Virus genome (UHGV): UHGV-1366629
Reading direction: 5' to 3' (one strand)
Length of the DNA: 40,625 nt
Origin: a virus
Shown: one piece after another, positions 1-40,625 of the stretch
Layout: every line of letters begins with the position of its first letter
Position numbering within the stretch: the first letter of the stretch is position 1
The notes under the pieces: model-generated
What the model saw: only the letters and a program-made list of their open reading frames with translations
Databases searched by the model: none
What the model was told of the DNA's origin: nothing
Position numbers and translations under genes: made by a program

Positions 1-842
1 GTAGCTGGGTAGAACTCTTTCCAGTAAGTGGTAGGGTTCATTAAAATCATGATTTCAGTTGGGTTAATTTTACGCTCAACTACGATAGAGTTAGCTGTAT
101 CCACTGTAACCTTAGCTAATTTAGCCATCAATTCACCCAATGACTTAGGTGATAAGTCAGCAATTTCAGTTAATTCGATTTCTTGTTGTTCTCCAGCTGA
201 AGCATTAACTAATGAACGGCGCATACCGATTGGCATTTCTTTACCAGTACCATCTACAATAGCTTCCTCTAATGCAATAGCGATAGCTTCAGTTAAAACG
301 GTTACAACATAGTTAATTAACCATTCTGGAGTATTTAAGTCAATAAACGCTTTACATACTGGAATATATGCACTTAATTTCAATTGACCGATTGACATTT
401 TTCGGAAACCTTTGTCAGCTAATTCTTTAACTTCAGCACATAACGCACCCCAGAAAGCAGTGTTAACACCAATTGAATAAATAAACTCAGTTGTTAAACC
501 ACCATTGATAACGTCAACTGCTTTAATAAGGTCATGGTCTTTAACTAAGTTTTCCATAACACGGTTGATAGTTGTAGCTGGAACTGTAGCGGCCGCATTT
601 TTACCGAAGTCATTTTGATTTTCAATTAATTCTAAAGCGAATTTTTTTTCTTCAGAGGCTAATTGTACTCCACCTAAAGCAACGTTTACAATTTCATCAT
701 TTTTAACTGTTTGTGCTTTAGCTAAAACTTGGTCTTGAATAGATAAAGCGAAAGCCTCCATACCAGCTTGAATATCTGCCTCAGTGGCCTCTTTATTTAA
801 TAAAACATCTTGTAAGGCTTGTTTACCCTCTAATTTGCCCAT
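1..842 (-). CDS. major capsid protein (HK97 fold), N-terminal 281 codons; ORF runs off window start and continues in frame at 40625..40352
   Basis: ATG at comp(840..842) preceded by AGGAG RBS; translation MGKLEGKQALQDVL...TYWKEFYPA stays open to position 1; lies after protease, portal and terminase in the canonical order. Confidence 0.8.
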   Translation of the reverse strand, partial: MGKLEGKQALQDVLLNKEATEADIQAGMEAFALSIQDQVLAKAQTVKNDEIVNVALGGVQLASEEKKFALELIENQNDFGKNAAATVPATTINRVMENLVKDHDLIKAVDVINGGLTTEFIYSIGVNTAFWGALCAEVKELADKGFRKMSIGQLKLSAYIPVCKAFIDLNTPEWLINYVVTVLTEAIAIALEEAIVDGTGKEMPIGMRRSLVNASAGEQQEIELTEIADLSPKSLGELMAKLAKVTVDTANSIVVERKINPTEIMILMNPTTYWKEFYPA

Positions 843-895
843 ATTTTAAAACTCCTTTATAATTTTATTTGCGTTTCTTTAACGCTTATGATATT

Positions 896-906
896 ATTAT
901 AGCATA
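896..906 (-). promoter_or_regulatory. extended -10 promoter element TATGCTATAAT (minus strand) upstream of capsid gene
   Basis: rc of attatagcata; same TGnTATAAT family as other late-strand sites; no clear -35. Confidence 0.4.
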
Positions 907-931
907 CCCAAAGGGTAAAAAGCAAATTCGC

Positions 932-1600
932 TTAATACCCTTTGAAAATGTTTGCTAACATGTTAATACGAGTGTTGTTCTCAGCGGCAATTTGTGTTGA
1001 TTCCTCAGCCACTTGTTCAACTGATTTTTTAGGCTCGTCAGTTGGTTCTTTTTGTTCGTCAGGTTCGTCCTCTTTGTCAGGAACGTCCGCTACAATCTCA
1101 TCAATAAGACCATACTCTAACGCTTGCTTAGCACTAATCAATTTATCAGCCTCTAATAATTCAATAAGTTCCTCTTCAGTACCTTTGAATTTTTTAAGGT
1201 ATAAATCGATAATAGTTTGGTCAATAGTCTTTAACTCAGCGGCTTGTTTTTCTAAGTCCTCACTATGACCATATGCCATAGTTGCCGACTTATGAAATAG
1301 AAACATGCTCGTTTCTTGAGCTTTGACTGTATCCATTGCAAACAATGGGAGGGTTGCGGCACTTGCGCAAATACCCTGAACGAGAGCCGTTTTTTGCCCT
1401 TTATGTTCTTTTAATAGACCAAGCATAGCCATACCCTCAAAAACGTCCCCACCTTTTGAATTGATGTGAAGTTCAATATCGTCATTTTCATGCCCCTCAA
1501 GATTAGCTTTCATTCCATTATAGGTTGCGCTTAGAATTTCGTCAGTCCAAAATTCCATAATTTGACCGACATAACCAGTTAAATAAATAATATGTGCCAT
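932..1600 (-). CDS. prohead protease, ClpP/S14 family, with acidic C-terminal tail (possible scaffold function)
   Basis: ClpP-like core (GQIMEF...INSKGGDVFEGMAMLGLL...GICASAATL) between portal and capsid; ATGA start/stop overlap with portal. Confidence 0.85.
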   Translation of the reverse strand: MAHIIYLTGYVGQIMEFWTDEILSATYNGMKANLEGHENDDIELHINSKGGDVFEGMAMLGLLKEHKGQKTALVQGICASAATLPLFAMDTVKAQETSMFLFHKSATMAYGHSEDLEKQAAELKTIDQTIIDLYLKKFKGTEEELIELLEADKLISAKQALEYGLIDEIVADVPDKEDEPDEQKEPTDEPKKSVEQVAEESTQIAAENNTRINMLANIFKGY

Positions 1601-2826
1601 TAGTCATTATCTCCTTTATCATTAGTTTGTGGTGTTGGTTCAGTTGCTGGCGGTAAATGTGTTGTTAGTCCAGCGTTAAAATCATCAATCTTGGCATAGT
1701 TCTTAGTGATAACACGAATATCACCAATGTCGCTAGGTAATGGTGGTAATTGCAAGTATTCCGTAACGATGTCGTTTAGTGATAAAGCACCAGTTGGGAA
1801 TACTGAGGCGATAAATGTACCTAATGTTTGCATATTTGCCAATCTTACTTTAGAAAGGTCAGCCTCAATTTTAGACCCTTTTTGATATTGCAACGGTAAA
1901 TAATTATAAGTGTTTAACCCCTCTTTGAAAAGGTTAACCAACGGATATACAATATTTAACAAATAATTTTCAATAATTTTATCTGTCACCGTTGCATTAG
2001 TCATACCTGTTAAAATCATTTGAACTGGAATATGATAGGTTTGTGCCACAACTGCGAAAATATCATTAATCAAGTCCCTACTATCTTTAGCGCTTTCTAT
2101 TTGTTTATCACTCATGTCAGTAACTTCCCAATTGTTACCTTTAGCATATACGCTGGCTGTAGTGTTAGCTCCCGCAAACTCAGAAAGTTGTTTAGTGAAT
2201 AATTCGTTCATTTGTTTCTGGGTATCGGTTGTTTGAGCGTTGAACATGTTACTAGACAAGATAAAGCGCCGTGTTTTATTCGATTGATATGAACTAGTAG
2301 CGGACTTAACAAGTTGTTCATAGTCGTTTAAATAGCCATTCATGAAGCGGCGAATATTGTCCTTATTATACTCAATATGGATAACTTCGCTAGTTGTATA
2401 AATAGTTTCGTCAACTGCCTCAACACCCGCATAGGTAATGTTAGTAAAATATCGCAATGAGCGGGACTTAGTTACTACGTCAAAACTCTCGGCAATATAC
2501 AAATTACCGGTATCCGTATCGGGAACAATTAAGCACTCACCATCGTAAAACATTCGTTTAACATAGTGTTTAAAAAATTCACTACTGGTTTCTAATTCAT
2601 TAGTGCTAACATTAAGGGTATACGCTAGTTTTCCGTTTTTTAGTTCAGTGTTTTTAAACTCTTTCCAGTTTACACTAGCTACAGTATTACCCACTAGGTC
2701 GGTGGCGATTTCCAATGCTAACTTACGATACGAAAGACTTTGCTCAAGTTCGTAGCACATCATTTCTAAATCGCTTCGGCTAGTGGTTACTTTTGATTGA
2801 CCCCTAATAATATCTAAAATGCCCAT
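1600..2826 (-). CDS. portal protein (HK97-family portal)
   Basis: 408 aa ORF directly downstream of large terminase; size and position typical of portal. Confidence 0.8.
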   Translation of the reverse strand: MGILDIIRGQSKVTTSRSDLEMMCYELEQSLSYRKLALEIATDLVGNTVASVNWKEFKNTELKNGKLAYTLNVSTNELETSSEFFKHYVKRMFYDGECLIVPDTDTGNLYIAESFDVVTKSRSLRYFTNITYAGVEAVDETIYTTSEVIHIEYNKDNIRRFMNGYLNDYEQLVKSATSSYQSNKTRRFILSSNMFNAQTTDTQKQMNELFTKQLSEFAGANTTASVYAKGNNWEVTDMSDKQIESAKDSRDLINDIFAVVAQTYHIPVQMILTGMTNATVTDKIIENYLLNIVYPLVNLFKEGLNTYNYLPLQYQKGSKIEADLSKVRLANMQTLGTFIASVFPTGALSLNDIVTEYLQLPPLPSDIGDIRVITKNYAKIDDFNAGLTTHLPPATEPTPQTNDKGDND

Positions 2827-2850
2827 AGGTGCAAAACCTCCTTTGTTTCA

Positions 2851-2900
2851 ATTATACCACAATAAGCATATAAAAAACAAGTGAGCTAATAAAAGCCCAC
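2851..2900 (-). terminator. imperfect hairpin plus T6 (minus strand) after terL, followed by extended -10 TGTGGTATAAT upstream of portal
   Basis: minus strand reads caggtgggc-ttttatta-gctcacttg TTTTTT atatgcttaTTGTGGTATAATtg...aaggagg ATG(portal). Confidence 0.45.
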
Positions 2901-2903
2901 CTG

Positions 2904-4643
2904 TTACATTGTTATACCTGTGAAGTCATTTGTTAGCTGACTATCTTGAGTTTCTACCGTACCAATCAAATAAGCTAGGAAACTTGAGAACGGGTCTGTT
3001 TTACGCCGGATAGGTTCAATCTTGTTATAACGAACCCCACGAGGTAAAATCTCTTTGAATACGTTACCACATGCCCACCTGAATAAAACTGAATTACCTA
3101 CGAATAGCTCGCCTTGTGAAAACATTCTGTCTACCATCGGGCTGACCATCGTTTCATATTTCATATTCGTAGGGTTTCGGTGAACAATATACCCTGAGTC
3201 CTCTAAAGCTTTACCTAAGACTGCTGACTTGTATTGGTCAATGTATACCTCGTTTAGTACCCAACCTTGCTCACGCATTGAATTAAACCAATTTACTACG
3301 TATTGCTCGCTGATAATCTTGTTAGGTACAACGGTCAACTCACCAATTACCTCCGCCTCTTGTAATAACTGTTCATTGATTACACCTAGATGTCGCTGTT
3401 CGTGTGTTATAAATGAATGTTGTAATGTATAAAATTCATTGTTAAAACGACCAACTATACCAACCGTTGTCAAGTCTTTACTTGTTGAAAAGTCAACTGT
3501 CCCACTTACTAACACCATACCTAATTGGTCACGATAATAGAAAATGTCACGCTTAGCCGTGTTTCTAATTTCCTCATTTGAGGCCACTTTAAAGCGGGTA
3601 TCCTCTTTCACGTAATTAAGTCGTTTTAAATGGAACTCGATGTTTAGTTCTGGGTTTACATCAATTTCCGCGACTTCCTCACGGTAGGTTTGCATTAAGT
3701 TGGGGTTATACAAAATAGTTGGGTTCGCTTTTTGCCAACCTATCTCAGTTCTATTTTCTTCCTCGCTATCTACGTGGTGCATAAATGGAAATAGTCGGCT
3801 ATGTCTTGGGTCATTAGTTGGGAAATGAACACCCCGCTCTTGAGATAGAACAGCATTACATTTCTCTTTGTAGTCATCTAATACTTTACCTCTAACATAT
3901 CCATCGGTTGAAGTGATAAATAATCTCTTGTCGGGTATCTTACCTAAACTAGACCGCATAACTTGTAAGCTAGCATAGTCGCCAATTGCGTGAATTTCAT
4001 CAAGATAAGCCGCCCCTAAACGTTGACCGTCCATTGTGTTACCGTTAGATGAAAGATACCTAAAGTCTGAATTGGTGCTACCACTTTTCATTTCTTGAAG
4101 TGTTCTAGTTGGAAACGCTTTCAATAATTTAGGGTTAGATTCAATTACTTCTTTAATATCCATGTAAGAAGTTTTGGCTTGTCGTTCTGAAGCGCTTGAA
4201 ATGGCAATGTTATACTTTCTAATGCCGTTTACCTTAGTCAATAGAGCAAAGATAACCCAACTCATAAAATAGTTCTTACCCGAACCACGTGCCATATAAA
4301 GCATATACTCATTAAATACTAACGTATCATCAGACTTAAACCTTAACCCAAAGATAACGGGCAATAGAAATTTTTCCCAAGGATATAAGTCATGAGGAAA
4401 GTATTTTTTCGGGGTATTATACGCATTCTCAGAGGCCGTTACATCTAAGTAAATATCTAAATGAAACACTACCTCGAATAGATAAACAAATAATAACTCA
4501 ATACTTTTTGAAACGTGTTGTTTACCTGAGTCTATTTCTTGTTTATATTCCTGAAACATGTGAAAGTTACTTATATCCTCAAAAGTGTCTATACATGTGT
4601 GGCTTTTTGGTAGCCAAGGAATATGATGTTCAAATTTACTCAT
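2904..4643 (-). CDS. terL: terminase large subunit
   Basis: 579 aa; Walker A-like YMARGSGKNYF; follows small terminase and HNH; typical size. Confidence 0.9.
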   Translation of the reverse strand: MSKFEHHIPWLPKSHTCIDTFEDISNFHMFQEYKQEIDSGKQHVSKSIELLFVYLFEVVFHLDIYLDVTASENAYNTPKKYFPHDLYPWEKFLLPVIFGLRFKSDDTLVFNEYMLYMARGSGKNYFMSWVIFALLTKVNGIRKYNIAISSASERQAKTSYMDIKEVIESNPKLLKAFPTRTLQEMKSGSTNSDFRYLSSNGNTMDGQRLGAAYLDEIHAIGDYASLQVMRSSLGKIPDKRLFITSTDGYVRGKVLDDYKEKCNAVLSQERGVHFPTNDPRHSRLFPFMHHVDSEEENRTEIGWQKANPTILYNPNLMQTYREEVAEIDVNPELNIEFHLKRLNYVKEDTRFKVASNEEIRNTAKRDIFYYRDQLGMVLVSGTVDFSTSKDLTTVGIVGRFNNEFYTLQHSFITHEQRHLGVINEQLLQEAEVIGELTVVPNKIISEQYVVNWFNSMREQGWVLNEVYIDQYKSAVLGKALEDSGYIVHRNPTNMKYETMVSPMVDRMFSQGELFVGNSVLFRWACGNVFKEILPRGVRYNKIEPIRRKTDPFSSFLAYLIGTVETQDSQLTNDFTGITM

Positions 4644-4957
4644 TTCACCATTGGAATATAGGTTTCAGCGATGTATAACACCGTTTCTACCTTTTCTGGT
4701 GATAAATTGAGGATATTTTGTAAATCTTGGTCAAAATTACCAGTTTTTAGAGCATTTTTTACTTGTTCTAAACTCATTTTAGCGCAACGATTGCCCCCTA
4801 CTGCTGTCCGTATATTAACGTATCTTGTATATACATCTTGCAATAAACTATTTCTTGTCATTTTGTGGGCGCTCTCGTCCTCTAATAAATGGCGAACTCT
4901 ATACTCAGTATTGTTAAGTGTCATTACTTCAGGTAGTTTAAATGTCATCGTCATCAC
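4640..4957 (-). CDS. hypothetical protein between terS and terL (true start probably internal, ~4950 or ~4918)
   Basis: 105 aa ORF, ATGA overlap with terL start; no recognisable motif. Confidence 0.4.
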   Translation of the reverse strand: MMTMTFKLPEVMTLNNTEYRVRHLLEDESAHKMTRNSLLQDVYTRYVNIRTAVGGNRCAKMSLEQVKNALKTGNFDQDLQNILNLSPEKVETVLYIAETYIPMVK

Positions 4958-5285
4958 CGTCCATAGCTTGTAATGTGTCTAATTCAATCTGAGCGATTAA
5001 TTTACTCATTCCTGAGATAGCTTGGCTTTGAATTTGAACAGCGGGGTTAGGAACTAACTTACTCAGTCCATTTGCTAGAGGTTGGTCTAGTAAAACACCA
5101 AGGGCGTTAACTTCAGCCTTAGCCGCTTTGGCCGTTTCATATAAGTCAATAATTTTATATACAATAGTTTGAGTGACGGGGTTTAGTTTGTCATTGCTTT
5201 CAAGAATGTTTTCCATTTCTCGTTGAAACTCTTCTTTACTTACTTCAATATCCCCATTAAGAATTTTTAGAGTTGGTGTACTCAT
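4938..5285 (-). CDS. terS: terminase small subunit, P27-like family
   Basis: 115 aa; C-terminal block GVLLDQPLANGLSKLVPNPAVQIQSQAISGMSKLIAQIEL resembles the P27-family terS core (NPAV motif); acidic tail; adjacent to HNH and terL. Confidence 0.65.
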   Translation of the reverse strand: MSTPTLKILNGDIEVSKEEFQREMENILESNDKLNPVTQTIVYKIIDLYETAKAAKAEVNALGVLLDQPLANGLSKLVPNPAVQIQSQAISGMSKLIAQIELDTLQAMDGDDDDI

Positions 5286-5316
5286 ACTGTGACCTCCTTA
5301 TAATTTCGCTATCTCC

Positions 5317-5327
5317 ATTATATCACA
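5317..5327 (-). promoter_or_regulatory. extended -10 TGTGATATAAT (minus strand) upstream of terS
   Basis: rc of attatatcaca; followed by ...aaggagg...ATG of terS. Confidence 0.4.
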
Positions 5328-5347
5328 TATAAGCAACCTTATTCAAC

Positions 5348-5797
5348 TTACCATGTTTCAGTACTGTCAAAATTCTCAAAGTCATCAATTGTCTGAATAT
5401 TGTTAATATTGAAAACTCGATCATGAGTTAGTTCATGGCAGTGATAACATAGGGTAACTAAGTTATTATAGTTCAAGGCCAACAATGGGAAATGTTTCAA
5501 TTCAGCGATATGGTGAACATAACCCCTTTTTTGAACAACGGTTAATGTTCCGTAGTATTTACATAATTGGCATTCGTGCTTATCTCGTTCTAATATCTCA
5601 GGTCTAACTTTCTTATACCATATGGGTAACTTATAAAAGTAGTCGGCTTGGTCGTTTGCTAATAACCAAGTTAGATACTCAAGACCTAGTTCGTCCAATC
5701 GGTCAGGACAACCCGTTGTAATTAGTTTGTCTGGTGTGGTTAGCAACTTCTTTTCTGATTCCATTACTAACGGCACGTTTTTATTTTTAAATTGCAT
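5348..5797 (-). CDS. HNH endonuclease (packaging-associated, typical of cos phages)
   Basis: CQLCKYYG...HHIAELK...NLVTLCYHCHELTHD HNH/zinc-finger motif; immediately upstream of terS. Confidence 0.85.
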   Translation of the reverse strand: MQFKNKNVPLVMESEKKLLTTPDKLITTGCPDRLDELGLEYLTWLLANDQADYFYKLPIWYKKVRPEILERDKHECQLCKYYGTLTVVQKRGYVHHIAELKHFPLLALNYNNLVTLCYHCHELTHDRVFNINNIQTIDDFENFDSTETW

Positions 5798-5940
5798 GGT
5801 AAACCTCCTTTGATTTTAATTAACGTGTAACTATTACTGTATGTTGTGTTTTGCGTGGTCTGGTATTCTATATGTTGTGGTCGCATTTTTTAATTTACGA
5901 AAGTTTTTTAGTTTTAGCTCAAAATCGTTCGTAATTCTGT

Positions 5941-6015
5941 GAAGAAAGCTTGGGGGGCGGTTCATTTGGCTTGGCGGGTGGTCGAAATTTTTGATAGGCG
6001 GGGGGAGTCGGGGCT
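5941..6015. other. GC-rich island (G-runs on plus strand) in an otherwise AT-rich 830-bp non-coding region; candidate cos / packaging initiation site
   Basis: aagcttGGGGGGCGGttcatttggcttGGCGGGTGGtcgaaatttttgataGGCGGGGGGagtCGGGGctg; sits between helicase and HNH-terS-terL, the usual cos position. Confidence 0.3.
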
Positions 6016-6170
6016 GAAATAAAATTTTACTTTTTGAAAATAATTTTTTTAAATTTTGAAATAAAAGTTTGCTACTTTTTTTATTTTTTATTTTATATAA
6101 ATTTTTATATATTGGAAATTTTTTATAAATATTTTTATTTTAATTTTTTATTTTAATATAACAATGAAGT
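6016..6170. repeat. AT-rich tract with phased T/A runs (intrinsically bent DNA candidate)
   Basis: repeated tttttatttt / aattttt motifs at roughly 10-11 bp phasing. Confidence 0.4.
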
Positions 6171-6228
6171 TACCTACCACCATACCCACCTACCCCTACC
6201 CTACCCCCTACCTATAGTACCCCACCTC
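6171..6228. repeat. C-rich (plus) / G-rich (minus) tract 1: GGGTA-type repeats with a canonical G-quadruplex motif on the minus strand
   Basis: plus cccacctacccctaccctaccccctacc; minus GGGGGTAGGGTAGGGGTAGGTGGG has four G3+ tracts with loops of 5 nt or less. Confidence 0.6.
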
Positions 6229-6476
6229 TTTAGTAGAGTAAGTTAGATACAATATGTTGTGTTTTATTCAGATAAGTTTACCAATAATTATTTAATGTTA
6301 TTTCTAATAAAATAACTGAGTGAATTAATATATAAAAGTTTATATAAATAAGTGGCTACCTATTGTCTAATATATTGTAGCTCATTCATATGTTAATTGT
6401 TGGATATTATTTAACTATTTGTTTATATTTAAATTATAACATAGGTTAGTTGTTAATGCAAACACCAGTCGTATTG

Positions 6477-6632
6477 CCCCCTATCCTACCCCATGTATCC
6501 CCATTACTTACCCCACCTATTCCCCTAACATACCCCCTACAAAATAAGAGGCATACCCTAAAGGATACACCCCTATGTTTAGATACACCACCCCACTAGT
6601 AGTATACCCATTACTCTATGTTACATATCCCC
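6477..6632. repeat. C-rich (plus) / G-rich (minus) tract 2: nine C4+ runs, the first six phased at ~11 bp, ending at the helicase stop codon
   Basis: C4-5 runs at 6477, 6489, 6499, 6511, 6522, 6533, 6570, 6591, 6629; motif (A/T)CCCC(A/T). Confidence 0.6.
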
Positions 6633-7936
6633 TATAGTAAGGACTCTAGTATCTTGTCAGTTAACTCTTTACCTTGTTGAACATACTCATGAAATACTTT
6701 ATACTCAACTGACTTATCAGCGATTAAGTGATAGTAGATAGGTTTCTTTGTCTGGCCGTGCCGATTAAGGCGACCCTTAGCTTGAATGTATGTTGAACTG
6801 CTATCACATGTACTAAAGAATATACACACATGACTAATAACAAAGTCGTTAATACCCGTTGAGGCTGACTTATATTGGGCTAACACTACACCATTATCAT
6901 TGTTCTTAAACTCGTCAAGGTTATGAGATTCACCATTGTATAAAGACCAGTTGCGGCCTACGTCAGTTAGTAACTCTATTAACATATCTTTCTCAATATT
7001 GTAATTGTAAAAGATAACTACTCGTTGATTGTTATGTTCCTCTAATATTTGAGCTGTTCGTTCTAACTTATCTTTTCTCAATGCTTTATCTATGCCAGCT
7101 AATACCCCGCTACATAATTGTAATAGTGCATGTCGTAGCATTGGCAAATTATCATACTCAACTATCTCACCACTTGGCATTTCTAATACTCTATTTTTAA
7201 GTAGCTTATTATACATTGTTGGTTTTTTGGTGTAATAAAAAATGTCCTCAGGTAAAAGACTATCGTCAATATCTCGTGCCTTAAATACTGAATGTTCTTT
7301 TAATAATTCGAGTAATTCGTTCGTGTTTTTGTAACCTACAATCGTATTAAAGTATTTAGTCTGACCCCGAACTTTCATTTCTTGTAACTCTTCAATACAG
7401 TATCTTTCTTTGAATTGTTTGAATGTTCCATTATAGACCCCCGCAATGGATAACTGATTCCATAAGTCCTCAAATTTACCATTACTAAACATTGTAGCGC
7501 TCATTAAATAAACATATCCCGCTTTTTTAGCTAACTTATTAATAAACATACCTACTTTAGATGTGGTACTTTTAACCTTGTGTGACTCGTCAATAAGAAC
7601 CATGGTGTCGCTGTCAACCCACTTCATTAACTCAACTAGTCGCCAACTGCTCTCAAAACTAATCGAAACAGCTTTAGAGCCTTTTAATAGTTCTTTATTC
7701 TTAGTTGTACCTTTATTCAGTGGTGTGACCTCTAAACCTACTTTAGCACCGTCCTCTTGAAAGTCTGGTACTTTTGAAGCTAAGCACACAATTAATAGTT
7801 TATTGAACTTACTTTCTTTAAATAAGGTAAGCCCTACGAACGTTTTCCCAACACCTACCTCACTTTGATTAATGTTTTTACCTTTTTTGCCTTGTTCCAC
7901 TTGTTCAATTTGATGTGGAAATAATTTGATACTCAT
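6632..7936 (-). CDS. SF2 DNA helicase (DEAD/SNF2-like, phage VRR-NUC-associated type)
   Basis: Q-motif FPHQ, Walker A GVGKT, DExH as LIDESH, motif III MSAT, motif V TGIN, motif VI QAKGRLNRHGQ. Confidence 0.8.
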   Translation of the reverse strand: MSIKLFPHQIEQVEQGKKGKNINQSEVGVGKTFVGLTLFKESKFNKLLIVCLASKVPDFQEDGAKVGLEVTPLNKGTTKNKELLKGSKAVSISFESSWRLVELMKWVDSDTMVLIDESHKVKSTTSKVGMFINKLAKKAGYVYLMSATMFSNGKFEDLWNQLSIAGVYNGTFKQFKERYCIEELQEMKVRGQTKYFNTIVGYKNTNELLELLKEHSVFKARDIDDSLLPEDIFYYTKKPTMYNKLLKNRVLEMPSGEIVEYDNLPMLRHALLQLCSGVLAGIDKALRKDKLERTAQILEEHNNQRVVIFYNYNIEKDMLIELLTDVGRNWSLYNGESHNLDEFKNNDNGVVLAQYKSASTGINDFVISHVCIFFSTCDSSSTYIQAKGRLNRHGQTKKPIYYHLIADKSVEYKVFHEYVQQGKELTDKILESLL

Positions 7937-8056
7937 TAAACCCCTCCTGTTTTGCTTTCTAAGCTGTTTTAGTTGTTTCCCATATAAATAGACCTGAACA
8001 ACCTTAAAATGCCTTAGAATTGAAATTAGACCCCTTAGAATTGATTTTATGGCTAG

Positions 8057-8410
8057 TTAGTCAAAGATAATTCCGATGTCAGGACTCAAGTCAGGTAATT
8101 TAGGTTGTTTATAGTTTTTTAATTGGTCATTATCTATATAATACAACAAATTTTGCAATTCGTCAAGTGTATCTCTTAAAATAATACCGATACCACCATT
8201 ATCTCTAACTTTTTGTAAATATCTAATTTGTAAGTCAGTTGGTTGGTAGTTTCCTGTTTTTAATTCAAGGGCAATGAAAACCCCTTTATATAGTACTGTT
8301 AAATCAGAACGACCAACTCTAGCAAAAATACTAGCTGTGTTATTATCCACTAAAGCACCAACGCTTTTCAGATAATCGGTTACTTTTTGTGAATATTTAT
8401 TTTCTTTCAT
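8057..8410 (-). CDS. VRR-NUC domain nuclease (PD-(D/E)xK fold)
   Basis: GRSDLTVLYKGVFIALELK matches VRR-NUC D...ExK core; paired with SF2 helicase as commonly seen in phages. Confidence 0.7.
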   Translation of the reverse strand: MKENKYSQKVTDYLKSVGALVDNNTASIFARVGRSDLTVLYKGVFIALELKTGNYQPTDLQIRYLQKVRDNGGIGIILRDTLDELQNLLYYIDNDQLKNYKQPKLPDLSPDIGIIFD

Positions 8411-8424
8411 GTATTTACCCCCTT

Positions 8425-8438
8425 TACTCTATTATATC
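8425..8438 (-). promoter_or_regulatory. leftward promoter (extended -10 TGATATAAT) for VRR-NUC/helicase/late unit
   Basis: rc of ctctattatatcat = atgaTATAATagag, about 15 nt upstream of RBS aaggggg and ATG 8410. Confidence 0.45.
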
Positions 8439-8571
8439 ATATTTTTGAGTCAAATTACCAGTTTCCCAAAAAGTTGGGACAGCCTCAGCCTTAGAGCCAT
8501 AAGGGTTTTTAGCACTTGTTCTCAAAAAGACCAAGTTTTCTATAAAACTATTCTTTTTCTATATAAGATAG

Positions 8572-8588
8572 TGACACTGTACTTGCCA
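8572..8588 (+). promoter_or_regulatory. operator-like motif copy 1 TGACACTGTACTTGCCA
   Basis: shares consensus TGACAMNNNACTTGCCA with copies at 8766 and 8822. Confidence 0.4.
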
Positions 8589-8765
8589 GAGTAGGTAATA
8601 ATAATATTTATATATATATTATATAAAAATATTGGGAATTAGGGAATGTTGGTATTTTTCCTTTAGTATCAAGGTTTTGACTATCCCCAAAAACTGAAAA
8701 AAAGTTGAGCGAAACCCAAAAATTTTTGAGAAAACGAGTAAAAACAACGATTTTAGCGATAATTG

Positions 8766-8782
8766 TGACAAAAAACTTGCCA
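8766..8782 (+). promoter_or_regulatory. operator-like motif copy 2 TGACAAAAAACTTGCCA, flanked by additional TGACAAA half-sites at 8791 and 8803
   Basis: direct repeats seen in sequence. Confidence 0.4.
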
Positions 8783-8820
8783 TTAAAACATGACAAATAA
8801 ACTGACAAAAAATTAAAAAC

Positions 8821-8850
8821 TTGACACACGACTTGCCACTATGTTATAGT
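8821..8850 (+). promoter_or_regulatory. early rightward promoter TTGACA-18-TATAGT overlapping operator-like motif copy 3 (8822-8838)
   Basis: ttgacacacgacttgccactatgttatagt, 35 nt upstream of ATG 8885. Confidence 0.6.
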
Positions 8851-8884
8851 TAACTCATACCAAAAAAGAAAGGAAGTTTTACGA

Positions 8885-9085
8885 ATGAAATTATATTTAA
8901 TTGAAAAAGTACCATTAAAGAAAGGTACAGAAATTATTTTGGCCGATGTGGTACAAGACTTAAAAGGAGCATGTACAATGCTTGGTGTTTCTGAGCGTAC
9001 ATTTTACAGACATTTAGAAAAAGGCGAGTCAAAAGGCTACAAAATAAGTAATATGAAACCACAAGTCATTAGAGTATATAAATAG
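8885..9085 (+). CDS. small helix-turn-helix DNA-binding protein (excisionase/AlpA-like HTH), first gene of early operon
   Basis: 66 aa; LKGACTMLGVSERTFYRHLEKG HTH signature; RBS gaaaggaag. Confidence 0.55.
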   Translation: MKLYLIEKVPLKKGTEIILADVVQDLKGACTMLGVSERTFYRHLEKGESKGYKISNMKPQVIRVYK

Positions 9086-9100
9086 AAAGGAAGACACCCA

Positions 9101-10861
9101 TTGGAAAAATTTGACAACCCACTAGACGAGTTTACAACTGAAGTTGAAGTAATGAGCGCTGAAGAAATGGAAAAATTTAGAGAAAAACTCAGAAACGAAC
9201 AATCACAACTATTATCAACCGAACCAATTGAAATACCCGAACATTTAGAACAAGAGGGCGAGAAACAACTTGCTGAATACGAATATAATCGAAGTCATTT
9301 AACAGTAAATATTTTAGACTATCACAGTCCTGAATACCCTGAACAACTATTTAAAGACTTAAAACGAACGGGAATTATTAAATATAATGAAAATAAAAAA
9401 ACAGGTGAATTACTACCTTATATTGATGACGTATCGTTACTAGGTCAAATGATAGCTGAACAAGGCCATTTAATGTATAATGACGAAACAGGACTGGTTA
9501 TTTACGAACCTGAAAATCTAATATGGAAAATTGACAAGAAAGCAATTGAGAAATTAGTAACGGGTGCAATTGTCAACCCATTATTAAGAGCCGTTAAAAT
9601 ACCAATCAAGCAACAAAACGAACTAATTACGGCCATTGAGCGACAAGTTACCTATGTTACACCAAGCGAAAACCCTTTTGTAGGCCAACGTGAATATATT
9701 ATTCCATTTACTAAAACATTTAACGTACACACAAATGAATTTCAAGAGGCCAAAGGCGATGACTATGTTTTGGGAAGACTGAAACACACACCTATTAAAT
9801 ATGACCTAAGCGAAAAACAACCCTTTGAGGACTGGTTAGAGTTCTTGTTAGGTGACAGTAAACGAACATTTTTAGAATTTTTAGGACTATCATTCTTTAA
9901 TAAGGCAAGTCTTTCTCAATCGGCATTAGTATCGGTAGGGAACACTTTACAAGGCATTAGTGACCATGGGAACGGAAAATCTGAGGTTCAATTAGTGGTA
10001 AAACGCTGTTTTGAAACAATCGGAAAAGACTTACAAGCCGAGGTATCACTTGCAGACATTACTAGTCAAAGTCCTGAAACAAAACTAATGCCTTTAGTAG
10101 GTGCTTTAGTGAACTTTGATGATGATGTTAAAACGAACTATTTAGAAAACATTGAGTCACTTAAAAAATTAATCACTGGTCAAGCTCAACAAAAAGCCCG
10201 TAACTTATACAGCGATGGCATGATGTTCCAGAACAAAGCGAACTTTTGGTTAAATGCTAACCAATTACCCCAACTAAGTTCACGAGATGGAGCAACCGAG
10301 CGGCGATTAGATTTGTTGGTATTTCAGAACAATATGAGAGATGTGGAAAATCAAAAAAAATCACTTGAAATTTACGACTACAAAGAGAAATTACTAGGCA
10401 AAGATGACACTGACATACGTAAATTAATTTATTTAGCCATTCAAACAGCTCGTAATAAGTGGTATGATGAAACAAAAGGCCATTTCAACCAAAATCAGTT
10501 ATATCAATCAGAAACAGCGTTACGACTAAAAGGCGAATGGCAAACAGAAAACAACCCAGTAAAACAGTTCTTAAACGATAGCGATTATATTATGACGAAT
10601 AACGAAAGCGATTTTGTAAACCGTAGTGACTTATATAATGACTTTAAAGAATGGTGGGCGGAAAACAACTCGGCTAAAGTATTGAAACACGCTTCATTTA
10701 GAAAACTGGTTTATCATGAACTAGAATTGAAGCAAGTAAAAGGTAGATTGAACAATGGCGACATTGAGAAAAAACACCAACTAGGCAAAGTACGAGTATT
10801 TTATGGAATCAAACATTTAGAAAACGGCATACCTGAATCAGATAAAGAACTACCATTTTAA
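9101..10861 (+). CDS. replicative helicase, phage/plasmid primase P4-family C-terminal / D5-like SF3 helicase domain (TTG start)
   Basis: P-loop ISDHGNGKSE; downstream block KKLITGQAQQKARNLYSDGMMFQNKANFWLNANQLPQLSSRDGATERRLDLLVF resembles the P4-family primase C-terminal motif (lTGgD.i.ar...N.lP...D.a..RR..iipF). Confidence 0.7.
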   Translation: MEKFDNPLDEFTTEVEVMSAEEMEKFREKLRNEQSQLLSTEPIEIPEHLEQEGEKQLAEYEYNRSHLTVNILDYHSPEYPEQLFKDLKRTGIIKYNENKKTGELLPYIDDVSLLGQMIAEQGHLMYNDETGLVIYEPENLIWKIDKKAIEKLVTGAIVNPLLRAVKIPIKQQNELITAIERQVTYVTPSENPFVGQREYIIPFTKTFNVHTNEFQEAKGDDYVLGRLKHTPIKYDLSEKQPFEDWLEFLLGDSKRTFLEFLGLSFFNKASLSQSALVSVGNTLQGISDHGNGKSEVQLVVKRCFETIGKDLQAEVSLADITSQSPETKLMPLVGALVNFDDDVKTNYLENIESLKKLITGQAQQKARNLYSDGMMFQNKANFWLNANQLPQLSSRDGATERRLDLLVFQNNMRDVENQKKSLEIYDYKEKLLGKDDTDIRKLIYLAIQTARNKWYDETKGHFNQNQLYQSETALRLKGEWQTENNPVKQFLNDSDYIMTNNESDFVNRSDLYNDFKEWWAENNSAKVLKHASFRKLVYHELELKQVKGRLNNGDIEKKHQLGKVRVFYGIKHLENGIPESDKELPF

Positions 10862-10880
10862 AATAAGGAGAATGATAAAA

Positions 10881-11156
10881 ATGAATGAAAATGATATTAA
10901 ATTAGCCCTAGCACGGGATATTATGACTAAAACAATTAAGGAATCAGAGAACGCACCATTTTATATTAATAAACAAACTTTTGCCAAAGACGAGGCTATC
11001 GCAATTGCTCATACTATCCGAACACAACTAAAAGACTTACTGTATATTAGTATTTTACAAACTGTAGAATTACCGCAAGAAGAAGTTGAAAAGTTCAATA
11101 AACAAATTAACAGCTTAGAATATGATATGATACTAGCTATTTCTGAAAATTGGTAA
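10881..11156 (+). CDS. hypothetical protein (ATG 10881 preferred over 10872 on RBS spacing)
   Basis: AAGGAGA RBS 10865-10870; 91 aa. Confidence 0.6.
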   Translation: MNENDIKLALARDIMTKTIKESENAPFYINKQTFAKDEAIAIAHTIRTQLKDLLYISILQTVELPQEEVEKFNKQINSLEYDMILAISENW

Positions 11157-11164
11157 AATAATTT

Positions 11165-11214
11165 GAAAAAAGTTGACTAAAAGGGTTGACTTTTTTCTTT
11201 TTATTGATTATTAT
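11165..11214 (+). terminator. hairpin + T-run terminator with embedded -35 boxes, followed by -10 TATTAT (terminator-promoter cassette)
   Basis: gaaaaaagttgac-taaaagg-gttgacttttttc ttttt; ttgact(11186)-17-tattat(11209). Confidence 0.55.
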
Positions 11215-11247
11215 TAACTTATAAATAAGAGAGAGGAAGTATTAACA

Positions 11248-11712
11248 ATGAAATTCACAACACAACGAGAAATTAGAGAAACAGCGGGACAACGCAAGAA
11301 ACACGTCACTCAATTCACACCAGTAGAAAGACACGACTTAGAAAAAGTAACTCGCAAAGTGTTACGAAAATGGTTGAAACATGGTATTGCCACAACGAAA
11401 CACTTGAAAAATAAAGTAATTAATCACGAAACACAATTCTCATATCGCTTAACAATGGAAACAATGCTAAACCATGACATTATTGAGTATAATGTGACTG
11501 GCTCAGATAGACGGGTTGTATTACGTTCCAAAACACCTCATTCAATTATGTCAGTTGGTAATTTAGGGGTGCAATGTATTGTAATTTCTATAAACAGTGG
11601 AAAAGTCGTTACTAGTTACATTAATTTATTAGAGGACGACCATAAAACACTAGATACTAGACGATATGACAAACATTTAAAAATTAATTTAGAAAATGTG
11701 TTGACAAGATAA
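11248..11712 (+). CDS. hypothetical protein, basic
   Basis: 154 aa ORF with RBS agagaggaag. Confidence 0.6.
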   Translation: MKFTTQREIRETAGQRKKHVTQFTPVERHDLEKVTRKVLRKWLKHGIATTKHLKNKVINHETQFSYRLTMETMLNHDIIEYNVTGSDRRVVLRSKTPHSIMSVGNLGVQCIVISINSGKVVTSYINLLEDDHKTLDTRRYDKHLKINLENVLTR

Positions 11713-11729
11713 AAAAAGTTTGATATAGT
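11701..11729 (+). promoter_or_regulatory. sigma-A promoter TTGACA-17-TATAGT with conserved leader TAATTCATAAGATAAAGGGAGG
   Basis: ttgacaagataaaaaaagtttgatatagt. Confidence 0.65.
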
Positions 11730-11760
11730 TAATTCATAAGATAAAGGGAGGAATTAAACA

Positions 11761-11949
11761 ATGATAACTAAAGAAAATTACGAAAACGTATTACAAAAAT
11801 TAAACGAAAGATTTGACAAATTAAAAGCTGAAATGATTGAAGCATACGAGAAAGGAGATAACGAAAAAGGCCATAGATTAAACGACAGACTAGAAATGAT
11901 GTTAGATGCGATTTTACAAACTGAAACGGTATTAGATAAATTTAAATAA
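11761..11949 (+). CDS. hypothetical small protein (coiled-coil)
   Basis: 62 aa, RBS aagggagg. Confidence 0.6.
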   Translation: MITKENYENVLQKLNERFDKLKAEMIEAYEKGDNEKGHRLNDRLEMMLDAILQTETVLDKFK

Positions 11950-11963
11950 AATTAAAAAAGGGG

Positions 11964-11992
11964 TTGACAAGTTCAGCCCCAACTGATATACT
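11964..11992 (+). promoter_or_regulatory. sigma-A promoter TTGACA-17-TATACT (spacer forms a GGGG..CCCC hairpin)
   Basis: ttgacaagttcagccccaactgatatact; leader gcataagataaagagagg. Confidence 0.65.
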
Positions 11993-12025
11993 AAGTGCAT
12001 AAGATAAAGAGAGGAAGTAATTAAC

Positions 12026-12211
12026 ATGAGAAAAGTCAAAAATTGGACGTATGAAAGAGGTATGCAACGTTTATCTTGGTGGAAAGAAGAGGGTTCTGAA
12101 GTTAAGACAAGTAAAGGTATTGACTGCATTCATTGTTTTAGAGATGGTAAGTATATCGGAACAATGGACGATAAAAACCACGTTGGCGGCTACACATTAC
12201 AGTTAAAATAG
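12026..12211 (+). CDS. hypothetical small protein
   Basis: 61 aa; RBS agagaggaag. Confidence 0.55.
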   Translation: MRKVKNWTYERGMQRLSWWKEEGSEVKTSKGIDCIHCFRDGKYIGTMDDKNHVGGYTLQLK

Positions 12212-12224
12212 GGGGAATAGAAAA

Positions 12225-12446
12225 ATGACAGTAGAACAATTAGTTTATTCAATTGAGAACACTCTTGATACATGCTATATTTTTAAAGGGGTAGATTTAG
12301 TAATTGCCGCAGATATTCACACAGACAACAAAGGTATCAAAGGTTATTTTGATTGTAAGGTTAAAAATTTCAATTTAGAATTACTTAGTGAAAATTGGTA
12401 CGGTGAAATTTACAATTTAAATATTGCACTAGAGGAGGAAAAATAA
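12225..12446 (+). CDS. hypothetical small protein
   Basis: 73 aa; RBS ggggga. Confidence 0.55.
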   Translation: MTVEQLVYSIENTLDTCYIFKGVDLVIAADIHTDNKGIKGYFDCKVKNFNLELLSENWYGEIYNLNIALEEEK

Positions 12447-12447
12447 A

Positions 12448-12657
12448 ATGATTGAACTACCATATGAAGTTAAATTAAAGATAGTTATTGACGATTTAAA
12501 CATTAAATGCACTAATTTACAAAGAGCAAAACTTGACGCAGACATTACAGGCGCAGAATGGCAAAGATTAGATACCAAGCTTAAAGAAGCACGTAGAAAA
12601 CGAGAATGGGCTTACGTAGAATTGCACAAATTGGAGGAACAACTAAATGAAGAATAA
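12448..12657 (+). CDS. hypothetical small coiled-coil protein
   Basis: 69 aa; RBS agaggagg. Confidence 0.55.
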   Translation: MIELPYEVKLKIVIDDLNIKCTNLQRAKLDADITGAEWQRLDTKLKEARRKREWAYVELHKLEEQLNEE

Positions 12658-13039
12658 ACACACTAAGTATTTATTGAAAGTTAACACTAAAATTAAACGT
12701 ATGCAAGCTGAACTTGAAAAGTATGACTATTGGGAGGTCAAAATAACTCACCGAAACCGTGGTAAATTTCATTGGGAGGGTTACGCCTTAGACCGTAAAA
12801 AAGCTTATGAAACGGCTTTAGAGGACTTGTCATATATTGATATTTTCGGCAATAAGGAGCATATTACAATCGAACCAGAGGACATTACTGAAATGGAAAC
12901 TATCAAATCAGTAAAACCAACACGAGAAAACCTTAAAAAAGTAAGTAAAGAACAATTTCAATGGGGTCTATTCTGTGGAGTGTTCGCAAGTTGTATTGTC
13001 GTTTTAATTGGTATTGTAGTAATGGGAGGTATGCACTAA
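12647..13039 (+). CDS. hypothetical protein with C-terminal transmembrane anchor
   Basis: 130 aa; C-term GLFCGVFASCIVVLIGIVVMGG. Confidence 0.55.
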   Translation: MKNKHTKYLLKVNTKIKRMQAELEKYDYWEVKITHRNRGKFHWEGYALDRKKAYETALEDLSYIDIFGNKEHITIEPEDITEMETIKSVKPTRENLKKVSKEQFQWGLFCGVFASCIVVLIGIVVMGGMH

Positions 13040-13380
13040 TGATTGAACATATCATACTTGGTTATTTTGTGGTTACTTGGGTAGTCCTATGTTCATGGTT
13101 ATGGTTTGCTAAGGAGTCATTTGACGGCCTTGAGTTGTTCTTTGCTTTATTCCTATGGCCTTTGACTGTTCCACTAAGTCTAGCTCATGATTATGTACGC
13201 TATCGATTTAATATCAAGGTAAAACGTTTTAAAGAGTATCCTGAACTAACTAAAATACTATTTATTAAAAACGCTGGGTTTAGAAACACATTAACCTATA
13301 AATATTGGTTCGTTTTTAGTCCTAGAAAAATAATTTTGAAAAAATATTATAAAACGCTTGACAAAATGGAAAAAGAGTAG
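13039..13380 (+). CDS. hypothetical membrane protein (2 predicted TM helices)
   Basis: ATG 13039 overlapping upstream stop (TAATG), RBS ggagg; IILGYFVVTWVVLCSWLW...LFFALFLWPLTVPL. Confidence 0.55.
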   Translation: MIEHIILGYFVVTWVVLCSWLWFAKESFDGLELFFALFLWPLTVPLSLAHDYVRYRFNIKVKRFKEYPELTKILFIKNAGFRNTLTYKYWFVFSPRKIILKKYYKTLDKMEKE

Positions 13381-13386
13381 TATATT
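13358..13386 (+). promoter_or_regulatory. sigma-A promoter TTGACA-17-TATATT with leader AAATATATCAAATAGAGAAAGAGG (duplicated at 14199)
   Basis: ttgacaaaatggaaaaagagtagtatatt. Confidence 0.6.
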
Positions 13387-13418
13387 AAATATATCAAATA
13401 GAGAAAGAGGTTAGAGAA

Positions 13419-14192
13419 ATGGAAACGTATATCAAATTAGTAAAGGTGTTCCCCGTAGATATTGCAAATGGTCACTATGTAAATGACGTGTTGAAAGTAG
13501 TTCGTTACTTTAGCGCTGGTTGTGTTGCTGAAGATAAGCAAGGGCGAGAAACACCGTTTAAAGCTGAGCAGTATGAAACATTGCCAAAATATAAGATAGT
13601 AGAGGATAAAAACGATAATTACGCTTTGCATGGTTTTGCAATTGGGGCGATTGTTCATTTACTTGACACCAATACCGTTAACCCAAAATATAAGAGAATG
13701 TTCGGTAAGGGCGTTCATGGTCAATTAACCACTCAGTTAGTACATGAAAATTTATTAGAACCAGTACACGACCAAAAGGAGGAAAAACAAGTGAAATATA
13801 CGGAAAAAGACATTAAAGAGGGTATGCAATTACGTTGTACTGATGGAGGTCGCTCTTGTTTTTGGGAAGTTGGTAAAATTTATACAGTAACTAAACTCAA
13901 TAATGGTCAAATTGGTTTTCACGGCGATGAAATGTTGGGTAGAACCAGCCGCAATGCAAAAGATATTGCTAACTATTTAAACGGCGAATTGAACGCAAAA
14001 TTTGAACTGGTAGGTCAAACGAATGACCTTAAAACGAAAGTAGAGGCTAAAATTGAAGAGTTACGCAAAGAAAAATACCATTTACATGATAAACGAGAAC
14101 GATTATTAAAACAAGAAACTGCTTTGAATGATAAAATTATTCGATTGAGTAAGGCTTTAGCGGCGGTTGACGTTTTACAAGAATTTGAATAA
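13419..14192 (+). CDS. paralog 1 of tandem family: barrel module (IKEGMQLRCTDGG...W.VGKIY.V) + C-terminal coiled coil
   Basis: 257 aa; module shared with 14260..15351 and degenerate copy in 15428..16258. Confidence 0.6.
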   Translation: METYIKLVKVFPVDIANGHYVNDVLKVVRYFSAGCVAEDKQGRETPFKAEQYETLPKYKIVEDKNDNYALHGFAIGAIVHLLDTNTVNPKYKRMFGKGVHGQLTTQLVHENLLEPVHDQKEEKQVKYTEKDIKEGMQLRCTDGGRSCFWEVGKIYTVTKLNNGQIGFHGDEMLGRTSRNAKDIANYLNGELNAKFELVGQTNDLKTKVEAKIEELRKEKYHLHDKRERLLKQETALNDKIIRLSKALAAVDVLQEFE

Positions 14193-14198
14193 AAAGTG

Positions 14199-14227
14199 TT
14201 GACAAAATAAAAAGGTTGCGGTATATT
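14199..14227 (+). promoter_or_regulatory. sigma-A promoter TTGACA-17-TATATT, duplicate of 13358 promoter/leader
   Basis: ttgacaaaataaaaaggttgcggtatatt + aaatatatcaaatatagaaagagg. Confidence 0.6.
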
Positions 14228-14259
14228 AAATATATCAAATATAGAAAGAGGTAATGAAC

Positions 14260-15351
14260 ATGAAAGAGTATAAGAACAAAGAAATTAAAGAGGGTATGCA
14301 ATTACGATGTACAGATAACGGCGGTTGGGAGCATTGGACTGTAGGCAAGGTTTATATCGTATTTAAAAACATGATGGGACTCTTGGTTATTCAGTCAGAC
14401 ACAGGCGGACAACGCAATGTAACTGATATTGTTCAATATTTAAATGGTGTAGCAAAAGCAAAATTTGAATTATTAAATGAGGAGGATAATAAAAATATGT
14501 ATACAGTAGGGGACTTAGTTAAGATTAATGACGATTTACGGGCTGGGTGTGAATATAACGTTTATTGTAACGATGACATGGAAACATACCGAGGTAAAAA
14601 AGCCGTGATTGTTGATGTTCATACTGATAAAACTCTATGGGAGAATGAAAGAAAAATTTACAAATTGCAAGATATGAATGGTGAAACTATCGAGTGGTCA
14701 TTTACTGATGATATGTTTAAAATCACTACAAACACTAACGAACCACCATTTAAGGTAGGCGATACAGTACGAGTATTAAACAATGCCACTTTAGCAAGTA
14801 AGGCCGATGGTAATTTTTATAGAACTGGTGATATTGATGTTGTCGGATATGTTGAATGTTACAAAAATTCAAAAGGCGGTCGTATTCGATTAGGTACACA
14901 TGGTTCAGCTAACTGGATACATTTTGACATGATTGAATTAGTTGAGGAAGCGCCAGAAAAACTAGGATACTTCAAATGTACAGCTGGTTCAATGTTTTGG
15001 TCTAAAGGAAAAATTTACCCCGTTTCATATGACGAAAACGCAAAATTATACACAATTGCGGACGATGACGGCGATGAACGAGCAGAGCCAACACTTGAGT
15101 TATTAATTCAATACGCCACTCATAAAATTAACGCCACTATGATTTATATGAATGACACCAAAGAGGATAAAGAGGCTAATAAAGACATTAATAAAGTAAG
15201 TGACTTGTTACAGACTAAAATTGATGAATTAACAACCCAAGCCGAACACCTATTTAAAAAACGTGACCGATTAGATGAACACGCTAAAAATTTAAATGCA
15301 AAAGCTCGCCGATTGGAAGAAGTACGAGATGAATTGAATAAATTTAAATAA
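14260..15351 (+). CDS. paralog 2: two copies of barrel module plus KOW/SH3-like VGDxV(K/R)(I/V) repeats and C-terminal coiled coil
   Basis: start at 2nd ATG (14260) on RBS spacing; KEIKEGMQLRCTDNGGWEHWTVGKVY; second copy FKCTAGSMFWSKGKIYPV. Confidence 0.6.
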   Translation: MKEYKNKEIKEGMQLRCTDNGGWEHWTVGKVYIVFKNMMGLLVIQSDTGGQRNVTDIVQYLNGVAKAKFELLNEEDNKNMYTVGDLVKINDDLRAGCEYNVYCNDDMETYRGKKAVIVDVHTDKTLWENERKIYKLQDMNGETIEWSFTDDMFKITTNTNEPPFKVGDTVRVLNNATLASKADGNFYRTGDIDVVGYVECYKNSKGGRIRLGTHGSANWIHFDMIELVEEAPEKLGYFKCTAGSMFWSKGKIYPVSYDENAKLYTIADDDGDERAEPTLELLIQYATHKINATMIYMNDTKEDKEANKDINKVSDLLQTKIDELTTQAEHLFKKRDRLDEHAKNLNAKARRLEEVRDELNKFK

Positions 15352-15356
15352 AATGC

Positions 15357-15385
15357 TTGACAACTTGTGGGCTAGGTGATATACT
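15357..15385 (+). promoter_or_regulatory. sigma-A promoter TTGACA-17-TATACT
   Basis: ttgacaacttgtgggctaggtgatatact. Confidence 0.65.
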
Positions 15386-15427
15386 TAGTCCATGAGTTAA
15401 ATATAAAAAGAAAGAGGGAATTTAGAA

Positions 15428-16258
15428 ATGAGTAAAAAATTAGAAGTAGGTCAATATGTACGAGTAAAACAATTAACACCTGAGGAGCAATATGAGGGTA
15501 TTTATGTAACTCAGCACATGGCTAATTTAAGCGGAACAATTCAAAAAATTACTAACTTTATGGCGAGTCACACTGGTATTGCTATTGATGGTAGAATTTC
15601 GTTAACTAATGGTTGCGGCTATAATTGGTCTAAAGAAATGTTTACCTTAATTGAGGACTATGCCGACTTACAAGAGTTTGACGTTATTGAATGCCTTGAC
15701 AATGACCAAGATTCACGTTGGTTCACAATTGAGAAAGAATATACTGTTTTAGAAAATAACTATGGTCAATTATGTATTTATGATGATGAGGGCGACCACT
15801 GGGAATTAGAGGACGTTTTCCAAGACGATTATACTTTTAAATTTAAAGAAGTTTCTGTTCCCGTTGTAAATAATTCAGCTATTAAGTTATTAGAGGCAAA
15901 ACTTGAAAATAAACGTAGTGAGTTGCACATTAAAAAACAAGAGGTAAGTCGTATGAATGATATTATCACTGATTTAGAGGACGATATTTCAAAACAAAGA
16001 GTAAAACTTACCCAACTAAAACAAGATAAAGCGGAAAAGATGACTACAGGAGCGTTAGAGGTAGGCGAAAAATTCAACATGTACCGAGGAAACAACGAGG
16101 CTAAATATATGGTTATTAGTATGCCAAGCGGTGACTTTGGAATTTATAACCTACGTAGTCGAAAAGTGTTAGATATGAGTGTTGAAACATATGAAGAAGT
16201 TAAAAACTATTTTACTGAGTTATACCAAGATGATAAAATTAAAATTATCAAACAATAA
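15428..16258 (+). CDS. paralog 3 (divergent): N-terminal KOW/SH3-like VGQYVRV, barrel module, central coiled coil
   Basis: 276 aa; ECLDNDQDSRWFTIEKEYTV resembles the C..D...W...GK.Y.V module. Confidence 0.55.
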   Translation: MSKKLEVGQYVRVKQLTPEEQYEGIYVTQHMANLSGTIQKITNFMASHTGIAIDGRISLTNGCGYNWSKEMFTLIEDYADLQEFDVIECLDNDQDSRWFTIEKEYTVLENNYGQLCIYDDEGDHWELEDVFQDDYTFKFKEVSVPVVNNSAIKLLEAKLENKRSELHIKKQEVSRMNDIITDLEDDISKQRVKLTQLKQDKAEKMTTGALEVGEKFNMYRGNNEAKYMVISMPSGDFGIYNLRSRKVLDMSVETYEEVKNYFTELYQDDKIKIIKQ

Positions 16259-16271
16259 AGGAGTTAATAAA

Positions 16272-16568
16272 ATGGGAGTAACTATTTCAAGTAAAGCATA
16301 CCAACAATTACAAGAGAAATATGACAAGTTGCAAGAGGAATTTGAGAAATATAAACAACGTGATACCCCATTGAAACTAGGTACTGTGTTACTATGGAAA
16401 CCATTTGACGTTAAATACATGGTGATTATCCACCGACATGAGTTGTTTTTAGTTAATGTTAGTGGTACTGCTGATAACGGTCAGTTCTTCATTTCTAAAG
16501 GCTTACCTGAAAACACCACTTTAACCGAACTAGAAAGAGTAACAGGTGAAGAGTTTACACTTAGTTAA
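16272..16568 (+). CDS. hypothetical protein (coiled-coil N-terminus)
   Basis: ATG 16272 with RBS aaggag; 98 aa. Confidence 0.55.
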   Translation: MGVTISSKAYQQLQEKYDKLQEEFEKYKQRDTPLKLGTVLLWKPFDVKYMVIIHRHELFLVNVSGTADNGQFFISKGLPENTTLTELERVTGEEFTLS

Positions 16569-16576
16569 AACATTTC

Positions 16577-16625
16577 AGAAAGTTGACTAAAAACAGTTGA
16601 CTTTCTGAGTTACATATGGTATATT
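16577..16625 (+). terminator. terminator-promoter cassette: hairpin with embedded -35, then TGGTATATT
   Basis: agaaagttgac-taaaaaca-gttgactttct; ttgact(16597)-17-tatatt(16620). Confidence 0.55.
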
Positions 16626-16656
16626 AGTATCATAGAAAGAAGAAAGGACGGATACA

Positions 16657-16854
16657 ATGGGAAAAGCTGAGAACTTAATTCAGGAGATTTTAGCAAGTGA
16701 ATATGTAAAACAACACCAAGCGGAGGGCGCAATTAAACAATTAGACACAACTATAGCTCAACTCATGAGGGAAAAAAGAGAACGAGCTAAAGAATTACAA
16801 CGAATTGACACTACCATTGCTCAATATGAAACTCAATTAAAGGAGAATGAATAA
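16657..16854 (+). CDS. hypothetical small coiled-coil protein
   Basis: 65 aa; RBS gaaaggacgg. Confidence 0.55.
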   Translation: MGKAENLIQEILASEYVKQHQAEGAIKQLDTTIAQLMREKRERAKELQRIDTTIAQYETQLKENE

Positions 16855-17091
16855 ATGATTCCAATTGGCACTTATATGAGAGATTCTAATGGACTATATT
16901 TCTATAAAATCATTGACCATATTTTCATAAATGATTTTAAAATTAGAGGCTATACTTGCCTTTGCTGGGACGTTGAAATAGACTCAATTAGAGTAATGAA
17001 GTTTCACGAGCAAACAATGTTAACCGATAAAAAAATGAATAAAAATGAAGTACAAAAATTTGAGGAAAGACTAGGTGAAGTAAATGAATAA
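16855..17091 (+). CDS. hypothetical protein
   Basis: 78 aa; translationally coupled (TAAATG). Confidence 0.55.
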   Translation: MIPIGTYMRDSNGLYFYKIIDHIFINDFKIRGYTCLCWDVEIDSIRVMKFHEQTMLTDKKMNKNEVQKFEERLGEVNE

Positions 17092-17323
17092 TGACCAACG
17101 ATTAATTTTTACAGCAGTAGTTACTGACTTTTGTGAAGTGTTGAAAGATAACTATTTGAACGGTGAGCATAGTGAAGTATTAGAACGTGACTTTTATGAC
17201 TTTGTTACAGGTTTACAAACGATGTACGTTGTTATGAATGGGGTACTTGGTTTAGATGAAGTTGGAAAAATTGCTGGTGATATATGGGAAGCTACGAAAG
17301 GAAGTATTGAAAATGAAAGATAA
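17084..17323 (+). CDS. hypothetical protein
   Basis: 79 aa; overlapping start ATGAATAATGA. Confidence 0.55.
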   Translation: MNNDQRLIFTAVVTDFCEVLKDNYLNGEHSEVLERDFYDFVTGLQTMYVVMNGVLGLDEVGKIAGDIWEATKGSIENER

Positions 17324-17612
17324 TTTAATTGTAAGTTTGGTTATTGCTGGGTTAATCGGTTTTAGTGTAGCCTCATTTATGGATAACCGTGAAAAAAGTA
17401 GCAAACTTGATGAGTTGAAAAAGCAAAATGTAGAACTTATCAAAACTAAAAATATGTATGCTGGGTTGAATGACAGGCAAAAAGCTATTATTTTAGAGTA
17501 TAAACGATTGAGCGGTATTGAGGTTACAACGGTTACTAAAAATTTAGATAATGCCAAAAAGGCCAAAGAATTAGAGGAAAAAGTAAAGGATATTTTAGAG
17601 GGGTGGGAATAG
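17313..17612 (+). CDS. hypothetical protein with N-terminal TM helix
   Basis: ATG 17313, RBS gaaaggaag; LIVSLVIAGLIGFSVASF. Confidence 0.5.
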   Translation: MKDNLIVSLVIAGLIGFSVASFMDNREKSSKLDELKKQNVELIKTKNMYAGLNDRQKAIILEYKRLSGIEVTTVTKNLDNAKKAKELEEKVKDILEGWE

Positions 17613-17768
17613 ATGATTGAACGACAAAAGCAGTATAAGGCTTTAGTAACTAACCACAATGGAAATCAAGAAGTAATATACATTATTGCGTTTGATAAGG
17701 CTCATGCTATGATGATGTTAAACGAAATGCAAAATGTATTGTTTGTATTAGCTATAAAAGAATATTAA
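17613..17768 (+). CDS. hypothetical small protein (51 aa), not in the ORF track
   Basis: ATG 17613 after RBS gaggggtggg; MIERQKQYKALVTNHNGNQEVIYIIAFDKAHAMMMLNEMQNVLFVLAIKEY. Confidence 0.45.
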   Translation: MIERQKQYKALVTNHNGNQEVIYIIAFDKAHAMMMLNEMQNVLFVLAIKEY

Positions 17769-17783
17769 GGAGGAGCAAGCTAA

Positions 17784-18083
17784 ATGATTAGAATGACTGA
17801 AGTTTATAAATGGGTAGAGGAAGTGGTGGAGGCCTCTGGCAATCAAATGTCAATGGCTACCAATTTTCATAAGGGTGATATTCGTGAAATTGTTGTGAAA
17901 GGGGCTGGTAGTCCTAACGAAGTGGTGTTTAATCGAATTGACAACCATTTAATTATTACGGCTATGAGTAATGGTAGAAAATCAGCTAAAGAGGGGTTTA
18001 TTGACCTTGAGCGGCATTCTATGGAGGACTTCAATAAAGTTATCGTAAATGTATTTAAACCGCTTGTGATGAACCATATTTGA
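17784..18083 (+). CDS. hypothetical protein
   Basis: 99 aa; RBS aaggagg. Confidence 0.6.
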   Translation: MIRMTEVYKWVEEVVEASGNQMSMATNFHKGDIREIVVKGAGSPNEVVFNRIDNHLIITAMSNGRKSAKEGFIDLERHSMEDFNKVIVNVFKPLVMNHI

Positions 18084-18110
18084 TTTTAATGAGTATATTG
18101 TGTTATAATA
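18081..18110 (+). promoter_or_regulatory. promoter TTGATT-18-TATAAT with TGTGT extension (near-duplicate of 24969 promoter)
   Basis: ttgattttaatgagtatattgtgttataat. Confidence 0.5.
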
Positions 18111-18145
18111 TAGGTAACAAGTTAGTTAGTGAATGAGGTGAGATT

Positions 18146-18262
18146 TTGTATATATTATCTGTGTTATTAATTTCAATATTACTCGTTACTCTATTTAGTC
18201 AAATTAAAGAATTAAAAGAGGTGGCCTATCATGGGTGGGATAAACCAAGAAACCGACTATAA
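18146..18262 (+). CDS. possible small hydrophobic peptide (38 aa, TTG start)
   Basis: RBS gaggtgag 4 nt upstream; LYILSVLLISILLVTLFSQIKELKEVAYHGWDKPRNRL; speculative. Confidence 0.25.
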   Translation: MYILSVLLISILLVTLFSQIKELKEVAYHGWDKPRNRL

Positions 18263-18383
18263 AGCGTTATACGAGGAATTACTTGACGAATATAGACAGT
18301 TAGAGGAATATTGTTCAACTATTGAAAATGAAAATAATGACCTTGCGTGGAAACTTGCTGGGTATGAGGGAGCGTATGATTAA
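18231..18383 (+). CDS. hypothetical small acidic protein (50 aa)
   Basis: ATG 18231, RBS aaagaggtgg; stop overlaps next ATG. Confidence 0.5.
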   Translation: MGGINQETDYKALYEELLDEYRQLEEYCSTIENENNDLAWKLAGYEGAYD

Positions 18384-18641
18384 ATGGAATTAATTGTAAA
18401 TCAAAAGCATTACACGAATAAAGGTATTCATGAACCTATTAAAGTTATGATGGATACATTCACAGGCGAGGAGTATCGCGGTTATTTAAACGGTAACGTA
18501 TTAAAATATATGTTAAGATATAAAGATAAAAACGGACTTGAGGACTTGAAAAAAGCTCAAACTTACCTAACATGGTTAATTGAAGCATATGAAGAACTTG
18601 AAAAAGAACCGATGGCAGCACCTACTGATTTTGACTTTTAA
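18384..18641 (+). CDS. hypothetical protein
   Basis: 85 aa. Confidence 0.6.
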   Translation: MELIVNQKHYTNKGIHEPIKVMMDTFTGEEYRGYLNGNVLKYMLRYKDKNGLEDLKKAQTYLTWLIEAYEELEKEPMAAPTDFDF

Positions 18642-18660
18642 TAGTTAAGTATGGTATAAT
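18631..18660 (+). promoter_or_regulatory. promoter TTGACT-18-TGGTATAAT driving the ORF-free region
   Basis: ttgacttttaatagttaagtatggtataat. Confidence 0.55.
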
Positions 18661-19080
18661 ATAAGTATAAGAACCCATGACACCTATTAACAATGTGCAA
18701 ATCGTGGGGCAAAAATATTAGCGGGCTTGGGTTGTAGCTTGCTCCCGCCTAGGGGCTTAAATAAGTAAAAAGAATACTAGGAGTAGCAACTACTATGCTG
18801 AACAGTAGCGCAACCAATAAACTATAGCTTGAACTATAGTATAAAGAAGAGCTACATTGTGGCTTGTCGTTAGTGTGAGAGCGACGAAGAAAACAAAACT
18901 CACATAATATAATAGATTAAGACTTAGAAAAGTTTATTGTCCCCATTGGACAAACTCAGGTTCTAAGTCTATTTATTTGTTTATAAAATAACATATGTTA
19001 TTAAAAGGCATTAAAAAAGCCCCTGACTAGAGGGGCAACAGAAAGAAGAAAGGAAGAAAGAAGAAAGGAAAGAAGTATCA
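18661..19080 (+). ncRNA. candidate non-coding RNA / replication-origin region: no ORF above 15 codons on either strand, multiple hairpins
   Basis: hairpins 18721-18748, 18790-18808, 18821-18840, nested 18920-18970; 16-bp palindrome 18987-19002; purine tract 19040-19075. Confidence 0.35.
19013..19036 (-). terminator. intrinsic terminator on minus strand (GCCCCT-gactag-AGGGGC followed by T6 on minus)
   Basis: plus aaaaaaGCCCCTgactagAGGGGC. Confidence 0.45.
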
Positions 19081-19192
19081 CAAAATGGAGGAAGTAGTTA
19101 ATTAACGCTAATGAAAGCGCTTACTTAACTATAATATTATTGTACCATATTCAGACCCCAAAAGTCAAATTCAAAAAAGTTTATAAAAAGTG

Positions 19193-19221
19193 TTGACAAG
19201 TTGGTTATTTCATGATATACT
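19193..19221 (+). promoter_or_regulatory. sigma-A promoter TTGACA-17-TATACT with leader TTAATTCATAAGTTAAGAGGAGG
   Basis: ttgacaagttggttatttcatgatatact. Confidence 0.65.
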
Positions 19222-19252
19222 TAATTCATAAGTTAAGAGGAGGAAACAAATT

Positions 19253-19459
19253 ATGAAACCATATTACGTAGAATTAGAAAACACAATTGAGGAATTAGAA
19301 GAATTATTCATTACAAGATACATGGAACTAATGGAATGTGACAGAGAATGGGCTATGGAAGTTCAAAAAACGGAATGTAACGCACCACATACTAAAGAAG
19401 ATGTGGAATTAATTCTAAAACAACTATGTTCATTATGTGGGGTTGATTACACATGCTAA
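19253..19459 (+). CDS. hypothetical small acidic protein
   Basis: 68 aa. Confidence 0.55.
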   Translation: MKPYYVELENTIEELEELFITRYMELMECDREWAMEVQKTECNAPHTKEDVELILKQLCSLCGVDYTC

Positions 19460-19773
19460 GTCAAAAAGAAATACTACTGGATAACCACTATCCAGTAGTA
19501 TTAAAATATTTAGTGTCTGAACTAAAGAAAGCAGACAAGAAACGAGATAATGCAACTAAGAAACTAATGGATATGAACGAAAGAGAAAACATGCAATCGC
19601 ATACAACTCAAAGGTACTGGAAAACAGTAGCTAATGTTGAATTTTATGAAAAGGAAGTTCGTAAACTGGTTTCAGAAATTAAAACAATTATTGATATTTA
19701 TGACATTAAAAATAAAATGCACCAAGAAAGATTTTATTTTATAAAAAGTATTGACAAACTTCTAAAACCTTGA
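19453..19773 (+). CDS. hypothetical protein
   Basis: 106 aa. Confidence 0.55.
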   Translation: MLSQKEILLDNHYPVVLKYLVSELKKADKKRDNATKKLMDMNERENMQSHTTQRYWKTVANVEFYEKEVRKLVSEIKTIIDIYDIKNKMHQERFYFIKSIDKLLKP

Positions 19774-19779
19774 TATAGT
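19751..19779 (+). promoter_or_regulatory. sigma-A promoter TTGACA-17-TATAGT with leader TAATTCATAAGATAAAGGGAGG
   Basis: ttgacaaacttctaaaaccttgatatagt. Confidence 0.65.
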
Positions 19780-19809
19780 TAATTCATAAGATAAAGGGAG
19801 GTTTTAAAA

Positions 19810-19884
19810 ATGGCAGTATTCACATTAGTATTTATGGTTGTGGCTTTCGGTATCTTGTTCGGAACGATGAAATATTTTGACTAA
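19810..19884 (+). CDS. tiny hydrophobic peptide (24 aa), not in the ORF track
   Basis: strong RBS aagggagg then ATG 19810; MAVFTLVFMVVAFGILFGTMKYFD. Confidence 0.5.
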   Translation: MAVFTLVFMVVAFGILFGTMKYFD

Positions 19885-19890
19885 AAAGGG

Positions 19891-19919
19891 TTTACAAATA
19901 TAAAAAACTATGGTATAAT
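19891..19919 (+). promoter_or_regulatory. promoter TTTACA-17-TGGTATAAT
   Basis: tttacaaatataaaaaactatggtataat. Confidence 0.6.
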
Positions 19920-19951
19920 AAAAACTATAAAAATAGAAAGAGGTTTTAATT

Positions 19952-20119
19952 ATGAGATTTGCAAAATTTAGTTTGAGTTTAGTGATTGGTTTGATTATTC
20001 TAGTGTCGTTTATGATTGCAATGTTGAAAGTGTTTGCTGTTCCAATTATTGTAATATTGATTGCAGTTGGTGCTTTCGTACTAGTTCAAAAAGGGAATGA
20101 TGACAATGGAAAAGAGTAA
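19952..20119 (+). CDS. small membrane protein (55 aa, 2 predicted TM), not in the ORF track
   Basis: RBS agaaagagg; MRFAKFSLSLVIGLIILVSFMIAMLKVFAVPIIVILIAVGAFVLVQKGNDDNGKE. Confidence 0.5.
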   Translation: MRFAKFSLSLVIGLIILVSFMIAMLKVFAVPIIVILIAVGAFVLVQKGNDDNGKE

Positions 20120-20918
20120 AATTGTTCAGTATTATAAACAAGGTATTGCATTAAGAAGACTTACAAAAATGGGTAAAGTACCAGCTTACAAGGGTAATTT
20201 TAAGCAAGGCGACTCATTAAGTGACTTATTGAAATGGGACGGTAACATAGCTATCCTAACTGGTAAAGTGAGCGGTTTAGTATGTATTGACGTAGATAGA
20301 CACACAACAAAAAATGGAGATGTAATTGATGGGGTAGTTTCATTGCGTGATTTTATGAAAAACAATGGCTTGAAATTACCTCAAACAAGAGTAGTAAAAA
20401 GCCCTAACGATGGGTTACACTATTACTATAAATTACCTGAAACATATTTCAATACTAAATTCAAGCCAAAATCTGACTTAATTAAAGGCGTTGACTTTAG
20501 AAACCATGGTCAATTTATGGTGGCCGAGGATAGCATTATTCCTAACGAAAACGGTGAAAAAACTTATTACATGGTTGTAAAAGATATTCCATTTAGTGAG
20601 ATTCCTGAAGTGCCTGAGTGGGTTATTGAGTTATACTCCAAAGGTGAAGACGAGGGTAAGGAAAACGACCAAGTTATGACCTTTATTGCTACTAAAATGA
20701 ATGAGTGGACGAAAGGGGCGCCTGAGGGTAATAGAAACAACTGGTTAACTGCTCAAGTGGGTTTTCTAATCGGTCAAAGGTTACCTATTAACAAAGTGGC
20801 TATATGGGCTAATGTGATTAATAATAATTTCATTCACCCAAAATTAGACCAAGAAGAAGTAAATGCAATGATTAATTCTCTTTATAATAGTGAAAAATAT
20901 AAAAGAAAAGGTGAGTAA
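20097..20918 (+). CDS. DNA primase, bifunctional primase-polymerase (Prim-Pol) N-terminal domain type (start 20097, 20100 or 20106)
   Basis: NIAILTGKVSGLVCIDVDRH ... SPNDGLHYYY signature of Prim-Pol domain. Confidence 0.7.
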   Translation: MMTMEKSKIVQYYKQGIALRRLTKMGKVPAYKGNFKQGDSLSDLLKWDGNIAILTGKVSGLVCIDVDRHTTKNGDVIDGVVSLRDFMKNNGLKLPQTRVVKSPNDGLHYYYKLPETYFNTKFKPKSDLIKGVDFRNHGQFMVAEDSIIPNENGEKTYYMVVKDIPFSEIPEVPEWVIELYSKGEDEGKENDQVMTFIATKMNEWTKGAPEGNRNNWLTAQVGFLIGQRLPINKVAIWANVINNNFIHPKLDQEEVNAMINSLYNSEKYKRKGE

Positions 20919-20919
20919 A

Positions 20920-21015
20920 ATGTTTGACAAATTAAAAAATATAGTGTATGCTTATGTAGTATTATTTATTGTAAAACGTAAGCTGAAAAAGATTAAGAAA
21001 AGAGAGGGTAAATAG
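20920..21015 (+). CDS. possible small membrane protein (31 aa), translationally coupled on both sides
   Basis: MFDKLKNIVYAYVVLFIVKRKLKKIKKREGK; start overlaps primase stop region, stop abuts next ATG. Confidence 0.35.
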   Translation: MFDKLKNIVYAYVVLFIVKRKLKKIKKREGK

Positions 21016-21360
21016 ATGTTAACATATAAAGAAATTGTAACTGGTGTTTTAGAAAACCCTGACTTTGGTATTGTTGGCGGTAAGGTTCAAAAGTGCAGAG
21101 CTAAAAAAATGGGCATTTATTGGTTAGATAGCGACATATGGGGAGCTTGGAGCGCCCGAAGTGATATAAAGGTAGAAGAGGGCGAATTGGTTATTCAGTA
21201 TGTATATTTCGTTTTCGGGTTTGAGTTACGTAGTGTTTTAGCTAACTTGAAAGAGATTAAAAAAGTTTTAGGCACACCTAAATATTTAAAATATGAGCAA
21301 GAAATTACACATGCCGTAATGGTATATACAAAGGAGTTAGCTAAATATGAAATGCAGTGA
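21016..21360 (+). CDS. hypothetical protein
   Basis: 114 aa. Confidence 0.6.
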   Translation: MLTYKEIVTGVLENPDFGIVGGKVQKCRAKKMGIYWLDSDIWGAWSARSDIKVEEGELVIQYVYFVFGFELRSVLANLKEIKKVLGTPKYLKYEQEITHAVMVYTKELAKYEMQ

Positions 21361-21916
21361 TAAAGAACGTCATAAATTAATTGTACAAATTGGAAAGGCT
21401 ATAGACAGCGGGAACGACTTACTTATTGAGGCACTTGGTAAAACCTTGAAGAGTTATGAAGAACCAGCTGTTCGCCGAGGATATTTCGCTTTACACAAAT
21501 ATAAACCACATTATCACGAGAGTAATTTAAGTAAGTTGACTACTACGGTTTATAGATGTACTCATACTGAAGCTATTTCAACTTATAGCATTGGTTTAAA
21601 AAAATATGCTTGGTTTACTACAGTTGAGGAGTTCGCTAAAAATAGAGGTATTCCAATCACGAAAGCCTATCATGAATTGATGAATTTAAAAGATTTTAAA
21701 GTTGAGCCAATCGCTGAGGTGTTTAGTGAAAATATTAATCAAATTGTATTCGTTAGCGATGGTAAAAAAATTGTTGACAGTGGTTTTTATTTAGATATTG
21801 CCTTAGAATATGGTATTCATTTCGAGGACTTGAACGACTGTATAGAGGATAAAATTGAGGTAAAAATTAGTAATAATATTTATAAATTTAGTTATAATGA
21901 TGGTAAAGAACTATAA
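21347..21916 (+). CDS. hypothetical protein
   Basis: 189 aa. Confidence 0.6.
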   Translation: MKCSDKERHKLIVQIGKAIDSGNDLLIEALGKTLKSYEEPAVRRGYFALHKYKPHYHESNLSKLTTTVYRCTHTEAISTYSIGLKKYAWFTTVEEFAKNRGIPITKAYHELMNLKDFKVEPIAEVFSENINQIVFVSDGKKIVDSGFYLDIALEYGIHFEDLNDCIEDKIEVKISNNIYKFSYNDGKEL

Positions 21917-21938
21917 AAATATAAAGGAGAGTATAGCC

Positions 21939-22178
21939 ATGTTAGAACATTTTAAAGTAGGGGAACAGTTAAAAATTGTCAAAGTCTTAGACAAAGAACA
22001 CAATGGAACAATCAAAGTAGGGGATATTATGGAGGTTTACGGTGGCGACCAAACTATTGATACAGAAAGTGAGTACCCTACATTGTCAGCTTGTCACGTT
22101 GTTAACGCTCAATTTGAGGCCATTTTATGGTATGAGGAATTTATTAGATATAGTGGAGATGATTCAGAAAATGTATAA
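21939..22178 (+). CDS. hypothetical small protein (SH3/KOW-like VGDIMEV motif)
   Basis: ATG 21939 with RBS aaaggaga. Confidence 0.5.
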   Translation: MLEHFKVGEQLKIVKVLDKEHNGTIKVGDIMEVYGGDQTIDTESEYPTLSACHVVNAQFEAILWYEEFIRYSGDDSENV

Positions 22179-22431
22179 AATTGTAGTATATGAAAAAACA
22201 AAAGGGGTATGTATGCCTTGCCGATTTACTAAACGAGAGTTAGAAAAACACCAGTGGGAAGTTGAAGTGAGAGCCTTAGAGGACTTATCAGACACACAAC
22301 TAGAAATGTTTAGAAACTTAGGGTTATCAAGCGCCCCTATTGTACAAGTATTTGCTGAGAATGGTGTTTTACTCGATGAATGGAGCGGCCACAATGTTAA
22401 TAAATTAAAAGAATATATCAAGGAGGCTTAA
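22171..22431 (+). CDS. glutaredoxin-like NrdH-type redoxin
   Basis: MYKIVVYEKTKGVCMPCRFTKRELEKH: CxxC after beta1, ~86 aa thioredoxin-fold layout. Confidence 0.55.
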   Translation: MYKIVVYEKTKGVCMPCRFTKRELEKHQWEVEVRALEDLSDTQLEMFRNLGLSSAPIVQVFAENGVLLDEWSGHNVNKLKEYIKEA

Positions 22432-22433
22432 CA

Positions 22434-22613
22434 ATGACATTAACATTATTTGTAAAAATGAATGATGAACCAACCTCTTACATTAGAGAAATAAAACGAG
22501 TTAAAGAGTGGCGAATTTCAGGAGATATTTTACATGTCGCTCTATCGAATGGTGATAATGTATATATTATTAAAGATTATATTGTAAGTATTGATGAAAG
22601 CAAGGAGGTTTAA
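22434..22613 (+). CDS. hypothetical small protein (59 aa), not in the ORF track
   Basis: RBS aaggagg then ATG 22434; stop abuts next RBS. Confidence 0.5.
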   Translation: MTLTLFVKMNDEPTSYIREIKRVKEWRISGDILHVALSNGDNVYIIKDYIVSIDESKEV

Positions 22614-22615
22614 CA

Positions 22616-22849
22616 ATGGAATTTAAACGAACACAAATTATTTCAGACACAGGCACTAAGTTAGGGGTGGAGGTGTTTAAGGACGGTAGTATAAATGTTT
22701 ATATGGAGGACGGGCCTAATACTATGAGCGGTGAAATTGAGTTGGTAGTCGATGAATTTGACCCATGTGAACTAATTGACCTTAGTAAGAAAATTATTGA
22801 GGCATGTCAAAAACGTATTGAGAGCCGTGAGAATGATGGAACGTTATAA
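22616..22849 (+). CDS. hypothetical protein
   Basis: 77 aa; RBS aaggagg. Confidence 0.6.
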   Translation: MEFKRTQIISDTGTKLGVEVFKDGSINVYMEDGPNTMSGEIELVVDEFDPCELIDLSKKIIEACQKRIESRENDGTL

Positions 22850-23276
22850 TTTGCCTCTAAAACGAACACCATACGTAATTAGCTTAGATGGGTATATTTA
22901 TAATGCAAACACCGCAAGACGGCTTAAACCGCAAAAGACAGCTTCAGGAACGGTATCTACTCGAATATATTACCCACCTCAAATTGAAACCTCAACTTAT
23001 TATGGAAAAATACGACATAAAAGAGAGTTTAAAGTGGTTAGTAATGCTAGATTATTGATTAACACATTTTTCTCAATTGGTTTCAAATATAAAATACTTT
23101 ATAAGGACGGGGACAAAGCTAATTGCTCAATTGAAAACTTGGTTATTAAACAGACCATAAAAAGAGGAACTCATTATTATGACGGTTTGAAAGTTGACCT
23201 AGTTGAATTTTTCCCAATAATTGAGTCAAGAATTGGAATTGACCCATATGAAAAAATATTGCTTTCCATAGATTAA
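22833..23276 (+). CDS. free-standing HNH homing-endonuclease-like protein (NUMOD4-like N-terminus; HNH core degenerate)
   Basis: PYVISLDGYIYNANTARRLKPQ...GTVSTRIY (NUMOD4-like) and ILYKDGDKANCSIENLVIK resembling vnHiDGnKlNNxxxNLe but lacking the His. Confidence 0.45.
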   Translation: MMERYNLPLKRTPYVISLDGYIYNANTARRLKPQKTASGTVSTRIYYPPQIETSTYYGKIRHKREFKVVSNARLLINTFFSIGFKYKILYKDGDKANCSIENLVIKQTIKRGTHYYDGLKVDLVEFFPIIESRIGIDPYEKILLSID

Positions 23277-23309
23277 ATATGGTATAATGTAGTAATGGGA
23301 GGTGATATT

Positions 23310-23975
23310 TTGGAATATGAAATCTTTTTCACGGGTTCAAGTGGTAACTGTAACATTATTAAAACAAATGAATTTACATTTATGATTGATTGTGGTGTTC
23401 CTTTTAAGTGGCTTGAGGAAAAGGGAGTTATTGAAAAATATAAAGTTGACTTTTTAATTATTACTCACTATCACGATGACCATATTAAAGTACCGACTTA
23501 CAATAGGCTACACCGAGAATACCCAGATATTCAAGTAATTACTAATTATGAAGTTAAGGAATTTCTTGACGGCAAAAACTCTCATTATTACCCTGATTAT
23601 ATTATAGACTCAGGTCTTAGTATTAACATTGGCGATTTAGAAATTAACTTCATTGAAAACTTGCACGGTGTTTCTACTCAAGGGGTAATAATGATTGAAT
23701 TTGATGAAGTGTTATTATACGCTACTGACCTAAGTACTACGGCTTTTTATGAGGACTTTTTAGACAAAAGAGGTATTAAGTTAGATGTTTGTTTGCTTGA
23801 GAATAATTATGATATTAATAAGTTGAAAGAGCGCTTACAAACTCATACAGGATACAATTTAAAAGAGGCTCAAAGTCGTCACTTAGAACATGAAGAGTAT
23901 CACTCATTTATAACTAAGTATTCAAAAGTAACCACATTAAACGAAGAGCTACACCAATCAAGCTCATTATATTAG
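23310..23975 (+). CDS. metallo-beta-lactamase-fold hydrolase (TTG start at 23310 preferred; ORF opens at 23295)
   Basis: FFTGSSGNCNI N-terminus and HxHxDH motif ITHYHDDH; promoter TGGTATAAT at 23280. Confidence 0.7.
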   Translation: MEYEIFFTGSSGNCNIIKTNEFTFMIDCGVPFKWLEEKGVIEKYKVDFLIITHYHDDHIKVPTYNRLHREYPDIQVITNYEVKEFLDGKNSHYYPDYIIDSGLSINIGDLEINFIENLHGVSTQGVIMIEFDEVLLYATDLSTTAFYEDFLDKRGIKLDVCLLENNYDINKLKERLQTHTGYNLKEAQSRHLEHEEYHSFITKYSKVTTLNEELHQSSSLY

Positions 23976-23992
23976 AAAGGAAGAGATGGAGA

Positions 23993-24163
23993 ATGGATAA
24001 ATTAACAAGTTTTTTAATAATCACAAGTGCAATTTTAATCGCCTTAGGTGTGTTAGGAGCTATCATTTTTGTAGGGTATGCAGTATACAATGGCGGTGGA
24101 ATTTTCCCATTAATTATTTATGCTCTACTCATTCTAGGCTTAGGCACAGGAGGTAATGATTAA
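23993..24163 (+). CDS. small membrane protein (56 aa, 2 TM), not in the ORF track
   Basis: MDKLTSFLIITSAILIALGVLGAIIFVGYAVYNGGGIFPLIIYALLILGLGTGGND; TAATG overlap with next gene. Confidence 0.5.
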   Translation: MDKLTSFLIITSAILIALGVLGAIIFVGYAVYNGGGIFPLIIYALLILGLGTGGND

Positions 24164-24966
24164 TGGAACAATTTGAAGTAAGTTTAGAGGTAACCCAATT
24201 ACCAAGTGTTGAATTAACGGGTTATGATGAGTTAAAGGAGTTGGCAAGTCAATTGGCTAGTGAGATGAAGCAAGTAACAGTTACTGAGGATAATGTAGTG
24301 GCCTCTAAAAAAATGGTAGCTCAAGTTAGAAAGCGTTACAGTGAATTAGATAATCAACGAAAAGAGGCTAAAAAACAATTACTTGCCCCACTAGCTGAAA
24401 GCACTGAGCAACTGAAAGAGCTTGACAGCATTTTAAAAGATGGTGAACAGGCCGTAAGAACCCAAATATCACGTATTGAACAAGAGGCTAAGGTAGAGCG
24501 TAAAAAGGTCTTAGAAACCGAGTTCAATCGCTTAGCTGATTATTATGACTTGATTAGTGCCGTGACATTTGATAAAGTATTAGATATGAAATGGTTGAAT
24601 AAGTCAACTAGTGAAAAACGGGCTAAAGAAGAGTTACAAGACAAAATCAACTCAATTATGAAAGACTATAGACTAATTTTATCAATGGTTCCCGATGAGG
24701 ACAAAACACCGTGTGTATATGAGTTTACTAAAAATGGGTTTGATGTTAACCAAGTATTAGAGTCGTGGAAACAAAAACAAGAGCAATTAAGTATCTTGAA
24801 AAAAGAGGTTAAGTTAGACTCAAAAAAGCCTAAAATTACAATTCAACCCACTCACCTAGAGCAACAAGAGGTATACAATAAGACACTGGTCATTTACGGC
24901 CGTGACGATTTAAACACCGTTATGAAATTCATGATTGACAATAATATTCATTTTAAACAATTATGA
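24163..24966 (+). CDS. hypothetical coiled-coil-rich protein (possibly DUF1351-like replication/recombination-associated)
   Basis: 267 aa; position in replication module; family assignment uncertain. Confidence 0.55.
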   Translation: MEQFEVSLEVTQLPSVELTGYDELKELASQLASEMKQVTVTEDNVVASKKMVAQVRKRYSELDNQRKEAKKQLLAPLAESTEQLKELDSILKDGEQAVRTQISRIEQEAKVERKKVLETEFNRLADYYDLISAVTFDKVLDMKWLNKSTSEKRAKEELQDKINSIMKDYRLILSMVPDEDKTPCVYEFTKNGFDVNQVLESWKQKQEQLSILKKEVKLDSKKPKITIQPTHLEQQEVYNKTLVIYGRDDLNTVMKFMIDNNIHFKQL

Positions 24967-24968
24967 AC

Positions 24969-24998
24969 TTGATTTTAACTATTACATTGTGTTATAAT
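24969..24998 (+). promoter_or_regulatory. promoter TTGATT-18-TATAAT with TGTGT extension
   Basis: ttgattttaactattacattgtgttataat. Confidence 0.5.
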
Positions 24999-25045
24999 AA
25001 ATAAGTAGTACAAAATAAACTAAAAAACGAAAGAGGTTTTCAAAC

Positions 25046-25678
25046 ATGGAAAAAGAAAAAACATTAGTATTATCAGTAGAGGTTACAGACCAAGCGGCAA
25101 AATTTGACTTATTAAGTCCTGACGAGTCTGAAGTATTAGAACTAACTATTTACCGCCAAACTTATACCAATGGGGAATGGGTAGATGATGAAGAAGTAAG
25201 CGAACAGTTCTATAAAGATATTAACGATGTGTTCGGTGTACTTACTGAAGACCAACTTGAGGAAACTGTAGACAATACGATTGAGGTATATGTTAAAGCT
25301 GAAGACGGCAAAGCATATGTACACGAACCACGCTCTCTAAACTTGGATAAACCTGAACTAGATGAAGTAGGCGAGTTAGAAAGTGGTAAAGTTGTGGAAA
25401 TCATTGATTTTGACACTAAACGTATCTTAGTATTTGAAACTGAAGAAGGTAAGCGCCGCCCTAAAAACTTTAACTTTGGTAAATATAATAAAAAATTAGA
25501 TAAATACTTAGTTTCTAAAGTTGACCTATTAAACCATCAAGACAAATTCAAAACGCTAACTGGTCATGACTGGGACGACTATGAGGGTGTTATTGGTAAA
25601 AAAGGAATGGTTGAAATTAAGTCATTCAAATCAGGTAAAAAAGAAATTCCGTTCGTTGACTTGAAAAAACTAAAATAA
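25046..25678 (+). CDS. hypothetical protein, strongly acidic N-terminal domain (~28% D+E) and basic C-terminal third
   Basis: 210 aa; RBS aagagg; immediately upstream of DNA polymerase. Confidence 0.6.
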   Translation: MEKEKTLVLSVEVTDQAAKFDLLSPDESEVLELTIYRQTYTNGEWVDDEEVSEQFYKDINDVFGVLTEDQLEETVDNTIEVYVKAEDGKAYVHEPRSLNLDKPELDEVGELESGKVVEIIDFDTKRILVFETEEGKRRPKNFNFGKYNKKLDKYLVSKVDLLNHQDKFKTLTGHDWDDYEGVIGKKGMVEIKSFKSGKKEIPFVDLKKLK

Positions 25679-25687
25679 AAAAGACAT

Positions 25688-25736
25688 AGAAAGTTGAGTG
25701 TAAAAGCTTGACTTTCTTTTTTATATGTGATATTAT
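25688..25736 (+). terminator. terminator-promoter cassette: hairpin with embedded -35, T-run, TATTAT
   Basis: agaaagttgag-tgtaaaag-cttgactttct ttttt; ttgact(25708)-17-tattat(25731). Confidence 0.55.
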
Positions 25737-25803
25737 ATAAGTGTGATAGGGTTAAACCTTATGGAAAATGAGTACGTCACAATATAAGGAAAGAGGGGAA
25801 CAT

Positions 25804-28095
25804 ATGATTCAATTAACAGATAAAGAGAAAGCGGCAGTAAAAGACTATTTAGATTTAGTTAACAACTTGAGAGGTAGACCAAGTGACAATAAGGGCTTGA
25901 CTAATGGTAGGCAGTCATTGCAGTTAATCAGTAAAGAACCACATACCTCTAAAGCTGGTAATGAGATGTTAAAAGTCAAATGGCGCAATATTGACACAGG
26001 AGCTAATGATTTTGTATATTTGATGAATGGTAAAAAGGCATATAAGAACACTAAGTGTATTGAAGTTGGCGACGTGTATGAGGCTATCGTTGGTGGCGTT
26101 GGTGGTTTCGTACAAGTAACACCTTTCAAAAAAATAGGGTCTGCTGAATTACCAACCGAAAATAAAATGTGTGCTAAACATATTATCGCTTACGATATTG
26201 AGGTATTTAAATATAATTTCTCATTCGTTTATATTGATATTTTAAGCGGTAAAAAATTAGAGATTGAAGACGATTTACCATTACTTGAAAAGTTTCTAAA
26301 AGCTCATGAAAATGATATATTTGTTGGGTATAATAATGTTGGATATGATAAACACATTAGAAAAGGTATTCGTGACCAAAAAGACCCCTATAAAATAAGT
26401 AAGGAAATCATTGACGGGGATAAGAAAAATAGTAAAGTGTGGAAAATGTACAACGGTCGTATAGATTCATTATGTGAAATTGACTTGTATCAAGATAACG
26501 CTGGTTTCAGTTTGAAAGAACATAATGCCTTTAATGGGTTAGCTATTCAAGAGTCTGAGGTTGACTTTGATATTGACCGAGAGTTAACCACTAGCGAGAA
26601 AAAAGACAACATGAAATACAATACGGCCGATGTTGAGGGTACTGTGGTTAGATTCCTAAAAATGTTAGGTTCATTAAAAACTAAGGCAATGTTATTAGAA
26701 ATGTATAATTTAGATTATACTTGGTTAAGTAAAACAAATGCTTCATTAATTGCTGAAATTCTTAAAGCTAAACACCATGCTGACCGAGGTGACTTATTTG
26801 ACAAATACCCTAAACCTGACTGGATAAGATTCGACAATGAGGACATTCTAAAACAGGTCAATGAGTGGGTGCTTGAATTAGATGAATTACCACGGGTAAC
26901 TAAGACTAAAGACGGCGAGAAATATGAAACAACTGACTTATCATATACTTTACAATTGCGGGACTTAGAAATTAAACTAGGTAGTGGTGGTGTTCATGGG
27001 GCAGTTGCCAATTATATTAAACAAAATACGGTAATATATCAATCTGACGTTGGTTCACTATATCCTTGGACGATGGTATTACATGACTATATTAGTAGAA
27101 ACATTCCAGAAAAATATAGACACTTTTACCAAGACATTTTAGAGGCTAGAATGAAGTATAAGGCCGCTGGGGATAAAGCAAGAGAGAAAGCCATGAAGTT
27201 GGTACTTAACACAATGTACGGCGTATTACGTGCTAAATTTAATGCTTTATTTGACCCTCGTCAAGCTATTTTAATTAATATCACTGGTCAATTGGCAATG
27301 TTAGACTTAGCTGACAAGATTCAACCTTATGGCTATATCTCAGCAATGAATACCGATTCTATCAACTATGAGCCATTTAGTGAAGAGGACGAGGCTAAAA
27401 TTGAAGAGGTTAAAAAAGATTGGTGTAAGCGGTCAGGTTATACGTTAGACACTGATATTTTAACAGACATTGCCCAGCGTGATATTAATAACTATATTTG
27501 TCGCTTTGATAATGGTGAGATTAAAACGAAAGGCGCTATTTCAATGGGTGGCGGTGTTAAATGGTCTAAAGCGATTGTAATGAATGCTGTTAAAGAGTAT
27601 TTCATGAATAATATTGAACCTGAGGAATATATTAAAAATGCTACTGATTTACGTGATTTTCAAATTATTAGTAAGACTGGTTACACTTTCAAAGAAACGA
27701 GAGCTTACATTAATGAAGAGAATGAAGAGGACTATACTAAAATTCAAAAAGTTAACCGTTCATTTGCTGTTAAAAAAGGGGTTGGTCAACCTATTAAAAT
27801 TCGTAAGTTTAAGTTAGGTGAATTACCTGAAGAGCCAAGTGTTGACAGTGATAAGTATGAGGACTGGTTAGAGTTAGCGACTGAATATGCTGAGATTGGT
27901 GAAGAGGCCTACGGATATAAACACGGTCAAATAGTTAAAGGGTTACCTAATGAACCTGATAATTATATCATTGATAACAATAGCATAGACTTCTTAAATA
28001 TTTCAAGAAATGATATTGATGATGATTATTATATTTCTGAAGCTAAACGAATGATTGCCCAATATGAGAACGGAACGGGTGATTTAGAGGAATAA
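25804..28095 (+). CDS. family B DNA polymerase with 3'-5' exonuclease domain (ORF opens at 25768; ATG 25804 has the better RBS)
   Basis: Exo I YDIE, Exo II YNNVGYD, Pol A SDVGSLYPW, Pol B KLVLNTMYG, Pol C MNTDSINYE. Confidence 0.85.
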   Translation: MIQLTDKEKAAVKDYLDLVNNLRGRPSDNKGLTNGRQSLQLISKEPHTSKAGNEMLKVKWRNIDTGANDFVYLMNGKKAYKNTKCIEVGDVYEAIVGGVGGFVQVTPFKKIGSAELPTENKMCAKHIIAYDIEVFKYNFSFVYIDILSGKKLEIEDDLPLLEKFLKAHENDIFVGYNNVGYDKHIRKGIRDQKDPYKISKEIIDGDKKNSKVWKMYNGRIDSLCEIDLYQDNAGFSLKEHNAFNGLAIQESEVDFDIDRELTTSEKKDNMKYNTADVEGTVVRFLKMLGSLKTKAMLLEMYNLDYTWLSKTNASLIAEILKAKHHADRGDLFDKYPKPDWIRFDNEDILKQVNEWVLELDELPRVTKTKDGEKYETTDLSYTLQLRDLEIKLGSGGVHGAVANYIKQNTVIYQSDVGSLYPWTMVLHDYISRNIPEKYRHFYQDILEARMKYKAAGDKAREKAMKLVLNTMYGVLRAKFNALFDPRQAILINITGQLAMLDLADKIQPYGYISAMNTDSINYEPFSEEDEAKIEEVKKDWCKRSGYTLDTDILTDIAQRDINNYICRFDNGEIKTKGAISMGGGVKWSKAIVMNAVKEYFMNNIEPEEYIKNATDLRDFQIISKTGYTFKETRAYINEENEEDYTKIQKVNRSFAVKKGVGQPIKIRKFKLGELPEEPSVDSDKYEDWLELATEYAEIGEEAYGYKHGQIVKGLPNEPDNYIIDNNSIDFLNISRNDIDDDYYISEAKRMIAQYENGTGDLEE

Positions 28096-28155
28096 CGTGT
28101 TTGAGAGAGCGATTCTAAGGCATTTTCAGAATTGAAGTAAGGTGATTATACAAAG

Positions 28156-28195
28156 AAAAGAGCTAGGGGCTTAATAACCTCTAACTCTTTTTTGT
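28156..28195. terminator. bidirectional intrinsic terminator between convergent DNA polymerase and endolysin genes
   Basis: aaaagagctagggg-cttaataa-cctctaactctttttt, A-run upstream and T-run downstream. Confidence 0.6.
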
Positions 28196-28198
28196 GTT

Positions 28199-29173
28199 TT
28201 ATTGATATAACAAGGTTTGTTTACTATTGGTGAATAACCAAATGAACTCGTCAGGTAACTGAACATGAGATAATGTATAACCCATGTACGGAGTTTGTTC
28301 TTGAACTACACCAACCGAGTTAACTTGGAAATTGAAATAATCGCCAACTTTCAAAACTTGGTCTTTAGTAGGCTGTCCCGTAGCTGGGTTGACTTTATCA
28401 ACAATACTAACAGGGATACCATTGTCAGTCCAATTAAAGTCAATTTTACCTAAATGCTCGTTGTAAATTTGCCACATGCCGTTGACATACTCTAACCCAT
28501 CAACACGATAGTTAAACCGATTTGTCTTAGTTGGGTTCTCAGGTTTAGGTTTTTCAGGGGTTGGGGTAGGTTTTACAGATTCACCAGAAACACCATTCGT
28601 CAAGTCATGAGCTAACTGAGATTTACTAACTCCCATTTTAGCTAAATAGCCGTAAGGGTCAGTGTGGTCGCCCCAAACAAAGTCGGTAACCCATTGATGA
28701 CTTACTACACCTTTTTCCCAAACTGAGCCGCCTTGGTCTAATGTCATAGGAATGCCGAACTTTTTACCCATGTCCCTAGTGTAGTCAATGTAAGCCTTGT
28801 AATTCTTTTTGAATAACTCTTTATCATTGGTATGTTGTAACTCAATTTGAACAGGAGCGTAAGGGTTAGCATAACCTGCACCCCATGAAACATTACCCTC
28901 AGGAGCGATTTTATAAACAATTCCACCATCACCTACAATAGCTGTAGTATGTGCATTAAACCAATTGTTTTTCATATATGTGGCCTCATTACGTCCCGTA
29001 GCTCTTGGGTTGGCAGTTTCATGCAAGATAATCTTGTTAGGATATGCCACTTGACCAGAACCCTCATAAGGGCTTAAATGGAACTCATTGTTAACCTCGT
29101 AAGCGTTTACATTGATACCGAATAACATACTACCCGTTACAACTAATAAACCTAATAAATTTTTGAATTTCAT
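28199..29173 (-). CDS. endolysin: N-acetylmuramoyl-L-alanine amidase (amidase_2/PGRP) with N-terminal Sec signal peptide and C-terminal cell-wall-binding region
   Basis: MKFKNLLGLLVVTGSMLFGINVNA signal peptide; KIILHETANPRATG zinc-amidase motif; PT-rich linker; C-terminal domain. Confidence 0.8.
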   Translation of the reverse strand: MKFKNLLGLLVVTGSMLFGINVNAYEVNNEFHLSPYEGSGQVAYPNKIILHETANPRATGRNEATYMKNNWFNAHTTAIVGDGGIVYKIAPEGNVSWGAGYANPYAPVQIELQHTNDKELFKKNYKAYIDYTRDMGKKFGIPMTLDQGGSVWEKGVVSHQWVTDFVWGDHTDPYGYLAKMGVSKSQLAHDLTNGVSGESVKPTPTPEKPKPENPTKTNRFNYRVDGLEYVNGMWQIYNEHLGKIDFNWTDNGIPVSIVDKVNPATGQPTKDQVLKVGDYFNFQVNSVGVVQEQTPYMGYTLSHVQLPDEFIWLFTNSKQTLLYQ

Positions 29174-29193
29174 ATTGACACCTCTACTTTTTA

Positions 29194-29463
29194 TTATTTG
29201 TTTAATACATTTTCACTATCTTTAACACCTTTAGTTGTCGGGTCAATAATAGCATTGTAAACACTAACAGCAATTAAACCTAATACATATGGGTTAGAAA
29301 TGCCGTCTAAGAGTACTTTACCCAATAAAGGGAAACTTGTAAGGTCAGACAGTTGTAAGCCAGCATATCCAATAATAGGGACAATTACGGACATTACTAA
29401 TTGAGCAATAAATAATGGGTTTTTAAAACGTACTTTCCAATTAATTTTAGTCATGGTCGTCAC
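29194..29463 (-). CDS. holin (LL-H-like lactobacillus phage holin family)
   Basis: 89 aa; NWKVRFKNPLFIAQLVMSVIVPIIGYAGL...NPYVLGLIAVSVYNAIIDPTTKG; two TM helices. Confidence 0.75.
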   Translation of the reverse strand: MTTMTKINWKVRFKNPLFIAQLVMSVIVPIIGYAGLQLSDLTSFPLLGKVLLDGISNPYVLGLIAVSVYNAIIDPTTKGVKDSENVLNK

Positions 29464-29797
29464 CGCCTTTCCATTCTAAATTTTTGACTTTCTCGAAAAG
29501 GTCTATTAAAACACCAGTGCCGCCCAACGCTAAATAGCTGGAATATAAAGCGTGTAAGTTTCGGTACTCTTCAGGTGTAATATAACCCCTTTCAATATAG
29601 TCATTAGCTAGTGTATAAATTGAGTTATGCAACAAGCCTTTAACTGCTTCAGTCATTGCGAGATTGTTTCCTTTGACTCTCTTCATAAAGTTAGTTACAT
29701 ATTTGACAATCAAAATAAGGCCACCCACTAAAGTAACCCCGAATATGTCAGATATGAAAGCGCTTACATTTAACAAGTTTTTAAACAAATTTCTCAC
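29447..29797 (-). CDS. second holin-like / lysis-associated membrane protein
   Basis: 116 aa; N-terminal TM SAFISDIFGVTLVGGLILIV; directly upstream of holin. Confidence 0.4.
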   Translation of the reverse strand: MRNLFKNLLNVSAFISDIFGVTLVGGLILIVKYVTNFMKRVKGNNLAMTEAVKGLLHNSIYTLANDYIERGYITPEEYRNLHALYSSYLALGGTGVLIDLFEKVKNLEWKGGDDHD

Positions 29798-29816
29798 CTC
29801 ATTTATACATAACTAT

Positions 29817-29854
29817 ATTATACCACAAAAAGAGGACTCATTACAAGCCCTCTT
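29817..29854 (-). terminator. late-strand cassette copy 1: terminator hairpin AGAGGGC-ttgtaatga-GTCCTCT + T5 immediately followed by extended -10 TGTGGTATAAT
   Basis: plus attataccacaaaaagaggactcattacaagccctctt; near-identical copies at 33703-33739 and 40050-40088. Confidence 0.6.
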
Positions 29855-29887
29855 GATGATTATTAAGACTTTAGTCTTAGTTGTTTA

Positions 29888-31540
29888 TTAAGACCAGTCA
29901 CCACCGAACTCTATTGAGCCGTCAGGGTTCTGAGTCATGATTTTAACTTCCCCAGCCCCTAAAGCTCCCTCAGTTGGAAAAGGGTCTTCAGTGAAATAAG
30001 TTGCTGTTAAATAATGGTTTCCTGTATGGTTAGTCGTCCATCGGATATATCCCGTTTGTTCAATAAGGCCTTGATAATTTCTTGCCGCATTGGTGGCGAA
30101 AGCCCATTGACTGGTAGCTATAGTCGTGTTGAAAAATGGGGCATTTGCTTCTTGCCTAAACCCAACTGGAATCTGATAAATCTGGTCCATTGTTCCAGTA
30201 CTACCATGTAAAAACTTAGTTACGTCACTAATGTTCATTCTACCGTTAAGCGTTACACGGTTACCTACTCGCTTGAAGTCAAAACGACACTCAGGAGCGT
30301 TTACCCCGTCCCAACCAGCGCCATAGTTAGGTAAGCCTTTTTCTTTATAAACATAAATTTTATTATGCTGTTGAAGTGTGGTGATGTTACTTGTGTTAGT
30401 ACCGATATTCATTGTGTTAGTTGCTATCCTACGCCCTTGGTCTGAAACAGTATCATCAATACGAACAATACTAGCCTCATTAGCTACCTCTACCCAAGGT
30501 GTTGAACTAACCCCATTAGTATTTCTATAGGCCGTTCTAGCAAATGTTGGGTTATTTAGTTTAATCTCTTGATAGCGATAGGCATTAGTTGGTTGACCTA
30601 CTGGCATACTTACAAATAACCCAGCATTTCTAAAGTTAATAGGTAATGAATTTTGGTCGGTGTAAGTAATGGCCGTTGCTCGTGGGACATAGAAATAACC
30701 AGTTAACTTAGCTAAGTCATTAAATGAAGTAATATCACTTGGAACGGGTAACGGTTGACCATCATCAGCGGTTAATTTGAATTTTTGAATAGTGTCAGGA
30801 ATTTCACCCTTTTTCATGAAAGTAGAATCTGCTTCAGGTTTAGTATAAAAATTACCATTCTCAAAGTCAGCCAAAGCTTGGGCAACTCGTGACTCATAAC
30901 CTGAAACTAATGTTTCCAAGTCTTGTTGAGCTTTAGCAATCTTAGCCTCTAACTCAGCAATTTCAGTGTTTAACCGTGCCTCTAATGCTGTGATTTTACT
31001 ACTCAAGTTAGCCTCAGCTGTATTAATATTATTTCTCAATGTATCTAACTCAGCGTTAGCTTGTGCCAATTTATCAGTTAATTGTTGTAAGTAACTTTCA
31101 GCTGTAGCCTCCATTCTGTCAATAATTTCTTGTAATTCATCAACGTAGTGAGCTACATCTTTATCCGTAACATTGGCCTCAGGTAATACAAACCAATCTA
31201 AGTTGACGGTACTTGTTTGCGCCGTACTTGCTTTTTTAACCTCTAAATAAACAACTTTAAAAGCCCCTGAAGCACTGTTCCAATCTTTAGTTAACACTAC
31301 TTTAGCACTGGTTATTGAGTTGCTAACTTGGATAGTTCCATCTAATTCGATATACTTATTGTCATTGGTGATACCTTTCAATTTAACTCTATCAACAGTA
31401 GGACTTAACAAATAGTTAGCTCCACCCGCAAAAAGTCTAAATATAATAGTTTCACCAAATTCACCCTGTCTAGTAACAACACCCGAAGTACTGTACTCTT
31501 GTTTTACTAAGTCTAATGTAAATGTTCTCTCTAATGCCAT
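29888..31540 (-). CDS. receptor-binding / baseplate protein: BppU-like N-terminal domain, central coiled coil, C-terminal head domain
   Basis: MALERTFTLDLVKQEY...RQGEFGETIIFRLFAGGANY (BppU_N-like); heptad-rich 140-215. Confidence 0.6.
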   Translation of the reverse strand: MALERTFTLDLVKQEYSTSGVVTRQGEFGETIIFRLFAGGANYLLSPTVDRVKLKGITNDNKYIELDGTIQVSNSITSAKVVLTKDWNSASGAFKVVYLEVKKASTAQTSTVNLDWFVLPEANVTDKDVAHYVDELQEIIDRMEATAESYLQQLTDKLAQANAELDTLRNNINTAEANLSSKITALEARLNTEIAELEAKIAKAQQDLETLVSGYESRVAQALADFENGNFYTKPEADSTFMKKGEIPDTIQKFKLTADDGQPLPVPSDITSFNDLAKLTGYFYVPRATAITYTDQNSLPINFRNAGLFVSMPVGQPTNAYRYQEIKLNNPTFARTAYRNTNGVSSTPWVEVANEASIVRIDDTVSDQGRRIATNTMNIGTNTSNITTLQQHNKIYVYKEKGLPNYGAGWDGVNAPECRFDFKRVGNRVTLNGRMNISDVTKFLHGSTGTMDQIYQIPVGFRQEANAPFFNTTIATSQWAFATNAARNYQGLIEQTGYIRWTTNHTGNHYLTATYFTEDPFPTEGALGAGEVKIMTQNPDGSIEFGGDWS

Positions 31541-31553
31541 ATTTATAAGCCTC

Positions 31554-32831
31554 CTAATTAATTTTATCTATAATCGTTCTTAATGAACTACCAATTGTCA
31601 TTTTATCGTAGGTGTCCGTGAGGATATTATACGTATAACCTGAAACTCGTCCTGTAATTGTTCTATTTAATTCCTTAACATGAACCTTAACGCTGTCCCC
31701 TAACTGTAAAGCCAATAAGTGAGAAAGCTCTTGTAACCCTTGGTCACCCCTGATACTGTCAAAATCAAATTTAATCGTTTCAACTGGCATAGACCGATTT
31801 TTGTTAGCGGCATTCCAAATATTAGCCTGTTTAATCAAGTTATTTCTAACATGTGCCTTACCGTCTTTAATAGGGTCACCTAAACTGCTCTCACTCTCAC
31901 CACCCCAGTCTTTAATAATAACTGAACCGATACGACTTTCTTTATCTGCTATTTTTGAAGTTAGTTCATGTAATTTTTGGCGGTAGTTACTAGCTGTGTT
32001 ATCAGTATCTTTTATATAAATAGTGTTAGTTTGTTGAACACCCTCAACCCCTGAATCGGTATTATAGGTAAAAATATGAACAACCCCATTAAGTAAATTA
32101 GTACTGTCTATTGTGTACTCTATTCCACTTACTTGAACACTTGTACTAAGCACCATATTTAAGTTAGGCCGCCCTAGTGCTGTATGATGGGTTACCGTTG
32201 GGCTGTTTGGTATTGAGGTAGTTTTGTCAAATTCACCACCGAACATATCAGCCAATGAGTTTTCTGAGCCTCCAATTAGTTCTAGCATGGTTTTACCATA
32301 TGGCTTCACTTGTAAATAGTTAACCCCAGCCGTGTTTATCATATTGGCCTTTAGTAACTCTCCACTAACATAAACGTTAGGGTATCTGTCCTTAGGTGAT
32401 ACATGAAAGGCATAATCTGGTAATTGATACATTCTCAATCGTGAACCACCATCGGCCGTAGCGTGTACTTCATTTATTGCATATACTCCATTTCTAACCG
32501 TATTAAATTCAGGTTCAGCTGTGAAAGTAATTGTTTTTGCTGTGGTATTATAACTTACATAATTAATTATAAACGTACCATCAAGTGAAGACACCTCATT
32601 ATATCTAACTCGAATTAAGTTTTCCGCTTGAATTAATGCCATGTTATTATCATTCATTTCACAAACTACAGTAGGAATAGGGTCACCAAAGTTAGTTACT
32701 GTAATGACCGCTGAATAAATTCCGTTAATACGGCCTAGGTTTATTTTTCTCATATTAATGGGTGCATTTGTTTGCTCAATTGGAAACTCATAAGCACTCA
32801 CCGCAATAGTTCTTTTACGTGTAATATACAT
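31554..32831 (-). CDS. tail-associated lysin / baseplate hub (Tal) N-terminal-domain-type protein
   Basis: 425 aa immediately after Dit; assigned by position and size. Confidence 0.55.
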   Translation of the reverse strand: MYITRKRTIAVSAYEFPIEQTNAPINMRKINLGRINGIYSAVITVTNFGDPIPTVVCEMNDNNMALIQAENLIRVRYNEVSSLDGTFIINYVSYNTTAKTITFTAEPEFNTVRNGVYAINEVHATADGGSRLRMYQLPDYAFHVSPKDRYPNVYVSGELLKANMINTAGVNYLQVKPYGKTMLELIGGSENSLADMFGGEFDKTTSIPNSPTVTHHTALGRPNLNMVLSTSVQVSGIEYTIDSTNLLNGVVHIFTYNTDSGVEGVQQTNTIYIKDTDNTASNYRQKLHELTSKIADKESRIGSVIIKDWGGESESSLGDPIKDGKAHVRNNLIKQANIWNAANKNRSMPVETIKFDFDSIRGDQGLQELSHLLALQLGDSVKVHVKELNRTITGRVSGYTYNILTDTYDKMTIGSSLRTIIDKIN

Positions 32832-33673
32832 TAATATACTAACCTCCTGTCAATATCCATTTGCAACTTATAGTTAATATCATGTTGACCATTTAAAGCG
32901 ACATTAACCCGATATTCACCTACGTCAAGTCGTGGATAGTCATTTATTTGTAAAATGTCCCATGCTTGAGTAAATTCATTTTGAGGTATGTTATTCACAT
33001 AAGCAACACACTTCTCACCGTCAATAATAAGAGGTTGGTCTTTTCTAAAATCTAACTGCCAACCTTGCACTAAACCCTCCCAGCGGTCACGGGTATTATC
33101 TAGCTTATAAATATTAATTGATATACTAGTTGGATATACTGGGGAACTGTTTACCTCTTGAGTTAATTTGATAATTGGAAAACATGGATAGTTACCATCA
33201 TTAACAATATAACCCGTTGTGGTGTTCTTGTCAAATGTCATTAGTACATGGTCATCAATTTTATAAGGGAAAGGGTTACATGTAAAGGTTGCTGTGAAAA
33301 TACCATGCTCTAGTATTTCGCTTGTAGTGTCCCCTATTACCACGTTTTTAACTTCATATTGAACAGGCAAATCATCATTAAATCGAATTGTTTTAGCGTT
33401 AAATAATGCTTTTCTCATCGAATAAAAATTCTTTCTAAAACTGTTTAAAAAAGGGTCGTCAACATTCAAATAGTTAAATTTAACATCTATTTCAATATCA
33501 GACCAACCTACGTCCATTCTAGTAGTCCCTCGTTCTGAATACTTATTCTCAGTATATACTTGTTGTCTTTTTGGTGAGGGAATTTCAGGTCGTTCCATCA
33601 AACACAACCCGTATTGTTCCATATCTACATTGTTAACTAATATGTGAGGGCTGTCATTAAAAAACAAATTCAT
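32831..33673 (-). CDS. distal tail protein (Dit)
   Basis: 280 aa immediately downstream of tape measure. Confidence 0.65.
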   Translation of the reverse strand: MNLFFNDSPHILVNNVDMEQYGLCLMERPEIPSPKRQQVYTENKYSERGTTRMDVGWSDIEIDVKFNYLNVDDPFLNSFRKNFYSMRKALFNAKTIRFNDDLPVQYEVKNVVIGDTTSEILEHGIFTATFTCNPFPYKIDDHVLMTFDKNTTTGYIVNDGNYPCFPIIKLTQEVNSSPVYPTSISINIYKLDNTRDRWEGLVQGWQLDFRKDQPLIIDGEKCVAYVNNIPQNEFTQAWDILQINDYPRLDVGEYRVNVALNGQHDINYKLQMDIDRRLVY

Positions 33674-33702
33674 ATTTAAACCTCCTTTTATATTCTACAT
33701 CA

Positions 33703-33739
33703 ATTATACCACAAAAAGAGGACTCATTACAAGCCCTCT
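33703..33739 (-). terminator. late-strand cassette copy 2 (terminator after TMP + TGTGGTATAAT promoter for Dit)
   Basis: plus attataccacaaaaagaggactcattacaagccctct. Confidence 0.6.
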
Positions 33740-33750
33740 AATAAACTTTT

Positions 33751-36700
33751 TTATTTCCATTGGTTGTCATTACGATATTGTTTTAACTGTGCAACTGAAA
33801 CCGCCTCAGCTAATTGCTGTACTCGTGCTGAACTGTCTACATCGCCCTCAATGTTAATCGTGATTGGTGCTTGTTGGGTATTATTGATAATTCCCGCTAC
33901 ACCATTACTTGAAGCCATATCTCTAGTTAGGTTACTGTTTAGAGTTGCTCCCATGTTCATATCGGTTTCTAAAGTACCAGCTAGCTCATTTTGAAGTTGA
34001 CCCGCCATAGCTCCCACGGTTTCCTTAACATTCTCAAAGCCCTTTTTCAAACCTCTATCTAAACCGAACATTAAAGCCATACCATTCTCAATTAAGACAG
34101 TTTTATCATACGGAACTGGCCCTTTATGGTCGGCTATCCAGTCAGCAATACCACCAACCCACTCTTTCACATTTTGCCATTGAGCAAGCATACCGTCCCA
34201 AAGACCACGGATAAGAGCGATACCATTATTCCACAACACGTCACCAAAAGCCAAGCGACCCAAGGCACTAACAACTTCCCACAATGCACGTCGCACTCTT
34301 TCACGGTTGTTATTAATTCCGTCAGCTAAGCCCTCAAGTAATGCAACAGCCGCCTCCCACATATCATTAGCAAAACCAACCACAAACTCAACTATTTTTC
34401 TAACCAAGTTTCTAGCTGAAGTACGTAAGCGATATAGGTTGTTAGCGATACCATCAATTAAAGCCGCCAATAAATTAATAGCTGAACCAACTAATCTATC
34501 AGCATTACGAGCTAAACCATCAACTAAAGTCACTACGATAGTAACCGCAACGTCAATAATTTCAGGCATTCGTTTTATCATAGCATTGGCAAAATTAATA
34601 ATTAAATTAACTGCCGCATTGACAATATCACCCATACGACTAGCAATAGTATTCACCCAAGTTACAATCAAATCAACCGCCGCATTGACAATTCTAGGCA
34701 AGTTATCTTTCAAACCTTTCAAGAATGCCACAATTACATTAGTACCCGCCGCAATTAATTTAGGTAAGTTATTACTAATTGAAACACTTAACGTTGTGAC
34801 AAACTCAGTACCTTTTTCCACTAACTTAGGAACTGCCTTACTCAATTCTGCTAAAATCATAACCACAATTTGAGTAAATGATTGAATAAGAACTGGAACT
34901 ACTGTCATGATACCCTCAGTCAATGCTTTGATGATTTTAACACCACTTTCAGCAATTGCGGGTACTAACTCAATTATAACCGTTGTAATAATATTTAGCA
35001 AGCCTTTTATCGCCTCTATCCATAATGGCATAGACTGAGCTAGACCTTGAACTAAACCAACTACAATCTGAGCCGCTCCCTCGAATAAGTAAGGTAAAAA
35101 TTCAGCAATGGCTGTTGTAATACCTAATAACATATTACCTACACCTTGACCAACATTGGTACTTGCTTCACCTACTGAAGTGGTAAGGTTCATAAAGCCC
35201 TCAGCGATTTTCTTGATACCGTTTAACACAGAACCCTCACCTAAGAATTTTGCTAAAGTCAAGAAAGCGTTTATAAGTAGACCAATTGGCCCAAATAAGG
35301 CACTAATAGCGAACTTAAAGGCAGTAAATGCAATGTTTCCAGCACCTAAATTATCAACCAATTTAGATATACCACTTGCACCAGTTTCGTTACCTCTAAA
35401 GAAGTCACCAATTGCCCCCGCAACATCTCGAACTTTTTTAGCAAAATCAAGACCGAATACCTCGCTCAAGTCTTGAAAGGCTTCAGTGTACTTTTGAGCA
35501 TTACCAATACCGAAAACTAGTTGCTTAGTTATCTCAGCCGTGCTTTTTACTGCTGTTTTAAAGTCTGTGAAAAGACCAGCTACTTGGGTCATTTTAACCC
35601 ACCATTCATGTGGGAACATTTTAACAAATTGTTCATGTAACTTGGCTACTTCTTCACCGTATTTACCTTGTAACAATAAACCGAATGCCTTGACTAATGC
35701 CCCAATGGCCTTAACTGAATTTTGCATTCCTTTTGGTAGTTTTTCAACAATTTTATCCCAGTTTTTAAACACTACTATAACCGCCGCAACTGCCGCCGCA
35801 ATACCTACGAATGCCCCAATAGTTGCAACCCCAGCAATACCTAAAGCAGTGAATAAGGCACTAGCCGCCGCCCATGCTCCCATTAATGCAGTACCACCAG
35901 CAATCAACGCACCAGTTAGAACAATAATTTCTTTTACTGGCTGAGGTAGTCCGTTAAACTTATCTGTAATGGTTTTAATGGCGTTAGCCGCTGTTTTTAA
36001 GAATGAAATAAATAAAGGCTGAATAACGTCACCAATTGCCCTTGAAAAGTCCTCTTGTGCTTGGTTTAAGTTACCCATTACGTTTTCAAGTCCATCACCC
36101 TCACGAGCCGCCTGACCTAATGCACCTGATAACTTATTGCCGTCCTCAACCATTTGTAATAATGTTAACTGCTTTTGGTCTTCAGCTAAGTCTTTAAATG
36201 ATTTCCCATATAATTTGTTAGCCGCCGCATTACGTGTTGTTTCAGTTGAAGAAATACCAAGTGCCGCATCGTTTTCATAGTTACCTTTCAAATAACTCTT
36301 TAATGATTCAGTAGTGTCCTCTAGTGAACGGTCATAGAAAGCCGCACTATCAGCCGCCGCCATTGTTGCACGACTAGCCAAGTCTAAAGAGCCAGCTGTA
36401 TCAAAGCCCGCTGTTTTGGCAAAGGCCGCAATACTTGTCATAGCTGGTTTTAATCGGTTAGGTAAAATAGATGTTTCTTTACCAATGGAATTGATGGCCT
36501 TGTTAGCTTCACCCTCCATACTTCCCCATGTTTGAGTCCATTGAGAGTCTAAAGCCGTCCATTTAGCTGAGGCCTCAATTGCCCCTTTACCAAAACTAAT
36601 CAACTTATCAGAAACACCGCTCATTATATCGCCCACGGCTTGCATTCGTTCGATTTTTGCCGCTCTATTTAATTCGTCTAAACCATCGCTAGCCGCCCCT

Positions 36701-36843
36701 GTTTTACTTGGTAATTTACCTAGCTTGTCGCCGACTTGTTCAATACCTTTAATAGCCCCTGAGCTATCCGTTACAACTCGAATACCGATAGTACTTGTTG
36801 TATTTGCCATGTTTTCACACTCCTTATAGCTTACTATATTCAT
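33751..36843 (-). CDS. tail tape measure protein
   Basis: 1030 aa, Ala/Gly/Leu-rich with internal hydrophobic segments; between chaperone and Dit. Confidence 0.9.
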   Translation of the reverse strand: MNIVSYKECENMANTTSTIGIRVVTDSSGAIKGIEQVGDKLGKLPSKTGAASDGLDELNRAAKIERMQAVGDIMSGVSDKLISFGKGAIEASAKWTALDSQWTQTWGSMEGEANKAINSIGKETSILPNRLKPAMTSIAAFAKTAGFDTAGSLDLASRATMAAADSAAFYDRSLEDTTESLKSYLKGNYENDAALGISSTETTRNAAANKLYGKSFKDLAEDQKQLTLLQMVEDGNKLSGALGQAAREGDGLENVMGNLNQAQEDFSRAIGDVIQPLFISFLKTAANAIKTITDKFNGLPQPVKEIIVLTGALIAGGTALMGAWAAASALFTALGIAGVATIGAFVGIAAAVAAVIVVFKNWDKIVEKLPKGMQNSVKAIGALVKAFGLLLQGKYGEEVAKLHEQFVKMFPHEWWVKMTQVAGLFTDFKTAVKSTAEITKQLVFGIGNAQKYTEAFQDLSEVFGLDFAKKVRDVAGAIGDFFRGNETGASGISKLVDNLGAGNIAFTAFKFAISALFGPIGLLINAFLTLAKFLGEGSVLNGIKKIAEGFMNLTTSVGEASTNVGQGVGNMLLGITTAIAEFLPYLFEGAAQIVVGLVQGLAQSMPLWIEAIKGLLNIITTVIIELVPAIAESGVKIIKALTEGIMTVVPVLIQSFTQIVVMILAELSKAVPKLVEKGTEFVTTLSVSISNNLPKLIAAGTNVIVAFLKGLKDNLPRIVNAAVDLIVTWVNTIASRMGDIVNAAVNLIINFANAMIKRMPEIIDVAVTIVVTLVDGLARNADRLVGSAINLLAALIDGIANNLYRLRTSARNLVRKIVEFVVGFANDMWEAAVALLEGLADGINNNRERVRRALWEVVSALGRLAFGDVLWNNGIALIRGLWDGMLAQWQNVKEWVGGIADWIADHKGPVPYDKTVLIENGMALMFGLDRGLKKGFENVKETVGAMAGQLQNELAGTLETDMNMGATLNSNLTRDMASSNGVAGIINNTQQAPITINIEGDVDSSARVQQLAEAVSVAQLKQYRNDNQWK

Positions 36844-36852
36844 TATACCATA
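36842..36852 (-). promoter_or_regulatory. extended -10 TATGGTATAAT (minus strand) upstream of TMP
   Basis: rc of attataccata; preceded on minus by short hairpin + T6. Confidence 0.4.
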
Positions 36853-36906
36853 AATGTAAGCGCTTTCACAACTACAGCAAAAAAGAGCCTATCTAAAAGA
36901 CAAGCT

Positions 36907-37493
36907 CTAATGTTTACTATTTTTCTTTTCAATTTTCTCACGTATTTTATTTTCGTAACTTGTATATGCTCCGTGAGCTAAAGCAATATAAATTATTTCA
37001 GTTGCGGTTACATCAGGGTTTAATAACCAAGTGTCAGGGACACCGTTATAATCTCGCATTTGAGCTATCCAGCCTATAACAGTGTCTGACTCAGGTACTT
37101 CGAACTTAATACCACCTAGGCCTTTTTTCCCTTGGCCTTTCCCAATTTAGAAACAGCTTGAATATATTTATCAGCCGCTTTCGGGTCTAACATAGCTGTA
37201 TAAATTTGACCAGCTTCAGCCAAGTCGAATAGTAAGCCGTCCTCTTCGTCAAAGAACTCCTCAAACGTTAAATAGTCTTTCATGTTAGCCTGACGATAAG
37301 CCACATAAACAGCCGCCGCCATGTTTTTAAATTCAATTGCTTGTGTGTCCCCTTTAGCGTTAACAGCGAATGAGAAAACTTCATTTACTTCAGGAAAATC
37401 ACGAGCGATAATCATACATTTCATAGGGTTGTAACCTAATTGAATTGAAACTTCCTCACCGTTCAATAATTGTAATTTTGTAATTTTTGCCAT
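36907..37493 (-). CDS. tail assembly chaperone -1 frameshift fusion product (gpGT-like)
   Basis: slippery G GGA AAA AAG at comp(37120..37129); -1 frame stays open for 70 codons to TAG at comp(36907..36909). Confidence 0.6.
37116..37493 (-). CDS. tail assembly chaperone (gpG-like)
   Basis: 125 aa, between major tail protein and TMP; ends KLGKAKGKKA over slippery GGGAAAAAAG. Confidence 0.75.
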   Translation of the reverse strand: MAKITKLQLLNGEEVSIQLGYNPMKCMIIARDFPEVNEVFSFAVNAKGDTQAIEFKNMAAAVYVAYRQANMKDYLTFEEFFDEEDGLLFDLAEAGQIYTAMLDPKAADKYIQAVSKLGKAKGKKA

Positions 37494-37578
37494 ATCTTAC
37501 TCTCTCCTCAATAATTTATTTTTGTTTACTAATATAGTATAACACACCCAACTAATAAAAGTCAAGTGTGTTTTTATA

Positions 37579-38403
37579 CTATTCTGTTACAGTTACATTT
37601 ACCGTTTTAGTAATTGCACCGCTCTTAATGTCTACGGTAGTAGTTCCAGCTTTAACACCACGAATTGTAACAGCCTTTTGAGAAACACTAGCCGTAGCCG
37701 TAGCCATAGCTTTAGAGGTCGCCGTTACTGGTTCAGTGCTTGTACTTGGAACTAAAGTAGCATTAACAACAACATCAGCACCAACCGCAACACTTACAGT
37801 TTCCTTATCTAAGGTAATATCTGCTGTTTTGGTTGGGTCAGACTTTTTTACAGTTGCTAATGAGAATGTAGTTAACCATTCAACTTTATTTACTGTGTCC
37901 GCCTCAGTAGGGAAAGCTTCATAGTACCAGTTACCTAACTCATCTTGGTAAGCTTTAGTTTCAATTTCAACATAAGCCACCTCATCATTACCAGCCTCAA
38001 TTTCAAAAGTTAACCCTGTATTGATAGCCGCTTTAGGGAATGCAATAAGTTTGCTTTCACCTGTAAATAAGTCGATGATTTCAGCCGTTAAAGCGAATTT
38101 TTCACCAGCTGACTTACCACCGTAAGCATAAACGCCCTCTTTTAATTCCTCTAAATGTTTAATACCTTGAACACGCCGGAAAGCCTCAACGGGTAAATGA
38201 GCGCTAATAGTGATAGTCATTTCTGTTGGTTTAGATACTGAAGCCACCACGGTAGCCCCGCATTTCTTTTGAATTTCTTGAACTTCTGTTTCTACTGATA
38301 GAGAGCCGTTACAATCACTTGCAACCGCTGTTTCATCGCCCTCGAATAAAAACCCGATTGTACCGATGTCAACACTATCAAATTGAATAGGTGCATTTGC
38401 CAT
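37579..38403 (-). CDS. major tail protein with C-terminal Ig-like (Big_2-type) domain
   Basis: start at comp(38401..38403) MANAPIQFD with RBS AAAGGAG; C-terminal Thr/Val-rich Ig-like segment. Confidence 0.8.
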   Translation of the reverse strand: MANAPIQFDSVDIGTIGFLFEGDETAVASDCNGSLSVETEVQEIQKKCGATVVASVSKPTEMTITISAHLPVEAFRRVQGIKHLEELKEGVYAYGGKSAGEKFALTAEIIDLFTGESKLIAFPKAAINTGLTFEIEAGNDEVAYVEIETKAYQDELGNWYYEAFPTEADTVNKVEWLTTFSLATVKKSDPTKTADITLDKETVSVAVGADVVVNATLVPSTSTEPVTATSKAMATATASVSQKAVTIRGVKAGTTTVDIKSGAITKTVNVTVTE

Positions 38404-38442
38404 ATTAAAAACTCCTTTATATTTTATTTTCGTACTATACTC

Positions 38443-38453
38443 ATTATACCACA
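38443..38453 (-). promoter_or_regulatory. extended -10 TGTGGTATAAT (minus strand) upstream of major tail protein
   Basis: rc of attataccaca; adjacent perfect palindrome gaaagcgctttc. Confidence 0.45.
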
Positions 38454-38473
38454 AGTGAAAGCGCTTTCGCAAG

Positions 38474-38884
38474 TTACCGAATATGTGAACTTTTGATTGC
38501 ACCATTCACTAATCGTTTAATTTCACCTCTTGAATTTAAAGCCCCTTTTTCAAGGAATTTCTTAGGTCTGTTTCGTCTTGATTGACCTGTACCCTCGTTA
38601 GGGAATTTCAAATAATAATATTTTTTATAAAACGTTGCATAAAAACCAACTACTTGATAATCTCTTTTTCCTTTTAATGCCATTCGTCTAATTGAGTTAC
38701 CATCTCTAGCATGAATATGACGTTTTCTATTACTCCCACTAACTGGCATACCTCGCAAAACGTTTTTCTTGACAATCTCGAACCCCTTACCATTCATTTC
38801 TTGCCGAACGTTTTTCGTAAATTTCTTAGGATAGCCGTACACTTGAGCTTGAGCCTTGTCAACATTTCTTAATATAATTGGCAT
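38474..38884 (-). CDS. tail completion protein, HK97 gp10-like family
   Basis: 136 aa; FYATF...EGTGQSRRNRPKKFLEKG resembles gp10-family YA..vE.GT block; position before major tail protein. Confidence 0.55.
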   Translation of the reverse strand: MPIILRNVDKAQAQVYGYPKKFTKNVRQEMNGKGFEIVKKNVLRGMPVSGSNRKRHIHARDGNSIRRMALKGKRDYQVVGFYATFYKKYYYLKFPNEGTGQSRRNRPKKFLEKGALNSRGEIKRLVNGAIKSSHIR

Positions 38885-38890
38885 AATATA

Positions 38891-39352
38891 TTACCTCGTT
38901 TCTGCTGACCGTGTAAAGGTGGCTGTGACTACTGTAATTTGATTAGATGTATTTCCCAACGGTTGAATAGTTTTCGTTAAGTTTTGCAAATTCATGTTGG
39001 CTGTTCTCATAACCTCAATTATAGTTAAGTTGTCCTCAATGATGTCAGGCCGATTATTTGATACAAATGTAATTGTCGTTTGTTCTTGAATATAACAACG
39101 TGAATTATTTGTTTGAGGAAAAAAGTCACCTGATTCAATTACTATAAAATCGTCCGTGGTACTTACTTCAATTTCACCAAATTCATTAATACTTATCAAT
39201 GGGTTAATACTTTCCTCATTTTCAGTAACTTGGTCAACATAAACATGAACACCCTCAAAGTTTTCCTCAAGTAATTCCGCTACTCTTACCGTTGTACTAT
39301 TCAGGTGTTGAGCGCTACGTTTAACCTTGTTTCTAATTAGATTATTCGCCAT
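38891..39352 (-). CDS. head-tail joining / tail attachment protein (gp9-like position), hypothetical
   Basis: 153 aa; assigned by position only. Confidence 0.45.
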   Translation of the reverse strand: MANNLIRNKVKRSAQHLNSTTVRVAELLEENFEGVHVYVDQVTENEESINPLISINEFGEIEVSTTDDFIVIESGDFFPQTNNSRCYIQEQTTITFVSNNRPDIIEDNLTIIEVMRTANMNLQNLTKTIQPLGNTSNQITVVTATFTRSAETR

Positions 39353-39725
39353 TTAGGTTACCTCCTTTTTCGTCCGTGGTTACTAGGTATAAATATAGTC
39401 GGTCTTGATAACGGTCAGTTTTTTCAATGTCGTATACTGTATTATTGTAAAGCACCAGTAATTGACTCTCTGCCTCACTTTCGATTTTTGCACTATATGG
39501 AATATCTACCTTTTTATTAATCTGAGTAATAACGGCATTACCTAATAGAGTCAAATCACCTGACGTTAATGAAGCACGCTTAAAAGGCACTCGTTTATAA
39601 GTAGGTGTGAACTTTTTCCCAATTAGTCGCCGATTCTCGTTGTAAATGGCCTTTTGTTCACCTAACTGTAAATACCCATCGTTATAAGCCTTGTGCATAT
39701 CAATTTTAGAGTTAGGTAGTGGCAT
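39342..39725 (-). CDS. head closure (stopper) protein, SPP1 gp16-like
   Basis: 127 aa; YDIEKTDRYQDRLYLYLV C-terminal motif typical of head closure family. Confidence 0.55.
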   Translation of the reverse strand: MPLPNSKIDMHKAYNDGYLQLGEQKAIYNENRRLIGKKFTPTYKRVPFKRASLTSGDLTLLGNAVITQINKKVDIPYSAKIESEAESQLLVLYNNTVYDIEKTDRYQDRLYLYLVTTDEKGGNLNGE

Positions 39726-40020
39726 TGTCCTCCGCCTCCTTTTCCAAAGCTAACGTAATGATAAACTTATTTACTAATTGTTGATAGTTGTCCTCAAATA
39801 GGTCTAAAGCGTTGTTATATTGATACCTAGCCCGCTGAGTGATTAAATCGAACGCCAAAGAGTCCTCAGCTACATTAATATCTTGGTCATCTTTAAAATG
39901 AATAGCCCATTTGTAAGCGCTTTTAACATAGCGAGAAATACGACCATCGTCATCACTCCAGAAAATACCAGATTCATCTTTTACAGCACTTACTAGACTG
40001 GCTAACGTTTCATCATTCAT
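39712..40020 (-). CDS. head-tail connector/adaptor protein (gp6/gp15-like)
   Basis: 102 aa; ...ALDLFEDNYQQLVNKFIITLAL; first of the head-tail joining genes after capsid. Confidence 0.55.
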   Translation of the reverse strand: MNDETLASLVSAVKDESGIFWSDDDGRISRYVKSAYKWAIHFKDDQDINVAEDSLAFDLITQRARYQYNNALDLFEDNYQQLVNKFIITLALEKEAEDNATT

Positions 40021-40049
40021 AGTTTTACCCCCTTTATATCATATACCCT

Positions 40050-40088
40050 ATTATAGCATAAAAAGAGGACTCATTACAAGCCCTCTTT
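40050..40088 (-). terminator. late-strand cassette copy 3 (terminator + TATGCTATAAT) between small post-capsid ORF and connector gene
   Basis: plus attatagcataaaaagaggactcattacaagccctcttt. Confidence 0.6.
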
Positions 40089-40093
40089 CTGTG

Positions 40094-40297
40094 TTATGCT
40101 TTTAGTTGGAATTTTGCGTCAGATTCAGTTTTTGTATAAACGTCCGCCGCATTTGCTTTAGCCGCCAATTCTGCTTTAGTAGCTAAATTCGCAACTGCCG
40201 CATCAATTAATGCTTGTACTGCCGTAGCATCTAACCCACCAGTTGGTAAGTCGTCAGTTGATACTACGAAAGATTTTCCCATGTTAGGTCTTGACAT
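40094..40297 (-). CDS. hypothetical small Ala-rich protein immediately downstream of capsid gene
   Basis: 67 aa; RBS agggagg. Confidence 0.5.
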   Translation of the reverse strand: MSRPNMGKSFVVSTDDLPTGGLDATAVQALIDAAVANLATKAELAAKANAADVYTKTESDAKFQLKA

Positions 40298-40328
40298 ATT
40301 GTAAACCTCCCTGTATAATTAAAATAAA

Positions 40329-40345
40329 GAGGGGTCAAGCCCCTC
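40329..40345 (-). terminator. hairpin GAGGGG-cttga-CCCCTC followed by T-rich tract on minus strand directly after capsid stop (attenuator-type)
   Basis: plus gaggggtcaagcccctc; minus downstream tttatttt then RBS of next gene. Confidence 0.5.
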
Positions 40346-40351
40346 AATAAA

Positions 40352-40625
40352 TTATCCTGCTGATACATCTTTGACTTTAGCACGGATAAACATGTTTTCA
40401 CCTTTAGGCGCTCCGTTACCGTACATTTTAGATAAGTAAACACGTTCATCTTGAATATAGCGGTGTTCGTCAGAAAAACCAAGTGTCGCACCTTTTCCTA
40501 AAACAAACAAGTAGTCTTTAGGGCGACCAATAATGTACTCACCCTCAGGAACTGAAGTTGATTGTTTAACTTGGAAAGGTAAAGCCAATGTTGAAATGAA
40601 TTGACCTGTAGCAGTTTGAACAGTT
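40352..40625 (-). CDS. major capsid protein, C-terminal 90 codons (continuation of ORF leaving window at position 1)
   Basis: frame open from window end to TAA at comp(40352..40354); phase matches the 2 nt left over at position 1-2. Confidence 0.7.
   Translation of the reverse strand, partial: TVQTATGQFISTLALPFQVKQSTSVPEGEYIIGRPKDYLFVLGKGATLGFSDEHRYIQDERVYLSKMYGNGAPKGENMFIRAKVKDVSAG

Follow-up and report, generated by a model that had tools for sequence, protein, structure and literature searches.

A probable cos region with conserved, strand-polar GGGGTA arrays upstream of the HNH and terminase genes of a lytic Enterococcus siphophage

[quoted passage not shown] We located the mapped cos in Ec-ZZ2 and IME-EFm5, where it lies 60–90 bp past the stop codon of the HNH gene, between HNH and terS. 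At the mapped cuts of IME-EF4 and IME-EFm5 the distance from the preceding C7 or C6 run is exactly 22 nt, and this run itself stands behind a T tract and G motifs. In phage HK97 the gene for the HNH protein gp74 is the last in the genome, and cos separates this HNH gene from terS. In SPP1 the small terminase recognizes repeated boxes to either side of the cut in the pac site (pacL-pacC-pacR), whilst in the pac1 element of herpesviruses a T-rich core lies between G and C tracts. For the HK97 small terminase one 15-bp site has been described, at +15 to +29 from the cut towards the terminase genes (PMC11331095). The HNH gene of Skunavirus is found between terL and the portal gene (PMC12967558).

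The DNA analyzed here (hereafter the window) is a stretch of 40,625 nt with an overall GC content of 35.0%, and represents the genome of a lytic Enterococcus siphophage in circularly permuted form. Over the region compared it was 100% identical to one ENA contig of 40,724 nt, and across the packaging region it shared 92–95% identity with vB_CECAV_A40 (PV173149), a phage of Enterococcus cecorum. On the minus strand the order is helicase, a non-coding gap, HNH, terS, a small ORF, terL, portal and ClpP-type protease. The helicase gene (6632–7936, minus strand) encodes a protein of the SNF2/DEAD type, with Pfam matches to Helicase_C and DEAD, and forms the upstream flank of the gap. The HNH endonuclease gene (5348–5797, minus strand; Pfam HNH) is of the packaging type, and its product has relatives in cos phages of Staphylococcus, Streptococcus and Listeria. 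Pfam assigned terS (4938–5285, minus strand) to the Terminase_4 or P27 type and matched terL (2904–4643, minus strand) to TerL_ATPase and TerL_nuclease; the small ORF between these two genes spans 4640–4957 on the same strand. A first, sequence-only reading of this DNA had described a gap of about 830 bp between the helicase and HNH-terS-terL, and both the size and the gene context proved correct, as 834 non-coding bases (5798–6631) separate the helicase and HNH ORFs. This gap adjoins a packaging module of HNH, P27-type terS and terL, as would be expected of a cos site. Three small ORFs within it (5834–5965, 6034–6156 and 6450–6599) were considered as genes and rejected, as the positions of their stops shift in two related contigs, L002 and L070.

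We consider it probable that the helicase-HNH gap is the cohesive-end (cos) region of a phage which packages its DNA with an HNH protein, a P27-type small terminase and a large terminase. The sequence-only reading had called this the classic cos position, which does not agree with the mapped cos sites of IME-EF4-like and IME-EFm1-like phages, located between HNH and terS. The candidate site of the window lies upstream of HNH instead. The HNH-terS spacer (about 62 bp in the window) was tried as the location of cos and rejected, since the only conserved features in it were a ribosome-binding site and an extended -10 promoter (5317–5346, minus strand), found by consensus scan; its TGnTATAAT is kept in nine relatives and the rest of the spacer varies. 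A site between HNH and terS is typical of the cos family rather than strictly defining, and the arrangement proposed here would mean that a packaging HNH gene can stand on either side of cos.

Relatives were collected as contigs reached via helicase homologues in a large protein collection, with two more taken from IMG/VR. The layout of the gap recurred in about 10 related phage contigs, in which it was likewise preceded by helicase homologues (52–95% identity). In all relatives the order in the gene sense was helicase, one or two GGGGTA-type arrays, AT-rich DNA, a C-run island and HNH-terS-terL, and their islands carried two to four C6–C7 runs. The loci at which G array(s), AT-rich DNA and a C-run island were found together are A40 and, in our numbering, L002, L070, L071/72, L074, L076, L078, L079/80, L086, L088–L094 and L102. 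A BLAST search of 50,697 phage records with the island returned A40 as the sole match. The pattern CCCCGASTCCCCCCGC gave 35 matches in IMG/VR; among the four examined, the L002 contig was a relative and three were GC-rich and unrelated. No prophage or satellite copy was found, as neither a 23-base conserved pattern nor helicase-based scans gave a match in 185,579 bacterial genomes or in JGI metagenomes. Given that the layout is kept across the relatives and that the motifs show a strict polarity (see below), we regard it as a conserved feature of this lineage and not as the product of chance.

The GC island (5941–6015) is C-rich on the gene-sense strand. Its GC content, which had been put at about 60%, was measured as 58.7%, the highest 75-nt value in the window, and both of the only two G6 runs in the window sit within it. 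The island is made up of C run 1 (5999–6007), an A5 tract, a 12-mer that varies between lineages, TGAACC-C6 (5952–5964) and TCTTCACA (5938–5945). Adjoining it, positions 6015–6164 contain 7.3% GC, the lowest 150-nt value in the window. This extremely A/T-rich block (6016–6165) is conserved in sequence as well as in composition, and a 22-nt stretch of it is identical in L002. The description of AT-rich DNA with phased T-tracts beside the island was borne out for AT-richness, and A/T tracts were abundant. Their 10–11-bp phasing, from which bent DNA would follow, was weak and not significant: A-tract power at 9.5–11.5 bp was matched by 35 of 500 shuffles and the strongest period was 6 nt.

Constraint was assessed as the proportion of variable columns among 11 close relatives (92–100% identical). 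Third codon positions varied in 50% of columns in the helicase gene and 26% in the HNH gene. The corresponding values were 23% for the array next to the helicase gene (array 2), 17% for the array next to the A/T-rich block (array 1) and 22% for the spacer between the two arrays (6229–6476), which evolves about as fast as the flanking genes. They fell to 5.2% in the A-rich block (6016–6170), 5.3% in the island (5941–6015) and 2.2% (1/46) at 5895–5940, the most conserved stretch of the locus. Taken together, 5895–6170 varied in 13 of 276 columns (4.7%), compared to 11–23% for the flanking genes, which makes it the best-conserved part of the locus. As the variable columns are fewest there, we take this 276-bp block to be the core functional element. 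TGAACC and TTCAC were invariant in all seven of the relatives aligned (7/7), and both were retained, with the C runs, down to 65% helicase identity. When the window was compared with L002 and L070, the 12 nt at the predicted cut site (cosN) were the only segment of the island that differed; their length and their flanks, ACC and TGAACC, were kept.

Contig ends were found to cluster in the island. Contigs L097 and L098, which come from independent samples in unrelated projects, start at 5978 and 5976, 21–23 nt after C run 1. Contigs L079 and L080, which differ in both sample and k-mer size, have ends only 1 nt apart, and these lie 14 nt past the second C run. Contig L076 also ends within the island, and L082 and L083 start within it; L081 starts 56 nt ahead of the island, and the starts of the L081–L084 group differ by 38–121 nt, scattered over about 230 nt. 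The length of L097 (40724 = 40625 + 99) indicates that it probably came from a circular assembly path, of which the break point could be arbitrary. From the constraint on the island, the clustering of contig ends and the geometry of the mapped Enterococcus cos sites we placed cosN at about 5962–5978. Contig starts, C-run spacing and the variability of the 12-mer set this position, which is uncertain by about ±20 nt and which we hold, within that range, to be the probable site of the cut. The earlier proposal of a candidate cos/packaging region therefore stands as far as a probable cos with the island as its core is concerned (by constraint, contig ends and geometry), and loses the positional premise from which it had started.

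The DNA similarity of the island to the mapped Efquatrovirus cos sites was limited. In both, the HNH and terminase genes adjoin, a C6–C7 run lies 22 nt before the mapped cut or, in the window, 21–23 nt before the contig starts, a T/A tract is near, and GGGGT-type motifs stand upstream. However, the Efquatrovirus cos lies between HNH and terS in about 150 bp, whereas that predicted for the window lies upstream of HNH in about 830 bp. The G motifs of the window are also expanded, to arrays of 5 and 11 copies, whilst Ec-ZZ2 is without a motif cluster. The TerL proteins share 21% identity and the TerS proteins no similarity; with terminases so distant, the 22-nt geometric parallel could be coincidence. 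Local alignment of the window island with the cos flanks of EF4 and EFm5 was not significant (z = -0.4 and 0.6), and the sole significant DNA similarity, between L079 and the EF4 cos flank (z = 4.9), was of low complexity.

The cos of lambda and HK97 (cosQ-cosN-cosB) shares with this locus the same kinds of packaging protein, among them HNH gp74 and a P27-family small terminase, and a conserved segment towards the terminase genes, which here lies within about 40 bp of the predicted cut. It differs in that HK97 has its cos between HNH and terS, and in that no long repeat arrays have been described on the cosQ side. The SPP1 pac has short repeated boxes upstream of cleavage with AT-rich DNA between, and shows that small-terminase sites can occur on the "wrong" side; SPP1 nevertheless packages by the headful mechanism with another TerS family, and has few boxes and no strand-polar G-rich arrays. 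Herpesvirus pac1 likewise presents a G-rich tract, an A/T-rich core and a C-rich tract beside the terminase cleavage site, but within about 30 bp, compared to about 450 bp in the window, with no detectable homology and in a eukaryotic virus.

The two arrays lie on the minus strand, array 1 at 6171–6228 with five tightly packed G motifs at 5–16 nt spacing, and array 2 at 6477–6634 with 11 G runs of the type (A/T)(A/T)GGGGTA(T) on the gene-sense strand. Six runs at 6477–6537 are spaced by 12, 10, 12, 11 and 11 nt, in agreement with the earlier description of two tracts of C-run repeats, the second with six runs every ~11 bp. The gap makes up 2% of the sequence and contains 12 of the 72 runs of at least four C in the window, where about 1.5 would be expected (Poisson P ~5e-8). 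Minus-strand clusters of GGGT[AG] reached 7 and 5 per 160 nt in the gap, whereas no more than 2 were seen elsewhere and none of 200 shuffles exceeded 4. Over 107 instances across the relatives the G run was followed by T in 80% and then by A in 58%. Spacing varies and the core motif, (A/T)(A/T)GGGGTA(T), is conserved: among the 11 close relatives, array 1 was variable at 3.4% of positions in the G run and TA versus 31% between motifs, and array 2 at 15% of motif positions versus 28% between them. Array 1 was also strongly conserved in L002 and L070. Conservation of the core, and not of the positions between motifs, is the signature of repeated recognition sites. Over eight loci the motifs occurred 77 times in the sense and 12 times in the antisense orientation. 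Judged by these comparisons, the arrays are selected, polar and sequence-specific repeats, and they are probably protein sites. They could be R-site-like terminase binding sites, as had been suggested, but they lie 195–655 bp from the predicted cut on the side away from the terminase genes, opposite to lambda cosB and the HK97 site.

The arrays might instead mark a transcription boundary, in which array 2 would combine the terminator of the early/middle helicase operon with activator sites for a late promoter at 6433–6462 that serves HNH and the packaging genes, and both arrays would be bound by a regulator. This is compatible with a cos in the island. By consensus scan, a terminator-like hairpin with a T tract (6537–6574, minus strand), a possible end of the helicase transcript, lies inside array 2. 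Just downstream, between the arrays, is a promoter-like TTTGCA-18-TATAAT with a TG extension (6433–6462, minus strand), which reads towards the island and HNH and is kept in close relatives. Repeats upstream of late promoters are known from the lactococcal phage TP901-1. However, the terminator and promoter are consensus matches only, array 1 lies about 200 nt downstream of the promoter, and a similar promoter was not evident after the single array of L074 or L079. A Pfam search of 29 ORFs for late regulators also gave no candidate of the ArpU, RinA or Alt type, and we regard a transcription boundary as an unlikely explanation of the arrays.

A different objection concerns the island, as its contig ends could be artifacts of assembly breaks. 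The compositional extremes would then be real, and cos or pac would lie elsewhere, for example near the ends of the A40 record at about 8450–8770. Homopolymer runs and DNA of 7% GC can by themselves break assemblies or lower coverage, the L081–L084 starts are scattered as described above, and A40 was deposited as a linear record which starts elsewhere, at about window 8443–8766 in the divergent early region. These record ends were rejected as termini, as no examined metagenomic contig ends there. Two independent contig pairs break within 1–2 nt of each other, which a diffuse dip in coverage would not predict; the block 5895–6170 is more constrained than the genes, and HNH-terS-terL modules are typical of cos phages. 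An assembly artifact with the true site elsewhere thus seems to us improbable.

On anatomy alone, the most serious rival for the arrays is a replication origin, with the arrays as iterons for a phage initiator beside easily melted DNA, the GC island as a boundary clamp, and cos elsewhere. Two sets of short direct repeats flank the AT-rich spacer (21.8% GC) and adjoin the most AT-rich 150 nt of the window. Some of array 2 repeats with a period of 22 nt, a helicase gene precedes the gap, and both a D5/DUF5906 primase-helicase and a Prim-Pol are encoded by the phage. The iteron origins of SaPIs and of phage P4 are bound by D5/primase-helicase initiators, and have in common with the window both the two direct-repeat sets flanking AT-rich DNA and an encoded D5-type protein. 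They differ in that the repeats of the window neither co-vary with the D5-type protein nor adjoin its gene. In the phages of a second subfamily (L071, L074, L076, L078 and L079) the D5-type protein has been replaced by one of only about 24% identity without any change in the GGGGTA motif, whereas helicase, HNH, terS and terL stay 33–64% identical between the subfamilies; these phages have extra TTCACAA repeats of their own. The arrays also evolve about as fast as genes, with the constraint sitting in the island and the A-rich block, the contig ends cluster in the island, and in Ec-ZZ2 a homologous helicase occurs in another genomic context without such an array. We therefore consider an origin at this locus quite improbable.

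Under the cos reading, which we prefer, the terminase would introduce its nicks into the concatemer within the GC island, at about 5962–5978, having assembled on the side that faces the terminase genes, on the analogy of lambda and HK97. The candidate cosB-like segment on that side (5895–5961) comprises TGAACCGCCCCCC, TCTTCACA and a 17-nt inverted repeat (5895–5911 and 5918–5934). By the same analogy it is the likely docking site of the small terminase, which would bind at TGAACC-C6...TTCACA and the inverted repeat. DNA would then be packaged from 5895–5961 towards HNH-terS-terL, so that C run 1 and the 7% GC A-rich block, with the arrays, would form the last-packaged end. C run 1 and the A-rich block would probably help the motor to recognize and cut cos at termination, and the GGGGTA arrays most likely bind a protein which would act with this last-packaged end, in packaging termination or in end handling.

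More specifically, the arrays could be a polar element of the chromosome end, of a kind so far undescribed in phages, which slows or stops the packaging motor for the cos cut, or protects the entering end from RexAB/AddAB, although we rate this proposal as quite doubtful. That the G repeats serve end protection as Chi-like signals for the host AddAB/RexAB, or, once resected, as a telomere-like G-quadruplex (G4) that stops degradation of the entering end, is very unlikely: the strict polarity (77:12), the variable spacing around a conserved core, and the three G motifs in the 110 nt before the mapped right end of IME-EF4-type phages would fit, as would a G-rich strand ending 3' at the predicted right terminus (last-packaged, first-ejected), which is how a Chi-like signal must be oriented and how telomeres are polarized. 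However, GGGGTA differs from the known Firmicute Chi sequences (AGCGG, GCGCGTG and GAAGCGG), its copies are degenerate although Chi tolerates almost no mismatch, the motif is not enriched over the genome (GGGGTA 7 vs 7 on the two strands outside the gap), and the G4 motif is missing in four relatives.

The core of the locus is most likely an ordinary kind of cos site, and the conserved polar GGGGTA arrays are its unusual part. To our knowledge, strand-polar G-repeat arrays beside a chromosome end form part of no described cos site, and if the arrays act in termination or end protection they would represent a new accessory element of phage packaging. Knowledge of the cos site would bear on how the poorly studied Enterococcus phages of poultry and gut, which are candidates against E. 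cecorum, package their DNA, on the point at which to open their genomes for annotation, and on the fragment that would be required in a hijacking satellite or a cosmid-like vector.

For the gap we also considered, and rejected, a structured RNA and a long-range pairing between the G arrays and the C island. Such pairs form in folds, no better than in shuffled sequence (z-scores +0.2 and -0.3), and Rfam covariance models gave no match at E ≤ 1 in the gap. The intramolecular G-quadruplex motif claimed for the first tract did hold up: the 24-mer GGGGGTAGGGTAGGGGTAGGTGGG (6185–6208, minus strand) in array 1 fits the canonical G4 pattern, with four runs of three or more G and loops of 1–7 nt, as does no other place in the window, and G4Hunter scored 2.32 over 6172–6229. 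The motif is present in the window, A40, L002, L070 and L071 and absent in L074, L076, L078 and L079, where the G motifs stand 15–20 nt apart, so that G4 potential is missing at 4 of the 9 loci compared and is not conserved family-wide. As the T-A after the G run is conserved, base-specific reading of the arrays fits better than a bare G4.

The D5/DUF5906 primase-helicase encoded at 9101-10861 of the window shares only ~24% identity with its counterpart in five related phages (L071, L074, L076, L078 and L079), which belong to a second subfamily, and the adjacent helicase and packaging genes are 33-64% identical between the two subfamilies. The D5/DUF5906 gene is separated from the adjacent helicase and packaging genes by a module exchange boundary. 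A Prim-Pol/PriCT_1 protein is also encoded on the plus strand (20097-20918), so the phage carries two primase-type genes, this one and that of the D5-type primase-helicase.

In the second subfamily, many copies of (A/T)TTCACAA(G/T)C and ATGCAT(A) flank both the G array and the GC-rich C-run island of the gap between the helicase and HNH genes. These repeats occupy 6280-6460 and 7180-7370 in L071, and 6280-6460 and 7040-7440 in L074, and are also present in L076, L078, L079 and L102. The window lineage lacks them, except for a single invariant TTCAC at 5938-5945. As the repeats are confined to phages having the other D5-type primase-helicase, they could be iterons or operator sites of that protein.

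In one clade (L081-L084), a NUMOD4/HNH_3 homing-endonuclease gene is inserted with the C-run island on one side and the packaging genes on the other (L081, 643-1125; L082, 568-1050; L083, 530-1012; L084, 409-891). Separately, I-HmuI-like NUMOD genes were seen close to the D5 gene in L076 and L079.

Within the packaging genes, the spacer between HNH and terS holds an extended -10 promoter, TGnTATAAT (5317-5346, minus strand), which is kept in nine relatives, and in L074 and L078 a terminator hairpin lies immediately ahead of it. terS and terL may therefore have a transcript of their own, distinct from that of HNH.

A divergent early region (8410-9100) separates the leftward operon from the rightward one; in it the window and the related E. 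cecorum phage A40 are non-homologous over ~320 nt, and small tandem repeats are present at 8604-8625 and 8786-8809. The A40 GenBank record both starts and ends within this region. Window positions 1 and 40625 both fall inside coding sequence, in the region of the major head protein. An ENA contig that is identical to the window over the stretch compared has a length of 40,724 nt (40,625 + 99). From this it follows that the window is a complete circular assembly, linearised at an arbitrary position. In another contig (L095, 42,534 nt; positions 1-80), unrelated sequence is fused to the phage precisely within array 1, the G array at 6171-6228 of the window, at ...GGTGGGTAACTTC, a join that is probably a misassembly due to the G-rich repeats.

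Follow-up and report, generated by a model that had tools for sequence, protein, structure and literature searches.

Among the counter-defence proteins of Enterococcus phages, we found just one in the literature that has been characterised, TifA (Orf65 of phage phi47), which is proven to bind and inactivate type IV restriction enzymes of the GmrSD type (PMC11322646). The L32F replacement changes its specificity, and the homologue from phage SDS2 has Phe at position 32 (PMC11322646). Bas11 Gp54 (PDB 9axb) is a small standalone phage beta-barrel, whose closest solved neighbour is the SH3 domain of RecD; it is directly bound by the defence protein CapRel and serves as the trigger of CapRelSJ46 (PMC11578894). 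In Drexlerviridae phages, standalone SH3 proteins containing DUF7244 are encoded beside the lysis cassettes (PMC13164509).

The locus studied here belongs to a lytic Enterococcus siphophage, whose complete ~40.6-kb genome (40,625 nucleotides) is further referred to as the window. Three open reading frames, g1 (13419–14192), g2 (14260–15351) and g3 (15428–16258), were confirmed exactly as they had been delimited in a preliminary description of this DNA; they and their promoters, leaders and modules are on the plus strand. The start of g2 at position 14260 agrees with the spacing of the ribosome-binding site and with orthologues starting with MKEY. The genes reside between primase and DNA polymerase in the plus-strand replication arm (8.8–28.1 kb), away from the large structural genes on the minus strand, and are paralogous accessory genes arranged in tandem within this arm. 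The next gene, g4 (16272–16568), was also compared with the C-terminal domain of g3 as its possible relative, and the comparison was negative.

The −35 hexamers of three promoters start at positions 13358, 14199 and 15357, and the promoters begin 6–7 nt past the preceding stop codon. Each of them matches 11 of the 12 consensus positions. The promoter of g1 (13358–13386, TTGACA-17-TATATT) is paired with that of g2 (14199–14227), which begins 7 nt past the g1 stop codon; the promoter of g3 (15357–15385, TTGACA-17-TATACT) has a TG extension. The promoter and leader regions of g1 and g2 (13358–13418 and 14199–14259) had been described as near-identical copies. Over the entire length the identity is only 47/61, while a 32-nt block that extends from the −10 box to the ribosome-binding site (13380–13411 and 14221–14252) is identical in 31/32 positions, and its pattern occurs at just these two sites of the window, against a chance expectation of 0. 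The duplication itself, with the promoter copied together with the gene, is borne out. Judging from the promoter consensus alone, the three genes may be transcribed early and strongly.

All three proteins are strings of SH3-like barrel modules of ~65–80 aa, separated by short acidic linkers. Four types of modules, denoted A, B1, B2 and C, occur in the family. The module common to all three proteins, module A, is evident from pairwise alignments of g1 126–203 with g2 3–77 (46% identity, 66.6 bits, E 8e-17), g1 98–245 with g2 212–354 (E 2e-9), and g3 80–132 with g2 8–59 (E 5e-5). In profile comparisons, the copies from g1, g2 (A1 and A2) and g3 match each other with probabilities of at least 99%. 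The copy numbers proposed earlier were reproduced: g1 has a single copy, g2 has two, and the one of g3 is degenerate.

The N-terminal region of g1 (aa 1–123, 13419–13787) is found in very close relatives only and shows no link to modules A, B or C when profiles are compared. Residues 1–56 were considered as a C-type, TifA-like barrel, and this was rejected, given that a clean module C HMM and hhalign yield nothing. This region is followed by module A (aa 124–203, 13788–14027), an SH3-like barrel plus a helix, and by a leucine zipper (aa 204–257 and the stop codon, 14028–14192). The g2 protein consists of modules A1 (aa 1–77, 14260–14490; pLDDT 84–94 in the full-length model), B1 (aa 78–156, 14491–14727; low AF2 confidence), B2 (aa 157–235, 14728–14964; low AF2 confidence) and A2 (aa 236–305, 14965–15174; pLDDT about 80, a divergent module A with hhalign probability of 99%), and a leucine zipper (aa 306–363 and the stop codon, 15175–15351), modelled by AF2 as a single helix 310–362. 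In g3, the N-terminal module (aa 1–76, 15428–15655), which lies under positions 78–132 of phrog_3523, is probably of the B1 type, as it aligns weakly with the B1-type N-terminal modules of IME-EF1 gp42 and gp47 (HMM iE 1e-4 and 1e-3). Next to it are a degenerate module A (aa 77–142, 15656–15853; 32% acidic residues), a helical, coiled-coil-like segment (aa 143–205, 15854–16042), and a 71-aa C-terminal domain (aa 206–276 and the stop codon, 16043–16258) that is found only in close relatives and in the g2–g3 fusions P0017 and P0018.

The C-terminal helices of g1 and g2 are homologous, as had been suggested (hhalign 99.6%). Their heptad d positions read VLLLLLVE in g1 and ILLLLLLL in g2, and there are no Pro or Gly residues; these helices are leucine zippers and are predicted to mediate oligomerisation. 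The helical segment of g3 also lacks Pro and Gly and has heptad periodicity, with 65% hydrophobic residues at the a/d positions, which is weaker than in g1 and g2. Its matches to coiled-coil families are only weak, and no relation to the g1/g2 zipper was detected. The earlier reading of the proteins as tandem paralogues, each built of barrels and ending in a coiled coil, holds in its structural part and applies to the termini of g1 and g2, but not to that of g3.

The five-stranded barrel superposes on solved SH3-like domains, the closest solved neighbour of module A being the SH3 domain of RecD. A sequence-profile search of PDB with module A produced nothing meaningful (best E 0.23). For the full-length g2 model, Foldseek matches were confined to generic arrays of tandem SH3, Tudor and Mib domains, all with TM-scores under 0.2, and this search is a consistency check only, as two modules of the model have low AF2 confidence. 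No match above the threshold was found for g1, g2 and g3 in Pfam and NCBIfam; coiled-coil matches (Yuri_gagarin, Laminin_II, KfrA_N, prefoldin, FlbB and others) are sub-threshold and compositional, and were discarded. The 'VGDxV' modules had been taken for KOW/SH3-like repeats. The KOW part of this assignment is not upheld by Pfam, where KOW (PF00467) has E 0.63 and 10.4 bits against the cutoff of 22.3, and the modules fall into two groups: B2 is a divergent relative of module A (hhalign 97–98%), whereas B1 and the N-terminal module of g3 are a type apart from it. The view that the module belongs to no characterised family stands. It passes no Pfam threshold, the profile searches do not place it in a well-known structural or housekeeping family, and it is linked just to families of unknown function, namely phrog_3523, weakly DUF7244, and, in distant relatives, DUF6501.

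The proteins belong to phrog_3523 (profile matches with E 3.6e-31 for g1, 1.1e-47 for g2 and 7.2e-10 for g3), a family with no described function or architecture; the literature on DUF6501 and DUF7244, on accessory genes of Efquatrovirus and on counter-defence in Enterococcus yielded no study of it. The same profile matches a 210-aa protein of phi47, P0004, P0089, and the Kochikohdavirus protein P0037. The family is present in 121 phage records, 118 of them from Enterococcus phages, which include siphophages, Herelleviridae myophages and ~18-kb podophages (in the latter the gene is at the genome end). A single-module query of a bacterial genome collection retrieved no relatives, and thus gave no indication of the family in bacterial chromosomes or prophages. 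Phages with 92–96% DNA identity differ by gain or loss of whole modules exactly at the module borders. Thus, the g2 orthologue of phage A40 has neither B1 nor A2, L008 lacks both module A2 of g2 and the entire g1, L006 has gained module C, and L009 has C in place of A2. In addition to the g2–g3 fusion P0017, fusions of g1 with g2 (P0019) and of g1 with g3 (P0208) were observed. Pairwise dN/dS of the three genes is 0.22–0.55, compared to 0.04 for primase, that is, their amino-acid sequences change quicker than those of primase and most neighbours. Given these values the genes are maintained; positive selection was ruled out, since all pairwise values are below 1, and the rates reflect relaxed purifying selection.

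For comparison with TifA, we located the latter at L004:37068–37475. The identification is secure, because Leu at position 32, 21.5% of acidic residues, and the 84.4% identical SDS2 homologue with Phe at position 32 agree with the published description (PMC11322646). The N-terminal barrel of TifA proved to be swappable: it is of the C type in phi47 and SDS2 and of the B1 type in IME-EF1 gp47. The N-terminal domain of TifA matches module C of many family members (single-pass scores of up to 39.8 bits). Module C (phrog_27436) is present in the g2 orthologues P0004, P0005, P0006, P0009 and P0011, and orthologues bearing it include some that are 87–91% identical to g2 over the BLAST-aligned 63–64% of g2. 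A B1-type barrel, as in IME-EF1 gp47, is present in g2 itself. The B1 HMM matches residues 17–64 of gp47 with a modest score of 18.9 bits, and the two halves of phrog_7488 are matched by g2 B1 (positions 4–56, E 7e-5) and by TifA (positions 52–144); these modest scores, 24 and 19 bits, suggest a link between B1 and the TifA family. In phi47 and SDS2 the 210-aa family member, composed of module A, a second module-A-like barrel and the zipper, is encoded a few genes from tifA.

At the same time, the three proteins are not members of the TifA family, because none of them has its C-terminal domain (aa ~58–131): BLASTP of TifA against the window ORFs of at least 45 aa gave nothing below E 0.05. Neither was the C-type barrel found in g1, g2 and g3 with the clean module C HMM (best domain scores below 2 bits). 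Direct homology between module A and the N-terminal barrel of TifA was rejected (hhalign 18.8%), and the earlier convergence in jackhmmer was a drift through DUF6501-like repeats. These repeats form a bridge between modules, with profile comparisons giving 97% for A, 94% for B2 and 84% for C, so that module A is connected to TifA barrels transitively, via 97% and 84%, and the two probably belong to one superfamily. TifA and our proteins are alike in their origin from Enterococcus phages, in encoding by the non-structural arm, and in barrels that come from a common module pool. They differ in that TifA has 135 aa and two domains, with a conserved globular C-terminal domain and no zipper, whereas each of g1–g3 combines two to five modules with a coiled coil, is less acidic, and has no C-type barrel, the type in which residue L32F lies. 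The link through common barrel types is new.

DUF7244, a member of the SH3 clan, has sub-threshold matches in 5/15 copies of module A (best E 0.0029, below the 27-bit cutoff), and DUF7244 proteins have weak Foldseek matches to the module; at the Pfam gathering threshold neither DUF7244 nor DUF6501 is found in g1, g2 and g3. The module A profile retrieves 361 cluster representatives, in some of which the module is repeated as many as 12 times in proteins of up to 1,941 aa; these distant, giant, phage-like proteins from metagenomes pass the DUF6501 threshold. Proteins with DUF6501 repeats differ from g1–g3 by the absence of the zipper, another architecture and shorter repeats (~50–55 aa). Bas11 Gp54 shares with module A the closest solved neighbour, but is six-stranded and single-domain, comes from phages of Gram-negative bacteria and has no coiled coil, and its sequence similarity is sub-threshold. 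T7 Ocr binds and blocks host nucleases. The analogy with it and with other proteins that inhibit restriction enzymes is functional only: if the interpretation given below is right, g1–g3 would likewise be early, non-essential nuclease blockers, but they do not appear to be DNA mimics, are unrelated to these inhibitors in sequence and fold, and are not uniformly negative in charge. The idea of a uniformly acidic DNA mimic finds no support in the composition: Asp and Glu constitute 15.2% of g1 (pI 7.7), 17.4% of g2 (pI 5.3) and 18.1% of g3 (pI 4.8), compared to about 21% of TifA, and only the g3 copy of module A reaches 32%.

An anti-defence role had been guessed in the preliminary description. 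It is indirectly supported by the two barrel types that are alternative N-terminal domains of TifA and by gain and loss of whole modules; on the other side, both the TifA C-terminal domain and the C-type barrel are missing. We tentatively interpret g1–g3 as multivalent binders neutralising host defence proteins, a reading to which we would give somewhat less than an even chance; Bas11 Gp54, which likewise has the RecD SH3 domain as its nearest structural neighbour and is bound by CapRel, also speaks for it. Each barrel would be a protein-binding unit directed against a host defence protein, e.g. a type IV restriction enzyme of the GmrSD type, and the zipper would oligomerise the chain, so that several barrels act jointly and gain avidity. 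Since the barrels would be separate binding units on an oligomerised chain, one polypeptide could carry several specificities. Tandem duplication of genes with their own promoters, together with cassette shuffling, would allow a phage population to keep redistributing its specificities in step with changing host defences. The consensus promoters would be read by the host RNA polymerase, so that the proteins would be available as soon as infection begins.

The motif FxKRDRL...NLNAKARRLEE of the zipper is kept family-wide, with K, R and L invariant in phages of all three tail types. Invariant polar residues in so different phages argue for one conserved partner, which might be a defence protein and equally a target of host takeover. 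In the latter case the barrels and the zipper would bind a conserved housekeeping component of Enterococcus (RNA polymerase, the replisome, a cell-division or metabolic protein) and redirect or shut off the host with no inhibition of defence. The consensus host-type promoters and the location in the non-structural arm are consistent with this possibility. However, a factor with an invariant target would not usually have cassettes present in one phage and absent from a near-identical one, or be lost altogether, as g1 is in L008, and the family shares modules with just one characterised protein, which acts against restriction; hence we regard host takeover as rather unlikely.

SH3, Tudor and KOW-like barrels bind nucleic acids in helicases and ribosomal proteins, and zipper dimers with barrels bound to DNA or RNA might organise replication of the phage DNA. 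The locus between primase and DNA polymerase, the basic zipper segments (pI about 9) and a borderline Pfam match to KfrA_N in the orthologue P0012 (25.5 bits, cutoff 26.1) would fit such scaffolds. We consider them improbable: the barrels range from neutral to strongly acidic (pI 4.0–6.8, with 32% Asp+Glu in module A of g3), which is poor for nucleic acid binding, the KfrA_N match spans just the coiled-coil part of the profile, and module-by-module gain and loss, with g1 being dispensable in a close relative, is abnormal for a replication factor. Still less probable is superinfection exclusion or inter-phage competition, with proteins of competing phages or mobile elements bound from the infection start; that the genes are accessory, vary by cassettes, have promoters of their own and are widely spread horizontally among Enterococcus phages agrees with it and with counter-defence equally, but g1–g3 have no membrane anchor or signal peptide for action at the cell envelope, and no known exclusion protein has these modules. 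Cell-wall binding by SH3b-type domains aiding lysis or adsorption, suggested by weak Foldseek matches of the full-length g2 model to tandem SH3 arrays of hydrolases of the cell wall and of endolysins, such as YrvJ (E 2e-4) and the phiSM101 endolysin (E 0.017), and by the position of DUF7244 proteins beside Drexlerviridae lysis cassettes (PMC13164509), is disfavoured as highly improbable, given global TM-scores of these matches of 0.1–0.18, the location in the replication arm rather than among the large structural genes, no Pfam match to SH3_3, SH3_5 or other SH3b domains, and no signal peptide, transmembrane segment or hydrophobic N-terminal segment seen on inspection of the three sequences.

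Returning to multivalent binders of defence proteins, a broader version, which we consider speculative and doubtful, is that Enterococcus phages keep a combinatorial library of inhibitor barrels swapped between two chassis, the TifA C-terminal domain and the zipper; multivalent zipper hubs of barrels joined in chains and oligomerised would neutralise several host immune proteins simultaneously, while tandem duplication of promoter plus gene and recombination at linkers would re-sort the specificities over population time scales. If true, the proteins would form a repertoire of counter-defence binders assembled from modules, as opposed to inhibitors that each serve a single purpose. Enterococci are among the major drug-resistant pathogens against which phage therapy is directed, and therapeutic phages are limited by defence systems encoded on enterococcal plasmids and islands. 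If zipper-linked barrels do bind defence proteins, every module would be an inhibitor candidate whose specificity can be separated from that of the others, host range could be predicted from the module content or altered by engineering it, and the family would be a clear natural example of how binders diversify through the shuffling of domains and not through point mutations.

Finally, members of phrog_3523 are labelled in public records as 'hypothetical', 'tail length tape-measure protein' or 'cytidine deaminase'. Pfam scans of four members gave no backing for the latter two labels; the present analysis corrects misannotations that recur in many deposited Enterococcus phage genomes.

The window (40,625 bp) covers a lytic Enterococcus siphophage genome essentially in full. 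Among deposited sequences it is closest to Enterococcus phage vB_CECAV_A40 (40,480 bp; host E. cecorum), which is 91.5% identical to positions 13300–16300 over 85% of that region; Efquatrovirus-like phages match more distantly. The three genes studied here, g1 (13419–14192), g2 (14260–15351) and g3 (15428–16258), are located in the non-structural arm (approximately 8.8–28.1 kb, plus strand), which carries genes for a primase/helicase (9101–10861) and a DNA polymerase (25768–28095). A prim-pol-like protein (20097–20918) and a metal-dependent hydrolase are encoded in the same arm, all on the plus strand, and the enzyme genes are separated by numerous small ones of unknown function.

The three ORFs are as given in the preliminary description, and the common module it proposed was recovered by pairwise BLASTP, a seed HMM and profile–profile comparison alike. 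The HMM, built from two seed sequences, placed the module at residues 124–203 of g1, 1–77 and 239–300 of g2, and 85–122 of g3, and the profile–profile probability among these four copies is 99.0–99.8%. BLASTP aligned g1 126–203 with g2 3–77 (46% identity, 66.6 bits, E 8e-17), g3 80–132 with g2 8–59 (32% identity, E 5e-5), and g1 98–245 with g2 212–354 (26.5% identity, E 2e-9), the last alignment spanning the second module plus the helix. All three proteins match phrog_3523 (function unknown); the family is already in databases as an unnamed PHROG. Assignment of the repeats to KOW failed (E 0.63), and no Pfam model scored above threshold in any of the three proteins. The predicted terminal coiled coils held for two of them: g1 and g2 both end in a leucine zipper, and the two helices are homologous (99.6% in profile comparison); that of g2 carries I-L-L-L-L-L-L-L at its d positions, and AlphaFold2 modeled g2 residues 310–362 as one helix. 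The coiled-coil-like segment of g3 (approximately aa 143–205) is internal, being followed by a 71-aa domain, and profile comparison detected no relatedness between it and the g1/g2 zipper. The N-terminal 123 residues of g1 and the C-terminal 71 residues of g3 are confined to very close relatives. The structural description was largely right, and the feature is real.

Modules of the family were divided into types A, B1, B2 and C, all small SH3-like barrels. Protein g2 consists of A1 (aa 1–77), B1 (aa 78–156), B2 (aa 157–235; a relative of module A at 97–98% in profile comparison) and A2 (aa 236–305). In the alignment of 15 module A copies one Cys and two Tyr (in the order Tyr, Cys, Tyr) are invariant, and Trp and the Gly-Lys of the GKxYxV hairpin nearly so. 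The AlphaFold2 model derived from this alignment (pLDDT 82, pTM 0.72) has a small beta-barrel, after which come a helix and a final strand; Tudor and PWWP domains are listed in connection with it. A Foldseek search of predicted viral structures yielded, at E 1e-7 to 1e-5, uncharacterised proteins encoded by siphophages, myophages and podophages of Enterococcus and, weakly, DUF7244 proteins. Sub-threshold DUF7244 matches were found in 5 of 15 modules, and DUF7244 belongs to the Pfam SH3 clan (PMC13164509). In the full-length g2 model A1 and A2 are confident and B1 and B2 poor; in the PDB this model matches arrays of a generic kind (tandem SH3, Mib-repeat and Tudor).

Searching 1.84 billion cluster representatives with a module A profile retrieved 361 proteins, some with up to 12 copies and lengths up to 1,941 aa, the large multi-copy relatives exceeding the Pfam DUF6501 threshold. 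Giant metagenomic proteins (P0075, P0096, P0115) contain 11–12 tandem copies of a related DUF6501-like barrel of about 50 aa. One of them, P0075 (1,890 aa; L010 4878–10550), is encoded in a phage-like context that includes genes for a ClpB-like AAA protein, TPR proteins, an HNH endonuclease and uracil-DNA glycosylase. The C-terminal domain of another relative, P0046, is the Pfam dATP/dGTP diphosphohydrolase N-terminal domain as scanned, and that of P0062 appears from its sequence to be the same.

Homologues have one design in common: one to five small barrels split by acidic linkers, with the conserved zipper (FxKRDRL...NLNAKARRLEE) last. A module typically ends in F/Y-E-L/I-V-E-E-E, and the third barrel type, C (KYAKITK...LEIGKxYKIV...YFISxxQYELVEK), is common. 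A tblastn search with module A found the family in 121 phage genomes on deposit, of which 118 are from Enterococcus phages; among them are siphophages of ~40 and ~57 kb, Herelleviridae of ~140 kb and podophages of ~18 kb, and in the podophages the gene sits at a genome end. Deposited labels are 'hypothetical', 'tail length tape-measure protein' and 'cytidine deaminase'. The second label occurs in records of phiSHEF4 (gp50/gp51), vB_EfaS-271, Ef6.1, phiNASRA1 and PBEF19, and the third in those of IME-EF1 (gp42), IME-EF4, AL2, Entf1, ECP3 and SP-QS1 (gp64). In most such records it is the family member that bears the functional name; in phiSHEF4, gp50/gp51 is a gene adjoining one. IME-EF1 gp42 consists of B1, A and the zipper, the layout of g3. 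Neither functional name had Pfam support in the members scanned (g1–g3, phiSHEF4 gp46 and PBEF19 P0037), and both look like propagated annotation errors.

Four relatives whose flanking DNA is 92–96% identical to the window differ from it by whole modules, and the breakpoints coincide exactly with module borders. In phage A40 (L001) g2 lacks B1 and A2 (209 aa). Among three metagenome contigs, L008 has g2 without A2 (282 aa) and no g1 at all, L006 has an inserted C module in g2 (427 aa), and in L009 A2 of g2 is replaced by C (375 aa). Fusions were found for g2–g3 (P0017, P0018), g1–g2 (P0019) and g1–g3 (P0208). Pairwise dN/dS of the trio is 0.22–0.55, therefore the genes are maintained by selection, with amino acid change outpacing that of the primase (dN/dS 0.04) and most neighbors. 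The variation comes mainly from cassette exchange rather than accelerated substitution.

Experiments demonstrated that TifA (phi47 Orf65), a small acidic protein, binds and inactivates the type IV restriction enzymes EF_B0059, GC1503 and BrxU, and an adaptive L32F change maps to its N-terminal SH3-like domain (PMC11322646). We placed tifA in the phi47 genome at L004:37068–37475, the 65th annotated CDS, whose 135-aa product has Leu at position 32 and 21.5% acidic residues; the SDS2 homologue (84.4% identity) carries Phe there, in agreement with the same study. One phmmer pass matched the TifA N-domain (aa 1–62) to barrel type C with up to 39.8 bits. P0004, P0005, P0006, P0009 and P0011 are among the proteins matched; these relatives have an inserted C and are 87–91% identical to g2 across the BLAST-aligned part (63–64% of g2 for P0004–P0006). 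Most Saphexavirus homologues of TifA align solely to residues 58–131 and have another N-domain, of type B1, as does IME-EF1 gp47 (L011 2204–2725). TifA itself matched phrog_7488 at profile positions 52–144, and g2 residues 82–128 matched positions 4–56 (E 7e-5). The HMM of g2 B1 orthologues matched gp47 residues 17–64 (18.9 bits). Given C in phi47 versus B1 in IME-EF1, the TifA N-terminal barrel is an exchangeable cassette belonging to the module pool of the trio family, and by sequence comparison g2 carries one of its two types, B1. Since this barrel is not conserved across Saphexavirus, TifA itself arose by domain swapping, which the TifA paper (PMC11322646) does not mention.

Both phi47 and SDS2 encode, a few genes from tifA, a 210-aa family member composed of module A, a second module-A-like barrel and the zipper. 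The window encodes neither the C-terminal domain of TifA nor a C-type barrel; the relation of module A to the latter is weak in a clean test (hhalign 18.8%), with 97.2% and 83.8% for the transitive path via DUF6501-like repeats, and the trio proteins are less acidic than TifA. Hence the trio does not belong to the TifA family, and it probably employs binding modules of the same kind. A literature search found no description of the beads-on-a-zipper architecture, cassette-level shuffling or module sharing with TifA.

The trio proteins are putatively of the kind of phage protein that binds host defence. Our tentative reading is that each barrel may bind some protein of the host, a defence nuclease or sensor being the most plausible target. 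Oligomerisation of the chains by the zipper would provide avidity and multi-specificity, a consensus host-type promoter before every gene would supply the proteins without phage factors, and duplication with linker recombination would re-sort the modules. A related precedent is Bas11 Gp54, a small phage barrel whose nearest solved neighbor is the RecD SH3 domain, as for module A; it is bound directly by the defence protein CapRelSJ46 (PMC11578894). The barrels might instead serve host takeover by binding a conserved housekeeping target, a possibility of lesser weight. A role in nucleic-acid binding or as a replication scaffold seems unlikely, inter-phage exclusion quite improbable, and cell-wall binding hardly credible.

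A separate promoter, agreeing with the consensus at 11 of 12 positions, precedes each of g1, g2 and g3, its −35 box beginning 6–7 nt past the preceding stop codon. The −10 boxes lie at 13381–13386, 14222–14227 and 15380–15385, and transcription would be expected to start roughly 7 nt beyond each. The promoter and leader copies of g1 and g2, previously called near-identical, agree at 47 of 61 positions over their whole length; near-identity applies to a 32-nt block (31/32) from the −10 box to the Shine-Dalgarno sequence, present only at these two sites of the window (0 expected by chance). At least four other plus-strand promoters (11701–11760, 11964–12025, 19193–19255, 19751–19815; also 8821 and 19891) are alike beyond the hexamers, with AAAAAG(T/G)(G/A)-TTGACAA, a 17-nt spacer ending in TG, TATA(G/C)T and, downstream, (T/A)A(A/G)T(T/G)CATAAG(A/T)TAA(A/G)(G/A)G(G/A)AGG. 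They look like a family of promoter-plus-leader cassettes preceding several early-arm genes, the g1/g2 pair forming a separate subtype. Long palindromes followed by T-runs at 11165–11197 and 25688–25717 (plus strand), each with TTGACT-like boxes (e.g. GAAAAAAGTTGACTAAAAGGGTTGACTTTTTTC), may combine terminator and promoter, or may be operator-like sites separating transcription units. At 19470–19502 (minus strand), between two strong plus-strand promoters, there is a perfect 15-bp stem, AATACTACTGGATAG...CTATCCAGTAGTATT; this palindrome could be regulatory or associated with an origin.

Immediately 3' of g3 is g4 (16272–16568, plus strand; 98 aa), which lacks both a promoter of its own and a PHROG match and has a heptad-rich N-terminal segment. 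Phage A40, L008 and L009 have it and L006 does not, making it a further variable member of the locus. A 65-aa predicted coiled-coil protein (16657–16854, plus strand), also without a PHROG match, is by far the most constrained in the stretch: its dN is 0 in comparison with each of four relatives, at dS of 0.05–0.32.

Follow-up and report, generated by a model that had tools for sequence, protein, structure and literature searches.

What does a phage keep between positions 18642 and 19252 of its genome, in a non-coding and highly structured stretch that lies directly behind a near-consensus promoter? The initial annotation of the window (the whole stretch of DNA analysed, 40,625 nucleotides of UHGV virus genome UHGV-1366629) had offered two answers, a structured regulatory or decoy ncRNA and a transcription-activated origin of replication. 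Judged from its sequence, the region is made of two convergent transcription units rather than a single element (Table 1). Two of their parts had gone unnoticed, the 5' hairpin at 18674-18709 and the minus-strand promoter at 19168-19139, and the features between 18987 and 19200, which had been counted with the plus-strand RNA, belong in part to a candidate unit for a minus-strand sRNA and in part to the promoter that serves the downstream operon.

Table 1. Features of the non-coding locus, in window coordinates
Feature	Positions	Strand	Description
Sigma-70 promoter of the plus-strand ncRNA	18631-18660	+	-35 TTGACT, 18-nt spacer, TG-extended -10 TATAAT; kept in A40
abiF-motif (AbiFr-like) hairpin	18674-18709	+	CCCAU-GA-CAC-CUAUUAACAAU-GUG-CAAAUC-GUGGG
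Conserved core, ~100 nt	18715-18816	+	Contains stem P2 (18720-18727 with 18736-18743) and hairpin P3 (18790-18808)
Variable 3' domain	18817-18919	+	Hairpin 18821-18840, stems around 18849-18906
Compound terminator hairpin	18920-18982	+	Outer stem AGACUUAGAA/UUCUAAGUCU, inner stem UUGUCC/GGACAA, U-rich tail AUUUAUUUGUUU
Perfect 16-bp palindrome	18987-19002	.	AATAACATATGTTATT; between the convergent terminators
Candidate minus-strand sRNA, ~120 nt	19011-19132	-	5' hairpin, unstructured ~58-nt CU-rich tract containing CUUCCUCC, terminator 19036-19019 with U-run
Promoter of the minus-strand sRNA	19139-19168	-	TTGACT-18-TG-n-TACAAT; 10/12 consensus positions, TG present
Promoter of the downstream operon (68-aa ORF, DUF1140, Prim-Pol)	19193-19221	+	TTGACA-17-TATACT, 11/12

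We found no convincing ORF in 18642-19252, in agreement with the initial annotation, although its statement that none exceeds about 15 codons was inexact: the minus strand holds ORFs of 20-36 codons, with GTG or TTG starts and none with a Shine-Dalgarno sequence, and the 36-codon ORF is interrupted by a 185-bp indel in the closest relative, phage A40. A 26-aa hydrophobic minus-strand ORF (19001-19081) was rejected as a gene; it begins with GTG, lacks a Shine-Dalgarno sequence and owes its composition to the CU repeat that it translates. ARAGORN reported neither tRNA nor tmRNA, and no Rfam family matched anywhere in the window at gathering thresholds; the sub-threshold matches to Srn266, fstAT and a CRISPR direct repeat were set aside as noise (low scores, no support from homologues).

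The promoter proposed at 18631-18660 was confirmed, with 11 of 12 consensus positions and an extended -10 element, and transcription from it is predicted to start at ~18667. The predicted product is a plus-strand ncRNA of about 310 nt (~18667-18980), which would end at the compound terminator hairpin and whose entire fold has z = -3.0. The reading as a structured regulatory or decoy ncRNA was supported and could be made specific, at a length of ~310 nt and not the 350-400 nt first given. The two short hairpins described at 18790-18808 and 18821-18840 are both present, as is the nested stem-loop at 18920-18970 (-19.4 kcal/mol, z = -3.65). A GC-rich hairpin had been placed at 18721-18748; it exists, but the better pairing is AGCGGGCU/AGCUUGCU (stem P2), which we preferred because substitutions in relatives preserve those pairs: P2 is 99% paired, with changes from C-G to U-A and from G.U to A-U or G-C. 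With RNAalifold, an alternative long-range fold of the core competes with P2, and the alignment is too invariant to choose between them. The core itself is 90-96% identical in ~38 Enterococcus phage records, with a mean column identity of 94% across 13 distinct sequences; a mini-ORF of 10-12 codons, with AGGAG ahead, also lies within it. Downstream of the core, at ~18820-18845, the window sequence is replaced by another domain, of ~185 nt, in A40 and the Efquatrovirus phages. Moreover, the terminator hairpin module closes every homologous locus with a conserved outer stem sequence, UUUUU following it in relatives, and its pairs covary (GGU/ACC versus GAA/UUC, UUAUCC/GGAUAA versus UUGUCC/GGACAA). 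Both 18920-18970 with AUUUAUUUGUUU and 19036-19019 with U6, the minus-strand terminator that had been reported, combine a stable GC-containing hairpin with a U-tract as intrinsic terminators do; a simple terminator scan missed the former because of its long loop.

The element that gives the locus its most specific meaning is the hairpin that begins ~8 nt past the predicted transcription start. By sequence and structure, this 5' hairpin of the plus-strand RNA is a homologue of the abiF-motif RNA (RF03085; AbiFr/RCd22, the antitoxin of the HEPN toxin AbiF). RF03085 aligned with it end to end (E = 0.071) and was the top match at the equivalent 5' position in four phages (24.7 bits in the window, 32.6 in A40, 31.1 in phiSHEF4 and 29 in Vaquero), scores that fall below the Rfam gathering threshold of 37 bits for the window hairpin and its phage homologues; a genuine AbiF-linked hairpin, L140, which has the same CAC/GUG inner stem and a 292-aa Abi_2 ORF 15 nt downstream, reached only 31.7 bits. 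Our own model, R1, gave 43.2 bits at 18671-18714 and found no second abiF hairpin in the phage RNA (one copy per locus). The MFE fold agrees with the RF03085 architecture of a 5-6 bp outer stem (here 5 bp), a 1-nt 5' bulge, a 3-bp inner stem, an 11-nt loop and a 3' internal loop of ~6 nt. The conserved loop CUCUYAAYRAU appears in the window as CUAUUAACAAU, with one C-to-A change, and the 3' bulge CAAAUC is identical; the loop of A40 is CUCUUAACAAU, and the A-variant loop of the window, together with CAAAUC, also occurs in the complete hairpin of L190/L191. AbiFr of Prevotellaceae AbiF and RCd22 of C. difficile AbiF have the same architecture, with an outer stem, a bulge of 1-2 nt, a 3-bp inner stem, the 11-nt loop CU(C/A)UUAACAAU and the 3' bulge CAAAUC. 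RCd22 likewise starts ~8-9 nt after a sigma-70 transcription start (PMC12373285), but consists of two motifs where the phage RNA has one. When 19 phage and host hairpins were aligned jointly, 95.8% of the cells were paired, 8 of the 9 pairs had changed on both sides, and the covariation score was 0.856 as against 0.237 in shuffles and at most 0.225 in slid controls. Covariation analysis against related phages, which the initial annotation had put forward as a check, therefore turned out positive: hairpin 18674-18709 covaries with AbiF-linked hairpins.

Host AbiF leaders were reached only via the AbiF protein and not via nucleotide search; neither the hairpin nor the full A40 RNA, compared by blastn with 72,556 plasmids, had a relevant counterpart there, and the remainder of the RNA is without a plasmid match. 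Canonical motifs taken from genomes have the form stem-AAGC-CUCUUAACAAU-GCU-CAAAUC-stem, followed by an ORF of ~300 aa with the signature RNxCAHHSRLWN, and the phage hairpins have the 11-nt loop and the CAAAUC bulge in common with them. Upstream of PF07751 genes in two E. hirae plasmid loci and in an E. faecalis AbiF+AbiH island, we found the order promoter-AAGCGAGU-stem-G-CGC-loop-GCG-UACCA-stem-GCCUAU7, and the loop of a Vagococcus AbiF leader is CUCUUAACAAU, identical to the phage loop. Indeed, one class of phage hairpins, type B (phiSHEF4, IME196, E. hirae phages 268, dArtagnan), equals the host leaders at all non-stem positions and in the distance from the -10 element, and host and phage hairpins have an identical dot-bracket fold. 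Type-B hairpins and the Enterococcaceae Abi_2 leaders (E. hirae pCQP3-9_1 WP_002293769.1, the E. faecalis AbiF+AbiH island, Vagococcus hydrophili AbiF) share AAGCGAGU, G-CGC, GCG-(A/U)A(A/C)CA and GCC(A/U)AU, and with the Vagococcus leader the entire loop, whereas their outer stems are different and show compensatory changes. The hairpin of the window is of a sister type, A (AAGAAC...CAC/GUG...CAAAUC...GCAAAA). We found no host AbiF leader of type A in Enterococcus, the direct host match being to type B of the related phages; AbiF-linked examples of type A were found only outside enterococci (L140, L182). The Enterococcus AbiF clade is uncommon, in clusters of 13-53 member sequences.

This missing host leader of the exact subtype is one point in favor of a structured phage ncRNA unrelated to AbiF, a regulatory or sponge RNA that would act through its invariant 100-nt core, the hairpin being a captured stabilising 5' stem-loop or a neutral recombination relic of a host abiF locus. 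5' hairpins commonly protect Gram-positive RNAs from 5' decay. The core, moreover, occurs in loci both with and without the abiF-like hairpin, which about half of the homologous loci lack, and must therefore have another role. However, the hairpin stems have diverged completely from one phage to another (CCCAU, CUCAU, ACUACC, ACUAGC, AUGGGG) while loop (11 nt), inner stem (3 bp) and 3' bulge are fixed and equal to those of host AbiFr, a pattern to be expected if a protein recognises the element, but not if it were a generic stabiliser or a relic in decay. In phiSHEF4, SSMH02 and dArtagnan, the hairpin has a promoter to itself, and orphan abiF hairpins recur among viral and metagenomic phage contigs that are unrelated, one of which has the window loop CUAUUAACAAU. 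We therefore consider an RNA without relation to AbiF unlikely. A pattern search with GCGAGT-N6-GCGCCT... returned 9 IMG/VR matches, which were discarded as chance, none of them fitting the model.

Unlike the RF03085 members, the phage hairpin is followed by no abiF, and none exists elsewhere in the phage. An HMM built from 54 AbiF proteins found no AbiF in the window or in 21 phage loci, while host controls were detected down to E 1e-72; the best Abi_2 score in the window was 9.4 bits, on a DUF3310 protein. RF03085 RNAs stand directly upstream of abiF (Abi_2, PF07751); here the genes downstream are the 68-aa ORF and DUF1140. With no Abi_2 gene downstream or elsewhere, the hairpin is an orphan copy and not part of a toxin-antitoxin locus, so that a homologue of a host antitoxin RNA is present in a lytic phage without the cognate toxin, as is expected of a decoy. 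The phage copy also differs in lying inside a much longer RNA.

In the host, AbiFr (RCd22 in C. difficile) lies between the promoter of abiF (Abi_2/HEPN) and its start codon, and holds the AbiF RNase dimer in an inactive state by binding to it. The abiF-motif RNA neutralises AbiF by direct binding, in cis and in trans (PMC12373285), and both the binding and the suppression of RNase toxicity were shown for RCd22 and PbAbiFr (PMC12373285, PMC12737573). The host hairpin and a U-run stand 20-40 nt before abiF, and deletion raises abiF mRNA 17-fold (PMC12373285). By analogy with this native leader, whose promoter, hairpin and U-tract attenuate the transcription of abiF, the window RNA, which is co-oriented with the downstream genes, might be a cis-acting leader or attenuator that governs read-through into the downstream early/replication operon. 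However, the window hairpin is followed not by a U-run but by ~260 nt more of structured RNA, a strong terminator, the convergent unit and a separate operon promoter; this promoter is outside the ncRNA, and homology with the early regions of Efquatrovirus begins at it. In Efquatrovirus, the RNA locus precedes terL, which has a TG-extended -10 element of its own. A leader or attenuator function is thus most improbable.

The distribution of the locus points to a mobile and modular RNA. It is present in at least 102 Enterococcus phage records, mostly between terS and terL and with swapped 5' modules, and was unannotated in all genome records examined; a literature search for Enterococcus phage ncRNAs or transcript maps of the locus, outside of which Zilberzwige-Tal et al. 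(2025) lies, found none. In the window and in A40, the RNA locus is in the early region instead, and the terS-terL gap of the window is taken by a 105-aa ORF.

The second unit runs in the opposite direction. Its promoter is a 44-nt inverted near-copy of the plus-strand promoter, and in A40 its -10 element is a perfect TATAAT. The convergent unit, 19168 to 19011, would probably produce a CU-rich sRNA of ~120 nt. The candidate folds at -23.7 kcal/mol (z = -5.06) with the CU tract unpaired, and is kept in A40, one 15-nt unit shorter; no homologue was found in IMG/VR. Its CU-rich tract is the reverse complement of the 36-nt purine run at 19040-19075, which has no second of its kind in the window (200 shuffles gave runs of 24 nt at most). 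The tandem 15-mer described in this run is present in 2.1 copies in the window but is single-copy in A40. The perfect palindrome at 18987-19002 likewise exists as described but is at chance level, since a shuffled genome is expected to hold 1.33 of them and at least one turns up in 73% of the shuffles. A40 has it in imperfect form; it is probably not functional in itself, and was ruled out as an operator or ori element.

These are the features on which the initial annotation had built an origin of replication, in which a transcript started at the promoter and running across structured DNA would prime replication or activate it, the 15-mers serving as iterons and the polypurine tract as the element that unwinds or forms a triplex. 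Lactococcal phage c2 is known to have an ori of this sort, non-coding and dependent on a transcript. The region here is non-coding too, lies ~900 bp upstream of the Prim-Pol/PriCT gene, contains the unique purine run and has a GC content at the low end (0.29 in 19001-20000, as against 0.29-0.40 across the window). However, iterons, DnaA boxes, skew and locus position all failed to support the proposal. The 15-mer falls short of the three copies at least that iterons require and is accompanied by no other direct-repeat family; there is no DnaA box within 18.4-19.5 kb; and the cumulative GC skew, a weak test in a 40-kb phage, rises smoothly in the direction of transcription with no local inflection. 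The palindrome, as said, adds nothing beyond chance. Further, more than 100 phages have the homologous locus between terS and terL, with no linkage to replication genes, which argues against an origin, as do the G.U pairs, which are retained only in the plus-strand sense (abiF-like hairpin, P2) and whose covariation indicates selection on the RNA and not on the DNA. An origin at this locus is therefore very unlikely; one confined to the part specific to the window and A40 (18980-19190) may be considered.

Given the homology in sequence and structure, the covariation, the orphan status and the conservation and mobility of the locus that we observed, we consider it probable that the region encodes an autonomous, moron-like counter-defence RNA carrying an orphan AbiF antitoxin decoy, and is not a replication origin. 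As the hairpin copies the enterococcal AbiF antitoxin RNA, the phage most likely uses it to disarm AbiF defence. In the mechanism that we propose, the strong sigma-70 promoter would drive the ~310-nt structured RNA up to its terminator at 18920-18982, and the first element of this RNA, ~8 nt from the 5' end, would be the abiF-motif hairpin, an antitoxin RNA without a toxin. An infecting phage would flood the cell with this hairpin, host AbiF would stay antitoxin-bound even if host transcription or RNA stability collapses, and abortive infection would thereby be blocked. The hairpin may be seen as an exchangeable cassette grafted onto a conserved phage ncRNA, which contributes the 100-nt core and the terminator hairpin.

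The logic would be that of pseudo-ToxI against ToxIN. Pseudo-ToxI of Pectobacterium phage PhiTE reportedly counters ToxIN, a function said to have been shown experimentally by Blower and colleagues in 2012. There too, a phage carries the RNA antitoxin of a type III system but no toxin, and with it neutralises an abortive-infection RNase. The target there, however, has the ToxN fold and here would be the HEPN protein AbiF, and ToxI is a processed tandem repeat while the RNA of the window phage has a single hairpin, of putative function. A second parallel is a hairpin from the cos region of lactococcal phage sk1, which inhibits AbiF according to PMC13064643 (citing Rince 2000 and Zilberzwige-Tal 2025). 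The sk1 element is also a non-coding, AbiF-inhibiting phage hairpin near packaging genes, comparable in place to the Efquatrovirus locus between terS and terL, although the window locus is away from the terminase genes; the sk1 hairpin is reported there to be unlike the AbiF ncRNA, whereas the enterococcal phage hairpin is a clear homologue. RNA anti-CRISPRs (Racr) are solitary repeat units carried by phages (PMC12737573), and so are likewise orphan phage copies of a structured RNA that is normally loaded by an RNA-binding immune effector; the Cas13 crRNA repeat is proposed to derive from AbiFr, and AbiF-AbiFr is a type III-like toxin-antitoxin pair and proposed Cas13 ancestor. Racr, however, target a CRISPR effector, which is mis-assembled, while the phage hairpin would target a toxin-antitoxin-type Abi system, which is proposed to stay inhibited.

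More tentatively, the whole RNA locus of 300-600 nt in Enterococcus siphophages could be an anti-defence RNA island, a series of hairpin cassettes that can be exchanged and of which some have a promoter to themselves. Each cassette would mimic the small RNA partner of a different host RNA-binding immune effector, the AbiFr copy being the first recognisable one; we hold this to be a rather doubtful extension. If it were true, the scattered orphan AbiFr hairpins would mark a general RNA-based counter-defence against HEPN nucleases of the AbiF/Cas13 lineage, which to our knowledge has not been described as such.

HEPN toxins of the AbiF/AbiD type with RNA antitoxins are widespread abortive-infection systems and proposed Cas13 ancestors, from which phage escape is barely known; the single reported case is the sk1 hairpin, said to be unlike the antitoxin. 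What is new here is that the window phage and the large Efquatrovirus group have, with no toxin beside it, an RNA obviously homologous to the antitoxin, behind a consensus promoter and inside a conserved RNA gene. Protein-centred annotation pipelines overlook counter-defence determinants of this kind. Efquatrovirus phages figure in phage-therapy work directed at E. faecalis and E. faecium, and it can now be tested whether phages routinely counter AbiF by RNA mimicry, whether such mimicry accounts for some of the host-range differences among therapeutic enterococcal phages, and what role the conserved, structured RNA core plays.

The window belongs to an Enterococcus siphophage (~40.6 kb) for which the nearest database entry is E. 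cecorum phage A40 (PV173149), and its gene-free interval has the DUF3310 gene (18384-18641) on one side and, from 19253, an ORF of 68 aa on the other. The initial annotation had called this interval ORF-free, which holds for credible coding sequence but not literally, as ORFs of 20-36 codons with GTG or TTG starts occur, all on the minus strand, the longest of them broken in A40. All of the elements that it listed were found: the promoter at 18631-18660 agrees with the consensus at 11 of 12 positions and its -10 is extended, folding agrees with the hairpins as described, and the interval also contains the 16-bp palindrome, the terminator on the minus strand and a 36-nt purine run that includes 2.1 copies of a 15-mer. 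The purine run is exceptional (maximum 24 nt among 200 shuffles) and the palindrome is not (1.33 expected per shuffled genome). Where the DUF1140 gene begins, a 15-bp perfect inverted repeat (AATACTACTGGATA...TATCCAGTAGTATT, 19470-19502) was scored by the scan as a minus-strand terminator-like site.

The interval had been treated as a single element; we predict two convergent transcription units instead. The nested hairpin at 18920-18970 (-19.4 kcal/mol, z = -3.65) is followed by AUUUAUUUGUUU, and the homologous hairpin in relatives has UUUUU directly 3'; therefore, it was taken as the 3' end of a plus-strand RNA. This predicted RNA of ~310 nt, starting near 18667 (fold z = -3.0), is very probably a real transcript. 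The minus-strand promoter, an inverted near-copy of the plus-strand one, faces the terminator at 19036-19019, and the predicted RNA of ~120 nt comprises a hairpin at its 5' end, a CU-rich tract of ~58 nt that is unpaired and complementary to the purine run, and the terminator (fold z = -5.06). This CU-rich sRNA is a plausible candidate for a second gene. A 26-codon GTG-initiated ORF (MILLSFLLSSFLLSVAPLVRGFFNAF, 19001-19081, minus strand) overlaps the CU-rich tract, with a weak fstAT Rfam match (17 bits) nearby. The hydrophobicity of this ORF is that of a translated repeat, a Shine-Dalgarno sequence is lacking, and we rejected it as a type I toxin.

In a permissive Rfam scan, the best match was the abiF motif (RF03085) at 18674-18709 (24.7 bits, E = 0.071), which was also the top match at the equivalent position of the related phages A40 (32.6 bits), phiSHEF4 (31.1 bits) and Vaquero (29 bits). 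None of these four hairpins reaches the Rfam gathering score of 37 bits, and neither does L140 (31.7 bits), an authentic hairpin that shares their CAC/GUG subtype and downstream of which a 292-aa Abi_2 protein begins after 15 nt. When species-representative genomes were scanned with the canonical loop pattern, at least 120 loci were recovered, typically stem-AAGC-CUCUUAACAAU-GCU-CAAAUC-stem with a ~300-aa ORF containing RNxCAHHSRLWN at most 20-40 nt downstream; the window hairpin reads CCCAU-GA-CAC-CUAUUAACAAU-GUG-CAAAUC-GUGGG. In an alignment of 19 hairpins taken from phages, from plasmids of enterococci and from canonical AbiF loci, pairing was kept in 95.8% of cells and 8 of the 9 pairs showed both-sided changes. 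The covariation score was 0.856; shuffles scored 0.237, and slid controls no more than 0.225. Moreover, a covariance model built from these phage and host hairpins detected a single copy in each positive phage locus and recovered non-seed hairpins (L009, 41.9 bits; E. faecium plasmid leader L142, E = 5e-4). Judged from sequence and covariation, the 5' hairpin of the plus-strand RNA is thus in all likelihood a homologue of AbiFr, the antitoxin RNA of AbiF.

A tblastn search with an AbiF protein query located Abi-family genes on 38 Enterococcus plasmids. A sigma-70 promoter precedes the Abi genes of E. hirae (L143, L145) and an AbiH-adjacent AbiF gene of E. faecalis (L146), all three encoding proteins with PF07751, and 3' of it lies the leader AAGCGAGU-CUUACC-G-CGC-CUAUCGAUGAA-GCG-UACCA-GGUAAG-GCCUAUUUUUUU; the leader of a Vagococcus hydrophili homologue is AAGCGAGU-CAGCC-A-CGC-CUCUUAACAAU-GCG-AAACA-GGGCUG-GCCUAU7. 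Phages phiSHEF4, SSMH02, IME196 and the E. hirae phages 268 and dArtagnan carry the sister subtype of the window hairpin (type B; the window has type A), (A/C)(A/G)GCGAGU-[6 bp]-G-CGC-CUCUUAACAAU-GCG-(A/U)A(C/U)CA-[6 bp]-GCCAAU. These type-B hairpins and the host leader hairpins have the same dot-bracket fold, the same spacing to the -10 element and identical non-stem positions throughout, and the type-B stems diverge with compensation (ACUACC/GGUAGU, ACUAGC/GCUAGU, AUGGGG/CCCCAU). In E. faecalis GCA_018980685.1 (L146, 1501-4104), an AbiH-family gene (PF14253) comes immediately after the AbiF gene with its leader hairpin, and the pair is a small defence island. Another AbiF homologue (L148) adjoins a D12 methyltransferase and a DndB-family gene. 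E. faecium plasmid pVEF4_A (L144, 95-195, minus strand) has a match to the type I antitoxin RNA RatA (47.3 bits, gathering score 49), beside an IS1216 element and an Abi gene that is truncated at its 5' end.

The 100 nt at 18715-18816 are 90-96% identical in ~38 Enterococcus phages, and the whole RNA locus is detectable in at least 102 phage records, nearly always in a terS-terL gap of 400-700 bp and annotated, where at all, as 'hypothetical protein'. These loci are mosaics with differing 5' modules: about half have an abiF hairpin, either type A or type B, and the remainder have two other kinds of hairpin module. A ~185-nt domain is optional (present in A40, absent from the window), some loci contain extra internal promoters, and each closes with a terminator hairpin whose outer stem is conserved. 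In the window and A40 the locus lies in the early region instead, and the window's terS-terL interval holds a 105-aa ORF (4640-4957, minus strand; no Pfam match) where Efquatrovirus has the ncRNA locus; its relocation, promoter and terminator included, is consistent with an autonomous accessory module. In the conserved core, stem P2 stays paired through its substitutions (C-G to U-A, G.U to A-U or G-C; 99% of cells paired), and the core outside P2 is nearly invariant, with competing long-range pairing in RNAalifold. Within it (18779-18820), 11 nt after an AGGAG, begins a mini-ORF reading MLNSSATNKL and a stop in the window and MLNSSATIGVKT and a stop in Efquatrovirus, its AUG within the loop of hairpin P3 and its variation too low to separate coding from RNA constraint. 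In some Efquatrovirus loci, those of Ef212 (L003, 1540-1670), ZAT1 (L011), EfaS_159 (L014) and LM99 (L021), a second mini transcription unit lies 3' of the main RNA. It consists of its own TG-extended -10, a ~35-nt leader and, after these, nothing but the conserved terminator-type hairpin GACUUAGG...CCUAAGUC, an arrangement suggesting that this hairpin can function as a separate module. In phage vB_EF_Enf3 (L018, PP747318, 490-1060), long poly-A/T and low-complexity stretches interrupt the terS-terL region and the abiF hairpin is degraded (15.5 bits), which points to an error of assembly or sequencing more than to biology.

The other proposal of the initial annotation, a replication origin, found no support: the region has no iteron family (the 15-mer has one copy fewer in A40) and no DnaA box, the skew profile runs smoothly through it, and in relatives the RNA locus shows no linkage to replication genes. 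An origin in the part specific to the window and A40 (18980-19190) is still conceivable.

The decoy-ncRNA proposal fared better and can be put more sharply. An HMM from 54 AbiF proteins, which detects host controls at E = 1e-58 to 1e-72, gave no match in the window and none in the 21 phage loci scanned. Previous studies reported that RCd22, an abiF-motif RNA whose first motif starts at +9, neutralises AbiF by direct binding in cis and in trans (PMC12373285), and that there is one AbiFr per AbiF monomer, its single-stranded bulge blocking the HEPN site (PMC12737573). Since these RNAs bind and block AbiF, an orphan hairpin that a phage expresses by itself under a strong promoter would presumably hold AbiF in its inactive state, and we consider an anti-AbiF decoy the rather likely role of the phage hairpin. 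A precedent is the cos-region hairpin of phage sk1, which inhibits AbiF and is described as unlike the AbiF ncRNA (PMC13064643), whereas the present hairpin is very probably a homologue of that ncRNA.

Predicted promoters of the window and orphan abiF-type hairpins of other contigs
Feature	Sequence	Position	Strand	Remarks
Minus-strand promoter	Window	19168-19139	-	TTGACT-18-TG-n-TACAAT; perfect TATAAT in A40
Third promoter	Window	19193-19221		Predicted to drive downstream operon
Orphan hairpin	L152	4029-4073
Orphan hairpin	L157	6657-6701
Orphan hairpin	L153	2059-2102
Orphan hairpin	L155	7359-7400	-
Orphan hairpin	L188	~3873-3892	-	Upstream of antirepressor and replication genes
Orphan hairpin	L191	515-534		Adjoins ATPase and 1425-aa ORF

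Full-length abiF-type hairpins without AbiF were also present in unrelated IMG/VR contigs (L152/L157 and L153/L155) and in phage-like metagenome contigs (L188, L191), with no Abi_2 gene within the contig stretches examined around them, and several have promoter-like sequence upstream or a U-run downstream. The L191 hairpin combines the CAAAUC bulge with the CUAUUAACAAU loop, a variant that L190 and L191 have in common with the window; the long ORF beside it was read as tail-fibre-like on sequence grounds only. In addition, cyanophage S-CREM1 and three phage genomes in Rfam have abiF matches, for which no role was proposed (PMC9964418). Orphan AbiFr copies may be common in phages.

Follow-up and report, generated by a model that had tools for sequence, protein, structure and literature searches.

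Short intergenic sequences that recur almost unchanged within one phage genome raise two questions, namely, what they do between gene blocks and why their copies are alike. Both were addressed for a 37-nt repeat in the window, that is, the whole analysed stretch of 40,625 nucleotides. The window comprises almost the whole 40.6-kb genome of a lytic Enterococcus siphophage and shares 90-95% identity over nearly its full length with the Enterococcus cecorum (E. cecorum) phage vB_CECAV_A40 (A40). Packaging, head, tail and lysis genes are located on the minus strand, hereafter the structural strand; these genes abut or overlap inside blocks, gaps occur between blocks only, and the repeat copies (cassettes) lie in the gaps.

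The sequence ATTATACCACAAAAAGAGGACTCATTACAAGCCCTCT was found at 29817-29853 and 33703-33739 with 0 mismatches each, and a third copy at 40050-40086 contained 2 mismatches, both in the -16/-10 box (TATGCTATAAT vs TGTGGTATAAT); the chance expectation for the 37-mer was 0.00 (100 shuffles). The initial annotation was thus right in reporting a near-identical cassette in three copies, and its start positions stood; the ends that it placed at 29854 and 40088 were off by 1-2 nt. On the minus strand, every copy reads AGAGGGCTTGTAATGAGTCCTCT, then TTTT, then (T)GTGGTATAAT. The copies are as follows:

29817-29853, minus strand: cassette C, from the fibre/RBP gene (29888-31540) to the lysis block (116-aa ORF, holin, endolysin); -10 TATAAT at 29817-22, TGTG at 29823-27, T-run at 29827-30, hairpin at 29831-53 and -35-like TTGTAA at 29841-46.
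33703-33739, minus strand: cassette B, from the tape-measure gene (33751-36843) to Dit (32831-33673); -10 at 33703-08, TGTG at 33709-13, T-run at 33713-16, hairpin at 33717-39 and TTGTAA at 33727-32.
40050-40086, minus strand: cassette A, from a 67-aa gene (40094-40297) that follows the major capsid gene to the connector block (39712-40020 onward).

Cassette A shares its hairpin with B and C and retains a TATGCTATAAT box of its own. A distant fourth member was detected by the repeat finder at 2851-2887.

The gene after copy B encodes Dit (phrog_33), and that after copy A encodes a 102-aa protein (phrog_749) which occupies the head-tail connector position, both as originally assigned. The gene after copy C, which had been described as holin-like, encodes a 116-aa protein of unknown function (phrog_4105) that is not recognisable as a holin; the lysis block opens with this gene and continues with a Phage_holin_1 holin and then an amidase endolysin. 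A strong Shine-Dalgarno sequence lies approximately 15 nt past the cassette end, and the start codon lies at 29-31 nt; the earlier distance of approximately 30 nt to the ribosome-binding site is thus that to the start codon.

Each cassette consists, on the structural strand, of a 23-nt hairpin, a T-run and a TRTGnTATAAT box, positioned approximately 30 nt ahead of the next start codon. Folding energies of the hairpin as sense RNA range from -11.9 to -15.9 kcal/mol (z = -3.7 to -5.4 vs shuffles), and only approximately 1-2% of random 41-nt windows of the genome fold equally well. The antisense RNA folds more weakly (-6.2 to -8.2 kcal/mol) because three of the hairpin pairs are G·U. All three copies have 4-5 T after the stem, and 7-34 nt separate the start of the hairpin from the stop codon of the upstream minus-strand gene. 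One further A-U pair reaches 29854 in cassette C, and the stem of cassette A is lengthened by A-U pairs to approximately 40089. A G+C-rich stem-loop with an adjacent 3' U-tract, in sense orientation right after a stop codon, is also the layout of intrinsic (Rho-independent) terminators, and the cassette hairpin can probably be counted among them, as a partial terminator. The differences from this class are the short U-run (4-5 U), the three G·U pairs, and a loop and 3' arm that carry promoter information. On account of the first two of these features, termination at the cassettes may be weak; the U-tract runs for 4-5 U and then continues as G/A-U-G. A simple terminator scan flagged copies B and C and not copy A, and no match was obtained in the window at Rfam gathering thresholds.

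The promoter half overlaps the terminator half. The -35-like TTGTAA is situated in the hairpin loop, 18 bp from TATAAT; it matches TTGACA at 4/6 positions, and the spacer is 18, not 17 bp. The last T of the T-run is also the first base of the TRTGnTATAAT box, which reads TGTGGTATAAT in two copies and TATGCTATAAT in one. The cassettes thereby contain TATAAT with TG one base upstream (TRTG) and TTGnnn at 17±1 bp, as defined for sigma-A extended -10 promoters. Such extended -10 or '-16 region' (TRTG) promoters of Gram-positive bacteria were reportedly described by Voskuil and Chambliss in 1998. The combination of TRTGnTATAAT with a weak -35 is shared with many Firmicutes promoters; here, however, a terminator hairpin furnishes both the spacer and the -35, and the spacer is always 18 bp. 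In the window, TRTGnTATAAT was found 20 times against 6.5 expected, and a simple promoter scan returned 44 hits against 41 expected.

Distant relatives were collected via the major tail protein, and identity to the window protein was used as the distance: 84-89% for L002/L003, 70% for L005, approximately 70% for L011/L023, approximately 71% over 61% of the protein for L012-14, approximately 46-47% for L006/L007/L009/L031 and 45% for L032. A40 carries the same three cassettes, with a single A>G change that leaves a G·U pair. Hairpin, T-run and TRTGnTATAAT were present at the tape-measure (TMP)-to-Dit and fibre-to-lysis junctions of L002/L003, L005, L011/L023, L012-14, L007/L009 and L032, and the decoration-to-connector junction showed the same design in most of these relatives. 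Ten related phage lineages share the design at shared gene junctions, and the more distant Efquatrovirus phiSHEF5 has it at TMP-to-Dit, with TTTACA in the loop.

Seventeen distinct related cassettes were aligned without gaps and anchored on TATAAT, a sample that is small for covariation. Across them, 86.5% of stem cells were paired vs 69.9% in shuffles, a value reached by 0/500 shuffles, and slid controls gave 50-69%. Both sides had changed in 7/10 stem pairs, with variants such as GAGGGC/GUCCUC, GCCCC/GGGGC, GGGAAG/CUUCCC and ACGUCGC/GUGGCGU. Judged from this alignment, the hairpin is kept as a structure, not as a sequence. The invariant columns were the TT of the -35 (G in 90%), the T-run, TG and TATAAT, and the spacer was 18 bp in every related cassette; the extended -10 box recognised in the initial annotation is borne out by this fixed TTG, 18-bp spacer, TG and TATAAT across diverged cassettes. 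L005 contains three unrelated hairpins in one genome. L032 (IMGVR_UViG_3300011896_000002) contains five fused modules, at 2403, 4873, 8112, 8365 and 13944, in which the hairpins are unrelated, TTTTTTGTGCTATAATG is identical and the gaaaggaagtg leader is similar. The homogenised part in L032 is the promoter half, not the hairpin.

The full cassette was found only in A40 among 50,697 GenBank phages, the exact hairpin core had no match in IMG/VR, and a looser loop-plus-promoter pattern matched only relatives in IMG/VR and no Enterococcus site in GTDB genomes. Partial matches in streptococcal and lactococcal sequences were antisense to local genes and were discarded as chance matches to the promoter half. 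The 8 GTDB sites of the looser pattern (Ruminococcus/Clostridia MAGs, Flavobacterium) were likewise set aside as ordinary promoters or an unrelated terminator.

We consider, with a probability of roughly 0.75, that each copy is a fused terminator-promoter between structural or lysis blocks and that the three copies are alike by recent copying. Polymerase arriving from upstream would transcribe AGAGGGCUUGUAAUGAGUCCUCU, and the RNA would fold into a 9-13-bp hairpin followed by the U-run, thereby ending or attenuating the upstream transcript and furnishing it with a stable 3' end. Read as double-stranded DNA, these bases would form a host sigma-A-type promoter: the loop would provide the -35-like TTGTAA, the 3' stem arm and T-run the 18-bp spacer, and the last T of the T-run would open the TRTG '-16' element ahead of a perfect TATAAT. 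Transcription would restart 6-8 nt past TATAAT and yield a leader of approximately 23 nt with a strong Shine-Dalgarno sequence. Each downstream block (connector, baseplate/host-recognition and lysis genes) could thus have its own transcription level, and its promoter would be shielded from occlusion by upstream transcription. The terminate-then-reinitiate role proposed in the initial annotation is well supported at the level of sequence and comparison and fits every computational test run, namely, covariation, G·U strand specificity, placement and promoter columns. We infer termination and initiation, their efficiencies and the insulation effect, whereas the anatomy, conserved pairing, strand specificity, promoter invariance and shared junctions can be read from the sequences themselves.

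The identity of the copies is a separate matter. Hairpin identity was 0.70 within genomes vs 0.54 between genomes (permutation p = 0.002), an excess that was marginal without the window phage (p = 0.058); within-genome likeness was 100% in the window, 87% in L007/L009 and 65-70% in L011 and L012. Compared with their L003 counterparts, the window cassettes showed 83% (C), 70% (A) and 61% (B) identity. Junction A of L003 and L005 has its own common type, CGCTTGTAATGAGTG; this type has been lost from junction A of the window, and the junction-A TGCTATAAT box has been kept. On this comparison, the cassettes have long stood at the same fixed junctions and are not recent insertions. The best explanation of the pattern is that, in the window/A40 lineage, the fibre-to-lysis (C-type) version was recently copied to both other junctions. 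The C-type sequence would have overwritten the whole cassette at B and the hairpin only at A, before the window/A40 split, probably through short-patch gene conversion. Recent duplication, as previously suggested, is thus borne out in the sense of copying between cassettes already present at these junctions.

The same design was observed elsewhere on the structural strand. A hairpin of <= -10 kcal/mol occurred in the preceding 40 nt for 5/9 intergenic boxes on this strand and for 1/6 comparable boxes on the early strand; the five comprise the three cassettes and the TerL-to-portal and protease-to-capsid junctions. The additional elements are listed below:

2851-2901, minus strand: TerL-to-portal junction, with hairpin GGTGGGCTTTTATTAGCTCAC (2881-2901), TTGTTTTTT and TGTGGTATAAT (2851-2861).
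896-946, minus strand: protease-to-major capsid junction, with TATGCTATAAT after a nested -20 kcal/mol hairpin in which TTGCTT lies at -35.
36842-36908, minus strand: junction upstream of the tape-measure gene, with a separate terminator hairpin and T6 (36884-36908), then TTGTGA-18-TATGGTATAAT.
38443-38472, minus strand: major tail protein promoter, TTGCGA-18-TGTGGTATAAT, with palindrome GAAAGCGCTTTC in the spacer and without a hairpin terminator.
40329-40345, minus strand: terminator-only cassette relative after the major capsid gene, GAGGGGCTTGACCCCTC and a T-rich tail.

The TerL-to-portal element follows the cassette design with a different hairpin sequence, and the T-run in TTGTTTTTT itself holds the -35 hexamer. 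The protease-to-major capsid design is kept in relatives. The spacer of the tape-measure promoter holds the AAGCGCTT palindrome, and the terminator at 40329-40345 has TTGAC in its loop, without a good -10 box.

The palindrome GAAAGCGCTTTC (core AAGCGCTT) was noted at 38457-38468, 36856-36867, 29756-29767 and 19113-19124, that is, in the major-tail and tape-measure promoter spacers, approximately 50 nt past cassette C and at the 5' end of a candidate small RNA; 7 matches were found in the window vs 0.84 expected. It is kept at the same promoters in L003 and L012, is absent in L005 and may be an operator. Separately, a perfect 12/12 consensus TTGACA-17-TATAAT is present on the plus strand at 40291-40319, antisense to the structural genes and overlapping the 67-aa gene start and the capsid terminator; this could be either chance or an antisense promoter.

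The initial annotation also offered a protein or RNA recognition site as a reason for the exact conservation. In its RNA form, the hairpin would be read by a phage antiterminator, processing factor or RNA-binding regulator in the manner of lambda N/boxB, its identity would be kept by selection, and termination would be turned off late. The hairpins of lambdoid nut sites are alike within a phage and different between related phages. The cassettes share with nut/boxB a short RNA hairpin that is near-identical within the phage and differs between relatives, and hairpins in this group do generally resemble each other inside one genome and diverge from one genome to the next. Moreover, a 60-nt stretch comprising cassette B and its leader is 100% identical in A40, between diverged flanks. 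However, the hairpins, identical in the window, are unrelated within L005 (three) and within L032, where five stand on one identical promoter; each cassette has its own U-run, and no boxA-like element accompanies it. Conservation between the window and A40 was 99.1% for cassettes, 98.0% for other structural-strand intergenic DNA and 93.4% for coding DNA; unusual conservation of the cassettes was rejected on this basis, and replacement of the hairpin only at copy A fits recombination as well as selection. Comparison of approximately 35 early or small ORFs with PHROGs and Pfam revealed no sigma factor, antiterminator, N-, Q- or Alt/ArpU-like protein or late activator, and the sole regulator-like match was a sub-threshold HTH in a 66-aa ORF (8885-9085). 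A special recognition site is not needed because relatives use other hairpin sequences at the same junctions; with no candidate factor found among the ORFs compared, this part of the annotation is not supported, and we regard the RNA-recognition explanation as quite unlikely. The higher conservation of structural-strand intergenic DNA than of coding DNA (98.0% vs 93.4%) is an observation of its own.

The closest described analogue is the PeSL (promoter-early stem-loop) cassette of T4-like phages, a repeated stem-loop terminator with a sigma-70-type promoter (Arbiol et al. 2010, PMC2839356; Comeau et al. 2014, PMC4122927). Both elements are intergenic, combine a repeated stem-loop terminator/attenuator with a host-sigma promoter and the Shine-Dalgarno sequence of the next gene, and occur as several near-identical copies per genome that exchange sequence. 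However, PeSLs span approximately 100 bp and keep the stem-loop apart from an AT-rich UP region and -35/-10, whereas the present element has 37 bp and places the -35 in the loop; its U-run also serves as the promoter spacer. PeSLs serve early genes in hyperplastic regions around orphan genes (ORFans) of Gram-negative myoviruses and are tied to insertions/deletions and mini-circles, whereas the cassettes are found at fixed positions that separate essential structural and lysis blocks in a Gram-positive siphophage, and indels linked to them were not seen. In short, the composite, repeated intergenic terminator and promoter is present, and the approximately 100-bp element with its AT-rich UP region and consensus early promoter is not; neither ORFan flanks nor indel breakpoints were found, the positions being fixed in all relatives and the window/A40 breakpoints (30877, 33252) intragenic. 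The cassette works like a PeSL and is not a member of that family.

This likeness raises the possibility that the cassettes are mainly recombination substrates, with the 37-bp repeats around Dit-Tal-fibre acting as crossover points for module swaps. Cassettes B and C bracket exactly the adsorption module, which contains the sole strongly diverged window/A40 block (30877-33252: the Dit C-terminus, all of Tal and the fibre N-terminus, with 47% identity for Dit overall). The divergence of this block is likely a host-range swap. The copies have clearly exchanged sequence among themselves, and between L002 and L003 a small gene was replaced with the left breakpoint just past the terminator module. 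Nevertheless, the limits of the divergent block fall within Dit and the fibre gene, so the cassettes were rejected as window/A40 mosaic boundaries; their positions are fixed in all relatives without adjoining indels, and a direct-repeat crossover in one genome would delete essential genes. A primary role in recombination is accordingly judged a poor prospect.

A promoter with an operator was considered as well, in which the inverted repeat over the -35 would be a DNA site for a dimeric phage or host regulator (late activator or repressor). The repeat does overlap the -35 hexamer, three identical copies are expected of sites read by one protein, and the true palindrome GAAAGCGCTTTC in other structural-strand promoter spacers suggests that operator-type control seems present in this phage. 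Yet 3/10 pairs are G·T as DNA, so that pairing occurs in the sense RNA only and the antisense folds about half as well. The stems vary between relatives and between the junctions of L005 and L032 with pairing kept, every repeat has a stop codon before it and a T-run after it, and no regulator was recognised save the sub-threshold HTH protein. Conserved structure, strand-specific G·U pairs and a fixed promoter are what a fused module predicts and are hard to reconcile with an operator, which we consider very improbable. Least probable of all is that the hairpin is only a terminator or 3'-end stabiliser, with an incidental or very weak TATAAT and structural genes expressed mainly by read-through from far upstream: the terminator-only version on the same strand (40329-40345) and the wealth of chance promoters in AT-rich Firmicutes and phage intergenic DNA (44 found vs 41 expected) speak for it, but TRTGnTATAAT is in excess (20 vs 6.5), and TT(G), TG and TATAAT are invariant at 18-bp spacing while the hairpin varies, which is unexpected for an incidental box.

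The fused terminator-promoter also has a counterpart without a hairpin. The T7 class II terminators (CJ, VSV) double as extended-TGn promoters for E. coli RNA polymerase (Bao and Forster, bioRxiv 10.64898/2026.02.12.705533). The two designs place a terminator and an extended -10 type promoter in one short sequence; in T7, however, the phage polymerase terminates and the host polymerase initiates, whereas here the terminator is a hairpin and both functions are proposed to be read by the host polymerase. No earlier account of the fused design in enterococcal phages was found in the literature, in which genome papers provide bulk promoter and terminator predictions only. The cassettes are most likely a compact but fairly ordinary form of operon punctuation, and current understanding is not overturned. 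If confirmed, they would provide natural parts of 37 bp with which transcription in enterococci could be insulated and restarted, of use in engineering phages and Firmicutes. They also offer a testable account of how a group of Enterococcus phages assigns different expression levels to its head, tail, adsorption and lysis genes without a recognisable late regulator. The three identical copies indicate that cassettes can overwrite one another within a genome, which matters when identical intergenic phage repeats are read as signs of mobility or special recognition.

On the plus strand, early-promoter repeats of 75-85 nt were observed at 11684-11758, 11947, 13341, 14182, 19176, 19734 and 19871, with a perfect TTGACA, a 17-18-bp spacer, an imperfect -10 (TATAGT, TATACT, TATATT) and a conserved leader, CATAAGATAAAGGGAGG. 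This early type (perfect -35, imperfect -10) mirrors the structural-strand type, in which the -35 is weak and the extended -10 perfect; the contrast suggests two classes of promoter serving temporal control. The gp39 protein of Thermus phage P23-45 blocks -35-dependent initiation and suppresses termination at U-tracts. It is conceivable, though unlikely, that the fused modules, with a terminator guarding each structural-gene promoter, are the core of a temporal switch in which a small phage protein acting like gp39 blocks -35-dependent initiation and suppresses U-tract termination. Such a protein would shut off early genes and make the entire structural strand accessible in one step. The homogenised hairpins specific to each lineage would then serve as RNA or DNA targets of this protein; alternatively, they would be kept similar by gene conversion from one cassette to another, a process that could also transfer host-range modules.

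Several further non-coding features were recorded in the window. A candidate phage small RNA of approximately 115 nt lies on the minus strand at 19012-19149. It comprises a promoter, TATGGTACAAT (19139-19149), a 5' stem-loop with AAGCGCUU, an unstructured CU-rich tract of approximately 55 nt (CUUCCUCC...CUUUCUUCCUUUCUUCUUUCU) with an anti-Shine-Dalgarno-like look, and an intrinsic terminator, GCCCCUCUAGUCAGGGGC, followed by U6. Its MFE is -23.7 kcal/mol (z = -4.0), and its promoter is kept in A40. The surrounding 610 nt (18642-19252) contain no ORF > 36 aa. On the plus strand at 18630-18990, a TTGACT-17-TATGGTATAAT promoter would drive a candidate structured RNA of approximately 320 nt (z = -2.9). 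A sub-threshold Rfam match to abiF RNA (RF03085) was recorded at 18674-18709 (E = 0.05, 24.7 bits vs a gathering score of 37); if real, it could represent an anti-abortive-infection decoy RNA. An 830-nt AT-rich non-coding gap (5798-6631) between the helicase and HNH/terminase genes contains an inverted repeat (6092-6113 / 6327-6348, 95% complementary) and may be an origin or packaging region. Finally, three adjacent paralogous early genes occupy 13419-16258 on the plus strand (13419-14192, 14254-15351 and 15428-16258); all match phrog_3523, of unknown function, and have common internal DNA repeats.
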